From: Iphione sp. A-MEVVRFRX5
Taxonomy: Eukaryota
Length of the DNA: 64,000 nucleotides
NCBI GenBank assembly: GCA_976226885.1
Contig: OZ320321.1
Location: forward strand, 46,438,001 to 46,502,000
Direction of reading: 5' to 3'
A program made the translations under genes and the position numbers. How positions within the stretch are numbered: the stretch's first letter is position 1; every line of letters begins with the position of its first letter. Positions 1 through 64,000 of this stretch are shown here, piece by piece. A model generated the notes under the pieces. It saw nothing but the letters and a program-made list of their open reading frames with translations, ran no database searches and was not told where the DNA came from.

Positions 1-2
1 TT

Positions 3-298
3 CAGGCCCATAGCCAGGAATTTTTGTGGGGGGTATCGGAAATTAAGGAGAAAGACCTCCTGACAAGTAATCACCATATTTCTTTACATTTCCTCATATT
101 TCTTCACTTTTCCTCACTGCTTCTGAGAATTTTTTCTCTGGCTGGAACTTCTGACAAGTAATCACCATATTTCTTCACATTTCCTCACATTTCTTCACTT
201 TTCCTCACTGCTTCTGAGATTTTTTCTCTGGGTGGAACTCCTGGCTTTTGTGTGGGGTATCAGCCGATACCCCCGATACCCCACCAGCTACGGGCCTG
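3..298. mobile_element. MITE-like non-autonomous DNA element with terminal inverted repeats
   Basis: The left end CAGGCCCATAGC...GGGGTATCGG mirrors the right end CCGATACCCC...GCTACGGGCCTG. There is no ORF. The TSD cannot be assessed at the window edge. Confidence 0.6.
60..241 (+). repeat. 91-bp tandem duplication inside the MITE
   Basis: CTGACAAGTAATCACCATATTTC... starts at 60 and again at 151, with few mismatches. Confidence 0.85.
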
Positions 299-850
299 GT
301 ATTTCATGCCTTCTTCTGTTAGTATAATTTGCCTTCTCCCTACATTTGAATACATTGGTGCATTACTCGTCGTTTGCAAGGGAATCTATTCATGCAACAT
401 TCACCCATGTCGACCGAATGAATAAAATGAAACTTTATGATGTCTCACTGTATTAAGCGAATCTTAAGAAACATCACCTTGGAAACTAAACATTTAAACA
501 TCTTACCTTTCAATGGATGATTTCATGTGTCCTCCTTCCAGCAACGACAGCCTGGGTACGTCAGCATCTTCCCTCATTGAAGAGAGCGTGAGCCCAGCTG
601 GAATCCAATAGCATGTTTTTAGGTATTCGTTGACTTAAGTAAATGGAGGAAAACATGTGTCCAAGTACAAATAGTACTCGGAGGTACTGGCTTTTTGAGA
701 CGATTGTTGTAGGGTACTCTCATGTGCTCACAATTTGGTAGGCAGACACACTTGGCTATACATCATGTTCATCCCTACCATGGTAAAGTATTGTATTCAG
801 CACTTTTCTCGGTACTTTTCCATCGTACGTCTTAGTAATTCCGTATCTAT

Positions 851-864
851 CCGCTAGAGGGCAG
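851..864 (+). promoter_or_regulatory. CTCF-like binding motif
   Basis: CCGCTAGAGGGCAG closely matches the CTCF core consensus. This is a motif match only. Confidence 0.4.
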
Positions 865-2683
865 TGCGCGGTATACAATCCCAATGAATTCCATTTTGTT
901 AATATGCTTTCCAAGCTTTTTTTTACCAATGAACGAATGGAGCCTAGACTGTGCATTGTCTTATGTAAATAAAAATACCCATGGTAACAAAACAAAACCA
1001 GTTTTCAGATAAACTGACCGAGCACAATGTCAAACCTACCTGTTTGTAGTGAAAACACCCTGTCATCTGTGTATTTTCGACCGACAATTGACTACATACA
1101 TGTATCTGTAGTGATAAAAGTACTGGCCATGATTACCATGATTTACTAGAAGGCGCCATTAGTTAAATAGCTAATCACCTTCCCCGCATAAAAGAATAAG
1201 GCAAAAAATAATGGTCTAAAGGTATATACCGTCTTAAACAGCATAGATTGCAGGGCATATTTAATTATATTTACTACATATCTATGGTAGACATGCAGGA
1301 GAATGGCTCTCGCCTTACCATCGGCCATAGTTATCAGTGTAAATAAAAAGGGCGTTACGGTGGTTCGTATGTGCGACAGGTTCAGAAGGTGATTATATTG
1401 CTCGGGGAGTAACTCGGCGCATAACGCTAGGGCCGTTATACGTCAATTGACGCACTGTCTACTCGCCCACCTACCAGAAGAGGCCTTTTCCTCATTATTA
1501 CCATCTGCCAGAAGCCCTCAAGAGTTGACAGGGAGATATGCACCCCACTAAAAGGAATTCTATATCTGCAAAATGCATCCATGTCTCCGGGGTACTTTAA
1601 ATGTATGGACCGATTAAGGGGATGCTGCTGCACTTTTCTTTTCTATCAGACTGCATGGGCTTCAATGGATGGGGGCAGGGAGGGGTGGGGGTTAGTCTTG
1701 CCTCAGGACTGGCGGACAGGGACCGGCGCTGAGTGGGGTGCTCAAAAAAGCATTCGTCTGTTGTCGGGCAATAAAAAAAACCCTTTTATATTTGATTTAT
1801 GAACAGTTTGACTATATATACAGATGAAACGGTCCTCAATTAGAAATGGTGGATACGTATGGACATGAGATGATGCTTGCTCTCAGCATGGCCTGAGTAC
1901 CAAATGCTTCCGAAATAATATGATAAAATATCAGGACAATTCGCACCATTGGCAACCCGCACTATACCCAACTCATATACCAGTACACACTTAGACCAAC
2001 AGCAACTCTTACCGAAATCATCTCATGTCATCGCTGATCTAGCACGTTCACGTCTCTGTCTGATTTAATTGAATTGATGTAGTTTATAGCAAAATAGTTT
2101 CATAATGTCTGCTTTATATTCATACTACATTTAAATCCTCTGAGAGGGCATTAAGTTGAATTCGACTATCTCCATAGCATGCACAGAGTCTTTTTTCCAA
2201 GTCATTGCGAGGAATTCCTAAAGGAAGTGTGTATAATAGTACATGTGCAGACAGTAGATTATAATGAAGGAATTAAAAATAAATGCAGTGTTGAACATGA
2301 AAATAAGTAAATATCAAAAACTTTCACGCTCTCATGTATCCTACGTGTCAATTATGGCAAACACACTAAAAACTTGCACTGTTCTCACGTATCGCAGTGC
2401 AGGTTCTTTATACAAGTAATTATGTAATTTTAATAATCCTGTTATGTGGTGACATCATATGAAGAAATATACAGTGGCTCTCAAAAGCGAATACTTGACA
2501 TTATGATATGTGGCATTTGCCGAAACATGATATGCATGCTCGGTTCACTAAGTAAACTGTATGTTAAAATTAAGTATGTCCATAAACAATATAAAAAGTT
2601 ACGAGATCATGCATCATCAGGGAAGAAGGTAGGGGTTTATTATGGTGTGAGTGGTTTATGGTCAAATTTGGTAATGATCCAGG

Positions 2684-2960
2684 TTAGTCATGGTGTGAGT
2701 TAGTTATAGTGAGAGCTGCTTATAAGTGCGAGTCATGTATGGTGCGAGTTGGTCATTGTATGAGCTGGGCAATGGCTGTTAGTCATAGTGCGAGTTAGTC
2801 ATGGTGTGAGCTAGTCATTGTATAAGTTGGCTATGGTACAATTTGTATATGGTGTGAGTTTGTTGCTTGGTGTAAGTCAGTGATACTGTAATATTTTATT
2901 TGTTAAGGTGCGACTTTGTTATTGTTTGGGTTGGTTATAGTGTAACTTGCTTATTGTGCG
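2684..2960 (+). repeat. degenerate ~16-bp minisatellite (TAGTCATGGTGTGAGT-like)
   Basis: Repeated variants include TAGTCATGGTGTGAGT, TAGTCATAGTGCGAGT and TAGTCATGGTGTGAGC. Confidence 0.7.
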
Positions 2961-3086
2961 AGTTCCCATATGATCTGGATTATCAAAAATCTTAATACCA
3001 CCTCCAACATACATCAAATATCACTGATTGAGCAAGATCTGTGCCTTAAAGAACGGCTGAGCAGATCGTCGATAAAACGTACTTAC

Positions 3087-3264
3087 CGGACTGATGAAAT
3101 CATAAAAAAAGCCATCTCGCCGTCTCCGTCAGTACATTTACTTAAGGCACTACAATCAGACATAATCCCAGCTGTCTCTCTTAATGATCCGCATAGTGCA
3201 ATAATTTTGTGATTGCTTCTTTCTTTTAACTGAATGGCGCGGTCCATGGTGTACGGTAGGCTGA
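3087..3264 (-). other. candidate isolated internal exon of an unknown gene
   Basis: On the minus strand a T-rich tract and CTGCAG precede, and GTAAGT follows, a segment with one open frame (SLPYTMDRAIQLKERSNHKIIALCG...FMISSV). No homology was recognised. Confidence 0.25.
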
Positions 3265-5410
3265 CTGCAGAATAAAATATCGAAATCAATAAGAAAACGT
3301 GTATAGGGCGAGTGGAAGATTGTTTCATATCTATTTTAGATAAACTATGTTAACTTAAAAGATAAGATAAAGATAAAGTATGTTGATTTTTTCATGAAAG
3401 GTAAGGTAAGAAGCTGAATAAAGAAACAGAAGAGAAGAGGGAGGGAGGGAAGGATGAGGGAGAGTAAACATGAAAATTGTACCTGCCTGAAGATAAATGG
3501 AGATGAGTTAAAGAAGAATTTAGAGAAAGGTTCTTGGGGCAATTAGTAAAATTAACCTATGCCCATGATTTGGTGTACTCAACCAGAGTTTTTGAACTAC
3601 AAGTATTACAAATTGATCAAATAGTTCTCCATTTGCATAAAATGAAACGAGGCTTTAAAAACATATCTAAATTATACATTGTATCAGGTTTGCAATCAAA
3701 AACCCTTCGAAAACACATTTGGCTCGGACATTATCTACCATATAACTTGTCCAACATGGTGATTTTTTTCTCAGTGATCTGGCCTGAAACAAGTCATCGA
3801 TCTCCTGGAAGTAACATCTGTCCCTTGTCCAGTTGTGACAAAGCTCGGACAGAGACAAAGTGAATGTAGTTAGATGCCAATAGAAATATATCAATATCTC
3901 TGAAGATTTAAAAGATAGGGATTAGTACTCTGCACGGATGTAGGTGGAACTGTGGTAGGCATTTGTTTGTTTAACCTCTTTCTAACCGTTCTTGGGAGAT
4001 TAAGCTTTAAGGCTGAAGACAGTGTAACCTCACTAATACCGTCACCATGGGCTCCCTTTGGCAGGAATAAGGAACGGGGGTGGATTAGTGAGATGACCTT
4101 ATTAGTGAGGTGACCGTACCGTGAGGGGTCACTGTAGGTTAGGCCCGGACAAATAGCAACTGCCCTCCCACTCAACCATGTTGCCGTGACACCAGGCAGT
4201 AGGCAGAGCTTCGTTCAGACCTCTGCATAGTGTTTACATTCTTCGTAGAGCTATTCATGTCTCTTACTCTGGAAAGTCGTGAAAATCACAGTATAGAAGT
4301 ACATGTAGTTTATTTAATATTCAACTTGCTTTCTTTGTCAATCTCAAGTACAATCTCTTTCTGTAGTTTTGCCAGCGAAACATATATTTGAATTTGAATT
4401 TGAATTTTTATTAATCCTTCTTTGTCGGTTGTACAAAGGTATCCGGGTTAATAAACGTAGGTACAAATATGAATGACAAGAGACATGTATACATACGAAG
4501 AAACAAAGACTGACGTATGACAGAGTACACAAGCACAAAAGTACAGAGAATATGACTCGATCACAACACGATAGTAGGTTAAGTGACTCGGATTAGCAGG
4601 ACTTGCTCGTGGACATGTAATCCGCTGCCGCGGTTGTAGAAAATACCATGATAGGCTTACTTTGTGAGAATGACAGTAGTTACACGAGAACATATAATTC
4701 ACTACCGCGGTTGTAGCATATACCAAATTTTTTGCCAGGACAGGACACACTCACACCACATGACGCTGGTTTGGTAGGGTTGCTGGCAGTATGGCCGCTT
4801 ACCAGGGAACGCGAAATAATGGCGGTTATGATATGTAAAGGGAAAAACGGATGATGCATTAGATGATACTACACCTAAGGGGCCACAGTCTGTTGGTGTA
4901 AGACTCGGAGTCAGTTGACTCATACCAGTTGCCTAATATGTGCTGAAGGTGGACCGCCTTGATGCCTGTGTTTATCGCAGACAGCGCACAGCCATGATCA
5001 TTTTTGTCCTTGACCAACTTGACCAATGCGCCTATGTAGTTCTGATTACAATTTGGATATTGCTGAGTGATTAGGCTGAGTGATTAGGTAGGGGCCGGAA
5101 AAGGAGAGGAGGGGGTCGACACCGTATGTCGATTGAGGTTTTCACGGTTCTGTTAGTACGGGAAGTAGGAGAGAAAGTCTGGATGGTGCAGCAAGAGCTT
5201 AGGACGGTTGTGCATCAGTTAGGCATGGTAGTAGTTGTTAGTTGGTGTTAGGAAGCGAGAGGTGGGATGTGCGAATTGCGACGAAGTTTCTCTAACATCT
5301 GGAACCAGGTGGTCCACAAGATACTGGTCTAGCACGGGTCGATCTGCCCATTCGCTCGGTTAATGAAGTGGGATACACTCATCACTCTGCGTGTTAGCCG
5401 CCAGAGAAGG

Positions 5411-8200
5411 CTACAACTCTCTGTGCGGGCCTGTTTCCACTTGCTTGTTGGCCCAGCTCCTGAAGTTGGGCCGGTCCTTGCTTTTCATCGAATCAGGAAG
5501 CTCATTCCAGGCCACAACTGCCTTGAAGCGTAGGCTGCGCCTGAAGAATTGATTCCTTGGTTTCGGGGTAGTCCCTCTATGCGTCATACCCCGTCGCGTC
5601 TTAGTGCTTTTAGCCTTCGGTAGAAGCCCAAGCATCATCTGATGATGAATGGCAGCCAGTGCTCTCTGTTCCACAAGTCTGTCTATTCTATCTATCTTGA
5701 ACTTTGCTGCCAGGGTTCGCGCAGACAGGAAGGTGTGTTTTTGCAGACAGATCCGTGCACATCTGTTTAGATGTGTTTGGAGGTTGATCTTGGCCGACGA
5801 AGAACAAGCATAGAATAGGACAGCCGGATAGGTGATGTGTGGTAGGACTAGCGCCTTAAATAGGTGCAGTCTCACTTTAATTGGGAGTATAGGTTTGGTC
5901 CTCCCAATTTTCACTGCGGCTGTCCACATTTTCGCCTTAGTCTCTTTTAGGGCTACTTTGAAGGTTAAGCGTTCATCTAGCGGGTACCCCAGGAGTCGGA
6001 TGGTGTCAACACGCTCCAGTGTATCATCGTTGATCTTCAAGTCGAGGTCTACTCCAGCCGCGTTGCATAATGTCATGTACTGGCACTTATTTGTGCTCAG
6101 TAACAGACCTACACTGTCAAGCCATCGACAGACTGCATTGATGGTTCTTTGCGCCGCGGCTCTTAGACGCAGGAGGTCTCTTGCATTCACGACTATAGAC
6201 AAATCGTCAGCATACATCACCGCACTGGCCTCTCCTGGGAGGTGCTTGACGACGCCATCCATGATCAGGTTGAATGCTTGAGGGCCGAAGACTGATCCCT
6301 GAGGTACACCTTGGGTGATCGATCTTAGACCCGAGGCTGCGCCGTTGCATTTTACGTATTGTGTGCGACCATCAAAGTAGCTCCGTAGCATTCTCCTTAG
6401 CCTCGGCCCAGCACCAGCTTCATTTAACTTGTCCAGGACCCCGGCTGATGGAACGAGGTCAAATGCTTTCTTCAAATCGAAAGCGAGGATGCAGCAATAT
6501 TTGTCGGCATTTAGAAGTTCCATAGCAGTCAAGAGTAGTTTGACTATGGCAGTTTCTGTACTACGGCCTCACCGAAATCCATGTTGTTCCTTATGTAGGA
6601 AATCGCGTTTGTCTAATTCCTTGGTGATGGCGTTGACGACCCATGTCTCCAGTACCTTCCCCGGAAGGGGGAGGATGGAGACAGGTCTGTAATTGCCGAG
6701 CTCATTAGGGTCTCCCTTTTTATGTAGCGGTGTGACCCTCGCTTGTTTCCATGAACTTGGGTAATTGCCCGCGATGAGGATACCTGAGAAGACTTGACTA
6801 AGAAAGTCTAAGTTCTTCAGGAGGAGTGGTTTCAGAATGCAGCTCGGTATGCCATCAATCCCTGATGCTTTCTTAACGTTCAACTTGCTGACCAGGGGGC
6901 GTAGCTGGCACGGCGTAGGCGACGGTACCTCAAACTGCTCACCATGATGACGGAACTCCCCGCTTCCAGTCCATTGTCTTCCTTCGGCTAGTTTGTCAAC
7001 AACATCCACAAAGTGATTGTTTAAGCAGTCAGCTACAGAGTCCCCTGGCTTGTCCGTTACAGAGTCAAGCTCAGGGAGCACCAGCTGTCTTTGGCTTCTC
7101 CCAAGGACTTCGTTGAGTACAGCCCATAGTTCATCACTAGATTTTCCAGCCTCGGTAACCCGGGCTGTCCAGTAAGCTTTCTTTTCTTGTTTCACCGCTT
7201 GCTTCACTCTCTGGGCTAGGAATCTGAAGATCCTTAGTGCGTCTTCGTTCCCATATTTCTTCCACTTCCGGAAGTAATATTTTCTGTCTTCGATAAGGTC
7301 CAGTGTCTCTCGGCTCGGGCGAAAGCCATCCTTCGGTTTAGGTTTTGATCTTCTCCTAATAGGGCACAATCTGTCCAAGATAGTCTTGACTTTCTCCTCG
7401 AAGTTCGCCCATAGTACGTTCGGGTCCTCCTTTAGATCAAAACCATCGCGGTGTAGCTCGTTATGAAGCTCCTCAATGTCCACGCAATGCCAGCGCCGTG
7501 ATTCGTAAAACTCCATATTTTGTCTTGGGCGCCCTTTCTTCATTTGGACCATCACAGGCAGGTGGTCGCTGAGGAGCCAATCCAAAACGGATGTAGTCGA
7601 TCTACCATGGTAGTTCACCCAGATGTGGTCAAGGCATCGGTTTGAGTTGATCATAGTTCCGCCTCTAATCAGCTGAGTCAGACCGAGTCCTCCTAGTGTC
7701 TCTGAGATTCCGGCTCCCGCCTTGCCTCCATCTGAGTAGTCATAGTTCATGTCGCCCATGACTGTAACATCGTATCTTCTATGTCTCCCTAGATGGGCAA
7801 CTATCTGCGAAAGATCTGGAGTCGAATCCTTGACTCTGTCATGAGGCGGCCTGTACACTCCGAATATGGTATGCGGTCTTCTCATACCACATGTGACAGT
7901 CACTCCGAGTATTTCACTGACGCCAGCAGTTGAACTCAGGTTGAAGATCTGTTTGATAGAGTACGATTCCTTGATGTAGAAGATTAGGCCCCCTCCCCTT
8001 TTCTTGGTTTGGGATTCTCTGTCTTTGCGCACCATGTTGTATCCGTCAATCGCTACCTCTCCGTTGGCATGCGTCTCGTTGAGCCAAGTCTCAGTGATGA
8101 GACAGATATCGATGTCATCTTCACGTAGGTGGAACTTGAGCTCGTCTATCTTTTTCGGCAGGCTTCTTATGTTGTATGACACTATGCGAATCCCCCTCAT
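5411..8200 (-). pseudogene. LINE ORF2 (APE endonuclease + reverse transcriptase) with one in-frame TGA at 6571-6569
   Basis: APE motifs: IVSYNIRSL, LITETWL, MGDMN, LDHIW, SDHLPV. RT motifs: YRPVSILP, HGFR*GRST, FDLKKAFD, VPQGSVFGP, YADD. The C-terminus has the CR1/L2-type AWNELP. The two track ORFs are in the same frame, 12 codons apart. Confidence 0.95.
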
Positions 8201-9544
8201 TGTTGGATGTGCAGCTTCGCTGCAAAATGACAGGTGCCTTTGCTAATTCGCAAATGCCCGCCACATCAAGCAGACACTGGAGAGATGTGATGGGAAAAGG
8301 TTGAATATTGACACGAACAGGAGTTAAGGCTATGTGACGTGGAATTAAATTGAAAGTATTGTTTCGAGATAGAGGTAGTTGTTAGTCGGGACTGTTAGAT
8401 GTGTTAGTATTGCAATTATGGCTAAGTAGGCGCTCCCTTTGTCAATAGCAGACTCAGTGCCATGATGGGGCAAAAATATACAGAAGTTACAAGTAGATGG
8501 CAGCACTGTTTTGAGTTTAGCTCATGCAGGAACACTAGCCAGACGGAACAGGACTTTTCAAACAAAGAGACATTTTTATTCCGAATAGGAGCTAGTCATT
8601 CAGTTTCTTCTATTACAAAAATTCTTAGACGATAACAACACTGAGAACATCATCAAATAATTGTTGTCAGCGTTTTGCTTACCGGAAGTATAGCTCAGTT
8701 TCATGCGTTACATATCCTACTAATTCTGATCAGTTGGTAGAACCATTGGTCCCACAAAAACGCAAATAAAACATGTAACCAGTCTGTCTTGTTACTCAGC
8801 AAATCATATGCATCCCCGCTCCCCCTCTGTTGTCCCCATCGGACATCAAAAACCGTGACACATTAGCTGTAGCAGATTATAGCAAATCGCAGCCGTCAGA
8901 TAAGTTGTTCCTGAGAATCCTTACTATGGTAAACAGATGTTAACTGTCGGCGTAATTAAAATAGCCACCGCAGCAGTTGTTACAAGGACGGACGGTGTGC
9001 TAAGTGATTACCGTCAATGATTAGTATGTCGAGAAACAATAGTGAATAATTTAGCATGTACCAGGATCGGCCGGCTTGCTGGAAGTAAACATAATAAGAC
9101 ATCTCAACTGGCAGATAGCAGGATGGACAATTTTGCCAGAATAGTCAAATATCGGTTTGGTGCGTGTAAAACGGCTGGCACGTCAGCACTATATGGATAA
9201 TACACAAAGATAAAGGTTCAATTCGGCTGAAAAATCACAGTGAATACTCATATTATAGCAAAAGCATAGCAATTCAACAGATATCAGATCACTGGTTTTG
9301 CTGAGATCGAGTAATCGGAAAGACTTACGTACCAGGACCTGCATGATCTAAATTCAGTCAGTGTCAAGTTCGCATTCCTGGGTACTCATGGCATATCAGC
9401 ATGTTAGATGGTATCAAATGAGATAATATCAAGAGAGGTGTAGCAGGATGAACTACTAGGTAACCTTAAAATGCGATCAGAATACTTTGGACCTTATTTT
9501 GGCATTTTCACTCTTGGCAGATGGATTACCAGGTAATTATGTCC

Positions 9545-10183
9545 TTAGACTTCAGTACCAACCCTTGCACGGTAGTTAACCATGGACCGGAAAAAGCTGG
9601 CCAACGTCGAGGTCCAAAAGGCTACAACATTCGCAACCGGCAGGAAACTGTCCACTGAAAGAAATTCTTCCAGTGGTTTGACTGAAAGATTGTTGTAAGC
9701 ATTCACTGGTAAGTCCAGGCGCGGCGGATACAGCTTCGTTGGGATCGCGATCATATTGCAAAAGGCATTGTGTGTTGATACGAGGGTGTTGGCGATGATC
9801 TGCTCCTCTTCATCGACGATGTCGGGCTCAAGTTGCTTGACAAGAAAACCGGCCATGGGGTAACATAACACGATTGGGTCAGTCCCCATGGGGCCGCGAG
9901 CCCAGCCCTGAATTTTATTCACATATTTTTTCAGGGTATCCAGGTAGAACAGCGGACTGCGATGGCGTGCTGACCACTGTCCTGTTTCTCTATGGAAGAT
10001 CTCATTCAAAGAGAATGAAATCAGGATGAGGTCGTAGCACGATATGTCCACGTACAATCGGCGGCGCCATAGGTGCTTGTATGTACCTTTGGTCAATTCA
10101 AGAATGTGGATTGACATCGGGGGAAGTAGCTCACTGCTGAGTTTCTCCAGAGAGTCTCTCAGTCTATATATATACCCACACAT
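9545..10183 (-). CDS. putative LINE ORF1, SGNH/GDSL esterase-like fold, probably catalytically degenerate
   Basis: This 212-aa ATG ORF lies upstream of ORF2 on the same strand and inside the candidate TSD. Motif spacing resembles the SGNH blocks (YDLILISFSLNEI ~ HVGTND; IVLCYP; RLDL; SVDSFLP ~ DGxHP). Esterase ORF1s are known in some CR1/L2 elements. Confidence 0.5.
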   Translation of the reverse strand: MCGYIYRLRDSLEKLSSELLPPMSIHILELTKGTYKHLWRRRLYVDISCYDLILISFSLNEIFHRETGQWSARHRSPLFYLDTLKKYVNKIQGWARGPMGTDPIVLCYPMAGFLVKQLEPDIVDEEEQIIANTLVSTHNAFCNMIAIPTKLYPPRLDLPVNAYNNLSVKPLEEFLSVDSFLPVANVVAFWTSTLASFFRSMVNYRARVGTEV

Positions 10184-11350
10184 TTTTCACAACTCATGAA
10201 TGATCACTTATCATAGAGGTCACTCATTCCTTATAACACCACGTGAAAGAGATACCTGTGTACAAACATATTCCTATGCCATAGGCATCTTAGGCTTAAT
10301 TCGTACATCCAACACCAGGGGGCCATGGAACCCTAACATTACAGCAAAAATGGTAGGTAGATACAGAAAGATTTCATATTTTAGACATAACTTTGTGGAC
10401 ATAACCAGAATTATGGATGATTTTTTTTTCAAATGTACTCTATTAACTGGATTAAAACTTGACTTTTAAAACGATTAATAACTGTATAAATCTGGGAAAA
10501 TTTTTCGCCCACACTTTTTACCCCAAGGTTTATTTGATTAGAAATATAATATGTTGACTACCTGGCAAAGAATTATTACAGTTGGGCCCAAAAGAGCTGA
10601 CCCACATCCAGAAGAGATGACCCATAGTAACCAGTGACTGTTAATTTCAATCCTGATGTGACCTAATTTGATGACATACTACAGTGCAGACATAACTAGG
10701 AATTCAGAGGATTTGGGTCAGGACAAAGGTCAATCCACAATGTGGTTTTTCAAGGCACAGGGAAACAATCAAAACAATATAGCTGTTGACCAGGATACAG
10801 TCAAGCCCTAACCAAACCTCAGACCACCAATTTCCTGGTGAACCACACAATTATTTTCCAAGAAAGAAGAAAACTTCTGATATAATTACTGTTCCCGCTT
10901 ACCAAAAATCTCAAGCCGGAAATTTCCACATGAACCACATGTCTTTAATCCGGCTTCTACACCTGAAAACCTGAGATAAACGACCAAATCCCACCCTGAA
11001 ATGAGCGGCCTCTCTGACACCACAGGGATCCACCAATGTTATTTCAAGAATCTCCCTGCGGCTCCATAACATGTACATTATGCTAATTTAACACGCAAGT
11101 CAGACTGTGTTCCCAACGTCACTAGTATAACCATACGCTAGAGAAAATTCGTTTTGATTCTGAATTCATGCACACATAAAAAAAGTGACACTAGATAATG
11201 CACACTTGGACAGTCAGTTCCCACTTCCCCGAATACCTTCCCCTACTTGTATGGGTTCCCAAGTTTTACACAAATTTGGTGTTTCAAATTTTGTTAACAC
11301 CTAGCTTTACTGCATCCTCCTTGCCCGGTTTTGGAAAAGTCAGCTATGTT

Positions 11351-11692
11351 TAGGCCAAAACAAAAATAGCTTTGTTTCTGGTCACCCACCCCTACCTAGT
11401 AAAACCTCCCCCAACCTAAAAATTCTTTGGTTTTCCAAAGAGTTTCCAAAGCTTAGTTTCCTGAGATACATGTTTTCACAGCACCTGTTTTGGTAAATTC
11501 AGTAGAAAAACAACAAAATACATGGAAATTCAGAAAAAAAACTGTAAAACTGATCAACATTCTTCATATTGTCTTTGTTATTGAAAATCAGGGAAAGAAA
11601 TTGGGACAACAATTAAAAAAAATCCCCCCATCCCTACCTAGGTTTTTGGCTGGGTGTGACCAGAAACACACCTATTTTTTTTTTTTTTTTTT
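11351..11692. mobile_element. MITE-like element with inverted termini
   Basis: AAAAATAGCTTTGTTTCTGGTCAC (left) is the approximate inverse of GTGACCAGAAACACACCTATTTTT (right). CCCTACCTAG occurs near both ends. Confidence 0.55.
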
Positions 11693-14600
11693 GGGGGGGG
11701 GGGTCTTATGTACAGCAGGTACGAAAAGGGCGAACATTGATCGTTTTTTGATGAACTCAACAAACTTATGTAACTGACAAATATATACAAGGGTTGTGCA
11801 AAGGATACTTATAACGTTCGCAGTGAGTGTTATTCCCAATGAACGGAAGGAGGAACCATTCTACTATCTCAAGCATTCTTCATCAGTGGCCATTCTTCGG
11901 TCTCAGATATCTTTCACTACTCGCTATTCTACCATTTCAGGCCTACTTTATCGTTGGCCATTCTGCCCTTTCAGCATCCTTTACTCTATCGCTTTATTTT
12001 GGTATCTGAGGCATCCTAGCTGGCCAGTCCAACATCTCCAGGCGTCATCAAAAACTCTGACTACAGCTTGTCCATCGCACAAGACAAACGACAGTAGAGT
12101 GTTACATGTGAGCAAGAAACGGAGAAGGTTCCTCTTTTACTAGTTCCAGCCCATCCACCGGCTTCCTGTCTATGAGATTATATTGTATTAGAAACATGTC
12201 CGACAATTGCTAAAGAACCGCATTTTGGACCTGTAAAAGTGTTAAGACACTATTGTATTGGGCAGCAAAAAAGACTGCTTCTTTTTTTATGAATAAGCTT
12301 GCCCGACCCGTGTAGCAAGAACTTACAGTTTTAGAGTACAGTGGCGTCTTGAGAATAGAGGCACCTTTTGGTCCAAGCAAAAGTGGCAGTTACAACCCTT
12401 TGATCGAACACTTGATCATATTTAGAATCCGAGCATCATTTGACTGATGCTTAGTCAAGTGTTATTTTAATAATAAGCGTGGGTGGGCACATCCCCAAAC
12501 CACTCTCCTCTCCCCAAGTGACTTTATTCGGTCACATGTGCATGACAGATAGGTGCTTAACAATTTGTCCAGTGTTGATTCATTGATTTTGGGACTATGC
12601 TGTGTACCTGACCATATTCCCTTATTCCCAGTGTCATTTGTCACTTTAGTTTCCCAAAGTACAGTGAGATAAGATGCCAACATTTTTTATCTGGCCGTAG
12701 TTTCTTTGTGCTTTCAATACATGTATAAAATTTTAGAGGGAAATGAATGGTTTTAAGCAAAATTGAGCGTATTTGCGATTGGACTGTAGCGCTGGTGTGG
12801 TTGTAACGTGAAATGGTACTGTAATAGTGAAGTATTAATGACCTCCTCTATGGCAGAAGACCTAGTAAACCTTCATTGAATGCATGCGTCCAGACTCCAT
12901 GGAGAAGGGAAGGGATGCGTGTATGTGTTCCTGCGAAATGATGCCAACATCAAACATTCAATTCTCTGTGAATGCCAGAATTCATCAGAACAGTATTTCT
13001 TCCTTTGATATACGACACCTTCAGCCCCTTGATGGTGGCATTCATTGCACTTTATAAGGTAGGGAAAAGGAGAAACCTACTCTATCACTTGATTCTCTGC
13101 GATGTTAGAAATGTTAAAGTTTTGACCAATTTTCTCCTTCATTTACCCTCGAAGGAAGACTTGCAGGTGGACTACAATGACAACAACTTATCAGGCCATC
13201 AGTACAACAAACTGTCGGGCTACATCGAAACACAAGTGTGAAGATTTCAACCCATTTTCCTCCAACATTTTTGTACGTGACAATTTGCTAATGAACATTA
13301 ACAGCTACAATAAACGAATCAACATGTCTAGAAGCTCCTCATACTTTATACATTTATTTACCCTCCAGGAAAAGATTATGGGCTTTTATATCTCAGAGCG
13401 TATATTTATGCAGTTACTAGAATTACTACCCGTTTATTGAAAGTGTTAATAATTATACATATATATGCATTTAGTATCAACACTCATTAAAATGTTGACA
13501 CTGGAAACATTTCTTACAGTGGCACCCTATCCCGTGTTGATGATAAGGTTAACATCGTAAACTTGTACAATTAATTTGTTGATACGTATGTCGATTACTG
13601 TGGTTCTCACAGTTTGTAAGGGGATTCCTTCAAAAACACTTAGTGACAAATATGGAGCAGAAGCAAACCTGATATAGTCCCTTGAACATACTGTTGCTAT
13701 TATGGACATGTCAAGGCATGGACAGTTTTATTGTAGTCCGGATTGTGGGGATTTCATTGTACGCACATTGACTTCGATGATTATTGTAATCCTGCTTGCT
13801 TAAAAACCCAATAAAATACTCATACAAAGAAAATTAATACTTAGTTATTCAGCCTGGGAAAAAACCGTTCATAACGTTTCAAATTTGTAAAGGCTTTAGT
13901 AAAAACCGCATTCCAGTGCAAAGAGATACTTGTTCTACACTGCTTTATATTTAAAAACGTAATATCGTTTGTCGCATACACACAACAGCGCTCCCACATA
14001 CAAATTACCAGGTCCTCTAATATAGGAAAATAGTAAATATTGAAATCTTCCACCAAATGGATTTTTGTTTAAAGAAATAAAAAAATATTTTTAGTGTTTG
14101 CACAGTAAGGTATTTTATTATGATCTCAACCATGGCTGATATTACAATGACGAGGAATTAAAATATTAGAAAGCTCATACCTTTTTAACATAAAAAGGTT
14201 ATCACCATACATGTACTGGTGTACCCATCCCCCTTCCTCAAATCAAAATTACGAATGATAGATGAGAATAACATCAAATACACTCGTTTGATTGTTTTTT
14301 GCTGTGTGCTTAATTCAGAAATTTGGCACTCACAACCCATGCACATTTTGGATAACAAAGGAAGGAAACGTTTCCCTTTGTAGGAAACTTTGTATAATTA
14401 TTTTGTCAATTAGTGTAATTTACATGCTTCTCATAGTTATGTGAGAAAGAAAGCAAAGCTAAGGACCGCCCCGCCAAAACATTTATTCCGACCTCAAAAA
14501 CACTGTGCCTAACCTGTCAGTATAGTAATCTGGTGTGAACAATTCTAGAGAGAGATGCCCGGCAGTAAATATATTTCTAGGGGCGTTTAGAATGGAGGAA

Positions 14601-16511
14601 CAATTTTAAACATTGATATACCCCAAATCATTCTAATTCATTGAACATGAGCTCTAAATGGAGAGGAAGCCATTTTACTGATCCGTGTATACACATCTGC
14701 ACGCTGTCGTCAGGTTGCTATGGTTGCTGTTTTTCCCCGTCTATCAAAAGAGGGAACAGACCACGTTGTGTAGAGGTAGCACGGTCGAAGCGATAATCGT
14801 GACATTCCCGAAGGTAAAAATTGGCCGCGTCGTGAGGCAGTGTTCGGTCAAATAATTATGTCTCTCCAGCCTAATAATTCCCCGTAGGAAAAAGACAGTG
14901 ATTTATAATTTGAAGCGGGAAGGTTTTTGGATTATAGGGGTGCTCACAAAGGTACTGCCAAATACAGAATCATTGTTATTCTTCTACTCCATTTTTTGGG
15001 CCAGGCGTTTTAATAGTCAGATACAAGATTCCGATATGCAGAACTTTGAAAATAAAAATAATCTACTTTAAATTAAATCATATCATTTCGTCCAGCGGGC
15101 AGAGAAGAATACATTACATACAGACCGAGAGAACATATAAAGCCGCGTTCTCATCAGAAACGACATGGAAATGCACACACTATATTGAGGTTGTACCCAA
15201 TGAACACAAACTCAAACATTAAAGGTTGATTTCGGTACGACGGAGGAGATCTGGAGACCAGCGGTGACAGGTCCTAGTGGTTCCTTTACCGTTAGACGAC
15301 ACACCAATGTACTAAGACCCCGCCCCGATGCACCCCTCTACCAGTCCCATGACGCCTGAGGTCCCGGTATCTCAGGAATATTTACTCCCGATGTCATATT
15401 GCTGGTACGGATTGGTACTGGTTCCGGGGTATGATGCCAACTTGACTCGCCCTGCTATGATTTTCTGAGTAGTGAGTGAGTCTGGGAGGGGCATATGTAG
15501 ATAGCGCTTTTTTCAGGAAAAGAATTCTTTTTCTAACGCAGGCCCTACTAGAAACCATACACCCCAAAACGTATAAAAATTGGCCTTTATACTAGTTGGA
15601 GAGATTAGGACAGTCACTTCGCTTTATATCATATGATGTATATAAAACTGGGTACGTAAAAGTTCATACTCTTTATAAGGTTAATTTTTATTAAATGAGA
15701 TTTAATGAAATTTCCTGTGGGCATGTACAGTCGAACCCCGTCTTCCGTACAACCTCCGCCAGTTCGCTCTGCGACTCGTGTCCAGAACGAACTCCCCTTG
15801 AGCCTCTCTCAAGGAGCTACCGCGACAGGCTGACGCACTCTACCGAGTTTCCAGCCAAGACAGCCGTGACCAGGAGTGAAGTAGCACCAGCTATACACTC
15901 CTACAAGCCTGACAGAGACGTCCCCAGACCAGACTCTACTGATCCCGGACCAGACCCTGCCATTCCCCGACCCAGTGCCACCTTCCTTGCCCACAGCCCT
16001 TCCCCAGAATTTTTCCCCACCCCAAATCGACTAAGTTTTACTTTTTGAGTTTTTGTTCTATTCTCACAGATTAGCCGGCCCGCAGACGACTCCACATATC
16101 CCTGAAGCTCCACGACACAGACTTACGACGCTACGACGATTTTTTACGTACAACGACAAATCCGACGATATCTCGACGTCTACTTGACCGATTCCCTCCA
16201 TATTCGACAGACATATCCCCCTAACCGCCCTCCATACGCCCTGAGAAGCTCAACTTTCTACCGCTAACCGTTTTCCCACTACGACCGCTTTTCGACACGA
16301 CCGCGACTTCGTCCGATTGACTTCAAACTTGGTTTTCACACCCTTCAGACGGCCCGCAACACCCTCCCGCTAACCGCGAGTTGCTCTGAGCAACTCGCGG
16401 CTCCTCTCCTCAAACACCTCGTATCCCTTTGAAATTTTTCACACATATCCCCCACCCCCTTTTCTCACCTACCTGTAAATTTCGAGTCGCTCGGAGCAAC
16501 TCTGAGCGACT

Positions 16512-17365
16512 GGCGACCGTTTTTGTACAGTTAATTTTTCTCACTTTTTTCTACCCCCCACCTGGCCCGCAACCCAACCCCCTTTTCCTTCTTCAAATCC
16601 TCCACTTAGTTTTCAAGTTATCCCCGTTTTTCTCCCCAACCCTCACCTCGCCCAATCCCCTCCAAACTCCAGATTCCTCCCCCTGAAGTACTTCCCAAGG
16701 TTCCCACCAACTTTCAGCCCCCTAACCCCGATAGAAAACCCCTGGCACCCGTTTTTATCCAGTTAATTCTTTTCACCTTTTCCTACTCCCCACCTGGCCC
16801 GCAACCCAACCCCTTTTTCCTTTTTCAAATCCTCCCCTTAGTTTTCAAGTTATCCCCGTTTTTCTCCCCAACCCTCACCTCGCCCAATCCCCTCCAAACT
16901 TCAGATTCCTCCCCCTGAAGTGCTTCCCAAGGTTCCCACCAACTTTCAGCCCCCTAATCCCGATAGAAAACCCCTGGCAGCCGTTTTTATCCAGTTAATT
17001 CTTTTCACCTTTTCCTACTCCCCACCTGGCCCGCAACCCAACCCCCTTTTCCTTTTTCAAATCCCCCCCTTAGTTTTCAAGTTATCCCCGTTTTTCTCCC
17101 CAACCCTCACCTCGCCCAATCCCCTCCAAACTCCAGATTCCTCCCCCTGAAGTCCTCCCCTAAGTTCCCAACAACTTTCTGCCCCCTAACCCCAATAGTA
17201 AACCCCTGGCAACCGTTTTTGTCAAGTTAATTTTTTTCACCTTTTCCTACTCCCCACCTGGCCCGCAACCCAACCCTTTTTTCCTTTTTCAAATCCTCCC
17301 CTAAGTTTCCAAGCTATCCCCGTTTTTCTCCCCAACCCTCACCCCGCCCAATCACCTCCAAAATC
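16512..17365 (+). repeat. 232-bp tandem array (~3.7 copies) upstream of LINE ORF1
   Basis: CTGAAGT recurs at 16683, 16915 and 17147, an exact 232-bp period. The copies are highly similar. Confidence 0.95.
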
Positions 17366-17369
17366 ACCA

Positions 17370-17848
17370 CGCATATTGCCCACCCAATCCTCAACATTTT
17401 AGCGAAAACCCCGTCCCTCTAGACCCATTATTAGCCGAGCTACACCCATTTTTCTACCTAACGTAAACTCTTCCCTACCCCTCCCACACTTGCCATTCGC
17501 ATCACCCACCCGTCCCCCAACAGTTTAGCGAAAACCCCATCCTCCTAGACCCATTCTTAGCCAAATTATCCACGTTTTTCTGCCCAACGCAAACTTCCAC
17601 CTAACCCCCCCATACTCACCACGCATATTCCCCACTCAATCCCGAACAGTTTAGTGAAAATCCCGCCTCTCTAGCCCTATTTTTAGCCGAGATATCTCCG
17701 TTTTCCTACCCAACACTAGCACATCCCCAAATCCTCCCACACTCACCACTCGCCTCCCTCACCTAACCAGCAACTTTTTGGCACAAGTCCCGTCCCTCTA
17801 GCCCCAATAGTTCCCAAGTTATTGACGCTTTTCCACCCAGCACTGACC
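17370..17848 (+). repeat. ~125-bp diverged tandem array (~4 copies)
   Basis: CGCAT...TTTAGCGAAAACCCC...CTAGACCCATT..TTAGCC recurs at ~17370, ~17498 and ~17621, with a more degenerate copy at ~17749. Confidence 0.8.
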
Positions 17849-17981
17849 GAACTCTAGGGAGGTCAATAAGCCAAAAACGGTCCCCTTGGGACCCAAAGAC
17901 AAAACCAACCCAATCCAACCCCTGAGCACCCTGTGATTACTTTTTTTGTGTTTTTCTTTGTGTCTCTTTCTCATTTTCAAG

Positions 17982-20564
17982 ATGCAGACCAGGAGCCGGA
18001 CTACTACCAGTCCGGACGAGTCCCTGAGAATGGTGGAGACGAAGCGACGCCAGCGGCCGACACCCAAGCCGGACTGGTTTGGACAACCTGAGACTGGGGG
18101 TAGACCCGAGACTACCCCCTCCGACAAGGGTGAGCAGGTGGACACCCTGTCTAAAGGGGAGCCGAGCAGACCGGTGGTGGCTCGGAGCGTATCCCCTGCT
18201 GGTGAAGCTGACACCAGCATTAGTAGGCCGGTGGCTACTACCAACTTTGTCCCCGAGGAGGCCGGCCTACCAGGCACCTCCCTGTCGAAAGGGGAACCGA
18301 CCAGGCCGTTGGCTGCTCGGAAAGAACCCCCTGCTGGTGAAGCTGGCACCAGCGGTAGTAGGCCGGTGGCTACTACTAGCACTGAACCTGAGGAGGCTGG
18401 CCTGCCAGGCACCTCCCAACCCGGTGAAGAGGGCACCGGTGAAAGTGGTAGCAACCCCAGCAAAAGGCCGGTGGCAGTTGCTGGGGAGACCGGCCCGTCG
18501 GGCACCCCCCAAGCTGGTGATGTAGGCACCAGCCAGAGTGGAAGGGTGACCACTCAAGACGCAGACCCAAGCAACCATCCCACAGATGTTGCGAAGAACA
18601 AACCCAGTGAGGTCGGCCTGCCAGGCACCTCTGAGACCGGTAATAAGAACACCGGCATGAGTGGAGGGGCGGCCACTCAAAACAGTGCAAGGAGGGATGT
18701 ACCCCGGTACATCCTCCCACACAGAAAGGGCAGAGGGGCGGCTGCCCAAAACTCCCCTAGGGGAGAAACCAATAAACACGAAGGCTCCGGTGGAAGGGCG
18801 ACCACCAAAGGCAGGCCAGTGGCTGCCGATGCGAGCACAGGCAATGATGTTGATGGCTGGACTATGATAGTGAGGGCGGCACTATCAGACGAGTCAGGGA
18901 GTTCAGGGGCGGGAACTCGCCCTGTAACCAGACCCGAGGCAGGTTACAGGAATGCACTGCTAAAGGGGATTGAACAGTCTCCCCGTGGTGAAGCTGGCAC
19001 CCCAAGTGCACCACAGATCAGCAAAACCAGGCTCTTCTTCGACTCGTCGCTGTCCTCCATCAATGACTCAGAGGTGGAAGTTGAGCCTGAGGGCCCCACC
19101 AATGGGTCGACCCAGACCCAGTCGTCCCCAAATGGAGATGACGAGGATGGGTTCATCACTGTCCGTAAAAAGACTCGCAAACATAAAACACCCAGGAGGG
19201 CCGTGGCGGTATTCTATGACCCACAAAACCCCACCTACCCCTTCCCAGCAGCAGATGAATGTTGCCCAAATGGCAACTATTACATCTTCCCTGGTAGGAA
19301 TGGAGTGTTTTATGTAGGAGCCCGAGATGTAGAAACCGCAGAACGCCTGAGTCTGGCACTGACTAGGCGCTGCGAAAAGTACATCCTCCAGGGAGTCCGA
19401 CCTTGCATCAAACCGGACGACCTGGTAGGAAAAATTGAAATCATTAAGGCAGAGCGCATCTGCAAAAAAGACGGCAGTCCCACCTGGGCAGTCTCCATCG
19501 AAACTGAGCTGGAGATGGACTGTTCTGAAAAGGTGGACCTGGGCGCCTATGGCCGCTGTAAGGTCTCTCGACCCTACAGCATGGTCACGAGGTGCTTTAG
19601 GTGCCAGGCCTATGGACATAGGCAGGCGAACTGTCGCGCCCAAACAGCACGGTGCGGGAAGTGCGCTGGGCCCCACACGACCAGGACCTGCACTGCAGGC
19701 AGGGAAGTGGGGTTCCGGTGTGCTAGCTGCGCCAGGGCCCACCAGGCTGGGGTCCACTCCTGCCCCGCCTGGAAGGCTGTCTGGAAGAGGGTGAACGGTT
19801 CGGTTCACCCTCGACAGAACGCTGCTGGGAAGCAGAAAAACTCCAAGCCGACTCCAAAGGCCCAAACCCCTACAAAAGGGGCCAAGAATATGGCCAACCA
19901 TAAGGAGCGGCAGCGCTTGCCAACTAGTAAGGGCTCGGAGCGCACTCGACAGCCGACCTCTCGGAAGGCTGCCAAGAAGCGACACTCCATCCTGGTTCGG
20001 AAAGCTGCACCGATCCCGGAGCCCAATGGCCAGTCTACCGCCATGGAAGAAGCGACACCGATCGTTTCCTCCCCAAGGCTGGAAGGTCTGCCTGCAACTG
20101 CCCCCCCTCTCCAACAACCAAACTCTAGTTTGGCCAAGGAAGGGCAAGGCAAGCGCAAGGCAGCTCGGAGATCCGCAAAGAACAGGAGGCCGAACTCGGG
20201 GGAGGCCAACCCTGTCAAGCGGAACCAGACTAAAGAGCCGGTTCAGGGAAATGCTAAGTTGCCAGCCTCGGGGAAGGCAACTGAAGCTCCCGGGACAGCT
20301 CTGCAGTCTGAGGGCACTCCCACTCAGAGGCCGAACACTCGGGAAGCCACTGAGAAGGGAAAGCACTCCGAGAGGAAGAAATGCTGCTCGTGCAGCTGCT
20401 CACCGGTTAGTGAGGGGGACATCCTCGGGATGCTCCAACTGCTAATAAGGGCCCTACGTGAGTCCCCCAATGCAGAGGAGATCATCTCTGACCTCGCCTC
20501 TAGGCTGGTCACCTCCAAGCCAGTGAAGAGTACTCCTACCACCAACAATGGGGACGGACAGTAG
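17982..20564 (+). CDS. LINE ORF1, gag-like nucleic-acid-binding protein (~860 aa)
   Basis: Three zinc knuckles: CFRCQAYGHRQANC, CGKCAGPHTTRTC, CASCARAHQAGVHSC. Both termini are low-complexity. The first ATG is at 17982 (the track start is a non-ATG codon). It overlaps ORF2 by 17 nt. Confidence 0.93.
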   Translation: MQTRSRTTTSPDESLRMVETKRRQRPTPKPDWFGQPETGGRPETTPSDKGEQVDTLSKGEPSRPVVARSVSPAGEADTSISRPVATTNFVPEEAGLPGTSLSKGEPTRPLAARKEPPAGEAGTSGSRPVATTSTEPEEAGLPGTSQPGEEGTGESGSNPSKRPVAVAGETGPSGTPQAGDVGTSQSGRVTTQDADPSNHPTDVAKNKPSEVGLPGTSETGNKNTGMSGGAATQNSARRDVPRYILPHRKGRGAAAQNSPRGETNKHEGSGGRATTKGRPVAADASTGNDVDGWTMIVRAALSDESGSSGAGTRPVTRPEAGYRNALLKGIEQSPRGEAGTPSAPQISKTRLFFDSSLSSINDSEVEVEPEGPTNGSTQTQSSPNGDDEDGFITVRKKTRKHKTPRRAVAVFYDPQNPTYPFPAADECCPNGNYYIFPGRNGVFYVGARDVETAERLSLALTRRCEKYILQGVRPCIKPDDLVGKIEIIKAERICKKDGSPTWAVSIETELEMDCSEKVDLGAYGRCKVSRPYSMVTRCFRCQAYGHRQANCRAQTARCGKCAGPHTTRTCTAGREVGFRCASCARAHQAGVHSCPAWKAVWKRVNGSVHPRQNAAGKQKNSKPTPKAQTPTKGAKNMANHKERQRLPTSKGSERTRQPTSRKAAKKRHSILVRKAAPIPEPNGQSTAMEEATPIVSSPRLEGLPATAPPLQQPNSSLAKEGQGKRKAARRSAKNRRPNSGEANPVKRNQTKEPVQGNAKLPASGKATEAPGTALQSEGTPTQRPNTREATEKGKHSERKKCCSCSCSPVSEGDILGMLQLLIRALRESPNAEEIISDLASRLVTSKPVKSTPTTNNGDGQ

Positions 20565-23500
20565 ACACGAAAGGAACAACCAACTGACTATAGTCAGCTG
20601 GAACATTCGAGGCTACTCAGGCCGTCGTGATGTTCTACTGAACTATGTCAGAAGGAAAGCTCCGGACGTCCTACTGATCCAGGAGACGATCAGCCGTCAT
20701 CTTGGCCTCTCCCTTCCCGGCTACAGGACCTTTGAGTCCCCAGCTGGACAAGGGAAGCAGGGTGTTGCGACTTTGGTAAGGCGCTCGATAGCCTGTGAGG
20801 AAATCCAGGTAGCAACAAAGCCTAACCCCAAAACTGAGATGGTGAAGGTTATGCTCCGACTGCGCGAAGGCTGCAAGTTGGAAGTCATCAACCTCTACCA
20901 TCACTGCTCAACCCGGTTCGCCCTTCGGGACTGGCTGAGCAGTGATGCTCCTGAGGATGGAGCTCACCGGCTCATCGCTGGTGACTTCAACCTCAAGCAC
21001 TCAGCTTGGGGCAAAAGCAACCCGGACTCTCATTCCGGAAAACGCTTCCTGGAGGAACTCACTGACGATACTACCCTGGTGATCCTGAATGATGGGTCGC
21101 CGACCCACCAGTCGGGATCATCAATAGATCTGGCACTGGCTAACAACCAGCTGGCCAACAAAGCTCAGTGGGAGGTCACTCCGGAGCTCTTCTCGGACCA
21201 CTTCAGGTCTAGGATTAGCATCGGAATGCCCAAAGTACACATACCCACTCGCCCTCGGTGGCTTAACCTCCCTAAAGCAAATTGGGAGAAAGTCAACAAG
21301 TGCCTTGAAAGCCTTGTTGGGCAGGATGGTAGAGAGGTGCTGGATCACGAAACTTTAGCTGGGATGATCCAGACTGCCATGGACAAGCATATCCCTGAGA
21401 CCAGGCGGCCAAACAGTAGGCGGTGGTGGTACAACACCTCTCGGTGCAAACGAGCCACCGCCACTGTGAACCGCATCAGTGGGCTCTACCGCAAAACCCG
21501 CTCCCCTTCACTGCTGGCCGCTCTTCGGCAGGCACAGAAGTGGGCCAAGCAGGTCTACGCGGAGGAAAAATGCAAATCCTGGCAGAAGTGGTGTGAGTCT
21601 TTCAACGCACAAACCACCACCAAGGTTCTCTGGGACAAGATCCGAATCATACGGGGACTGTCCCCCAGAGAATCCCTCCATCCTCACCCTGCCGAGAAAG
21701 TGGAAGAGCTGGCCTCGCTGTTCACTCAGCGCACAAATCCAGACAACCTCCCAGAAGGCCACAGGAGGGCACTAGCCAACCTGAGACCTGAAAGGGAGGA
21801 AAGTATCAGAGAGGCTACTGAGCGCCCAAGCCCAGACGGGCTTGATGGCAAAATTACCTCAACGGAGATCGCGAGAGCACTCCACGGAGCCCATAACACG
21901 GCTCCTGGATCCGATCGCATCCCAAAGGTACTTCTGGCCAAACTAAACTCTGGAAACATGGACACGCTCCGCAAAGTGCTGAACGATGTCTTCCAGAAAG
22001 GGGAAGTCCCACCAGCTTGGAAACTGGGTAACATCGTGCCCATTCTCCCAAAGCTGATGGAGGACAGCGCCCAATTACCCTACTCCAGACCATGGGAAAA
22101 GTCCTGGAAAAGATTGTGCTCAACCGGGTACGGCACTCTCGTGAGCTTGCTGGATACAAGACCCCGGAGCACATCTACGGCTTTGAAAAAGGCCGTTCGA
22201 CGGCGCATTGTGTTGCAGCCCTCCTAAAAGAGGTGCTTTCTGCCAGACAGAAAAGACACAAATGCATCGTCGTTTTCCTGGACCTGGAGAAGGTTTTCGA
22301 ACTGGTGGACCACACTGTAGTCCTGAGCTGCCTAGCAGGATCGGGGGTGCAGGGCAAACTTCTTGCCTTCATCACCGACTACCTCAGGGAGCGAAAGGCC
22401 AGAGTGTCCTTCCAGGGAGAGACCTCCTCCTACCATGACCTGCACAATGGAGTGCCACAGGGAGGCGTACTCAGTACCCTCCTCTTCAACAGCGTCATGG
22501 AGCAGCTGGTTGCCACCCATATTCCGGGAACAACCCTGCTCTCATACGCTGATGATGTGGCGCTCATTTGCAGAAGCAATCTGGATGCAAAAAGGGTAGC
22601 CAACCATGCCCTGGAGGTTGTGCTCAACAAGTGCCGTAGCCTGGGCCCGAAAGTCTCGAGACCAAAGACCAAGGCTATGAGCATGTACGAGTGCAATCCA
22701 GGACCAGAACTTGTACTCGGCAATGACACCATCAAATGGGTCGCCAGCTACAAGTATCTGGGAATCATGGTAGACAGAGAGCTGACCCTCAAGCCGGCGG
22801 TCGACTACATAGTCGACCGGCTGAGGGCAAGACTCCGAGTCATGGGCGTTCTGTCTGGCTTCTCATGGGGCGCCAGTGCCAGAGTCCTCCGCCAGTACTA
22901 TGTACAGGCAGTTCTCTCGGTAATAGATTACGCAGCCCCCTATCTCAGCCTCCTGCTCGGAACAGTAAGTACTGACCGAGCACAGAAGAGGATGAGAAAG
23001 AGACACAACACGCTGCTACTAAGGCTGGACCGCATACAGAACTGTGCTCTGCGCAAGATGTACTGCGTCCCCCTGCGTACACGTGTTGAGAACCTGCGGT
23101 CAGAGGCTGGCTTCCCTCCCATCCGGGACCGTATCCTCCAGGTCTTCTCCAGCTTCCTAGTACGAACTGCTAGTAAACTCGACACTGAGTACGCTAGACA
23201 GGTCAGAAAGGAGCTGGAGGGCTCAGACGAGCCGGGGACACCTCTCCCCCTCGCTCTGAAGGCAGCAGTGGCAAGGGCCAAGGAGATAGGTGGACGCCTC
23301 GTCCCCACTCCCGAAACCCTCCAACTCGCTCCCTGGGAACGGATCCCGGTCACCATAGTGGCCAGTCTCCCCCCTCGCAAGAAGGAGGAGATCAGCCCTT
23401 TGGTACTTCGGACCACTGCCCTCGCAGAGATAGATGAGACTAGGGAACTTCTGCCCGGAGCTACGCACGTCTTCACAGACGGCAGCTCAGACCCCGCCAC

Positions 23501-24320
23501 TGGCAGGGCAGGCGCAGCCTGCACTTACCTAGACGGTAACCTGCATGACTGGATTGCCCAAGGCACCAGAGTCAGTGACGGTGCGTCTAGTCTCACAACA
23601 GAGCTAGCAGCCATCCTCCTGGCATTGGATAAGCATAGTAGGGAACCAGTGGTTATCCACTCGGACTCCTACAATGCTATCCTTGCTATACAGGAGGTGG
23701 ACAACATCCATGTGCTAGCAAGTCGCATACAGGAACTGCTACGCTTCCGTGCTTCCCTAGGCAGGGATACAGTCTTGCACTGGATTCCCTCCCACGTCGG
23801 GATTGCCGGAAATGAGGAGGCAGACAAAGCAGGCAAGGAAGCCTCGCTCTTGCCAGCGGTCCTGATGCCGACAAACCCCTCACTCCAGCAAACACTCTCC
23901 TCCATGAAAAGGGCAGTACTGGAGAAGTGGAGGGCTAGTCTGGACAATGCGTCTCCATCAAGGAGCTGGGAGTGGCACAGACATCTTATGAAGTCATGCC
24001 CCCCACCCACGGTGCACATGAAACGCAACCTCCAGACAATCATCACCAGGCTGAGACTGGGGTACAGGAGACTGGCCGACTTACCAGAGTACCAACCCTG
24101 CATATGTGGCTCGATCTTCTCACTCCCCCATGTCCTCACCAACTGTAGTGAGCTCGAGTACATTCCCATTGAGCGCTTTGCCAATGACGAGAGTCTTGCC
24201 CACTACTCGGCCCCCGACCTGGCGGTACACATTGTCAAGTGTGCCCAGGAAGAGGGCCTACACGGCCTGTACACCTTGGCCAACTTCTATGAGCTTAACA
24301 AGGAGCTCATAGATGGCTGA
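20548..24320 (+). pseudogene. LINE ORF2 (APE + RT + RNase H + C-terminal CCHC) with one frameshift near 22045-22053
   Basis: APE: VSWNIRG, LLIQET, AGDFN, IDLALA, SDH. RT: RPITLL, HIYGF, FLDLEKVF, VPQGGVLS, YADD. RNase H: FTDGS, TELAAI, SDS, WIPSHVGIAGNEEAD. C-terminal CICG...HVLTNC. The frame switches at IVPI-LPK / PKADGGQRPI. Confidence 0.95.
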
Positions 24321-25897
24321 GGCAGGGGGCACCTCCGCTCCCGCTCTCAGCCCTCACCTCCTCCAATCACTCTACCTTTTTCTCATCCTCTACTTACAGA
24401 TGCCGCACCCACGAGCATGACGATATGACCACCATCCCTGTAGACCTCACGACCCCCAGCCAGACCAGCCAGCCCACCGCTGTGGCCCCATCCAGGAACA
24501 CCCACTACCAAATCAAGGGGGCAGCAATATACAACGGCCTTATCAGGCCAACTCCGAAAGTCTGGGCCATCACAGGCCCACCACATCTAAGGGCCTTCTC
24601 AGGCCTCATCCGAAAGTCTGGTCTATATAGACCATCCCAAACGGCCTTGTCAGGCCACTCGCTCAAACCAATAACCAAACACCCCCTATACAACCACCCA
24701 CCCCCTCCCCCCTCTCTCTCTCTCTTCTCTTTTCAGACCCTGCCAAAAGAACAACAGCGGAAAAAGGAGCAACAAGACCACCCCTGGCAGCACGACCACC
24801 CCCCCCGACGGCAGCACCAACAGCGTCCCCAGCAACTCAACCTGCAGAACCACCATGACCTCCATCAAAACACCACGAACAACACCCAACTGTGCCCCGG
24901 CTCACCACCACTACATACCACCAACTCGCCGCCAGCCTCCAAAACTTCCGGGCCTACTGAGCGCCCCGGACAGTTAAAAGTCTATTCAGACTACGCCTGT
25001 GAGCTTACCTCGTGCATAGGACGCGGGAGATTGTCAACAGCTGTGAGAAGCTAATGTCCACAACCACCCAAGGACCCCTCTGCCGTGATAGCCTCCTGCA
25101 GGTGTTCTGGCGAAACTTGGGGCATGACTCTTGTCATGCATGGTTAAATGACACGCACACAAGAGGCACGCAGCCTCTCCTTGCGTGGCGCGACTATGTC
25201 GCTGCACATCAGCCGACTCCAGCAACCCAAGACGACTCCCGCGCCCTGTCCTGCACTACGACGACTGAGTGACTCGCCAACTACACCAGGTACAGAAGAC
25301 CGAGCTAGTTCAAGGCCTGCCTCACCGGCGAAGGCCAGGGCACCCCCTTCGGGGGTCGTTGCCCAACCCCCCTGTCAAGTCAAGACAACCTCCAGAATGC
25401 AAAAATTTGTATGGATGGCGAATAATACGGGGTACGAAACAGCGACTATGCATCTGTATTTGACTTAGAGCCTCTGTCAGTCGCTCCGCACTCTGTTGTT
25501 ACTACGTTTATGAGGGTCTGGGCTGCATATTGCTGTTATATAATCATTTTGCGCTGTGTTGTGTCTTCCTTTAGGAGAAGGTGATGCTTCCTTTGTTCTC
25601 TCTAGTCTGGTTAACTGCTTATATTTACTATGTTAAATGCTCTAAAATGCAGCTAAATTTTGTATGAATACAGAATATGAGTCTCCGGATAACTAGTACA
25701 ATTCATATAGAAAAACAATCAGTTATTTTAAATCTTTATGGTTAATGCGACATTATGAATACTGGGGTTACGAAAGCCAGGGCTCCTCTGTAGATCATAA
25801 TTATCTAATTAGATAAAATAGTCGATAGAATTTTAGCTTTACAATTGAGTGACTATGGGAAAGTGAACACGTTCGTATGTGCATGGGTTGTGAAATT

Positions 25898-26217
25898 GGG
25901 AGTTAGCTCAGTGGTAGAGCACTGGTCCACTGACTGAGAGGTCGCAGGTTCAATCCCAGACCTGGGACTCTCGATCAAGACCAGACAGATTTACTGTAGC
26001 CCCAACCCAGAGTGGTCTACAACTCATAAAAAGGCCGTAGGTGTATAGGATTCTATCCCCTATGTTTAAAAAGACCCAGAAACCTATTCAGAATAAGAGT
26101 AGGGGGCAACCCCCCAGGTGTTCTAGTCTCTCAATTCTCAATAATAGATGGTAGTACGCTACCCCAGGAGGATATCGATATCCACTTCCTGGTAAAAGAT
26201 ACAATGAAATAAAAATG
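25898..26217 (+). mobile_element. tRNA-derived SINE, copy 1
   Basis: A-box TAGCTCAGTGG and B-box GGTTCAATCC, followed by a non-tRNA body (AAGACCC...AAGAGTAGGGG...CCCC, reminiscent of conserved metazoan SINE central domains) and an ACAATGAAAT tail. A second copy is present in the window. Confidence 0.85.
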
Positions 26218-26912
26218 ATTATGAAGAGAGTTGCCCGTGAAGTAAAGCAACATAGTTGCAGTGCATATAGTGTTCAAATTTCAGTTCATAGAGACTTGTT
26301 TTAGATTTTTCCCCTTAATATCATAAGGTTTCCTTCATTGTCATGATCAGCAGTTGAATTGCATGGTTATATAAGACTTCTTTAACTGATCCGCGACAGT
26401 TGGGTAGGTGGGTACGGTGCCAGCGTTTAATGGTGCAGGTCTTTGTGTGGCCATTCTCTTTTATTATGAATTTGTATCCTACTAACCACCAGAATAGACT
26501 AGACCTGTGTCATTATGGTCAAATGTTCGCCAAGAGCTATCCAATGTGTAATGCCATGGGACGCGTTGAATATGACTGAATTTAGAGAGAGGGAGAGAAA
26601 TGAAATTAGTGGAAGAAGTACTGAGAGGAACTAATGGTAGAATAACTTAAGACTTGGAAAACTAGAACAAACTGGGGCACAAACTCGACATGAGAAACAT
26701 AAACTGAACACACGGGGCTTGCTTACATGCCCCTTTTGGTTCGAATGTTCTAGACATCTATGTATTCTGGGGCGATTTGAGATGTCAACAACCGAAAGGA
26801 AATTTGATTAGTCGATCGTCAAATCTTGAATTCATAAGAATCAGTAAAGCGAAGCTTGAGCTCGGCGTCAATGACTTTCAAAGCTGCAAATAAAAATTAG
26901 ATAAACACTTAC

Positions 26913-27019
26913 ATACTGGAGAAGAGTATAACGAGGAGAAAAAGGCAAGCAGGTGCAGGGAGCAGGAAAGTACATTGAAGCCTGACGTTAGGAAGATAGC
27001 AAGTGCAAGAGTCCAACAT
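26913..27019 (-). other. candidate first coding exon (hydrophobic N-terminus)
   Basis: GCCGCCATG is followed by MLDSCTCYLPNVRLQCTFLLPAPACLFLLVILFSS and a GTAAGT donor. Caveat: the ATG context is also a YY1 motif (AACATGGCGGC on the plus strand). Confidence 0.3.
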
Positions 27020-28402
27020 GGCGGCCCTATGTTTACATCGGTAGGAAATATGAGAAGACATGACATTACAGCCAGTCTCTTTCCTTCTTTTGGTTGCTTC
27101 ATCCATTATTCTCCTCGTTTTAATTCAATTATTCTCCTTGCTATTAACTTATGCTCCCCTTTGGATCTAATTATTCTCGTCCTTAGTACCTAATTATCTC
27201 CTTCGGGCTATCTAATCATTCAACCTGCTATTCATTTGTTCTCTGCCTTCTTGATGAGTCATGTGATTTCACTCTTATTATGGCATCAGAAAATACGGTT
27301 TGACTAATAGATGACACTTGTTCTTCTAACAGATCCTATGACTTGCTACAAGGTCATGAAGGAGCGTGAAATGGAAACGTTTTACACACCATTTTCTTCA
27401 ATAAATAGCACACCATCGTGCTGCAGGTTTTCATCCATATTCAACGCGCCTCGTGCTCAAAGACGTTCATGTGGCAGCTGAACATTGTACTTATACCACC
27501 TTTATTTTCAAGGAACAAACTACCAAATCTGTTTAGATCTAGATGTAATACGCAGTGTACACTGTCATCCCCATTAATAAGACTCCAACAGCGGGATGCC
27601 TTGTCTTTTAGAGTAAAGTTGTCGGAATCAAATATACATTATTTATATATGACTAAATTATATGTAGATAACGTTGAAAACGGCTTTGTATATTGATTTT
27701 TTACTTGGACAAAATCAGAAAGAAACAATGCATTCCATTTAATAAGGAATGATTGTTTAATACTCTGACTGGGGAGAGAGGGAATCTTACGTTTTTTACG
27801 TTAAATACGTCATGAAAAAGTTCTGAAACGTCCCTAAAGCCTTATTCGTTGTTGGGCAACACTGTATAAAAACAGGAAAACCTAAATAAAATGTATCTTT
27901 TGCTGCAACTTTAGTACTGTGTTTACCTTACCCCTTCAAAATAGGCAAAGTTTTTCAATGCTGTGGCTTTATCTCTGGCTACACGGCCTACAATTTTGAC
28001 AGATATTTAAAGTCATTTCTTAGAGGTATTGGTAGATGATCAATCCAATACTCGTACGCCCAACAAGATGGTGATTCAAAGAGGTCTTCAGGACAAGTAA
28101 GACATAACAGAAGGAATGCAGGTGACGACCAATTCACAGGGGATACCAAACTAGGGGAGAGACTGACAATTCTGAGACCAAATCATTCATTTTTCTCTAT
28201 GTAGAATGTGTCTAATGAGATTAAACCGTGGGAGAGACCAAAATTGGCCAGTCCCAAGCTTGGTCGCCTACGTGACTCTCAACTGTATATCGGACATCCA
28301 TGGTAATGAGTCATGAAAGGATGTAGCTTGCTATGTGATAGATTATAAGGTGATGCAGCACAGGCTGTGTCAAGATGAGAATGTGGGGTGATAGATCATG
28401 AG

Positions 28403-28746
28403 TTTCATTTCATTTCATTTCATTGTATCTTTTACCAGGAATATATTCACCTATCATACGACAGGGATCTTCCATATCCTCCTGGGGTAGCATACTACCA
28501 TCTATTGTTGAGAGTTGAGAGACCAGAATATCCGGGGTTGTCCTCTACTCTTATTTCGAATAGGTTTCTGGGGTCTTTTTGTGCATAGGGGACAGAATCC
28601 TATACACCCACGGCCTTTTTACGAGTTGTGGACCACTCTGGGTTGGGGCTACAGTAAATCTGTCTGGTCGTGATCAGAAGTCCCAGTCCCGGGATTGAAC
28701 CTGTGACCTCTCAGTCAGTGGACCAGTGCTCTACCACTGAGCTGAG
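28403..28746 (-). mobile_element. tRNA-derived SINE, copy 2 (inverted relative to copy 1)
   Basis: The reverse complement aligns with 25904-26217 along its length and ends in a (TGAAA)n tail. Confidence 0.85.
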
Positions 28747-31700
28747 TTAATAAAGCACAACATATGTCACAATAAGTAAGATGATACATTTGAAGATGAT
28801 AAAGTACACTGTATGCATAGATAGGAGTGTGGTGTGATAGTTCACAGAGCATATAGCATGTTGTTGCGCTAAAATGAAAATGTAGGGTGATAGATCATAA
28901 GATCGACGTAGCATGTCAAGGTAGAGCTGCTGAGCAATAGATCATTTTCATGTGCACTGCTGCTGTTCTGGATTTTCCTCTGTCGGCACAAAGGTACTGA
29001 CCTGTCACCATAGATACGACGTGAAACACCCACTCAAGTCCATCCCTTTGTTTACAAGTTGTATATCTCCTTGGCAACTGGTGGTACTTAGCGCTCCAAT
29101 GGTGCCAGTCTGCCGAGGGATTGTCTGACACTCACAAAGAGAGGAGCATAAAGGCAACCCTTAAAAACCCTGGTCTTGGAAAGGAGAGGGTTAATACAGA
29201 CAGGCAGAGAGACAGACGAATAGATTTTAAAGACAGAGACAGACAGGTACAGCCAAAGAAAGGAGAGGAAAGATCATACGAGCAATCCTTATATCCCAGG
29301 CTTTGAAGCAATTTTTTAATTTCTCGGGCGAGACGGACAGATGGTTAGAGGGACAGAGAGACAGAGGGGAACAAGACAGAGACAGACATAGACAGAGAGG
29401 GCATGTTACAACATTGTTATTATTCTAAGTTACGGCTCTGCTCCATAGAGGGTTGGCTTTGTACTTTAAAAAATAAGACCTTTTGTAATAAACGTTGGTC
29501 GTCCAATTATGTTGTCAGTATATGATAGCACTGGTGCATCAAATAATATTTTATTAATGACTTTAATTACTGTTTTGTCATCATGATCATGATTCTTTTA
29601 CCACTAACCCGGTGCAGGTAGTATACAGGAAGACTTGCGACCTGTCTAAAGCTCTAATCACATCCGTCTGTTATCATATAAAAGCTCTTTGTGGGCGTGA
29701 ATATTGTAGAAATAAAATCAACGGATAATATACGTGGAGCGTATCATAACATTATGCCGTCACTAAGCCGTTCGGTACACTCTATCACATGCGGTTGTCA
29801 TACGTCGTGCATTACGCATTCAGTAGCGCATTAAAAAGGAGAGAGATACGACCCTGCTGGTGTACCATAGGTATGACAACCATCGTGACGTACTTGTAAT
29901 AGTATGCTATTGATAATGTAAGAATACCTAGATCTACAGAGTTATGTCGTTCCCCAGACTATGCGGTAATATGTGCTGCCTTTCTGGTGGCTTTTCCTTG
30001 TCAAGTAGAAAGAACATGTGCCACACAAAGACTCACAAATAGCTAATTGTGGAACTACTAAGTGCAGGGACCAGGGCGTATCAAGGGATAGCAGTCCCAC
30101 TAATACCAGGGTGGTAGTACAGCCAGGCTTTAACGTGGGCGTCAGCCTGTCGGTTAGATCTACCAACAGGTGTGCCCAACAGGATCTTAATCACATCGTG
30201 AATATCGATGCTCACTACTATAACCACAAACTATTCTCCGCCCTTTTTTCTCGTTCGGCACCATATTTAAGCAACACGACGACCACCACCCTTTAATCGA
30301 CAATTTCATATGATTTTGCCATTGCCTCGTGGTATACCTATATTCCATCGCAATGTGCCGCTGCACGGAGTAGCAGACTCCACCGCAGTAGTAGGCAGTG
30401 GTGAACAATGCCATTAAACATGGATGGACTCCATGGAAAGAAACACACGCTAGGTATTCTCTACCAAACGGCAAGAGAGACGCTTGCGCTACTGGCTTCG
30501 TTCGGAGGGACAGAGGCTGGGTGGACGGGTGGGTGTTGGGCAGACTGATATGCAAATTTCATGAGCGGTCGCCCGTCTACTCCGGCTAGTGGCATTGCTA
30601 GTGATGTGCGCTCGTTATTACCTGATGTCCTCCAAATGCGTTGCCTGTCAGCAAGTGTTGCCATAGTTACTGCCGAAAGCGCTGGTAGAGAGCTGTGTGG
30701 CATGGGTGGGGTCGGGTCGGGGATGGCCGAGTTCTATTGACCGCTACTGTACACTGCACATGCATGCGAGCGTACAATCGTACGCACGAGCGCATGCCTA
30801 AAGTCAACAACACGTTTTCGTTTTCGCGCGGTGAGGGGGCGGGGGTGGGTGGGTGGGGGAGTTCCATTGACTGGAGTGAAACCTAATTTGCAACGTGTTC
30901 GGTCAAGTTTAGCTTTCAGCATGACTAACGATCACCCGCCATCCAACCCAACGGGTGATGTCATTATGTCCACCTGTTTCCAGGCGGCTTTTGATAGCTC
31001 CGGACCAATATCGAGATAATAGATGTAGTGGTGGTGGTGGGGAGGGGGTATATCGGCATGTTGTGGTGGTGGGCGTTATCAATAGGTCGGGACTGGTAGA
31101 GAGCACTGTCCTCACAATGGGGGGGCTATGAATAAACGGGCACAAAAAAAAGTAAAACGGGAAAATCCGGGATGACGAAAAATATTAAAAATAGAGGAGG
31201 GCTCACCAGTAAGGTTAGGAGTACAACGACTGAGGTGACAGACAAAGGAGACAAGTTTACTATACTATGAAAAGGTAAATATTGCGAAGAATAAATGCAA
31301 ACGTTAGATTTCCTGCATGAGGAAGGGGGTTGAAAAGTGCGGGATACTACCGAGACAGACAGAAATACAATTATCTTCCTGAAGTGGCCTTTATTACAAG
31401 GCATTTGTTTTTCACAGGCATGTAAGTGTGTTTTTTTGGAACGTTTTCAAGGAACTATGCTTATAACAAAGGTTATCTCTATGTGCCCGTGCACGTGCTG
31501 TGTAGTGTGTTTTCATGAGCATGTTAGTGTGTCTTGGCAAAATGTTCATGTTTGATGTTTTTTGGCCAAATTTGCATCCGTTTTGGTTATTTTGGTGGAA
31601 TTTGCCTAAGTTTTACTGTTTTCTGCTGTTTTTTGGCTGTGAATACAAACCCACATTACTACCTTGGTCATTTTTACTTGCAAACCTTGTGTAAAGTTTC

Positions 31701-32179
31701 CACTGTGGTATGGCTAAAACATAGTACATGCCACACACGTACATGGAGATTGAGCCTCAGAGAGAAAAATTCATATACTATACTGTCCACTCCCACCCTA
31801 CGACCAGCCTACCTAGGATGACCATTTGCCCAAGGCAATCACTTTCAGGCAGAACCAACTGTTTTTCTGTACATTTCTAATGTGATACCTTCCGCCTAAG
31901 GAGACCAGTTGCCCAGGGAGACCATTCACCTATAGAGACCACTATTCTTAAGAACGAAAGTAACATATTCCACTGTCAGGGACGACTACCTACTGCTGGA
32001 TACATCTATTTTAAGAGAGAAAGTGGCATGTTTCACTCTGTTACTCATTGTGTAAGATGTCACCAGGGGTGTTAGTGAAAACCAGTCCTCTCTGATGGAG
32101 CGTTTGAAGATTTACTCATTGTGTAAGGGGTCACTAGAGGTGTTAGGGCAACCATTCCTCCCGAACAGAATATTTGAAA

Positions 32180-32420
32180 GGGAATTTCACTGTGGACTCA
32201 AACTGGTCAAATTCATCACTTTTTGACTTGAGTGGACTTCTACTTGTTAAATTCAGTACCTGTTGGACTTAAAGTCAACAAATTCAGCACCTTCTGGACC
32301 TTTGCTTGTCAAATTTAGCTTTTTGGGGGGCCTTAAACTCATCAGATTCAGCATGTTTTGAAATCTTACTCGTCAAATTCGGCACTTTAAGATGCTTACT
32401 CATTAAATTCAGCCCTTTTT
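32180..32420 (+). repeat. degenerate ~28-bp minisatellite
   Basis: Recurrent CTTACT(C/T)GTCAAATTCAGCAC-like units. Confidence 0.55.
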
Positions 32421-32929
32421 GTGCATGTATGAAGTTGGTAGAGAAAGAGGTAGAAAGGGAGAATATTTCAAGGCTTCACTCCCCTTTCAATGCCGGGGTG
32501 ACTTTTCATTTACCTAAGCAATTCTCTAAGGACCTCTGTAGAAAGAGAGGGAGAAAGGGGGAGGAGGTGCAAACTCTTCAATTGGCAGGTACCCCTTTGA
32601 TTTATAATGAACTTGCTAGAAGGGATTTATATTTAGTTTTGGAGTTAAATTTTAATGTATTTGTACCAGTTAATAGTGTTCAGATTCAGAAATTAAATAT
32701 ATTGGTTATATGAGTAGTTAAATAGAGAAAAATGATTGGCTGCAAGATAAAGTGTTTGGATTTGGGAAAACTCGGTTTTTGCGTTTGCGAATTTTTAATA
32801 TCCACTGTACTACATGTGTATTTACTCTACAAAACCCATACCCAGAAAACGGAGAACATAAATGTCCAAAATATTCCAACAAGGCAATAAATAGCCTAAA
32901 CATTTAGTCAAGAAAAACAGGGACTATCT

Positions 32930-33415
32930 CTACAAATCCAAAAAATACGAGATTCCTCACTGAAAACAAACTGGTCACAGTCTATGGAAGGCAAAAAAAA
33001 GTTGAAAAACAGTCTGACAAGGGCAAGACTCCCAAATATAAAATAGGAGAAACCTCGCACCAAAGAAAAGAAAGTCCAAACAAAAACAAGCAAGACGTCC
33101 AGATGGAGATACTGCCCCCTGCTCAAGAAGACTGACCAAATCAGAAGCACCAGCACAGGATGAATGTACAAAGCCCAGATAACGTAACATGCAATAGATC
33201 AGACCTAGTATACTTCATCCGATGTAAGCAATGTAACCTGTAATACATAGGACAAACAAAAAACGAACATAAAGAAAGTTTTAAAGTACATTTCTACAAT
33301 ATAAAAAAAGACCCTGGTAAAACTGAAGTATCAAACCACTTTTTAAACACAAAGGGACACAATGGTCTAAGAGATGTAGAAAGTACAATTATTGACTTTA
33401 TACATAGTCACCAAC
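32930..33415 (+). pseudogene. Penelope-like retroelement C-terminal fragment with GIY-YIG endonuclease
   Basis: Across stops and frameshifts it reads LKNSLTRARLP...RYCPLL...VTCNRSDLVYFIRCKQCNL*YIGQTK...F..H..NI...VSNHF...GHNGLRD...IIDFI. This is the typical PLE CCHH linker plus GIY-YIG arrangement. Confidence 0.85.
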
Positions 33416-33679
33416 TAAGGGATAAATTGAAATACCTCGGACTTACCCATAGAATTCCATTGGATTCACAGATTGGGAAGCATGTGTCCTTTCGGCTTGA
33501 ATACCATATATTACGAAAGAAGTACTTGGATGTGAATTCCTCTGTAGCCTCATCAAAAGTTGGTTTTCCTCAACACAAAGATAACTTCACAACTTTTTTT
33601 TCGGTACGTACACATGAACTTATAAAGTGCCTGCTGAAATGGATTTCAAGACCAGGATAATCCTCTGTGACTTTTGGCT

Positions 33680-34085
33680 TATAAGATAAGATAATAATTT
33701 ATTTAATCCTAATAATTCGCCTCATGAAGACATTTTTCAAACCAGGATGTGTACACAATTATAGTTGACAGTTCTGAATATTTTCAGTTGAGTCTTGACT
33801 GGTATAGATTAATCTACAAACAAACATTCAATAATTGTCAGACAGATCGTGACAAAATAATCAGATGAATCGTGATAATATCCTGAACTGCTTAATTGAG
33901 TCCATTTCCCTGTACATAGGATCCAGATTGTTCCACAATTTAATTGCTAGGTAATGCACAGAATCTTTTACCAATTCAGTCCTTGGTTTCAGGATGCACA
34001 ATAAGTTGGCGTCATGTTGCCTGGGGTTTAGCTGTTGTTGTCTTGGCAGGAGATGTAGCAGGTTCATATTATGCACTATATTCAC
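33680..34085 (-). mobile_element. 5'-truncated CR1/L2-type LINE 3' fragment
   Basis: It reads ...LCILKPRTELVKDSVHYLAIKLWNNLDP...SIKQFR, the ORF2 C-terminal motif. The minus strand then gives AATAAA plus a (TCTTA)n-like tail. Confidence 0.75.
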
Positions 34086-37000
34086 AGTAAAATATTTCCT
34101 TCATTGTTTTTGACTGATGAACACAGAGCACCAGCTTGGTGCTGAACATTGGCTGTATAGCAATGCAGGGGAAAACACTTACATATACAGCTGGAGTCCC
34201 TGGTAGGCTCCACAGAACCTGGTTGCACTCATTTGGGCAAAGAATTAACCACGTTCCACCCTATCTGATACATATATATATGGAGAGATGAAGAAAGAGA
34301 ACGGGAGAGAAGGGTGCTTGTGGGAGAAAGGGAGTGATGGGAGAGAGAAAGGTGGATGGAAGGAGAGAAGGGACGGAGCAAGAAGGGAGGCGAAAAAAAA
34401 GGTGCAATCTGAAGGAGTAAAAATCAAAGATACGAAGATGCCTCGTGGGCATGTATGGACATGCGAGAAACAATGGTAGGAAAACAAGAGAAATAGAGAA
34501 AGATTATACGCATGTAGATTACAGAGGTAGGGAGACAAAGGGAGACAGATGTACAATGACCATATATGGTGTGAAAAGGGATGAAAGACATAAATACGGG
34601 ACGGTGTAGGCGACCGTCACGTGATCTCAACATCTCCCTGTAATGGTTATATTGAAGTCGAGACAGCTGACTCACTGGGGACGCCCAGGCAACCTTCTTG
34701 TCCTTGATAGGATGTGCTGTAACCAGCAAAGGCTACTTGATGGGATGTCGATAATACACTCAGAGACCGGGGAAAGACCAGAAAGGGCAGGTATTAAAGA
34801 GAAGTAGGGGATGGGTAGAAGCTTGTTTTTATTTACTGATAGTCCTTGACTACACCTAGGCGATACGTGCCAGTTAATTTTACGTTACACACTGTTGTAA
34901 TAGCTCTCCGGTCCTAATGGTTTTTATTTAGTATGCGTAACAGCACCAAACGAAACAAGTTATTATTCACCACTATTTTGTTGATATGGATGGGTCTTTC
35001 CTTCTATTAACCTCGGCGTTAGAATTAACATGCATGTGGTTACAATAAAAGTACCAAAACAATTCAAAGGACAATAGAAACACAGCACCTGGACGTTAAA
35101 GTCCGGGAACCGATCCCATTGTACTGAAAGGTTATATTCCAGTGTCTTAGATAATTTCTCCAAAATTCTTCAAATTAGTAGCCTCACAAACCTAAGTCCC
35201 ACATAGTGTGTGTTTTCAAGTGACACGTGTGTGTACTGCACAGCTTCCCGTGAGCTTAAATGGGAGGGAAATCATGTTAATTTGCTTGTTTTTAACACGG
35301 AAAACAAGATCTGAAGTACGGTATAGAGTTTGGATCGCGCGATAACGTCTTTCGTCATGAAAATTCCCGATTTTTTCACAGGTACCTTTTAGGAGAAGCA
35401 TTTTGAACTATTATCGCATTAGCTTGAACAAAATACAAGTTTTTAGGTCTCGGCATGGCCGGCATCGTAGTGCAGTTTTGGACAATATATGTCTCCAGAT
35501 AGTTTTCTAAAAAAAACTCAGTTCGTGAGGTTTCGCACCATTATCATCTCCTATAACCATCAACTGGCCCCGTGACCAACTTGCCTCATCAACTCGTACT
35601 TTCCTGCCATTTCTGAATCCTTCCAAATTCTTTGTCCCTGTGCAGATTCAACTTGAAATTCACTCTAACACTGAATATATATGATTTATTATTACAGGTC
35701 AAGATATTTATGTTTGAAGATGGCGTGGTGCTACGTGGTGATGTAACAAGTTGTCAATGAAACGAGTTGGTTATGGTACGTCTGCCATAGTAGGAGTTGG
35801 TTATGGTGCAACTGACCCAATTAACATTGGAGAAAATCATATTAGCACAAGAATTACTTATTGTATTACTAGAATAAATGAAGGTATGCCTAGACGGTAG
35901 AGCTTAAGGATGCTTACCATAGAAAAACTATGTTGAGCTAGAGAACATGATGATGTACCAGTGTAAATGATGCTTGCACTAGAGTAAGTAATGCAAACAC
36001 TATAGTAGATGATTCTAATATAAAATGTTAACACTTCAGTGAAGGTGTTAGCACAGGAGTAACCTCCCAATCACCTCCACATTCCCACACCTCGGGTTGT
36101 TTCTTTTATACAGATTGTCTTCGAAGCTTTCTTGCCTTCTCTTTGCAAATGGCAAATTATCATGCATTTGTTGACCCATTCTTGAACTATCCATGTACAT
36201 GTACATACAGTGTATATGTACTTATAGATTTCACTGTTGAAAACAATTGGATCAGAAGAAGTTAAAAAGAGACAAAACCAAGAATTGTAGGCTCTACGCC
36301 TCCGTTTGGTATTTGACAAATATGACGGTCTGTGGTTTGATTGGACAGCATCCTTGAGGAAAGAGCGGCACCTCGACCGGGTGGTTAAATGCCTTGTCAC
36401 AAGGCGGCGTTGGCGTCGACCACTTCGTGGCGACCAGAACCCCTCTCAGTCGCGGCGGCAGGAGGTCTGTCCGTGTGGCCACGCAGCGAGCCGCGACCGT
36501 GGAGAGCAGTCAGGTGTAACGAGAGAGCCCACCACCATCTCCACCACTACTGCCGCCACCTGCACCACAGCCAGCAAGCGCTTCAACTGCACTACGGCTA
36601 CTACGGCCGCCAACTGGCAGCACCGGCGAGCTCTCCTTCACCCGTCCCCACCTGTCTGACTACACACCCATACCACCACCACCACCACCACGGCACGGGG
36701 CACGCCCCTTAACTGGAGGCCGCGGAGCAAAGAGTCCCGACAACTCGGTCCCCCTCTCAGAGCAGGAGCAGCGGCAGCAGCAGACGAGGCAGCGGAGACA
36801 AAAATATCCACGACTTGCCCTCAGGGGGATGATAGAGACAATGCTGTGGAGATCGGCAGACTTAAGCTCACCCCACGGCACCTGTTCTCTCAGTGCCGGC
36901 ATGACCAGGTCCTGATCGAAGGGGGATATACTTGGTAAGCACGGCCCGTCGCTACTACTAAAACTACTACCACCGCCGACGTTAGAATCGTCGGCGGACG

Positions 37001-37603
37001 AGGAGGAGGGCGAGGGGTGAAGAGGGGGGGTGCGTCGTGTGTGAAGGCAGGGAGTGCCCGGAGGAGATCACCCGACGACCACGGGGAAAGGGAGAATAAC
37101 TGAGAGAGTGACAGAGAAAGAAAGAAGATCACGCAGCCATACTCCTCTCATAGGCAGACACCGCGGTCATACACACTCTGTATGCAACCAAGCGGAGACA
37201 GGTCGTCCTCAAAGGGAAGGAGGAAGAGGTGGAGAGGTAGAGAGGTAGGAGGGTCGACCACACTACCCTCATCTGCTTGTTTCAAGTTCGTTGCTGACCT
37301 AGACAGGGCTACCCAGGAGCTGATATTTCCATGTTCAACAAAGACAACTCACCGGGTGTGGTGTTCGGTCGGTGAACTATCAAGTGATATATGTTTTCTA
37401 GATATACAAATTTACGATATTGGTGTATGAAAACAGCGGGTAAATCCCAGAAAACTGCACTTCGGTGTGAGCACGACAATCACGAGAAGGAAGTAACTAC
37501 GCCTTTGAGTAACAAAGAGATAGTGTATGTTACAGTGAAGGAGTTATCAGGGTAGTAACCTGGAATCACATCACGTCAGGCCGTACAGGCCCTAAAACTG
37601 AGA

Positions 37604-37694
37604 ATGCCCAAGGAGATCATCAGCCCCACCATGTGGGCAACACCAAGACTGTTACGAAAACTGGGAGTACTCTATTTGCTGCTGCATATTGCAG
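37604..37694 (+). CDS. candidate first exon encoding a signal peptide of an unidentified secreted or membrane protein
   Basis: MPKEIISPTMWATPRLLRKLGVLYLLLHIA is followed by a CAG|GTGAGT phase-1 donor. The second ATG (37631) has a CCACCATG context. Downstream exons were not identified. Confidence 0.5.
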
Positions 37695-39806
37695 GTGAGT
37701 CTGAATGGAATACGTGTCGACACTGACAATGAATGGTTCCTTCCTATACATGTATATTTAACTCATCAATTGTCTTCTTGTGAATATATTCAAGTAATGT
37801 CACTGTCACAATCGATGGTTTGTTCTCGCTACTGATAATTGATATGAGCCTTCAGATTTATGTTGCTTCCTTGTGAATTCATGCAAGGAGGTAACTTCAA
37901 AGAAAATAGCTAAGAGCGTTTCGCCAGTGGAGACAGGGAAGCAATACGTTTTCTGCGCAGATTTTCCTGTGATACAGAAATTGCTTGACAGGGAGCAGGA
38001 AAGTTATCAACCATATGTAAAACATGAGAAATTGGGCTTTAGACCGTTGACAACTGGAAGCCCCCTAAAAGCATAAAAAAACTACTGTAGCTTTAAACAG
38101 AAAGAGCATGGCACACAAAGAATGTGAAGAGGACACTCACATATCTCGGGGCATAACTTAACATTGTGCTTGTATGTAATTTTAGGCCAACGGGGCTAAA
38201 GATCTAGTTTAAATCCAGACCATATCCCAGAAGATTTACATTCAGCATGGCTCCCTACATGTCAAGCTGACAGGGCACGGGCACCACACCATGTCCCACA
38301 GTTTTTACGTTATTCTAAGGTGTAGTGCTAGCCGATAGGTTCGGAGACTCAGTCAAGGTGCACATCATGTCCCTAATGATTTACATTATGTATTGCTTAC
38401 ATGTAATTTTCGACCACAGAGATAGATTCTTTCAATCTACACCGAGTCCTATATATCTGTATATTTGTGGAAAGTTTTCATCCAAGGGGCTAAGGATTCA
38501 ATCGAGATCCACACTATGTCCCACAAGATTTACGCTATGCATCCATGTAAATTTGGCCCACGTGGCTAGACATCCAGTCGACATCCATATTGTGTCTCTG
38601 TCTGTGCTAGTCCACTTCATGATATGTTTAGCTAAAAGCACTGTACAAGGTGCGGGAAGGTCAACATGGAACTTTGCAATCCCGAACGAGTACATGCATG
38701 CAGCTAATGCAAGTACACAGTCAGAGAAACACGATGCGCCACGTTCGGTTAGTTTGTATAAAAGAAAACTGGAAGGGTTGAAAATGTGAGGCAGTCGATG
38801 ATTTTTTTACATCGGAATATATCTACAGTAACAACTCAGAAAAAGGACCACTAATAAGATCAGACAATTCTACCCTTGTATCTACATGTGTGCTTCATCT
38901 GGATTTAAGACACTGCTTTGTGTACCTCAAACTTTGCACAACCTATACTGATAAAATGAAATGGTTGTGGATCTGGAGACAAGCGCACTATAAGTAAAAT
39001 TCAGCAGTACGTACTTAATTGTCTTTGGTTGGGGGCTTTTCTACAGTCTCAAGTTTACCCACAGGCAGCTGCAGCTCAGTAGAGCGTGTCTCCAGCGTGA
39101 CCTGCCAATAATGAGGGCTGCTTCATATGTATATATCCGTGAATATGTTTTCTACCTGGGTTGCAACAGGAAGGTGGACCACACGCTAGTAACCTACATG
39201 CACATGTGCAATACTTTCGTTGTAGTAAACCTTTAATGTCCCCCGTACGGGGAACGGGAAGAGTAAGACACCTGTTAATTATGGGTATTTTTAATGCATT
39301 TTTATTTCTGAATGTTTAACGAGGTTTTCACACCTCTTACATATGAATGGTAGTGGCGATTGTGGCGACCCTTTCATTCTGAAGCTCGAGTAGACGGAAG
39401 ACTATAAGTGGATCTTCCAGCTTGTGGAAGGAGTCCCTTTTCAAATAAAGTGGGTTCCTTTGAGGAAGGGGAGGCAGCCGTTCTGTTTCCTGCTATCTTC
39501 ATCTGTGCGTCTATCTCACTGTCTTTGGCTGCGCATCTGTCTCTCTGGCTGGCTCTGTCTGTACCATGTTGTTCTGCCTCTGTCTATATTCATGCTTTTC
39601 TATCCTTCTTAGCCCTTTCTTTCGGGACCCTTTGCAGCATCTTACGCTAGTACATGTAATTCCGACAGATATATAGCAGTCACATGCTCTGTGAAAGAGG
39701 TTGGGTGGCCCACACACCAAAGGACTCCTGCCCTGTGGTTAGAGGTCTTCGTGTTATGGAGGGGGCACCAAGATCTGGTACAAGTTGCCCTCTACCTCAC
39801 CAACAG

Positions 39807-39820
39807 GCGCCCTCTGGTGT
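39807..39820 (-). promoter_or_regulatory. CTCF-like motif
   Basis: The reverse complement ACACCAGAGGGCGC is a near-consensus match. Motif only. Confidence 0.3.
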
Positions 39821-40026
39821 TGTTGTAGGTGAAGGGTAGATATAAGGGGGGGGGGCGCAGGAGGTATCCGGTTGTGAGGCGGAGGACAGGTGAAGTGGGA
39901 TACTTGTCAATGTTGCATGTCACGTGATCTGCCTTGACGAAATCATGCATGGTTTAACACGTGGGCCTGGGTCAGCTCAGGTAGAATATGGATAACGTGT
40001 GCAAGCGGTGCGAGGTCCACATAAAT

Positions 40027-40215
40027 GACATGAAACTTTCTCATGAAAAGTTAGACAAGCCTTGACCGGTTATCCGCATGATATATTCATATGTGACTGA
40101 AGTATTGCAACATGAAACCATCTCATGATAGATCAGACACATCTTGACCAATTATTCTTAACATGCATGTACATTCATAGGTGACTGAAAGATCACTATA
40201 TGAAACTTTCTCATG
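40027..40215 (+). repeat. diverged ~85-bp tandem repeat (2-3 copies)
   Basis: ATGAAAC(TT/CA)TCTCATG and CAT(AT/AG)GTGACTGAA recur. Confidence 0.6.
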
Positions 40216-41867
40216 GAAGGTCAGAATCTATTTGATACTTTCTTGTGAAAGACCAGGGCTGCCTTGACTAAATATCCTTTTTTCTAGCACGTTTGCAGAC
40301 AGCTTATTTATGGTGGAACTTGGAAATTTGTAACAATTGTAAAGCGTAGTGACCAAGAATGTGAAAAACCTGTAACAATGCACAAAGGTCAGCTTCACTC
40401 TTTTCACTTAACGACATGCAGGGCTCGATTGCACATAGAATAATGAAACATATACATGTACATGTAGTTGCATTCTCTGTTCCAGGGATACTATTATTTT
40501 AAGCTAGTGTTTATATACACTTATCATGATGACAGCATTGAGAGCATAAGGCATCGTTTAATGTGTGTGTGTCTGTCTGTGCCTCTCTCTCTTATCATGC
40601 AGACCCTTGAGGAGGGGATTTTGTTCAATATTTGCCCATGCTGGTACGTCTAAACAGGTCAAGCAACGGCTTAAGAACCATCTCTGAGGGTGACGGAGGG
40701 GGGCGTCGGAAGGGCTGGGCGGTTGTTGTAAAATACAGGCACTTCGAGACATTTTGGCGTATATGCTGCGCAACCCCAAAATTAGAATCAGCTCCAGACT
40801 TGCATTCAACCAGGTCTGAATTGACGTCAGGAGAGAGGGGGGGGGGGGGCAGGTTGGTAGTAGGGACAGGTTGGAGGGTGGTAGGTTTAACGCTGGTCGT
40901 TTCCACGATGTCAAGTGTATCAAAAATAGAGCCTTTTGTGTCCGCCTAAGACCGCGTCGGTAATTGGTTCTATGCCAAGGGATGTATATGTGTAATCACG
41001 TTCAGTAAGAACTGTTTCTTTAAGTAATCATAGGAAAACCCATAAATTGAAATAGCCAGGCAGCAAAGCTTTGTATGCATACACGTCCACAGGTCCGCAC
41101 CTAGCCGTGTGTCGGGAGGGGGCTCGTTTTAGGGTCAGATGGAACTATTGGATGAATATATGACTTTATTTAATCATTGTTTACAGTATTTCTATTCGTT
41201 AACACAGTAAATGACATATAAAGCCTGAAATTTCTGCTTTTTCATTTGGTATTTCATATTGATGGTATTTAGGCGGAGCGGAGCTGCTCTGTGGGGTAAT
41301 TTGAGCGAACACGCCAAACCCTGTGTTGGTGCATATGGATAAAAGAAAATGGGAGAAATAAGTACATGTATGTGGGGCTATATTTTGATACAATTACGAA
41401 ATTAAACAATACATTACTTATGAACGGAACGGTAGAACGTCATGACTGAGGATACCCCGACAGGAGACATCCTTAGATTGAAGACATTTTTGGCTAGAAC
41501 AGCATCGCATTTTAGCCTTGCAGGGTACCACCTAGGGCTGGGGACAACTCCTACATGGAGACACTCTCAATCAGAACCGAGGTGTACCCAATTGTGAGAT
41601 TTTACTGTACTTAATCAGCATAGTGTAAGAATCCTCACTTTTGATTTCGAGGGAACCAAGCATGTACGTGAACTTCTTATCTCACGGACTGTTTCTGGAG
41701 TTCTTTCATTTCTCTGGCATCAACCACCGGACTAGCAAGGATCACAGGAAATTAACTTTGACCTTTCAGAGGAGTAATTTGAACTCTGACCCAATATTGA
41801 CCTAATTACACATATAACCTTGCTCAGTAATATCAATATGCCTAACCCATATCATAAGTAGAAACAC

Positions 41868-41908
41868 CACTCCTGAAGAAGGGAAGCAACTCCCCGAGAC
41901 GTTGAGCA
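41868..41908 (+). ncRNA. degenerate Penelope-type minimal hammerhead ribozyme (pLTR remnant)
   Basis: CTC-CTGAAGA-A-GGGA(agcaac)TCCC-C-GAGAC-GTT-GAG, followed by AATAAA at 41925. The core GAAA is mutated to GAGA. Confidence 0.45.
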
Positions 41909-44900
41909 TTGTAACACTATCAGAAATAAAGCTAACCTGACAACAATAGACTTGGGACCTTGGGTTTTGTTTGATAATTTCATTCACACAGAAACTTATT
42001 TTTCTTTTCTTAAACGTTGGCCTTGACAATTTAGTAACGGTAAGAACACGAAGGCCGTTAACTGTGCGTGACGTTTTTTTTCTAAGTGGCATCTAGCTGT
42101 TTTTCCCTATTTCACGATTGAAGGCTATGAATTCCTTTGTGCTCTTGATAAAATAACAACAACAAAAATCAAACATAGACCTTGAAACACTGACTGAGTG
42201 GAGCATGGTGGAAGAATACCAAGAAGACCCTCGCTCTTTGTAGTGAGGTATGATTGGTCATGTGACCGAAAATAGACGACAGTTTCTCCTCAATTATCAC
42301 TCATTGCTGTCCAGTCGTCTCCGTTCTTGAGTAAATAGTACCCATATTTTCCATTCCGCTGCTACCAATGTATTTTCTTCATTTTCAGTCGTCACGCCGA
42401 AACACACCAGTGACGCATGAGCTTTTGTATCTCTGAAGTCGTTTTTATTTCCCACTGTCTCGTTTTTTGTCTCTCGTTATCACTTTGATGCTTGACTTTG
42501 GAGCCATCGTGGGACAGCAATAGACACAAACATGGCGGATGCGAAGCGTTTCAGACGGACATGCGCAAATAATCTTATTTATGAAAATATTTTCAGTATT
42601 GACTCAGGCGGATCAAAAGATCCCGTCCAGCCTGTGCCATCCATGTCAGATACACTACGTGTGTTTATTTGATGGCTTGAGCTCTTCCAGAGACAGCAGT
42701 GTCCATCTTTCCTCCCGAGCACCCATCGCCGAGTGAATGGGAATGAGCATGCACGAGGGCAGATTACCTTCTCCATCGGTCCACCGACTAAATCAAAGAG
42801 ACCACAGAAAACAGCCAGTGTTCCGCCTCACTCGCCGGCAACTTAAAAATACCGTTTGCATTTCTCTGCCTTTGCACAAACATCATCGCCAAACAGGAAA
42901 ACAGAGAATAGTTCGCGAAAGTAAACTTCTGTTGCATTTCTTCGAGTGTCAACATTTAGGAATATGACAAGGAGAAGGAGACAGAAAGTTCTGAGGTAGA
43001 AAAAAATCGCAAAACGGACCGAAAGATATAACGGACAGCAACACGTTTCTTAATTCTTATGGAGCATTTTACAATGACATTAATATTATAGGTTACCTGG
43101 ACGAAGCAAACCTACACCTGCAACTTCGAGTGGGGGAACTCAGGTCTACATAACAGCTCCAAATGCCATTAATGAATTCTTGTCACCTTGATTGTATCAG
43201 TAAAACTCCTTCGATGAAGTCAGAATAATTCAAATTTCCATCGTATTTGTAGGAAAAACAAGCGCCATTAAGTGACTGTTTTGTATGGAACAAACGCCCC
43301 GCAAGTCTCCTTGAGTCACGGACGTAAAATATAACGCGTGTATAATCACCCCTCCCCCCTCCCTCCACCCCATATTGAGAGCCAAACGCCTTCTAAGGAG
43401 ACCTACCAGAACAGATTGGCGAAATCAGACGTTATTTGATATCAGTCCGTCCGTATAATGGCCTCAACATTACAGTTAGTGATACTATGTACAGTTAGGG
43501 ATACTATGTCAATAGCTAGAAGCTACATGGTCTTCTGGTGGGGTAAAGATTGCTTACAACGAGTTGTCCTCAACTGCCCTTCGACCCAAAGCGGAGAAGC
43601 CTGAACGTGGTATAGTTCAGGAGTCATTTATCACTTTCAAACATGCTGGACACAACCGGTTTGACTACCTACAATTATACATTGCCCAACAATGAATGGT
43701 GACCCGCATGAAGGATATTGATTAACTACTAATCTATGTACTTTCTTGGCAATACATCACCTTAGACGCCAACCGAGACCTAATCATCGAGAAATCTGTA
43801 CTGAGTCACAAGTAATCAATGAAGATATGCAGGGCTTGTAAGACAGTGACTTGAGGTTGATTATAGGAGGCGGTATAATTTAACGTACTGGTCGTCTACA
43901 TCAATATTCCACATAGGCAGGTGCGAACTCAACTTTCTAAGAACTTTGACCAGGGCTTAGTTTGAAAAGGAAGGCATGTTGGTCACCTGTTTCGAAATGT
44001 ATGTAGTAAGGGCCAAAAGAGTTGACCCACACTCAAAAAGTTGACCTGTTGTCACGGGATTAGCGTTTGTCTCGTCTCCTGTAACATACATGTATGTGGC
44101 AATCAACTGGCTGGATACTTCAAGAGTGAACCTGCATATGTCAATATTCCACATGGATAAAGTTCAAATATAGTTGTGTACTTCAACATTGGAGACTCAT
44201 TCATCAACATTCCTCCTTGGTAAAAGATTCAGCTGGTCATGGTCTTCAAAACTGAAGCTGCACATAGCCACGTCATACATAAGTAAGATATAAACGGCCA
44301 TGTACTGAATTTCGAAGGTCCCATACCCAAACATTTCACAAAGGTACGAATTATCTAGTCGTAAATATGGACGGTACCTCTCAACAACTGCTCTTAAAAA
44401 TCTGTTCAAATCGGAAAGTGTCAAAAAAAGCTTACCTCCAAGGATGGTGTTTTTCACATAAGTATAATACAATTTACTTGGCAAGAGCCAGCGAAACACT
44501 TTGTATCCGCCGTTACGCATATGCACACACGTATAAGGCTTTTATTAAAAGTACATTTGGTGGAGCCATGGAAGCAAAGTACAGGATAGAAGATCGGCGT
44601 CCGTTCAAAAAAAATCCGATAGAAAACAGTAGGGAGGAGGGCGTATAGCGGAAAGGCGATAAAACCGTCGTAAAGGTGCTGTCCCGTTTAGCAGTTCACG
44701 AAGATTTACAAGATTAGCATAATCAAAAGACATTGACGACTTTCTGCAGAAATAACTTGGAGGTAATAAAAGATTTTGCGAGCGCTTCATAAAAAAGGAA
44801 GGAAAGTGTTAAAACAAGGACCCATTTACTCCGTCCTATGAAGCCGCTCAAGAAAACCAGTGAAGCAGTAATTTGAAAATAATGATTGCAAATTATGAAT

Positions 44901-47900
44901 CGTTATTTATCGACAGACTAATAACAAATCCTAATGTTTGCAACTGTGATTACTTTCTGGAGAAAACGGACCAATTATAGCTGTTCATTGGAACGTCGAT
45001 CCAGTGTTTCTACTTTTGTTGTTGCCCATTTCCTAGTTTTGAGAAAAACATTTTGAAGGTCTTTTCTTCGCCATTGAACTAAAAGGATTAAGTCCCTTTT
45101 CTTCCAGTTAGGTTTCCAAATGCCTACCAATCACAGATCGGTCGTTATGATTGAACGGTTGACCTTCCTTCTATTGATTGGCAACTGAAATTGTGCCGAA
45201 GTTTGTATAAAGGAAAATGGGCAATGATGACTATTTTTCTACCACGACGGAATGTTTTCTTAAAACACTTATGACAGCCTGACTATTGGTAAACACGCCG
45301 ACACGGCCAGTTCGAAAATAAGTGATCATTCTTCGTGGTTTTATAACTTTTCCCTTCACGGACATGCGCATTGCTTGGTTCCTTCGGGGAAGTCTGTGGG
45401 GGACTTTACCGACAAAAAACAAGGCTGACATGATATTGTCAGTTTGGTTTGAAGATCTAGAAATTTCGCAATTTGGAGGTGTCACGTTGGTAACATTGGT
45501 GGGGGCTAAGACTTGTTCGGTATCAGTATTTCACCAGTCGATAAGATGAACATTCCTTTCCTTTTCAATATTTGCAAGGTCAGCGTAATTTATCAAATAG
45601 GACCGCTATCTCGCGGTATTCATTTTCATTTGGGGGAAATTACCCCCAATCCTTTGTTATTTGCCGAACGATTTCGCATATAATGATATTGCTATTTTCT
45701 TTCAAAGAGCGAGTGCGTTTGACATAGATCATTTAAATACATTTAATAGAGACCGAAATGTCGGGTCAACAGGAAGAGGGACGTTCGGAGCCTCAGGGCT
45801 TCCTCGAAGGTTTATTTAAAATAACACATAGAATTAGAGCAGATGAGTGCTTTCGAATACAGCTTTATATTCAGAGAATGCTGCTCCTCCACCCACCCAA
45901 CCCTCCCCCTACCTTGCTTTCAGAAGAGCAAGAGCTGACGTGGTTAGAGAGTTCCCCAGCAGCTAGAGAGCAATCTAACGGTGCGCATGAGGACAACATG
46001 GCAAAGCGGGGGGGGGACGACGGCTAGAGGCTAGTGTAATTTAGGAGAGTCACGTGACAGGCCGCCTTTGAAAAGAAGCCCTCAAGACAGAAGCGCGTCG
46101 GAAAAATTTAAAGAGTTGAAACAGAATTTTCGCTCGATTCGTCTATTTTCGTCCCTTGTCTAAACAGGCCTGGCGAATTGGTGATATTGCTGGTTATTGG
46201 AATTGTCAGGCACGGAGTTAGCTTTAAATGAAATGTATACACATACTCATTGGGGCCACACACTTGCCTGAAGACCAGTCCCTTGAAAATGTCCTGCAAT
46301 TTCCGGAAAATAACATTTCAAAGAAACAAAGAGTACATGGACATAAATATAGTATTCTACTTATGTCAGGCAGACCAACATCAAGAAGAAAGTAACATAT
46401 GCATGGACGGGCTCAGACATTGCTTTTTAGGAGAGACCGGAAAGATCCACTTTATATAAGAGAGGGGCAAATATATACATTGTGCATGAGGAAGAAAACA
46501 CATTGTGTATAAATGAGACATCAAAAGATGCACTATGCATATGGGAGACTATACTATATTCCGTGTAGAAGAGAAGGACAAATATGTACATTGTGTATAC
46601 GGGAGAGAGCAACACGTACAGCTTATATAAAAGAGAGACCAATATATACATTACATATACATGTACTGTGTGCCTGACATGCCGTGAAGTGAAATGTTCA
46701 TGTATTGATTACGATTTGGCATAAAAGAAAATGCCTTTTAGTTAATAATAAACTGGACTTAACATACTCAAACTGATAATTGCTGTAGATAGGGTCAGTA
46801 CTTTGGTCACAATTTCAAAAAAATAAAAGCACATTAGATGACCGGAAAAAAATATAATCAGGCTTCAATAATAATCCTAGTGAAAACAAATATGGCGACC
46901 TCTATATTGTTATGTGATCAAATTTGTCGATAGCTTGGACACGGTTTAGTAGGCATAGGCCTCCAGGAGTTCAGAGGTAAAAGGGGGGGGGGGTATTCGT
47001 CATTTCCATTTGAATTGAAAGCAACAGATGCAGTTGTTGTTGATGGCACCTGGTGCTTAGTTACTACACCTGTGACCGTGGACCCCGGAGGGAAAGGACG
47101 CTACCTACCCTGCCACCTCATTGGTCCCTGGACGCCATCAACTGGCACCTCGCTGTTTCACCCCCGCCCATTATTCTCGCCCTTTAACGCCGCTGAACGG
47201 GAAGCATATGTCGCCGTTGCTTGTCCCTTACGTCCGTCCTAATTTCGGAAATCCATAAAGTATTCATAGCTCCGTAAGGGGCCACTCGCTCGCCGAATTT
47301 GGACAACATTTGGTGCGTAAAGCCAACGGATTTCCCTCGCACACTAGCTAGAATATACGATCTGTTGGTTAGGCACGGGCGAGGACCAAATACAGTAGGA
47401 ACTCAGAATGCTATGTGAATATATTATTTTAGAGAAATGTGGCCTTAATTCTGAGTTACTCTCGTAGTTATGTTGTCCACAGGGTAAGTTGCTATTGTAT
47501 CGGTGGCCTTGTCATGAGTGTTTTGGAAAACATTTCAGGGAAAGGCCCTCTGACGAACTTGACATTAAACACACACTAGCTATTCATGCTGGTGTTCTTG
47601 CTTGTGGTTTCTTATTAGGTGTCATGTCAACTTTTGCTGAAAGCCTTGACGCCATGACACCACCTCCCATCTCCCCTCTACCGCCCTGATAGCACGCCCC
47701 CTCCCGCCGCCTCAACCTCCCAACCGCGCTCCTCCGCCGCCGTCACCCCACCTTTCTCGAATGTTTTTGTTATTCAGAGGTGAGCTTTCACTCTTCATCT
47801 AAGTATATTCATACTGTGATTTTTTAATACGGCGGACGTTACAAAGGCAGGCCAAGCGGCGTTTAATATCAACGATTACCATGATAAATTCTTGGTCTCA

Positions 47901-50900
47901 CGAAAGATCATCGGAACAATCATTGGCCGTCGATGTGGGGCATTCCTTATGCCTGAGTCAAATTTGGGATGAAGCCACTCGTTCACGGACTTTTACGTCT
48001 CATGTTGACCTTAAACTTTTCCTACTTGAAATTCCGACCTGATTCATGACATAACCGCTGTTTATTTGTACGATAAGAAGCGAAATAACTGAACAGTTGC
48101 CAAATAGTATTTCACCGGCACAATTCTACTACTGTCCTCATGTGAGGAAGAGGGTTGGAACTTTCATATAAAACATCCAATCTTCTAAGTATTACATTTC
48201 CAAGGATACAGTAGTCTTAACCCATTCATGTATGAGCTATACACCGCACACCTTACCTGCGTTAGTCAGCTTCATATAATTACATGTACATTCAGAATGC
48301 ATTGCGAATGATATGCTAATATCTACAAAAGTATAGAAACATACACATCTTAACCTACATAATCTATGTCCTATACGAATCAAGCAAGTACAGGCCCTAG
48401 ATGCGCAGCTTGGATGTTTGAAAAAACTACTGGATATAAAGAGTATTTTGGACCAATTGTAACAAATGCTCTGAAGCAGCACCAGTCTGGCGTCTTGGAT
48501 TTGTATTTACACTGCACATCTACTTCTTAAAGCTTTTTTTAATGTAGGGTCCTATTTGCAAGGGAATAGAGATCCAAGGAGCAACAAAGAGCAATTGATG
48601 TTCACACACTCCCCTTTTCGCCACTAACAGCAGCACGAAGCACTTGGACATAGCATTGACATTGTCATTAAGCCTATCCGGTTGGCCTCTAGCCTAAGTG
48701 CAACAGGTGAAGGGAATTTGTCCGGGTGTAATGATTGGTCAAAATCCCCAGTTAGGCTGGAGAGACCAAGTCCAAGAACAGCGGGAAAACCACGCAATCA
48801 TCTAACTCTATTCTTCAGCGAAGGAGCACCGCTATGCAATTGCCTTGCGCCACCATGTGTTTAGATCAATTGCCATGGCAGCCGTGCAGCGTGGCCAACT
48901 GGGCCAATCCTCAGGTCAGCCTCCTTTGTGGAGTGGGGAACTCTTTGCCGGAGTCAATCTGGGGCCTCTTGGGTTTTGACGTTGAGTTCCTCGAATGGCA
49001 TACACACATGCACACACACTTTCACACTCACACATACACACTTGCGTGGAGGAGACCAGGCTTTCTCGGGCTGTTCATGTTTATCGATAATGACATCCAT
49101 TTCGCCGGCAGCCTGTTTTCATTCTCGCATCTGCATTTGGTCCAGTAGTTCCTCTTATTTCTTACTGTTCGATTGAATGATTTCATGGTACAGCTCGTGG
49201 CCTTAGAGGGAAAAGAAATCGATTGCATTCCCACACTTGCCAGTATTTATTCCAAGTACGTTTGTTTTCAGGGAAAGTTGGGAGAAACCCAGTTTTTCCA
49301 AATAGGGGCTCAAAATTACTGACTTTTCACGAAATAACTCCCCAATCTGGTACCTGTATACATGTTAGGTATTACCTGTACTTTTAGATATGGTATGAAT
49401 TTTGAAGTAGAATCAGTTTTCTGTTGTATTTCCAACTTAATTGTAATGATCGTTACTAATTGCTTCCCGGTGATGATGTCAGTTACACATTTGCTGTTCA
49501 TGGATTTTACATGGTGACAGTCTTGTATCTATACAATACTCAAAAATGTGTGTATAAAACCAGGTTCTATACTGGTACGTAAAACTGTGAGCTGAGTATG
49601 GAAAAGTATTGTTGGCAAATAAACAAGTAACGATAATGTTATGCCCTTGTGCGTACTATGTTTCCTTTAGGCGCACTGCCCTTTGATCTGCTAACCCCTC
49701 AGTCTATACACTACATAGGATTACCAGAACACAAATGGAAAAATTGGCAAATACTCGTTCTGGCATTTCACAGTCGAGCTACAGGGCGTGTAGATGCACT
49801 GTGGTGTTGATTTGTGGACAGGGTGGCTCACGGATATATGTAGGATGATGGTGGTTCTCCCCCCTTCCCCGTTGCACCCGTCAGGCCTTCTTTCATTTAA
49901 AGTCTCTTATTCTTTCAGACATTCTGACGGCTTCCCCCCCTTCTCTCAACCCCAATTCTTCATATGAATGACAACCATTGAAAATAATGCTACAGGTACT
50001 GGAGTCGCATTTATCAGCTAGCTTTTGGCAGCAGACTTAGCATACAGTGTTACCTCCTCCCAAGGGCACCATTGGTTCCTATTGAATTTAGGGGATATCC
50101 TTAGTCTTGTAAGGCTCAATATGTAGCCAAAGAATGATGCTATTCTGCCCAAAGTGTCTGCGGTCTAAGGTTGTCTCCTGTCATAGGTGTCCTCAGTTTT
50201 AAGTTTATGCTGTATTAGAATAATGTTAGCAGTTAACTGTTAGCCGGAGACTAAATATGTTTTAAAATATACATGTATGTTGTGCTATTTAATTAAATAA
50301 TTTGAGAAAAAAATAGTCCAAAAATGTGGCAGTTATCAGAAGTATGTCAGGAGGCAGAAAAAATGCGGAAAACTGGAGAACCCCTGTGAGTGATGCAGTG
50401 TTTTAATTAAGCATGTGCCTAAGCGTGACAGTGTATTAAAGAAACCAGTGTTCAAAGCATAGGGAGGCAGTGTCATCGCACGACAAGGTAGACCCTTGAA
50501 AGGGGAAAAGAATGGCTCGTCTTATCTGTGTGGTCTATTGACGGCTCCGACGATGGATAACAAAGCCCTTCTTACGTCGTCCCACCACCCACCCACCCAC
50601 AAGCCAGCGGGTATAGTGGCCGGCATAAATAGAAAAAAACACGAATGGAAAAAAACAAGACAGCATGGTACCAGACCTGGGTAAATACTCCTGAAACAGG
50701 TCGGCTTCAAAGTAGAAAGAGACTTTTTTAACCTCTTGCACGAGACCTTGCCGGAAGGAAAAGGATAAGGAGAAAATATTGTAAACGACAGCACCGAGAG
50801 AGTTCCCTTGGTCAAGTCCTCTTCCTGTAGGCGGATTATTGTGAGGAGGTCTAGTAGATCAGCTTTTCTATGAAAGTGAAAAACGTCAAGAATAGATCAC

Positions 50901-51125
50901 CTTCTTGGGCGATCATGTACTTGCTTTACAAGGGAAATAACATGTAAATGTGCCCAGGAATCACTGACCTAGTTCTTCCGAGTGGTCTTGTAAGAACCTT
51001 ATAAAGAACCTTTCTGTTACGGTGGTATGTTTGAAAATGCCCCCACTTTGGTTTATTTTACCACCAATGGTATTAAATCTGTTCTTAGTAAACGCAAATA
51101 TAAATAGAAATTGTTTAATGGTTTA

Positions 51126-51129
<4 letters not shown>

Positions 51130-51176
<47 letters not shown>

Positions 51177-51200
51177 ACCACTACTACTACTACTACTACT
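51130..51200 (+). repeat. compound microsatellite (TC)n(TAC)n
   Basis: Directly visible. Confidence 0.95.
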
Positions 51201-54200
51201 CTGTTCATAGCTGTCAGAGAGAGTGTCTGAAAATGACTGGACCGTATAGATGCTTTGATGCTTCTATACGACTGTGTGTCCGTTGTGCTCTGACTGTTCA
51301 TGCAAAAGGACCCCCGTCATTTCTTGTCGACGACTGAGGAGTCGTCATTACCCGCTGTCTTGAGCAGAAGATTGGGGCCTGTCTCCACAGTGCTGAAAGG
51401 ACAATATCAAATGAGACCACATTGGAAGGCAGCGGGAACTGAATGGGCCATATTGTTTGCAAGCTGTTTCCGTAGTGGCTGTTGCAAAGCGTGAAACCCA
51501 ACAGATTTTACTCTGAATTCATGTCTCTCAATGGAAAGGGGAAATTACAAATAGTTGCATGCAGGGTATACATCACGATATGCAAGGGGTACGGTCATAG
51601 AGTGGCAGATTGACGCAGAACAGCAAATATGTTTTATGTAAGAGGCTTATGGATCCACAAACTATCAATAGAAAGGATAAATCACTAGAGGAGGACAGGG
51701 AGAACATAGTTTCAAGCATGTTTTAGCTCAAAACAGCCAAGGCGTTGGGTTTTAAACTGGTCTGTTTAAGGAGCTAAACCCAGCATTACTCAAATATCTT
51801 ACCTGACCAAGGATCTGGTTATGTAAAGCCCTGTCCACCTAAAGATACACAGAGCCTGCCTCTAAATACAATACAGCCATAATACTGATAAGTATGGATG
51901 CATAGCTTGATCATACATTTAGCCCTAAACGTTATGATTTCGCTGCAAATCCAGTGCGGTGTCCTGGTGATAAGGAAGAAACATACTTTTTTTTTGCTGC
52001 ATTGTATATCTGGTCTTTGTGATAAAAGGTAACCAGTAAAGACCCCATCCATGTGCATCAATTGCATTTAAGAAGGCCGAAGTTTACTCAGGAGTTCGTA
52101 ACGGCAAAGGCATTGGAGGAGAAGATAGTGATACATGTACTTAACCTTAAATGAATGTATCCTTCAGATATAATGGCTGTGTTCTCATTAGGCTTGCGAG
52201 ACTAAATACCTGATGAAAATGAACTGAGGTGAGTACGCACATATGCCTGTATTCTTATCAAAATAACGAAGGGAATGTCCCCCAAGATAAACATAAAAGG
52301 AACGCTTTTAAAATGGAATATAAATAAGCAGGTATTCTCGAGAAACCTCTCAGAAAAAGTCAATATATCACACCTACTTCTTCCTAGTGAAGTAACTTTT
52401 AAATAAAACGTTATTCTTAGCACGACCACCATGCTGAAAATTGTATTGCGCATTCCCCACACCTATCTCTGTATCACATTTCAACTTCTAATTCTCGTCA
52501 GCTGCGATTTGGAATGCACGTACACGGCCTGCATTTAGATCTATTGTCTTGTACAAGATGTGTGTTGAAATAAAAATATAATTACTGAAACGTAGCAATT
52601 ATGAATTGGGAATGAAAACAAACAAGCTAATACACAAACTAAGTCTGTGACATGCCCATCTACAGTCTGAGTGCGTGGATGTGTAGCTATGCCAGGTACC
52701 ATCAGATTTCAGTCAACATAGCCATATCCAGCGTGGATCCTCTTACAGCCAAAGGTTCTCCCTTTTATAATCCGTTATGAACCTTGCTTTTACTGTCTTT
52801 GTAGAAATCCAGGTCGCCTAGCATCACATTATATTTGTTGTTGGGACATGTTGTAATCCCCTAGAAGCTATCGTGTCTTTGTATTTCACTACCGGGCGAA
52901 GAAGATCTCTAATCAGATGGGAAAACATTGGTGAAAGAGTGCATTATGGAATTGGTTCTCACCTTGTTGTTCGTTTTTCTTGCGGCTGTCTCGGTCCTCA
53001 AATGAGGTAATTTGTACCTTGCATACTTTTCCAAACATATTTGTCTTATATGTGTGTATTACTGTTGTATATATTATATTGCTTGTACATAATATCGAGA
53101 TATTCCTCTTTCCTGCGTAATAACTACAGGGCTGCAATGATAGGCACGAGTGGGAGGAAACAAAGCATATGGAGATGTGAATGGGGCCTTCACGCAAGAC
53201 GATATGTTTATCACGTAGATTAAATGGAATCCGTTACTATCATATGACTCTTCGGTATGAGAACATTCCTCAGAATTATGACAGGCATTCCTATCTGTCG
53301 ACTCATCTTGGGTTTGCCAGGGGCGATGTTGTAAACTCACTGATTCTATATCAAAACACACCTGTAGCGCGTAGTGGTGGATGGGATTCTATATAATTGT
53401 TCTAGAGTAATCAATCAGCATTCTACCCTTCCTAAAAAAGAGACATTCAATTATTTGTGACGTACCTTTCTATCCCATTCGACGCAAAAGAAGAGAACGA
53501 TTGACTTGCGATCGACTGAACCTGAGACGTACAAACTGAAAAGCCTCCTTTATTTTCAGATACCGCACTTGAAATGTTGCGACCAAAGCGACCACACAAT
53601 TTCCTTGGTCTAATTATTTGCAGTCACATCCGTCATCCACGGTCTGACTCCCAAAACAAAACATATATGGTGAATTTTTAGGCAGGTCGGCGCGCCTACC
53701 GACTAAAAAAACCCTAACTTAACGGGCTATCCTTGGCTGAATCGGGTCACGTCGTCTACTTAATCATAGTACAAGACCCTACAACAGTAACTGTTAAATT
53801 GTCAATAATAATATGGCTTATATGAAATCAATCATCCAAAACTTAAGGCCAAAAGACTATTGATTCATTATAATTTTTACTTAGTTCCTTCAAATATGAT
53901 TTGTGTTGGAGACATAGCAAGGTACCTGGCACACAGGTGAGTGCGACAAAGTATAGACCCTAATCATCTCTTCTCATTTGACTACATGCATGTTCTTATA
54001 AACGTACCTATCTCTCGCTCAATATGGGTTTCCCTCGAGTCAGAGAAGACAAAGACATGAATTGACTGTAAGCTGCATCTGAATGACGTTCTTAAGACTA
54101 ACAATAAATGGTACAACTGCGTTAATGTCATGAAACAACCACTTCAGAACCATACGTTACCTCCTCGTTCAATCGCGAATCGTACGCCGAAGAAACAGCC

Positions 54201-55092
54201 GAAGCGGCTTTGTTCATACAGTAGAAACCACAACGCATTCCCGGAGGGTTCCGATGTAATTATTTTTTTCTTACTGATCACACAGTAATTGCCATCTAGT
54301 CGTGAATAAAACCGATGGGCAACCTGAAGAAGGCGTACTGTTTGGGGGTAGTACAGTGTCTGTCTCGTGAGCCCATACACGTCACTGTCATGCTTCAAGC
54401 AGACGGCATTAGTTATGATAGATTATCTGCGCTAAATTGATATCCTTATTCAGTTTTTGGGTGCCTGGGACTACAATGCAAGAGGACAGCTTACAAATGC
54501 CTCCTGCAAATACTAGCCCCCGTATATACACTAAGATATAAGGTTCCCTTCATGCATCGTTGTTCCCCGTCTCCACAACAACCAAGACGGCACCACCACC
54601 AATAACACAGCAAGGCAAATTTCAAACCCCTTCCAACACACGTCCTGTAAACGTTGTACCCCACTTCCTGCCAATTAAAACCAGCTTGCTCCAGCAACCG
54701 CTCCACAAATACATACCCAATAATTGTCGGCTATCATTTTTGCTGAGAAAATGATCAAAAACATGTGATAAAGATATAATTAATCCACTTTGTATTTTTG
54801 TTTCCGTAGAATAACTTCAAAAGGGGAAAACTGAATATATCATAGTGGGAGACAATCCCTCTTGTTGCGTTGGCCCCAAGCCAATCGAGCAGCCATGGGA
54901 TCCAGTCGTGCCCATGCTTCTTTGGGCAATTATATCGTTCCTATCTACCAAAAACTGACCCTGCCCGCTATACTCCAGTTCCATAGTATGACTTGGGACA
55001 CGGCTGCTAGTTCTCCCTGTAGATTTCTCTGAACAGAGGTTGAATAATGAATACATGTATGACACAAATTCTAAAACTTCTTCGCGTGTGAA

Positions 55093-55156
55093 CATTTGTC
55101 GGAAGAACAGCAGGTTTGTAAATCATTTGTCGGAAGAACAGCAGGTTTGTAAATCA
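55093..55156 (+). repeat. perfect 31-bp tandem duplication
   Basis: CATTTGTCGGAAGAACAGCAGGTTTGTAAAT occurs twice in succession. Confidence 0.9.
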
Positions 55157-55711
55157 CATAATGAAGCTAAAGTTTCTGTATTTTCTAAATGCATACGCAT
55201 TCCTGCTTTCATCGTGCATTGAGCTTTCCCTTGTGTCTGAATACGCTGAACTAGTACATAGTCAGACCATATACATGTACCAGACAAAATATCGACCAAA
55301 ACCGAGACAGATTTGCAGACAAAACCCAATGCTTCGTACTGCAGGTAATTCCGCGGTTACTTTACACTTTGTGATGAATCTAAATTAAGGCTATTGACAT
55401 CCTGTGGTGAAATGAGCTTCAAAAGCATCGACTATAAGACCCAATTAATCAGAATCTATGAGGCAGCACATTACCCAGAGGACTTAACACTGTATCAGTG
55501 ACGATTCGAAATACCGTAGAAGCTCATGACTGGGGTTCTAAAATGGTTAACCGTGACCCCGCACTGATTTCTATATCCCAGGAAACGTACTGAATCCTGT
55601 GTCCCATCACGCCATGATTTTTTGTAAGAAAGGCAGCGATTGGCGAGCAAGGCGGAAGTGTTTATTGCGCACGTCCGAAATAAGGCGGGCACTTTTGGAT
55701 TTGACGTTCTC

Positions 55712-57415
55712 ATGGCGGACAATATGTCAAATTTCGTGAAAGGCGAGTTGTGTTTTTTTATGGACCGGAACGTGATAATCGAGGACAAATACAAACCCCC
55801 CGGGATGGAATTCAATCTATATGCCGTGAAAGACGTTCTGGACGGGCAAAAAAGCACGGCGACAGTGGAGCAACTGAGCAAAATCGAGGCCGCTAATTTT
55901 GATCTCGACATGGATCTGGACGATTTTGCAACGCCAGAGCAAGGCCAAAACAGAGGCAGACAAAGATTTTACATGCCAGAGGCCACAGAGATCGACGACA
56001 TGAAGAAAGAGGACAACAAGAAAAGTACAGTTGAACAAACGCGCTGGGCGGTCAAAATATTTCGAGGTAACCATCCCAGTCCCTGAATGATTTAGTCAAA
56101 CTTTGAAATTAATACAGTCGTAGGTGCGTGTCACTCTCCCATACTAATCACTTGTTGAAAATTATATTTTTCAGATTGGCTCGTGGCAGTTGGCGAGGAA
56201 GCCCAGTTTGAGGATATGACGACCGAGGATTTAGCCCGCCTGCTTGAAAAATTCTACACGGGGGTGCGGACCAAATCGCTGGAGATGTATAGCAAGAGTG
56301 CTATGAAGAACATTAGATGCGGCATTCAAAGGCACCTGGCTTCGCTCCCAAACAACCGTGACATAAATATTATGGGTGACAAAGAGTTCCGCCAGGCAAA
56401 TCAAGCGTACAGTGGTTATATTGCCCGGATCCGCACCACTGGTCGTGACAAAACAGCACACAAGCCCTTAATTGAAGCTGAGGACGTGGCCTTGCTCTAC
56501 AAGAACATTTTCAACAATACCCCGACAGGACTCCAACGCAAAGTGTTTTTTGATGTACTTTTCCATTTTGGTAGACGGGGACGCGAGGGACTGCGTTATT
56601 TAACCCGTGAATCTTTTGTTGTAGAAAAGGATGCGGCAGGCCACTCGTACGTTACTATGGCGTATAATGAAACTGAGAAAACCCGGTCGGGGCTGAAACA
56701 TGACGAAGAGGACAGTTTCAAGACAATGTATGAATTACCTGATGATCCACAGAGGTGTCCAGTGAGCTCGTTCCGCAAGTATATGTCTCTGTTAAATCCC
56801 AAGTGCGCAGCGTTTTTCCAGCGCGCCAAGAAGAGATACGACAGCAGGGACACCATTTGGTACGACAATGCCCCAATTGGGGTAAACACCTTGTACTCCA
56901 TGATGGCGACAATGTCTAAGGAGGGCGGGTTGTCACGCATATACACTAATCACTGCGTTCGGCGAACATGTGTCACGACCCTAGATCGCGCAGGATATTC
57001 TGCAGAAAAAATCCAGTCCGTTACGGGCCACAAAAATGCCCAGTCGCTGAAGCCCTACATGGGCGGAGCCTCAAAGGGTGTCAAAAAGTCAATGTCGAAT
57101 GTACTGTCGACATATGGCAAAGATGCAGAGAAGAAACAAGATGATGACGAGACAGGCCCCAAAATGGAAAAACCACGTGCTGTCGTTCTTCGTGATACCA
57201 CCAACATGCCGACTGCCGCTGCAGTGGACCGTGCCGAGAAGAGCATCCCGACTGCCGCTGGAGTGGACAACGACGCAGATATGGCAGTCGAAATCCCATC
57301 ATCCCAGGTGATTACCAACAACACAATGTCCGTGCGGAAGGACGATATTTTCAAGTGTCTTTTCAGTGGAAACACCAGGCTGGAAAACTGCACGATCAAC
57401 GTCCACTACAAGTGA
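55712..57415 (+). CDS. Crypton tyrosine recombinase, two exons: join(55712..56066,56175..57415), ~531 aa
   Basis: Removing the 108-bp GT-AG intron (56067-56174) joins the frames as STVEQTRWAVKIFR-D-WL. The catalytic set is intact: HFGRRGRE (R), NHCVR (HxxR), TGH (H), LKPY (Y). Confidence 0.92.
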
Positions 57416-57774
57416 GGACACTCCACACGTCTGTGTGACCTAGTTCCGACTCAGGAAGGAGAACTGATTTTTCGAGGAAAATAACATTTATGGTGTTTCT
57501 GATACGTTTGACTATTAGTTGTCGCATTTGACAAGATCTGAGTTACTTTTTACGGTTTTCAGCGTTGATTATTTGAATTTTGGGAACTACGCAGAAGGCG
57601 GATGTTTACATGCATCGGCCAATGAGAGGGAGCGTTGCAAAGACAAGTTGAATAAAGGTTTCAAAATGGCGTCTAGTCGCTTCTGTTTCTTGCTTCGGCC
57701 AGGAATGCTAGGGGTAAATATGCATTAAAATAGTGTATTTTAGCTGGAATTTTAGTAAAAACCATTTCAGAACC

Positions 57775-57906
57775 GCGATTGGGGACTTTTTCTCGTGCTG
57801 GGCCTGATATCCCAGTGCCTCCGGCCTCGGGCTTGGACTGCGTCCAAGCCCTCGGCCGTCGGCACTGGGATATCCGGGCCCAGCACTCGATTCCGTCCTC
57901 AATCGC
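57775..57906. repeat. long imperfect palindrome/hairpin at the Crypton right end
   Basis: GTGCTGGGCC-GATATCCCAGTGCC-CGGCC-GGGCTTGGAC(tgc)GTCCAAGCCC-GGCCG-GGCACTGGGATATC-GGCCCAGCAC, enclosed by GCGATTGGGGA / TCCTCAATCGC. Confidence 0.9.
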
Positions 57907-58869
57907 TTAGACACCAAAGGCACCCTTAGGTTGGGGGACACTTTCGGCTGGAAGAGCATCATACCCTGGCTATACGTGGAACCATCCAGGACTGGGGACA
58001 AACCCTCAATGGGGACACTTTCACTTGGAAGCAAGGGTGTCCCCAGTTCCAAGGAACAACTGTATGTGTTAACAAAGACGACAAACCCTAGAACAGTTAG
58101 TGTGCACCTTTGATGGGCTTTGTGCCAGCTCACAGTGAGTCACCTACATTTATAATGACACTGCCAATATTATTAACCACTGTATTTAGCAGAAAATCAT
58201 TCAAATATAACGATGAGTGCAAATAATGTGTATCATACAGAGGTGCGTGGAAAAAATGATATATAAAAATATGCTAAGGCTCCAGAGTACTTGTTCCATC
58301 TAAAACATGTCTGCTCCGACCTACCAAAAAGTGGCATTCATGTATTTAAAAGGTGTAACCATCCCGTGTCACGCAAGTCTAATGTGGTAGCTCCTAGATT
58401 TGCATGATAAAGGCTAACATTTGTCAGGTTTGACTCGCAGCTTTTAGTCAGGAGATTATGTCATGTATGGCAAGCAACATGTTCTGCGTGGCTGCTGCCG
58501 TCAGGTTTCGGCACGCTTTCTCTCTCCTCTTGGTCTACATGGATTGACCAGCTGACTCACTCCCAGTTCAGACGGTTTTGTGTTGTGTACAAACTCGCCT
58601 GTAGCATTAATAAACTGAGCGCCAGCAAGTCACGACAGTCGACAGATTCGAATGCTATAGAAAACCTAATTCAGGTTCATCTATTTTTCGTTTTAGTCAT
58701 TTTCTTCTGTTTTGATATCAATCGAAGTTCACCAACAGGAGTGTTCTATCAACTTCTTGAGACATGGGGATTGTGATTAGTGGATGGTTTTCACAACTTT
58801 TACCGACGGGGGTAGTATAATTGATCCTTAGGTAATGGCAAGGAGGTAGGGCAATGTGAAGAAAATACA

Positions 58870-59660
58870 TATAAATCCAGATTCATTCCATTATGGCAAG
58901 AAGAATTATTTTCGAGTTTACAGTAATTTATTTAGCACAGCTGCATAACCTGAAATACATATAATTGCAAGGTCTTGGTATAAGGTGAAACGAAGAGGTG
59001 CTGTACCTTATTCTTTACCATCATAGTGACAAGACTTATTTTTGAATGTACAGCATTCTATTTACTATAAACTGGTAGTGGTTAAATAATTGTAAGAGTG
59101 TAGGAAAAATGTGTAAATTGATAGGTTCAAAGCACGGCTCCTTACTATGAAGCTATTTGTTCCTATATAGTACATGTATTGTATTCATCAAAGCTAGGTA
59201 ACCTGTAGATAACTGCAAGAACATAGGATGGTGAAAAATAATAGGTACAAAGCATGGTTCTTTATCATCATGGTAAGACAATTTAAGAGATTTTATTGTT
59301 TCAACCATAGCTACATGATTGGAAGGATGTGGAGAAGGCTGGAAAAAAGAGGCATGGTTCTTCACACCATTTTGGCAAGAGGACTTACCTTCAATTTACA
59401 GAAGTCTAATTACATTACATAGTTAGGTTTTAGATAATAAAAAGGATTCAGGAAAAAGTGGAAAGTGATTGATACAAACCTAATCCTTCACCACTGTCTT
59501 ACGAGGAAATACCTTAAAGTTTACAGTTTTCTGTTCATCAGGGCTACCTACTCTTCAGAGAATTGCATAGACCGAGGAACGAGTGGAAAACAATAAATAC
59601 AAAGCATGATACTTTTACCGTTTTCGTAAGAAGAATTATTTTTGAATTTACATCATTTCA
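58870..59660 (+). repeat. old, highly diverged ~120-bp tandem array (~7 units)
   Basis: An AAAGCATGGTTCTTTACCATCATGGCAAGAAGAATTATTTT...TTTACAG-like motif recurs at ~120-bp spacing. Confidence 0.6.
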
Positions 59661-62600
59661 TTTGCCATGGCTAAGTGATCTTTTATTTCACGAATGAGCG
59701 ACGATGCTGGAAGTTATGAGAAACACAAACCGTTTGTTCAATTCGACACCAAAATGTTTGTCAGACCCCCAAAATATAGAATGTTTCATCTAATTAATAG
59801 ACTGTTCATACTCAAAGGAAACCAATTTGGAAAGACATGAATGAGGAGCTGTGCTCTCTTGACGCGGACACACTTCTGTTTTAGAGACTTGACGGTGTGT
59901 GTTCTGCGCACAAGAGGAGTGTTGTAAAATAGGTACTGCATGTAACCCATTGATTGCATGACTCAGAGGACAATGCTTACGGACCTTATTTGCACAGCCG
60001 TGCGGTTTGAAAACCTTCAGGTAGCTCTGGATTTCGCGGGTCGGTCATCCAGAGGATGGGTTAGAACTGCAAAATGCTCGCGGACAGAAGTAGCATCGAA
60101 TGTGTATTTTGACATGAAAGTTTGAAGTGAAGACATCACGACGTATACTTAACGGATCTGGGTAGGGCATTCGAAGCCTTTCGTAAACCTTCTGTCAATA
60201 AATGGACCGTACATCCCAAGTACAATCATTGCTGATACAGTGTTAGCTTTAATAACTGGAGGTTAAAAACATCCCAGTGTTGATATTTATACTACTGAGG
60301 TCTATGGAAAACATGGATTTAAATGACCGCTGTCAATGTATAGAAGTTAGTTCAGATTCATCCTTCATCATTAGAGGCTGTAAAGGATGGGCAACATGGG
60401 CGTAGTGTGGAGGGGCGTGGGGGTCCAAGACCCACTCCCCCAAGACTCGACAAATATCTATCCATGCAGCCAAGCCCCCCCCCGCCTATGTACTTGGTTT
60501 GTTGGGTTCGCTAACGGTCAGATGGAAAGACTGTAAATACCTTTCTTACATTCTAATTTCCTTTGGAGCAATGTAGACACAAAGACACACCTCATCCATT
60601 GAAATTCTCATGATAATGACACCAACATACTGGTTAGACTGGTTTAATATGAGATATTCAATACATGCTATGTAATATTAGACACTAAATTTTCACAGTA
60701 GACCTGGTGTCTGGTGATGAATACAAATGAATCGACAGTGCACCCCATAAATTAGATGCTTTGTTTGTCGTGTTCTAAACCACCTGGCGTTCCATCTGCC
60801 CTGACGCGATCATAGGATGCAAGTAAAATAGTAATTTGCTATCAATCAAGAGCTGCAGACGGCCCTTGATTGTATTAGTGAGAGGAAAAGGCAAATTACG
60901 TATTCAGAAAGGCCCTGGCTGCAGGATGGGCAGTCATGACTGCCTGTGCTCCAACTCGGTTGTAATATGATACATTAGAACTGCTACCTAGAAAAAGTAT
61001 GTTTTTGCCAACTTGGTCATTGTAATTCCCTTCTGGCTACTCATATGGTGTGAAGGTTAAGGAATACATGCAGGCTAATTTGACTTTACGTTGGTGTGAG
61101 TTGGGAGGGTGGGGGGGAGGAGGTTGTTTATATATGAATTGCTTCCATTCGTTATTCGGGTCAGTTTAGAGGTGCTAAAAAAAGCCTCGATTGAGTCTGG
61201 TCGAAAAGGTCTCCATTACTTAGTCTAACATGATTTCGTGTCTGTCTTCGAAAGAAAAAAACTTTCTGTCCTATGTTAGTCCTACAGAGTATGAAAGTAG
61301 AATGCAGAAGAGGCTAATTGTATCACCTGGAGGTTGGGTAAATACGATAGAAGCAGACGCAGGGGCTCGGTAGGTAGACAGAGCAACTGATAGAACTATG
61401 ATGACACAAACCGCCCTTCCTTTGCTAAGTTTATTGCACGATTCAAAAAAGAGTTCTTTCATAGAAGGTCTTCAAAACGGTGGGGGTAAACGCACAGGGT
61501 GCCCAATCCTTCTCGGCTTACCGGTACAATCTTCTTCTAATATGTCGCCACGGTGGCTGAACTCACGCGCTCGCCCGAAATAACCTGTCTCTGGTCACGA
61601 CTCATGCCTGGTCCAATAGCCCTCGACGTCTGGCAAAGTGGAGTCCACGACAGGGTTCCCAGCTCATGTGATTCTCTGCAGTGCCAAGTGTCTAAAAAAA
61701 TCCTCTTTGCAGATAGGTCTGCCAAAGCAGTATCTAAATGCACGATCGAATTTTAACTCTTCAAGGATGTGGTTTTAATGGATATTCCGTGATGTGGTAA
61801 CAGGTGTGGGTTCAGTAGATGTTCCATCAAGAGGCAACATTTTTTGCTCGCCTTTATTGTTCTGGTTTTAGAAGTGATTTTAAGTAATAGATTGTAGAAT
61901 GACCTGTACGCTACGCTGTCGGCTACTCTGTGGGGCTACTGCTGTGTGAAGGAAGATTCTAACTGCGCTCTACTTTAAAGTAATCTGATGGAGGTAACTG
62001 AATGGGAGAAGCTGGAGGAGGCAGATTTGTTCATGACTTGCAGGCAGGTCTGTTCCCAAACAAAAAAAATTATCAACATAATTATTACAAGCATTACTGC
62101 AGCTGAGGCGGCGGTGATTTTCTCGGGTGCCATGTCGTACCAGAGTGTCATTCCAATACTGATATGTACATACAATTTACATACGCAAAACTGTAGGCAT
62201 ACTTCTGCTGACGAAGGAGACACGTTCATTGAGTTCACTGCTCGTGAAGAAGTTTGTTATTGGAGATAAATTATTCAAACATGATGGGGAGGTTTCATTC
62301 TTAGAGGATTTTTCTAATTTAGGTACATCCATCGTGTTTAGTGTAGGTTTATGATGAAACATACTTGTTCAAGAATGTAAACCAACAAAGGTCGTTCCTG
62401 ACACGACAGAGTGCACATGTTTTACAAAGAAGATAACATAGAGGTTAAGGGTTACGATTAACTCTAGCTAAATGATAAGTATTTCCTGTAATCCCTGTTT
62501 AGTAGAGTAGGTATAATTGCATTTCATCCCGAATAGGTTCTTAACCATGCAGTTTGTCACGAAGCATTTTATTGGCAGTACGTGGGTAGAATATCGAATG

Positions 62601-64000
62601 TATAGGTCATATACTACCTTGATTTAACACAAAAGACGTTTATCAAGACAGGTCATAAGGTACACTGAGTTGAACGCATCAAACGAGTAACTCACAAGAA
62701 GCCACTATTTCGAGTATTAATCGACCTAGTGTTTGTCCTAGTCTGTTTTCTATTTCCATCATTTGCCAATGTGAGCCCTGTTTGGACAAGCGACATGGCA
62801 CACTGTCACTAACAGTATTCCAAAGCCCAATATAGACCTTCCAAAGAACTGACCATAGAATTTAACCCCGTACATATTTTACTTAAGATGTACACGTACA
62901 TGTATGTACACTGTACTCTACGATAACAAGGTTTCTTTTATCTAACGTATTTGTTACCTCTTGTCTTCCTCATTTACGTGTAATTTGGTTTTAATGCGGC
63001 CAAATTAGGCATTGCGTCCCACCCAACGTCGCTTGTCTTTCGTGTTTCTATCATGTCTAAACTGTCCGCCTTCTGGAGAAGGGATGGGAGAGGGGACTTC
63101 ACCCATTCTCTTCCTCCTCCTCCAGCAACCAGAGTACATGTCACGTTAGATTGTTTCATTGCACGCTCCCCTTAACAGGAGCACCTATTGAGAATGCGTG
63201 ATAGCGCCAAATCAGGGAAGCTAGTCTATAATGGGGAATGAGTAGACATTGCGTGTTATAAAACAGGAAAAGGGTAAGATAAAAACAAAATACTTTCAAC
63301 ATATATGTACACTGTGTGTAATTGTTTTAAATTTTCACACAGGTCCGCCCTCCTCTGTTCTGTGTGCCAGCTCTCTATGTACAACACACTTTAGATAGGT
63401 TAATGAATGAGGAAATATATACACTTTTTGTACAATTCTCAAGTACAGAAACAATCATAAATCCTCCGTCTCAAGAGACCAACCCATGAGATCAGATTTG
63501 CGAACCAACAAATCTTACTCCCATTAAATGATAAGCAGAATCTTCCAGGGAGACACGCCAGGGAAAAATCAGTTCTCGTTAAAAATACTCTAAGTTAGAT
63601 AATGGGTAGGCTGTACATCATTGAATCGACTACAGGATCCAGCCCCAACACTTTTCCAATTGTTCCAGTGACTCAAAGCCTCTGTAATCCACATTTATGA
63701 ATATACAATATAATATACATGTGCATTTATTTCGTTGGTATTTTAGATATCGATTCAAATCGTCAGAATAGCCCCCCCAGGTCCTACTGTCCTAGAGGCC
63801 CATGGATTATTTCCCCATGAAGATTGTTATGTTCGCCAAACCATGGTATGACGCCATATGACTTTAAATTAGTTTTTACGACTCTAATTGAAAATGCACA
63901 GTGTTTCTAAGTGAATAAAACAAACGTGTCATTGTACATAGAGGAAGTACAACCGATTATTACATTGTTGTGGATTCCTGGTCTTACCGGAAATAATATC

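Follow-up and report, generated by a model that had tools for sequence, protein, structure and literature searches.

The window, a stretch of 64,000 nucleotides of Iphione sp. DNA, carries at 15760-25384 (9,625 bp, plus strand, as are all window features below) one copy of a young, multi-copy and recently active non-LTR retrotransposon, full length and with a broken ORF2 frame. The family of this LINE, together with elements that have nothing in common with it but the ~60-nt 3′ module or the insertion site, has repeatedly hit one and the same nucleotide at histone H2A genes. The explanation that best covers all observations, and that we regard as probable, is an RNase H-encoding I-group LINE with integral long untranslated regions (UTRs) that inserts recurrently between the TATA box and the start site of histone genes.

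Extent of the element and its host repeat

The ends of the LINE were set by comparison of genomic copies. Homology among these is confined to the interval from 15760 to about 25384/25388, and nothing upstream of 15760 is common to them. The 5′ UTR, ORF2 and the 3′ UTR were each matched at at least 10 loci with 93-98% identity and with common ends at 15760 and about 25388. The first nucleotide is identical in all full-length copies, where it is preceded by 0-18 variable filler nucleotides, and truncated copies have variable 5′ truncations and a common 3′ end. Target site duplications (TSDs) of 8-10 bp were found at at least six loci, and terminal repeats are lacking. The short TSDs, the frequent 5′ truncation and the short-repeat tail form the pattern expected of target-primed reverse transcription. 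Internal sites on contigs C19, C22, C13, C11, C15 and C4 carry full-length copies with TSDs; the duplications include ACCAAACACA (C19, 74.5 Mb), TACCGGTT (C22, 46.1 Mb), and GGCCTCAACT and CAGGCAATAT (both C13). Identity among copies is 98-99% in the ORFs and 92-97% in the UTRs, and both ORFs are open in three copies.

An earlier note on this DNA had placed the element at 15728-25816, which is wrong at both ends, as the first 32 nt and the last ~430 nt belong to another repeat. The survey of genomic copies defined ends, tail and TSDs, and the proposed outer boundaries failed in it. An abundant short repeat that starts with CAGTCG (2,149 first-look candidates in the genome) is split here by the LINE into the segments 15728-15759 and 25389 to about 25798; at other loci it is uninterrupted, the first segment being joined straight to the sequence from 25389 onward. 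The left TSD, ACAACCTCC (15749-15757), lies within this host repeat and is followed by two extra nucleotides (15758-15759). It is identical to the right TSD, ACAACCTCC (25385-25393), and the corresponding empty site is seen in other copies of the host repeat. The remainder of the host repeat (25394-25798) matches many loci at 75-88% identity, none of them linked to the LINE. The window copy sits ~20 nt inside the 5′ end of a host repeat, not upstream of a known start site.

Since these outer stretches belong to another repeat, the true UTRs measure 2,222 bp and 1,064 bp, and the extra non-coding sequence, given previously as ~3.7 kb, amounts to 3.29 kb. Within 15760-25384 the expectation that the flanks are shared among copies held: both UTRs are present, at 92-98% identity, in every full-length copy examined, and the long UTRs are therefore integral to the LINE.

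Coding capacity

ORF1 (17982-20564) encodes a gag-like protein of 860 aa with long low-complexity arms, of which a 135-bp repeat (18145-18417) forms part. It is open in the window copy and in four others (856-857 aa). Three CCHC-type knuckles were recognized by motif at 19593-19763 (residues 538-594); the Pfam zf-CCHC match is weak and below the cut-off, and the nearest protein-atlas clusters are arthropod gag-like proteins with zf-CCHC/PRE_C2HC domains. A single-sequence AlphaFold model of ORF1 has a pLDDT of 36.

ORF2 (20548-24320) overlaps ORF1 by 17 nt, and together the two span 6.34 kb, in agreement with the ~6.3 kb noted before. In the window copy its frame is broken near 22045, giving pieces at 20548-22227 and 22092-24320; in three other copies it is a single ORF of 1,256 aa. 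Searches used these pieces or naturally intact copies. ORF2 carries an endonuclease (about 20593-21201; Pfam Exo_endo_phos, E=2e-20 in an intact copy), a reverse transcriptase (RT; about 22042-22771; RVT_1, E=2e-34 in an intact copy) and an RNase H (about 23460-23843; PF00075, E=7e-14, residues 971-1099 of an intact copy), which, with the CCHC gag-like ORF1, bears out the description of the element as an RNase H-encoding LINE. Judged by the RNase H downstream of the RT and by the CCHC gag-like ORF1, the LINE is of the I-group type.

Relatives in the databases are distant, with no protein more than 38% identical. The best match reaches 37-38% identity over RT-RNase H, and the named matches are all from malacostracan crustaceans and annotated as 'uncharacterized protein'. 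The best solved relative in the PDB is human L1 ORF2p; otherwise the search returned only the L1 endonuclease, R2 and generic RNase H.

Untranslated regions and tail

The 5′ UTR begins with a leader (15760-16509; CpG o/e 1.16) that starts CAGTTCGC, including an Inr-like CAGT. Repeat analysis located palindromes at 16374-16400 and 16485-16511. Next comes an array of a 232-bp monomer (16510-17362; 3.7 copies, TRF score 1461, 42% C and 8% G) and then a degenerate 126-bp array (17364-17806; 3.5 copies, 69% match), so that the CpG-rich leader, palindromes and two tandem arrays reported earlier were all recovered. The C-rich, G-poor bias of the sense strand was likewise found in both UTRs, with GC skews of -0.53 and -0.33, whereas the ORFs and flanks have a skew of about 0. 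The number of 232-bp monomers differs between copies (3.6, 3.7 in the window, 4.6 and about 9). An Rfam search of both strands of 15400-26100 matched no family, so that the 5′ end gave no hit to an HDV-like or any other ribozyme.

Judged by its motifs, the LINE would be transcribed from the CAGT at its position 1, under an internal promoter of the initiator type like that of Drosophila I/jockey-type LINEs. By likeness to mouse L1, the variable monomers could act as promoter/enhancer units. The 5′ UTRs of mouse and rat L1 (A, F and TF monomers, about 200 bp) also consist of tandem ~200-230-bp monomers in variable copy number; however, clade and sequence are unrelated, and the array here is set back 750 nt from the 5′ end by a unique CpG-rich leader. 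Because of this position the array would not be the transcription-start unit, unlike that of mouse/rat L1.

The body of the 3′ UTR (24321-25313) is C-rich and non-coding, with 95-98% identity among copies, and contains three GGCC-TTNTCA-GGCC hairpin units (24524-24656). Of the earlier description of this region, the repeated hairpins stand; the 'long open frames' do not, as they are unconserved among copies. We reject a coding role for both: a 209-aa ORF of the window copy falls short of 200 aa in the others, and a second ORF runs beyond the end of the LINE. The UTR terminates in a module (25314-25372) made up of the hairpins GGCCUGCC...GGCC and GGGCA-CCCCCUUCGGGGG-UGCCC followed by AACCCCCC, and in the tail TG(TCAAG)2 (25373-25384), which has 1-5 TCAAG units in other copies.

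Sister subfamilies have (GGAAT)n, (GAAT)n or (CCTGAA)n tails, and despite these differences the terminal module is nearly invariant across them. It is also the only part shared with otherwise unrelated elements (L064, L065), and a 19-mer taken from it has 85 occurrences in the genome and none in the control. The terminal hairpins, though conserved, have almost no covariation, and their fold is no better than that of shuffled sequences (z = -0.9). From this conservation we infer that ORF2p may recognise the two-hairpin module and prime within the pentamer tail. Stringent-type LINEs of the L2 clade (eel UnaL2, zebrafish ZfL2) likewise end in a stem-loop followed by a pentanucleotide repeat tail, and a module common to otherwise unrelated elements resembles the LINE/SINE partner pairs of such systems, although the clade is different.

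Relatives from other assemblies show that the combination of two long UTRs is no general feature of the lineage: L077 has short UTRs, and L078, although a C-rich repeat region precedes its ORF2, ends in poly(A). The long UTRs of the present LINE, of more ordinary interest than its insertion sites, show that an I-group element, too, can have a monomeric 5′ UTR together with a 3′ module of the stringent type.

Insertion at histone H2A and H2B promoters

A tandem histone array of units of about 8.4 kb adjoins the rDNA on contig C26 and includes 23 H2A genes with the same leader. In eight of these the LINE tail abuts CGGAAGTCAG at one identical nucleotide, and the other 15 are empty. The distance from TATAAAA to the insertion point is 14 nt, and an Inr-like start, placed by motif, follows about 9-13 nt further on. 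The TSD at this site is the same 10-bp CGGAAGTCAG, and all insertions at histone sites are in sense orientation to the gene, some of them stacked head to tail. One copy of only 815 bp is flanked by a perfect TSD, with the promoter upstream. Other occupants are truncated at ORF2 nt about 1808 and 1980 or at positions in the UTRs, or are full length, with tails of two, three or five units. In the stacks the junction fillers differ and the duplicated target has been re-used. The same H2A nucleotide was also hit by elements whose 3′ UTR bodies are unrelated and whose tails are (CCTGAA)n or (ACCTGT)n. These differing lengths, tails, fillers and families at one nucleotide indicate that the H2A events are independent. 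One further copy is inserted at an H2B gene in the matching position, 13 nt after CATAAAA, with a different, 9-bp TSD, TGAGTGTCG.

Among the youngest 3′ ends, 10 of 17 are at histone sites and the remainder are dispersed; of the 85 exact copies of the module, 11 are in the histone array and about 68 dispersed. As most module copies lie elsewhere, the targeting is a preference and not a strict specificity. The dispersed target sites have neither a common sequence nor a consistently placed TATA box, and their TSDs are unrelated. The motif TCAGT is present within 20 nt downstream in 4 of 15 distinct target loci compared with 3% expected (P about 8e-4, or 7.5e-3 when H2A and H2B are counted once). 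Metagenome contigs encoding an identical H2B protein come from other species; they are 81-86% identical in the coding sequence only, have different promoters and contain no LINE, and are therefore uninformative on the target.

We tentatively propose, as a possibility that we rate somewhat below even, that this LINE group is directed to the core promoters of Pol II genes, where it would nick the template strand between TATA and Inr, about 10 nt upstream of the initiator, with the histone array serving as a safe haven whose S-phase TATA boxes drive full-length transcripts. The endonuclease or the RNP would be directed to core promoters just upstream of the initiator, and the tandem array would thereby offer a renewable landing pad. 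Resident copies, being in sense and 14 nt after the histone TATA box, may be transcribed from that promoter; this putative promoter capture, like the predicted histone start sites, is based on motifs. The earlier note's suggestion that the LINE may have its own expression strategy would gain indirect support, of another kind than was put forward there, from the variable monomer array, which resembles that of mouse L1, and from the recurrent sense insertions just downstream of histone TATA boxes.

Alternative explanations

The clustering could instead reflect an ordinary dispersed LINE, one or two chance insertions of which into histone units were multiplied by unequal crossing-over, gene conversion or segmental duplication. 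The tandem arrangement of the genes and the dispersal of most module-bearing copies fit such passive spread, as do two array copies (E3 and E7) that are 99.6-99.8% identical, with paired matches 142.7 kb apart, and part of the array load may indeed come from segmental duplication or unequal crossing-over. As a general account, however, it is unlikely, since copying would not place elements of different length, tail length, 5′ filler and family at the occupied sites, re-use the duplicated target in head-to-tail stacks or yield a separate insertion at the equivalent H2B position with another TSD sequence. It is largely refuted by the presence of different elements, with (CCTGAA)n or (ACCTGT)n tails and unrelated 3′ UTR bodies, at one nucleotide. 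The same elements speak against base-pairing between the RNA tail and the target, as opposed to promoter recognition, as the source of the H2A recurrence: they use the exact same nick. Annealing of tail and target is known for R1, TRAS/SART and L1, and the H2A-site TSD does contain AAGTCA, in register with (TCAAG)n over a 6-nt identity, but the H2B and dispersed TSDs are unlike the tail and the boundary between tail and target is sharp at every site, so that we find this mechanism very improbable.

Far less probable still is a telomere-associated specialist of the HeT-A/TART kind, an analogy drawn in the earlier note that we reject. The long biased UTRs recall such elements, the main cluster occupies the last 420 kb of contig C26, and most copies in it lie on the minus strand, as end healing would predict, with some head to tail. 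However, this contig ends in 28S rDNA and not in an element array, so that the cluster is the histone array next to the rDNA; every array copy examined is located at a histone promoter with a TSD and oriented as the H2A genes, and TSDs are present at all junctions examined. Full-length copies with ordinary 8-10-bp TSDs at internal sites of six other contigs also contradict it. Recurrent insertion at histone promoters by an I-group LINE therefore remains our preferred reading.

Comparison with known LINEs

The Drosophila I factor is about 5.4 kb long and has a (TAA)n tail. It and the RNase H-encoding I-group clades (I, Nimb, LOA, Ingi, Tad1, Outcast) resemble the LINE described here in having two ORFs, three CCHC motifs in ORF1, an ORF2 with the order APE endonuclease, RT and RNase H, a 5′ start at CAGT, a short tandem-repeat tail in place of poly(A), and TSDs of ~10 bp. 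In contrast to the I factor, the present LINE is nearly twice as long (9.6-10 kb) and has a 2.2-kb 5′ UTR with monomer arrays, a 1.06-kb 3′ UTR, a (TCAAG)n tail and an ORF1 of ~860 aa with long arms of low complexity. At promoters the Drosophila I element is enriched only about 2-fold, 100-200 bp upstream of start sites (PMC10018349). If the proposed targeting is true, the present LINE lineage would be the first to target the promoters of protein-coding genes with nucleotide precision.

Target-specific LINEs include R1/R2 in 28S rDNA, Mutsu in 5S genes, Keno/Utopia in U2 snRNA genes, TRAS/SART in telomeric repeats and NeSL/CRE in spliced-leader genes. To our knowledge, the targets of such LINEs are rRNA, snRNA, tRNA-spacer and spliced-leader genes, microsatellites and telomeric repeats. 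The insertions studied here are alike in using one exact nucleotide of a tandem multicopy gene in one orientation, with partial occupancy (8/23) and head-to-tail stacks, but the target is the Pol II core promoter of a protein-coding histone gene and not an RNA gene, microsatellite or telomeric repeat. Recurrence at one site is shared with strict targeting of the R1/R2 kind; the confinement of nearly all copies to the target is not. A discussion from 2013, of the review type, gives only repeats and RNA genes as LINE targets (PMC3706591), and full-text literature searches found no histone-targeting LINE. The list of LINE targets would, if the proposal holds, extend to the Pol II promoters of protein-coding multigene families.

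Dictyostelium TRE5-A/TRE3 and yeast Ty3, which insert beside Pol III genes, offer another comparison, as here too the candidate cue is a position and not a DNA word: the H2A and H2B sites are equal in position (13-14 nt after TATA) and differ in TSD sequence. Unlike in those systems, the promoters here are Pol II TATA/Inr promoters, insertion is a few nucleotides from the start and not about 48 bp away, and protein-protein tethering is hypothetical. The proposed targeting would raise the question of whether the endonuclease reads the DNA sequence or is positioned by the pre-initiation complex, and the LINE would be a natural model for promoter capture by retrotransposons. About a third of the H2A genes are parted from their promoter by 1-30 kb of LINE sequence, which may affect histone gene dosage.

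Insertion between the TATA box and initiator of histone genes

The most interesting property of the non-LTR element at window 15760-25384 (hereafter the LINE), which the earlier note did not see, is insertion between a TATA box and an initiator (Inr)-like start. Many copies lie at C26:55.91-56.30 Mb, in a histone array on a contig of 56.34 Mb whose final bases are 28S rDNA. The rDNA, at the end of stretch L007 (C26:56327476-56337475), lies about 30 kb past the last histone unit, and therefore histone and rDNA arrays adjoin at this chromosome end. The 3' flank of the clustered copies is the leader of an H2A gene and, in one, that of an H2B gene. We identified 23 H2A genes with this leader genome-wide. 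The small contig C67 has 2; the other 21 are in the C26 array, where they share the minus strand and recur in ~8.4-kb units. Empty sites (15 of the 23) read TATAAAA-CTAGGGACCTGCAG-CGGAAGTCAG-TCACTCAGTC, and at the eight occupied sites a LINE tail abuts CGGAAGTCAG exactly.

One H2A-site copy is truncated to 815 bp; it has a perfectly duplicated CGGAAGTCA(G), and the H2A promoter lies on its upstream side. In others, truncation falls near ORF2 nt 1808, near nt 1980 or within the monomer array, and still others are full length; the tails at H2A sites comprise 2, 3 or 5 units. A (CCTGAA)n-tailed element occupies one H2A site and an (ACCTGT)n-tailed element another junction (L009:2241-4001, corresponding to C26:56030240-56032000, minus strand). 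The duplicated target has itself been entered, upstream of the initial insertion, by a second or third element in four places, producing head-to-tail stacks whose copies carry differing 5' fillers (variable nucleotides between the target site duplication, TSD, and element position 1). Given these differences in length, tail, element and stacking, the H2A-site insertions are not copies of one event.

The H2B insertion lies 13 nt past CATAAAA and has a 9-bp TSD, TGAGTGTCG, after which comes the TCACTCAGTC motif also present at H2A; its position is equivalent to the H2A site and its TSD sequence is different. The LINE and the histone gene downstream always point the same way. The distance from the TATA box and the arthropod initiator core TCAGT together place the nick about 9-13 nt upstream of the predicted start site.

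The 5' junction fillers in stretches L009-L012, L019, L020 and L028 are made up of CAG, CAGT and TCAG units (e.g., CAGTCAGCAG and TCAGCAGCAGTCACACAG), and resemble the H2A initiator as well as the start of the LINE itself. Such fillers might have been copied from transcripts begun upstream in a histone-site master copy.

Strength of the target preference

Among the best-matching 3' ends (at least 93% identity, n = 17), nine belong to the H2A site, stacks included, and one to H2B; 11 of 85 copies with an exact 3' module (the two hairpins preceding the tail) are in the histone array. Other LINE copies are dispersed, with TSDs unrelated in sequence and no consistently placed TATA box. TCAGT occurs within 20 nt downstream of the insertion at 4 of 15 distinct target loci, versus 3% expected (P ~8e-4, or 7.5e-3 with H2A and H2B counted once; the sample is small). 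The window copy interrupts a short repeat roughly 20 nt from that repeat's CAGTCG-starting 5' end, near a possible start site though not upstream of it.

Other elements share the histone sites: two carry the LINE's 3' module, and the third, (ACCTGT)n-tailed, has no BLAST similarity to the LINE in its last 1.76 kb. The hairpin preceding the tail of this third element (GGGCUGCC...GCCC) is like the first module hairpin with one compensatory pair change; apart from it, neither BLASTN nor TBLASTX found similarity to the LINE. We conclude that the LINE family and other elements insert repeatedly, in one orientation and with nucleotide precision, between the TATA box and Inr of H2A and H2B genes. Promoter capture and complex-guided targeting at these sites are plausible but unproven.

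Several LINEs, among them R1, R2, Mutsu and Keno, are known to insert recurrently at a single site in tandem multicopy genes. In the literature read here, the LINE targets listed are repeats and RNA genes (PMC3706591), and for the Drosophila I element the enrichment 100-200 bp upstream of start sites is only about 2-fold (PMC10018349). A full-text literature search found no LINE that targets histone genes and none that targets TATA/Inr promoters, although absence there is no proof of novelty.

Boundaries and copies of the element

The window covers C19:46438001-46502000 of an animal genome of 1.18 Gb in 89 contigs. This genome was searched with three separate queries, the 5' region, ORF2 and the 3' region, and each identified at least 10 loci at 93-98% identity. 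Genomic alignments extend from window 15760 to about 25388. Read from the junctions, the 5' end is CAGTTCGC..., after 0-18 variable filler nucleotides, and the 3' end is ...AACCCCCC-TG(TCAAG)n. The window copy is flanked by the TSD ACAACCTCC (15749-15757 and 25385-25393). Outside it, 15723-15759 and 25389 to about 25798 belong to a different short repeat, which is very abundant (2,149 first-look candidates) and unbroken at other loci, where its two halves overlap by about the TSD length. Because the copies share these ends, the TSD is present and the outer repeat is contiguous elsewhere, the LINE is 15760-25384 (9,625 bp). The earlier note was right that a LINE with long untranslated regions is present, and the copies gathered here define its ends, (TCAAG)n tail and TSD, but its boundaries of 15728-25816 were too wide: the first 32 nt and last ~430 nt are short repeat. 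Those 32 nt resemble the LINE start because the repeat begins CAGTCG. Further full-length copies are 9,629, 9,866, 9,876 and 9,993 bp long, and the 5' end is retained in about 23 genomic copies.

Copies of the short repeat, the target of the window LINE, are 75-88% identical and have an Inr-like CAGTCG start; other copies contain ~300-370 additional bp between the parts matching 25389-25455 and 25451-25798. The repeat is possibly a non-autonomous retroposon. Just downstream, at 25890-25960, is a tRNA-like stretch (GGGAGTTAGCTCAGTGGTAGAGCA...TTCAATCCC) that looks like the head of a tRNA-derived SINE, and in which ARAGORN called no tRNA gene. One LINE copy in the histone array (L001, at C26:56.02 Mb) has about 364 bp within ORF2 that the other copies lack and that probably represent a nested insertion. 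Over its first 176 nt it matches the window copy at 99% identity, versus 91% for the other copies, which suggests two variants of the 5' leader.

Coding region

Two overlapping ORFs occupy 17982-24320. ORF1 (17982-20564, 860 aa) is gag-like; a Pfam search with it gave nothing above threshold. Residues 538-594 contain three CCHC-type knuckles between long low-complexity arms, which have a 135-bp in-frame repeat, and language-model features place the central part nearest to arthropod gag-like clusters with zf-CCHC/PRE_C2HC. ORF2 overlaps the end of ORF1 by 17 nt. The window copy has it in two pieces, with a frame break near 22045: the endonuclease (20548-22227) and the reverse transcriptase (RT) plus RNase H (22092-24320). 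Three other genomic copies encode an unbroken ORF2 of 1,256 aa with Exo_endo_phos (residues 16-218), RVT_1 (499-740) and RNase_H (971-1099) domains. In database searches, every one of the closest named protein relatives came from a malacostracan crustacean.

In layout, the LINE matches the RNase H-bearing I-group LINEs, and it may belong to the I clade proper. Shared with this group are the APE endonuclease, RT, RNase H, a CCHC-bearing ORF1, the CAGT start and a short-repeat tail. In size, the LINE is about double the Drosophila I factor.

Untranslated regions

The 5' UTR (2,222 bp) has four parts: a leader (15760-16509; CpG o/e 1.16) with a perfect 13-nt palindrome at 16374-16400 and a second at 16485-16511, an array of 232-bp monomers (3.7 units in the window copy; 42% C, 8% G), a degenerate 126-bp array and a 175-nt stretch just ahead of the ATG. 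The monomer count varies among copies (3.6, 3.7, 4.6 and ~9); a monomeric 5' UTR is also known in mouse L1. Three GGCC-TTNTCA-GGCC hairpin units lie at 24524-24656 in the 3' UTR, which is 1,064 bp long and C-rich. Both UTRs have a negative GC skew (5', -0.53; 3', -0.33), versus about 0 in the ORFs and flanks. Thus the CpG-rich leader, palindromes, two arrays and C-rich, G-poor sense strand described previously are borne out, as are the repeated 3' hairpins. The long open frames are not: the 209-aa ORF of the 3' UTR is open in the window copy only. The proposed analogy with HeT-A/TART also fails. In five natural copies aligned, the ORFs are better conserved than the UTRs (98-99% for ORF2 versus 92-97% for the arrays). 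This, with the confinement of the 209-aa ORF to one copy, indicates that the UTRs are non-coding yet stably inherited parts of the element.

An ENA metagenome contig (L078) encodes an ORF2 relative (34% identical). Directly upstream of this ORF2, L078:2000-3300 contains strongly C-rich, G-poor tandem repeats with GC skew down to -0.74, and C-rich repetitive 5' regions may be a broader trait of the LINE's lineage. Unlike the LINE with its TCAAG tail, this relative has a poly(A) tail (L078:7447-7466).

The 3' terminal module

The LINE ends in a 59-nt module (25314-25372) of two hairpins and AACCCCCC. This module hardly varies among subfamilies whose identity elsewhere is only 76-90% and whose tails differ: (TCAAG)n, (GGAAT)n, (GAAT)n or (CCTGAA)n. 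Two elements in the histone array (L064 and L065) have only their last 59-73 nt in common with the LINE. A module 19-mer occurs 85 times in the genome, versus 0 in the reversed control. By analogy, we infer that this pattern matches that of the ends by which RT recognizes 'stringent' LINEs and partner elements; a stem-loop with a pentamer tail is likewise known in UnaL2 and ZfL2. The module hairpins show almost no covariation, and their fold is no better than that of shuffles.

At C22:575467-595974 (L031-L036 and L038), the sister subfamily with (GGAAT)n tails has a 5'-truncated copy of 459 bp that is amplified at least seven times. The unit carrying it is a 3.7-kb tandem repeat, and this fragment was amplified passively inside a satellite-like array.
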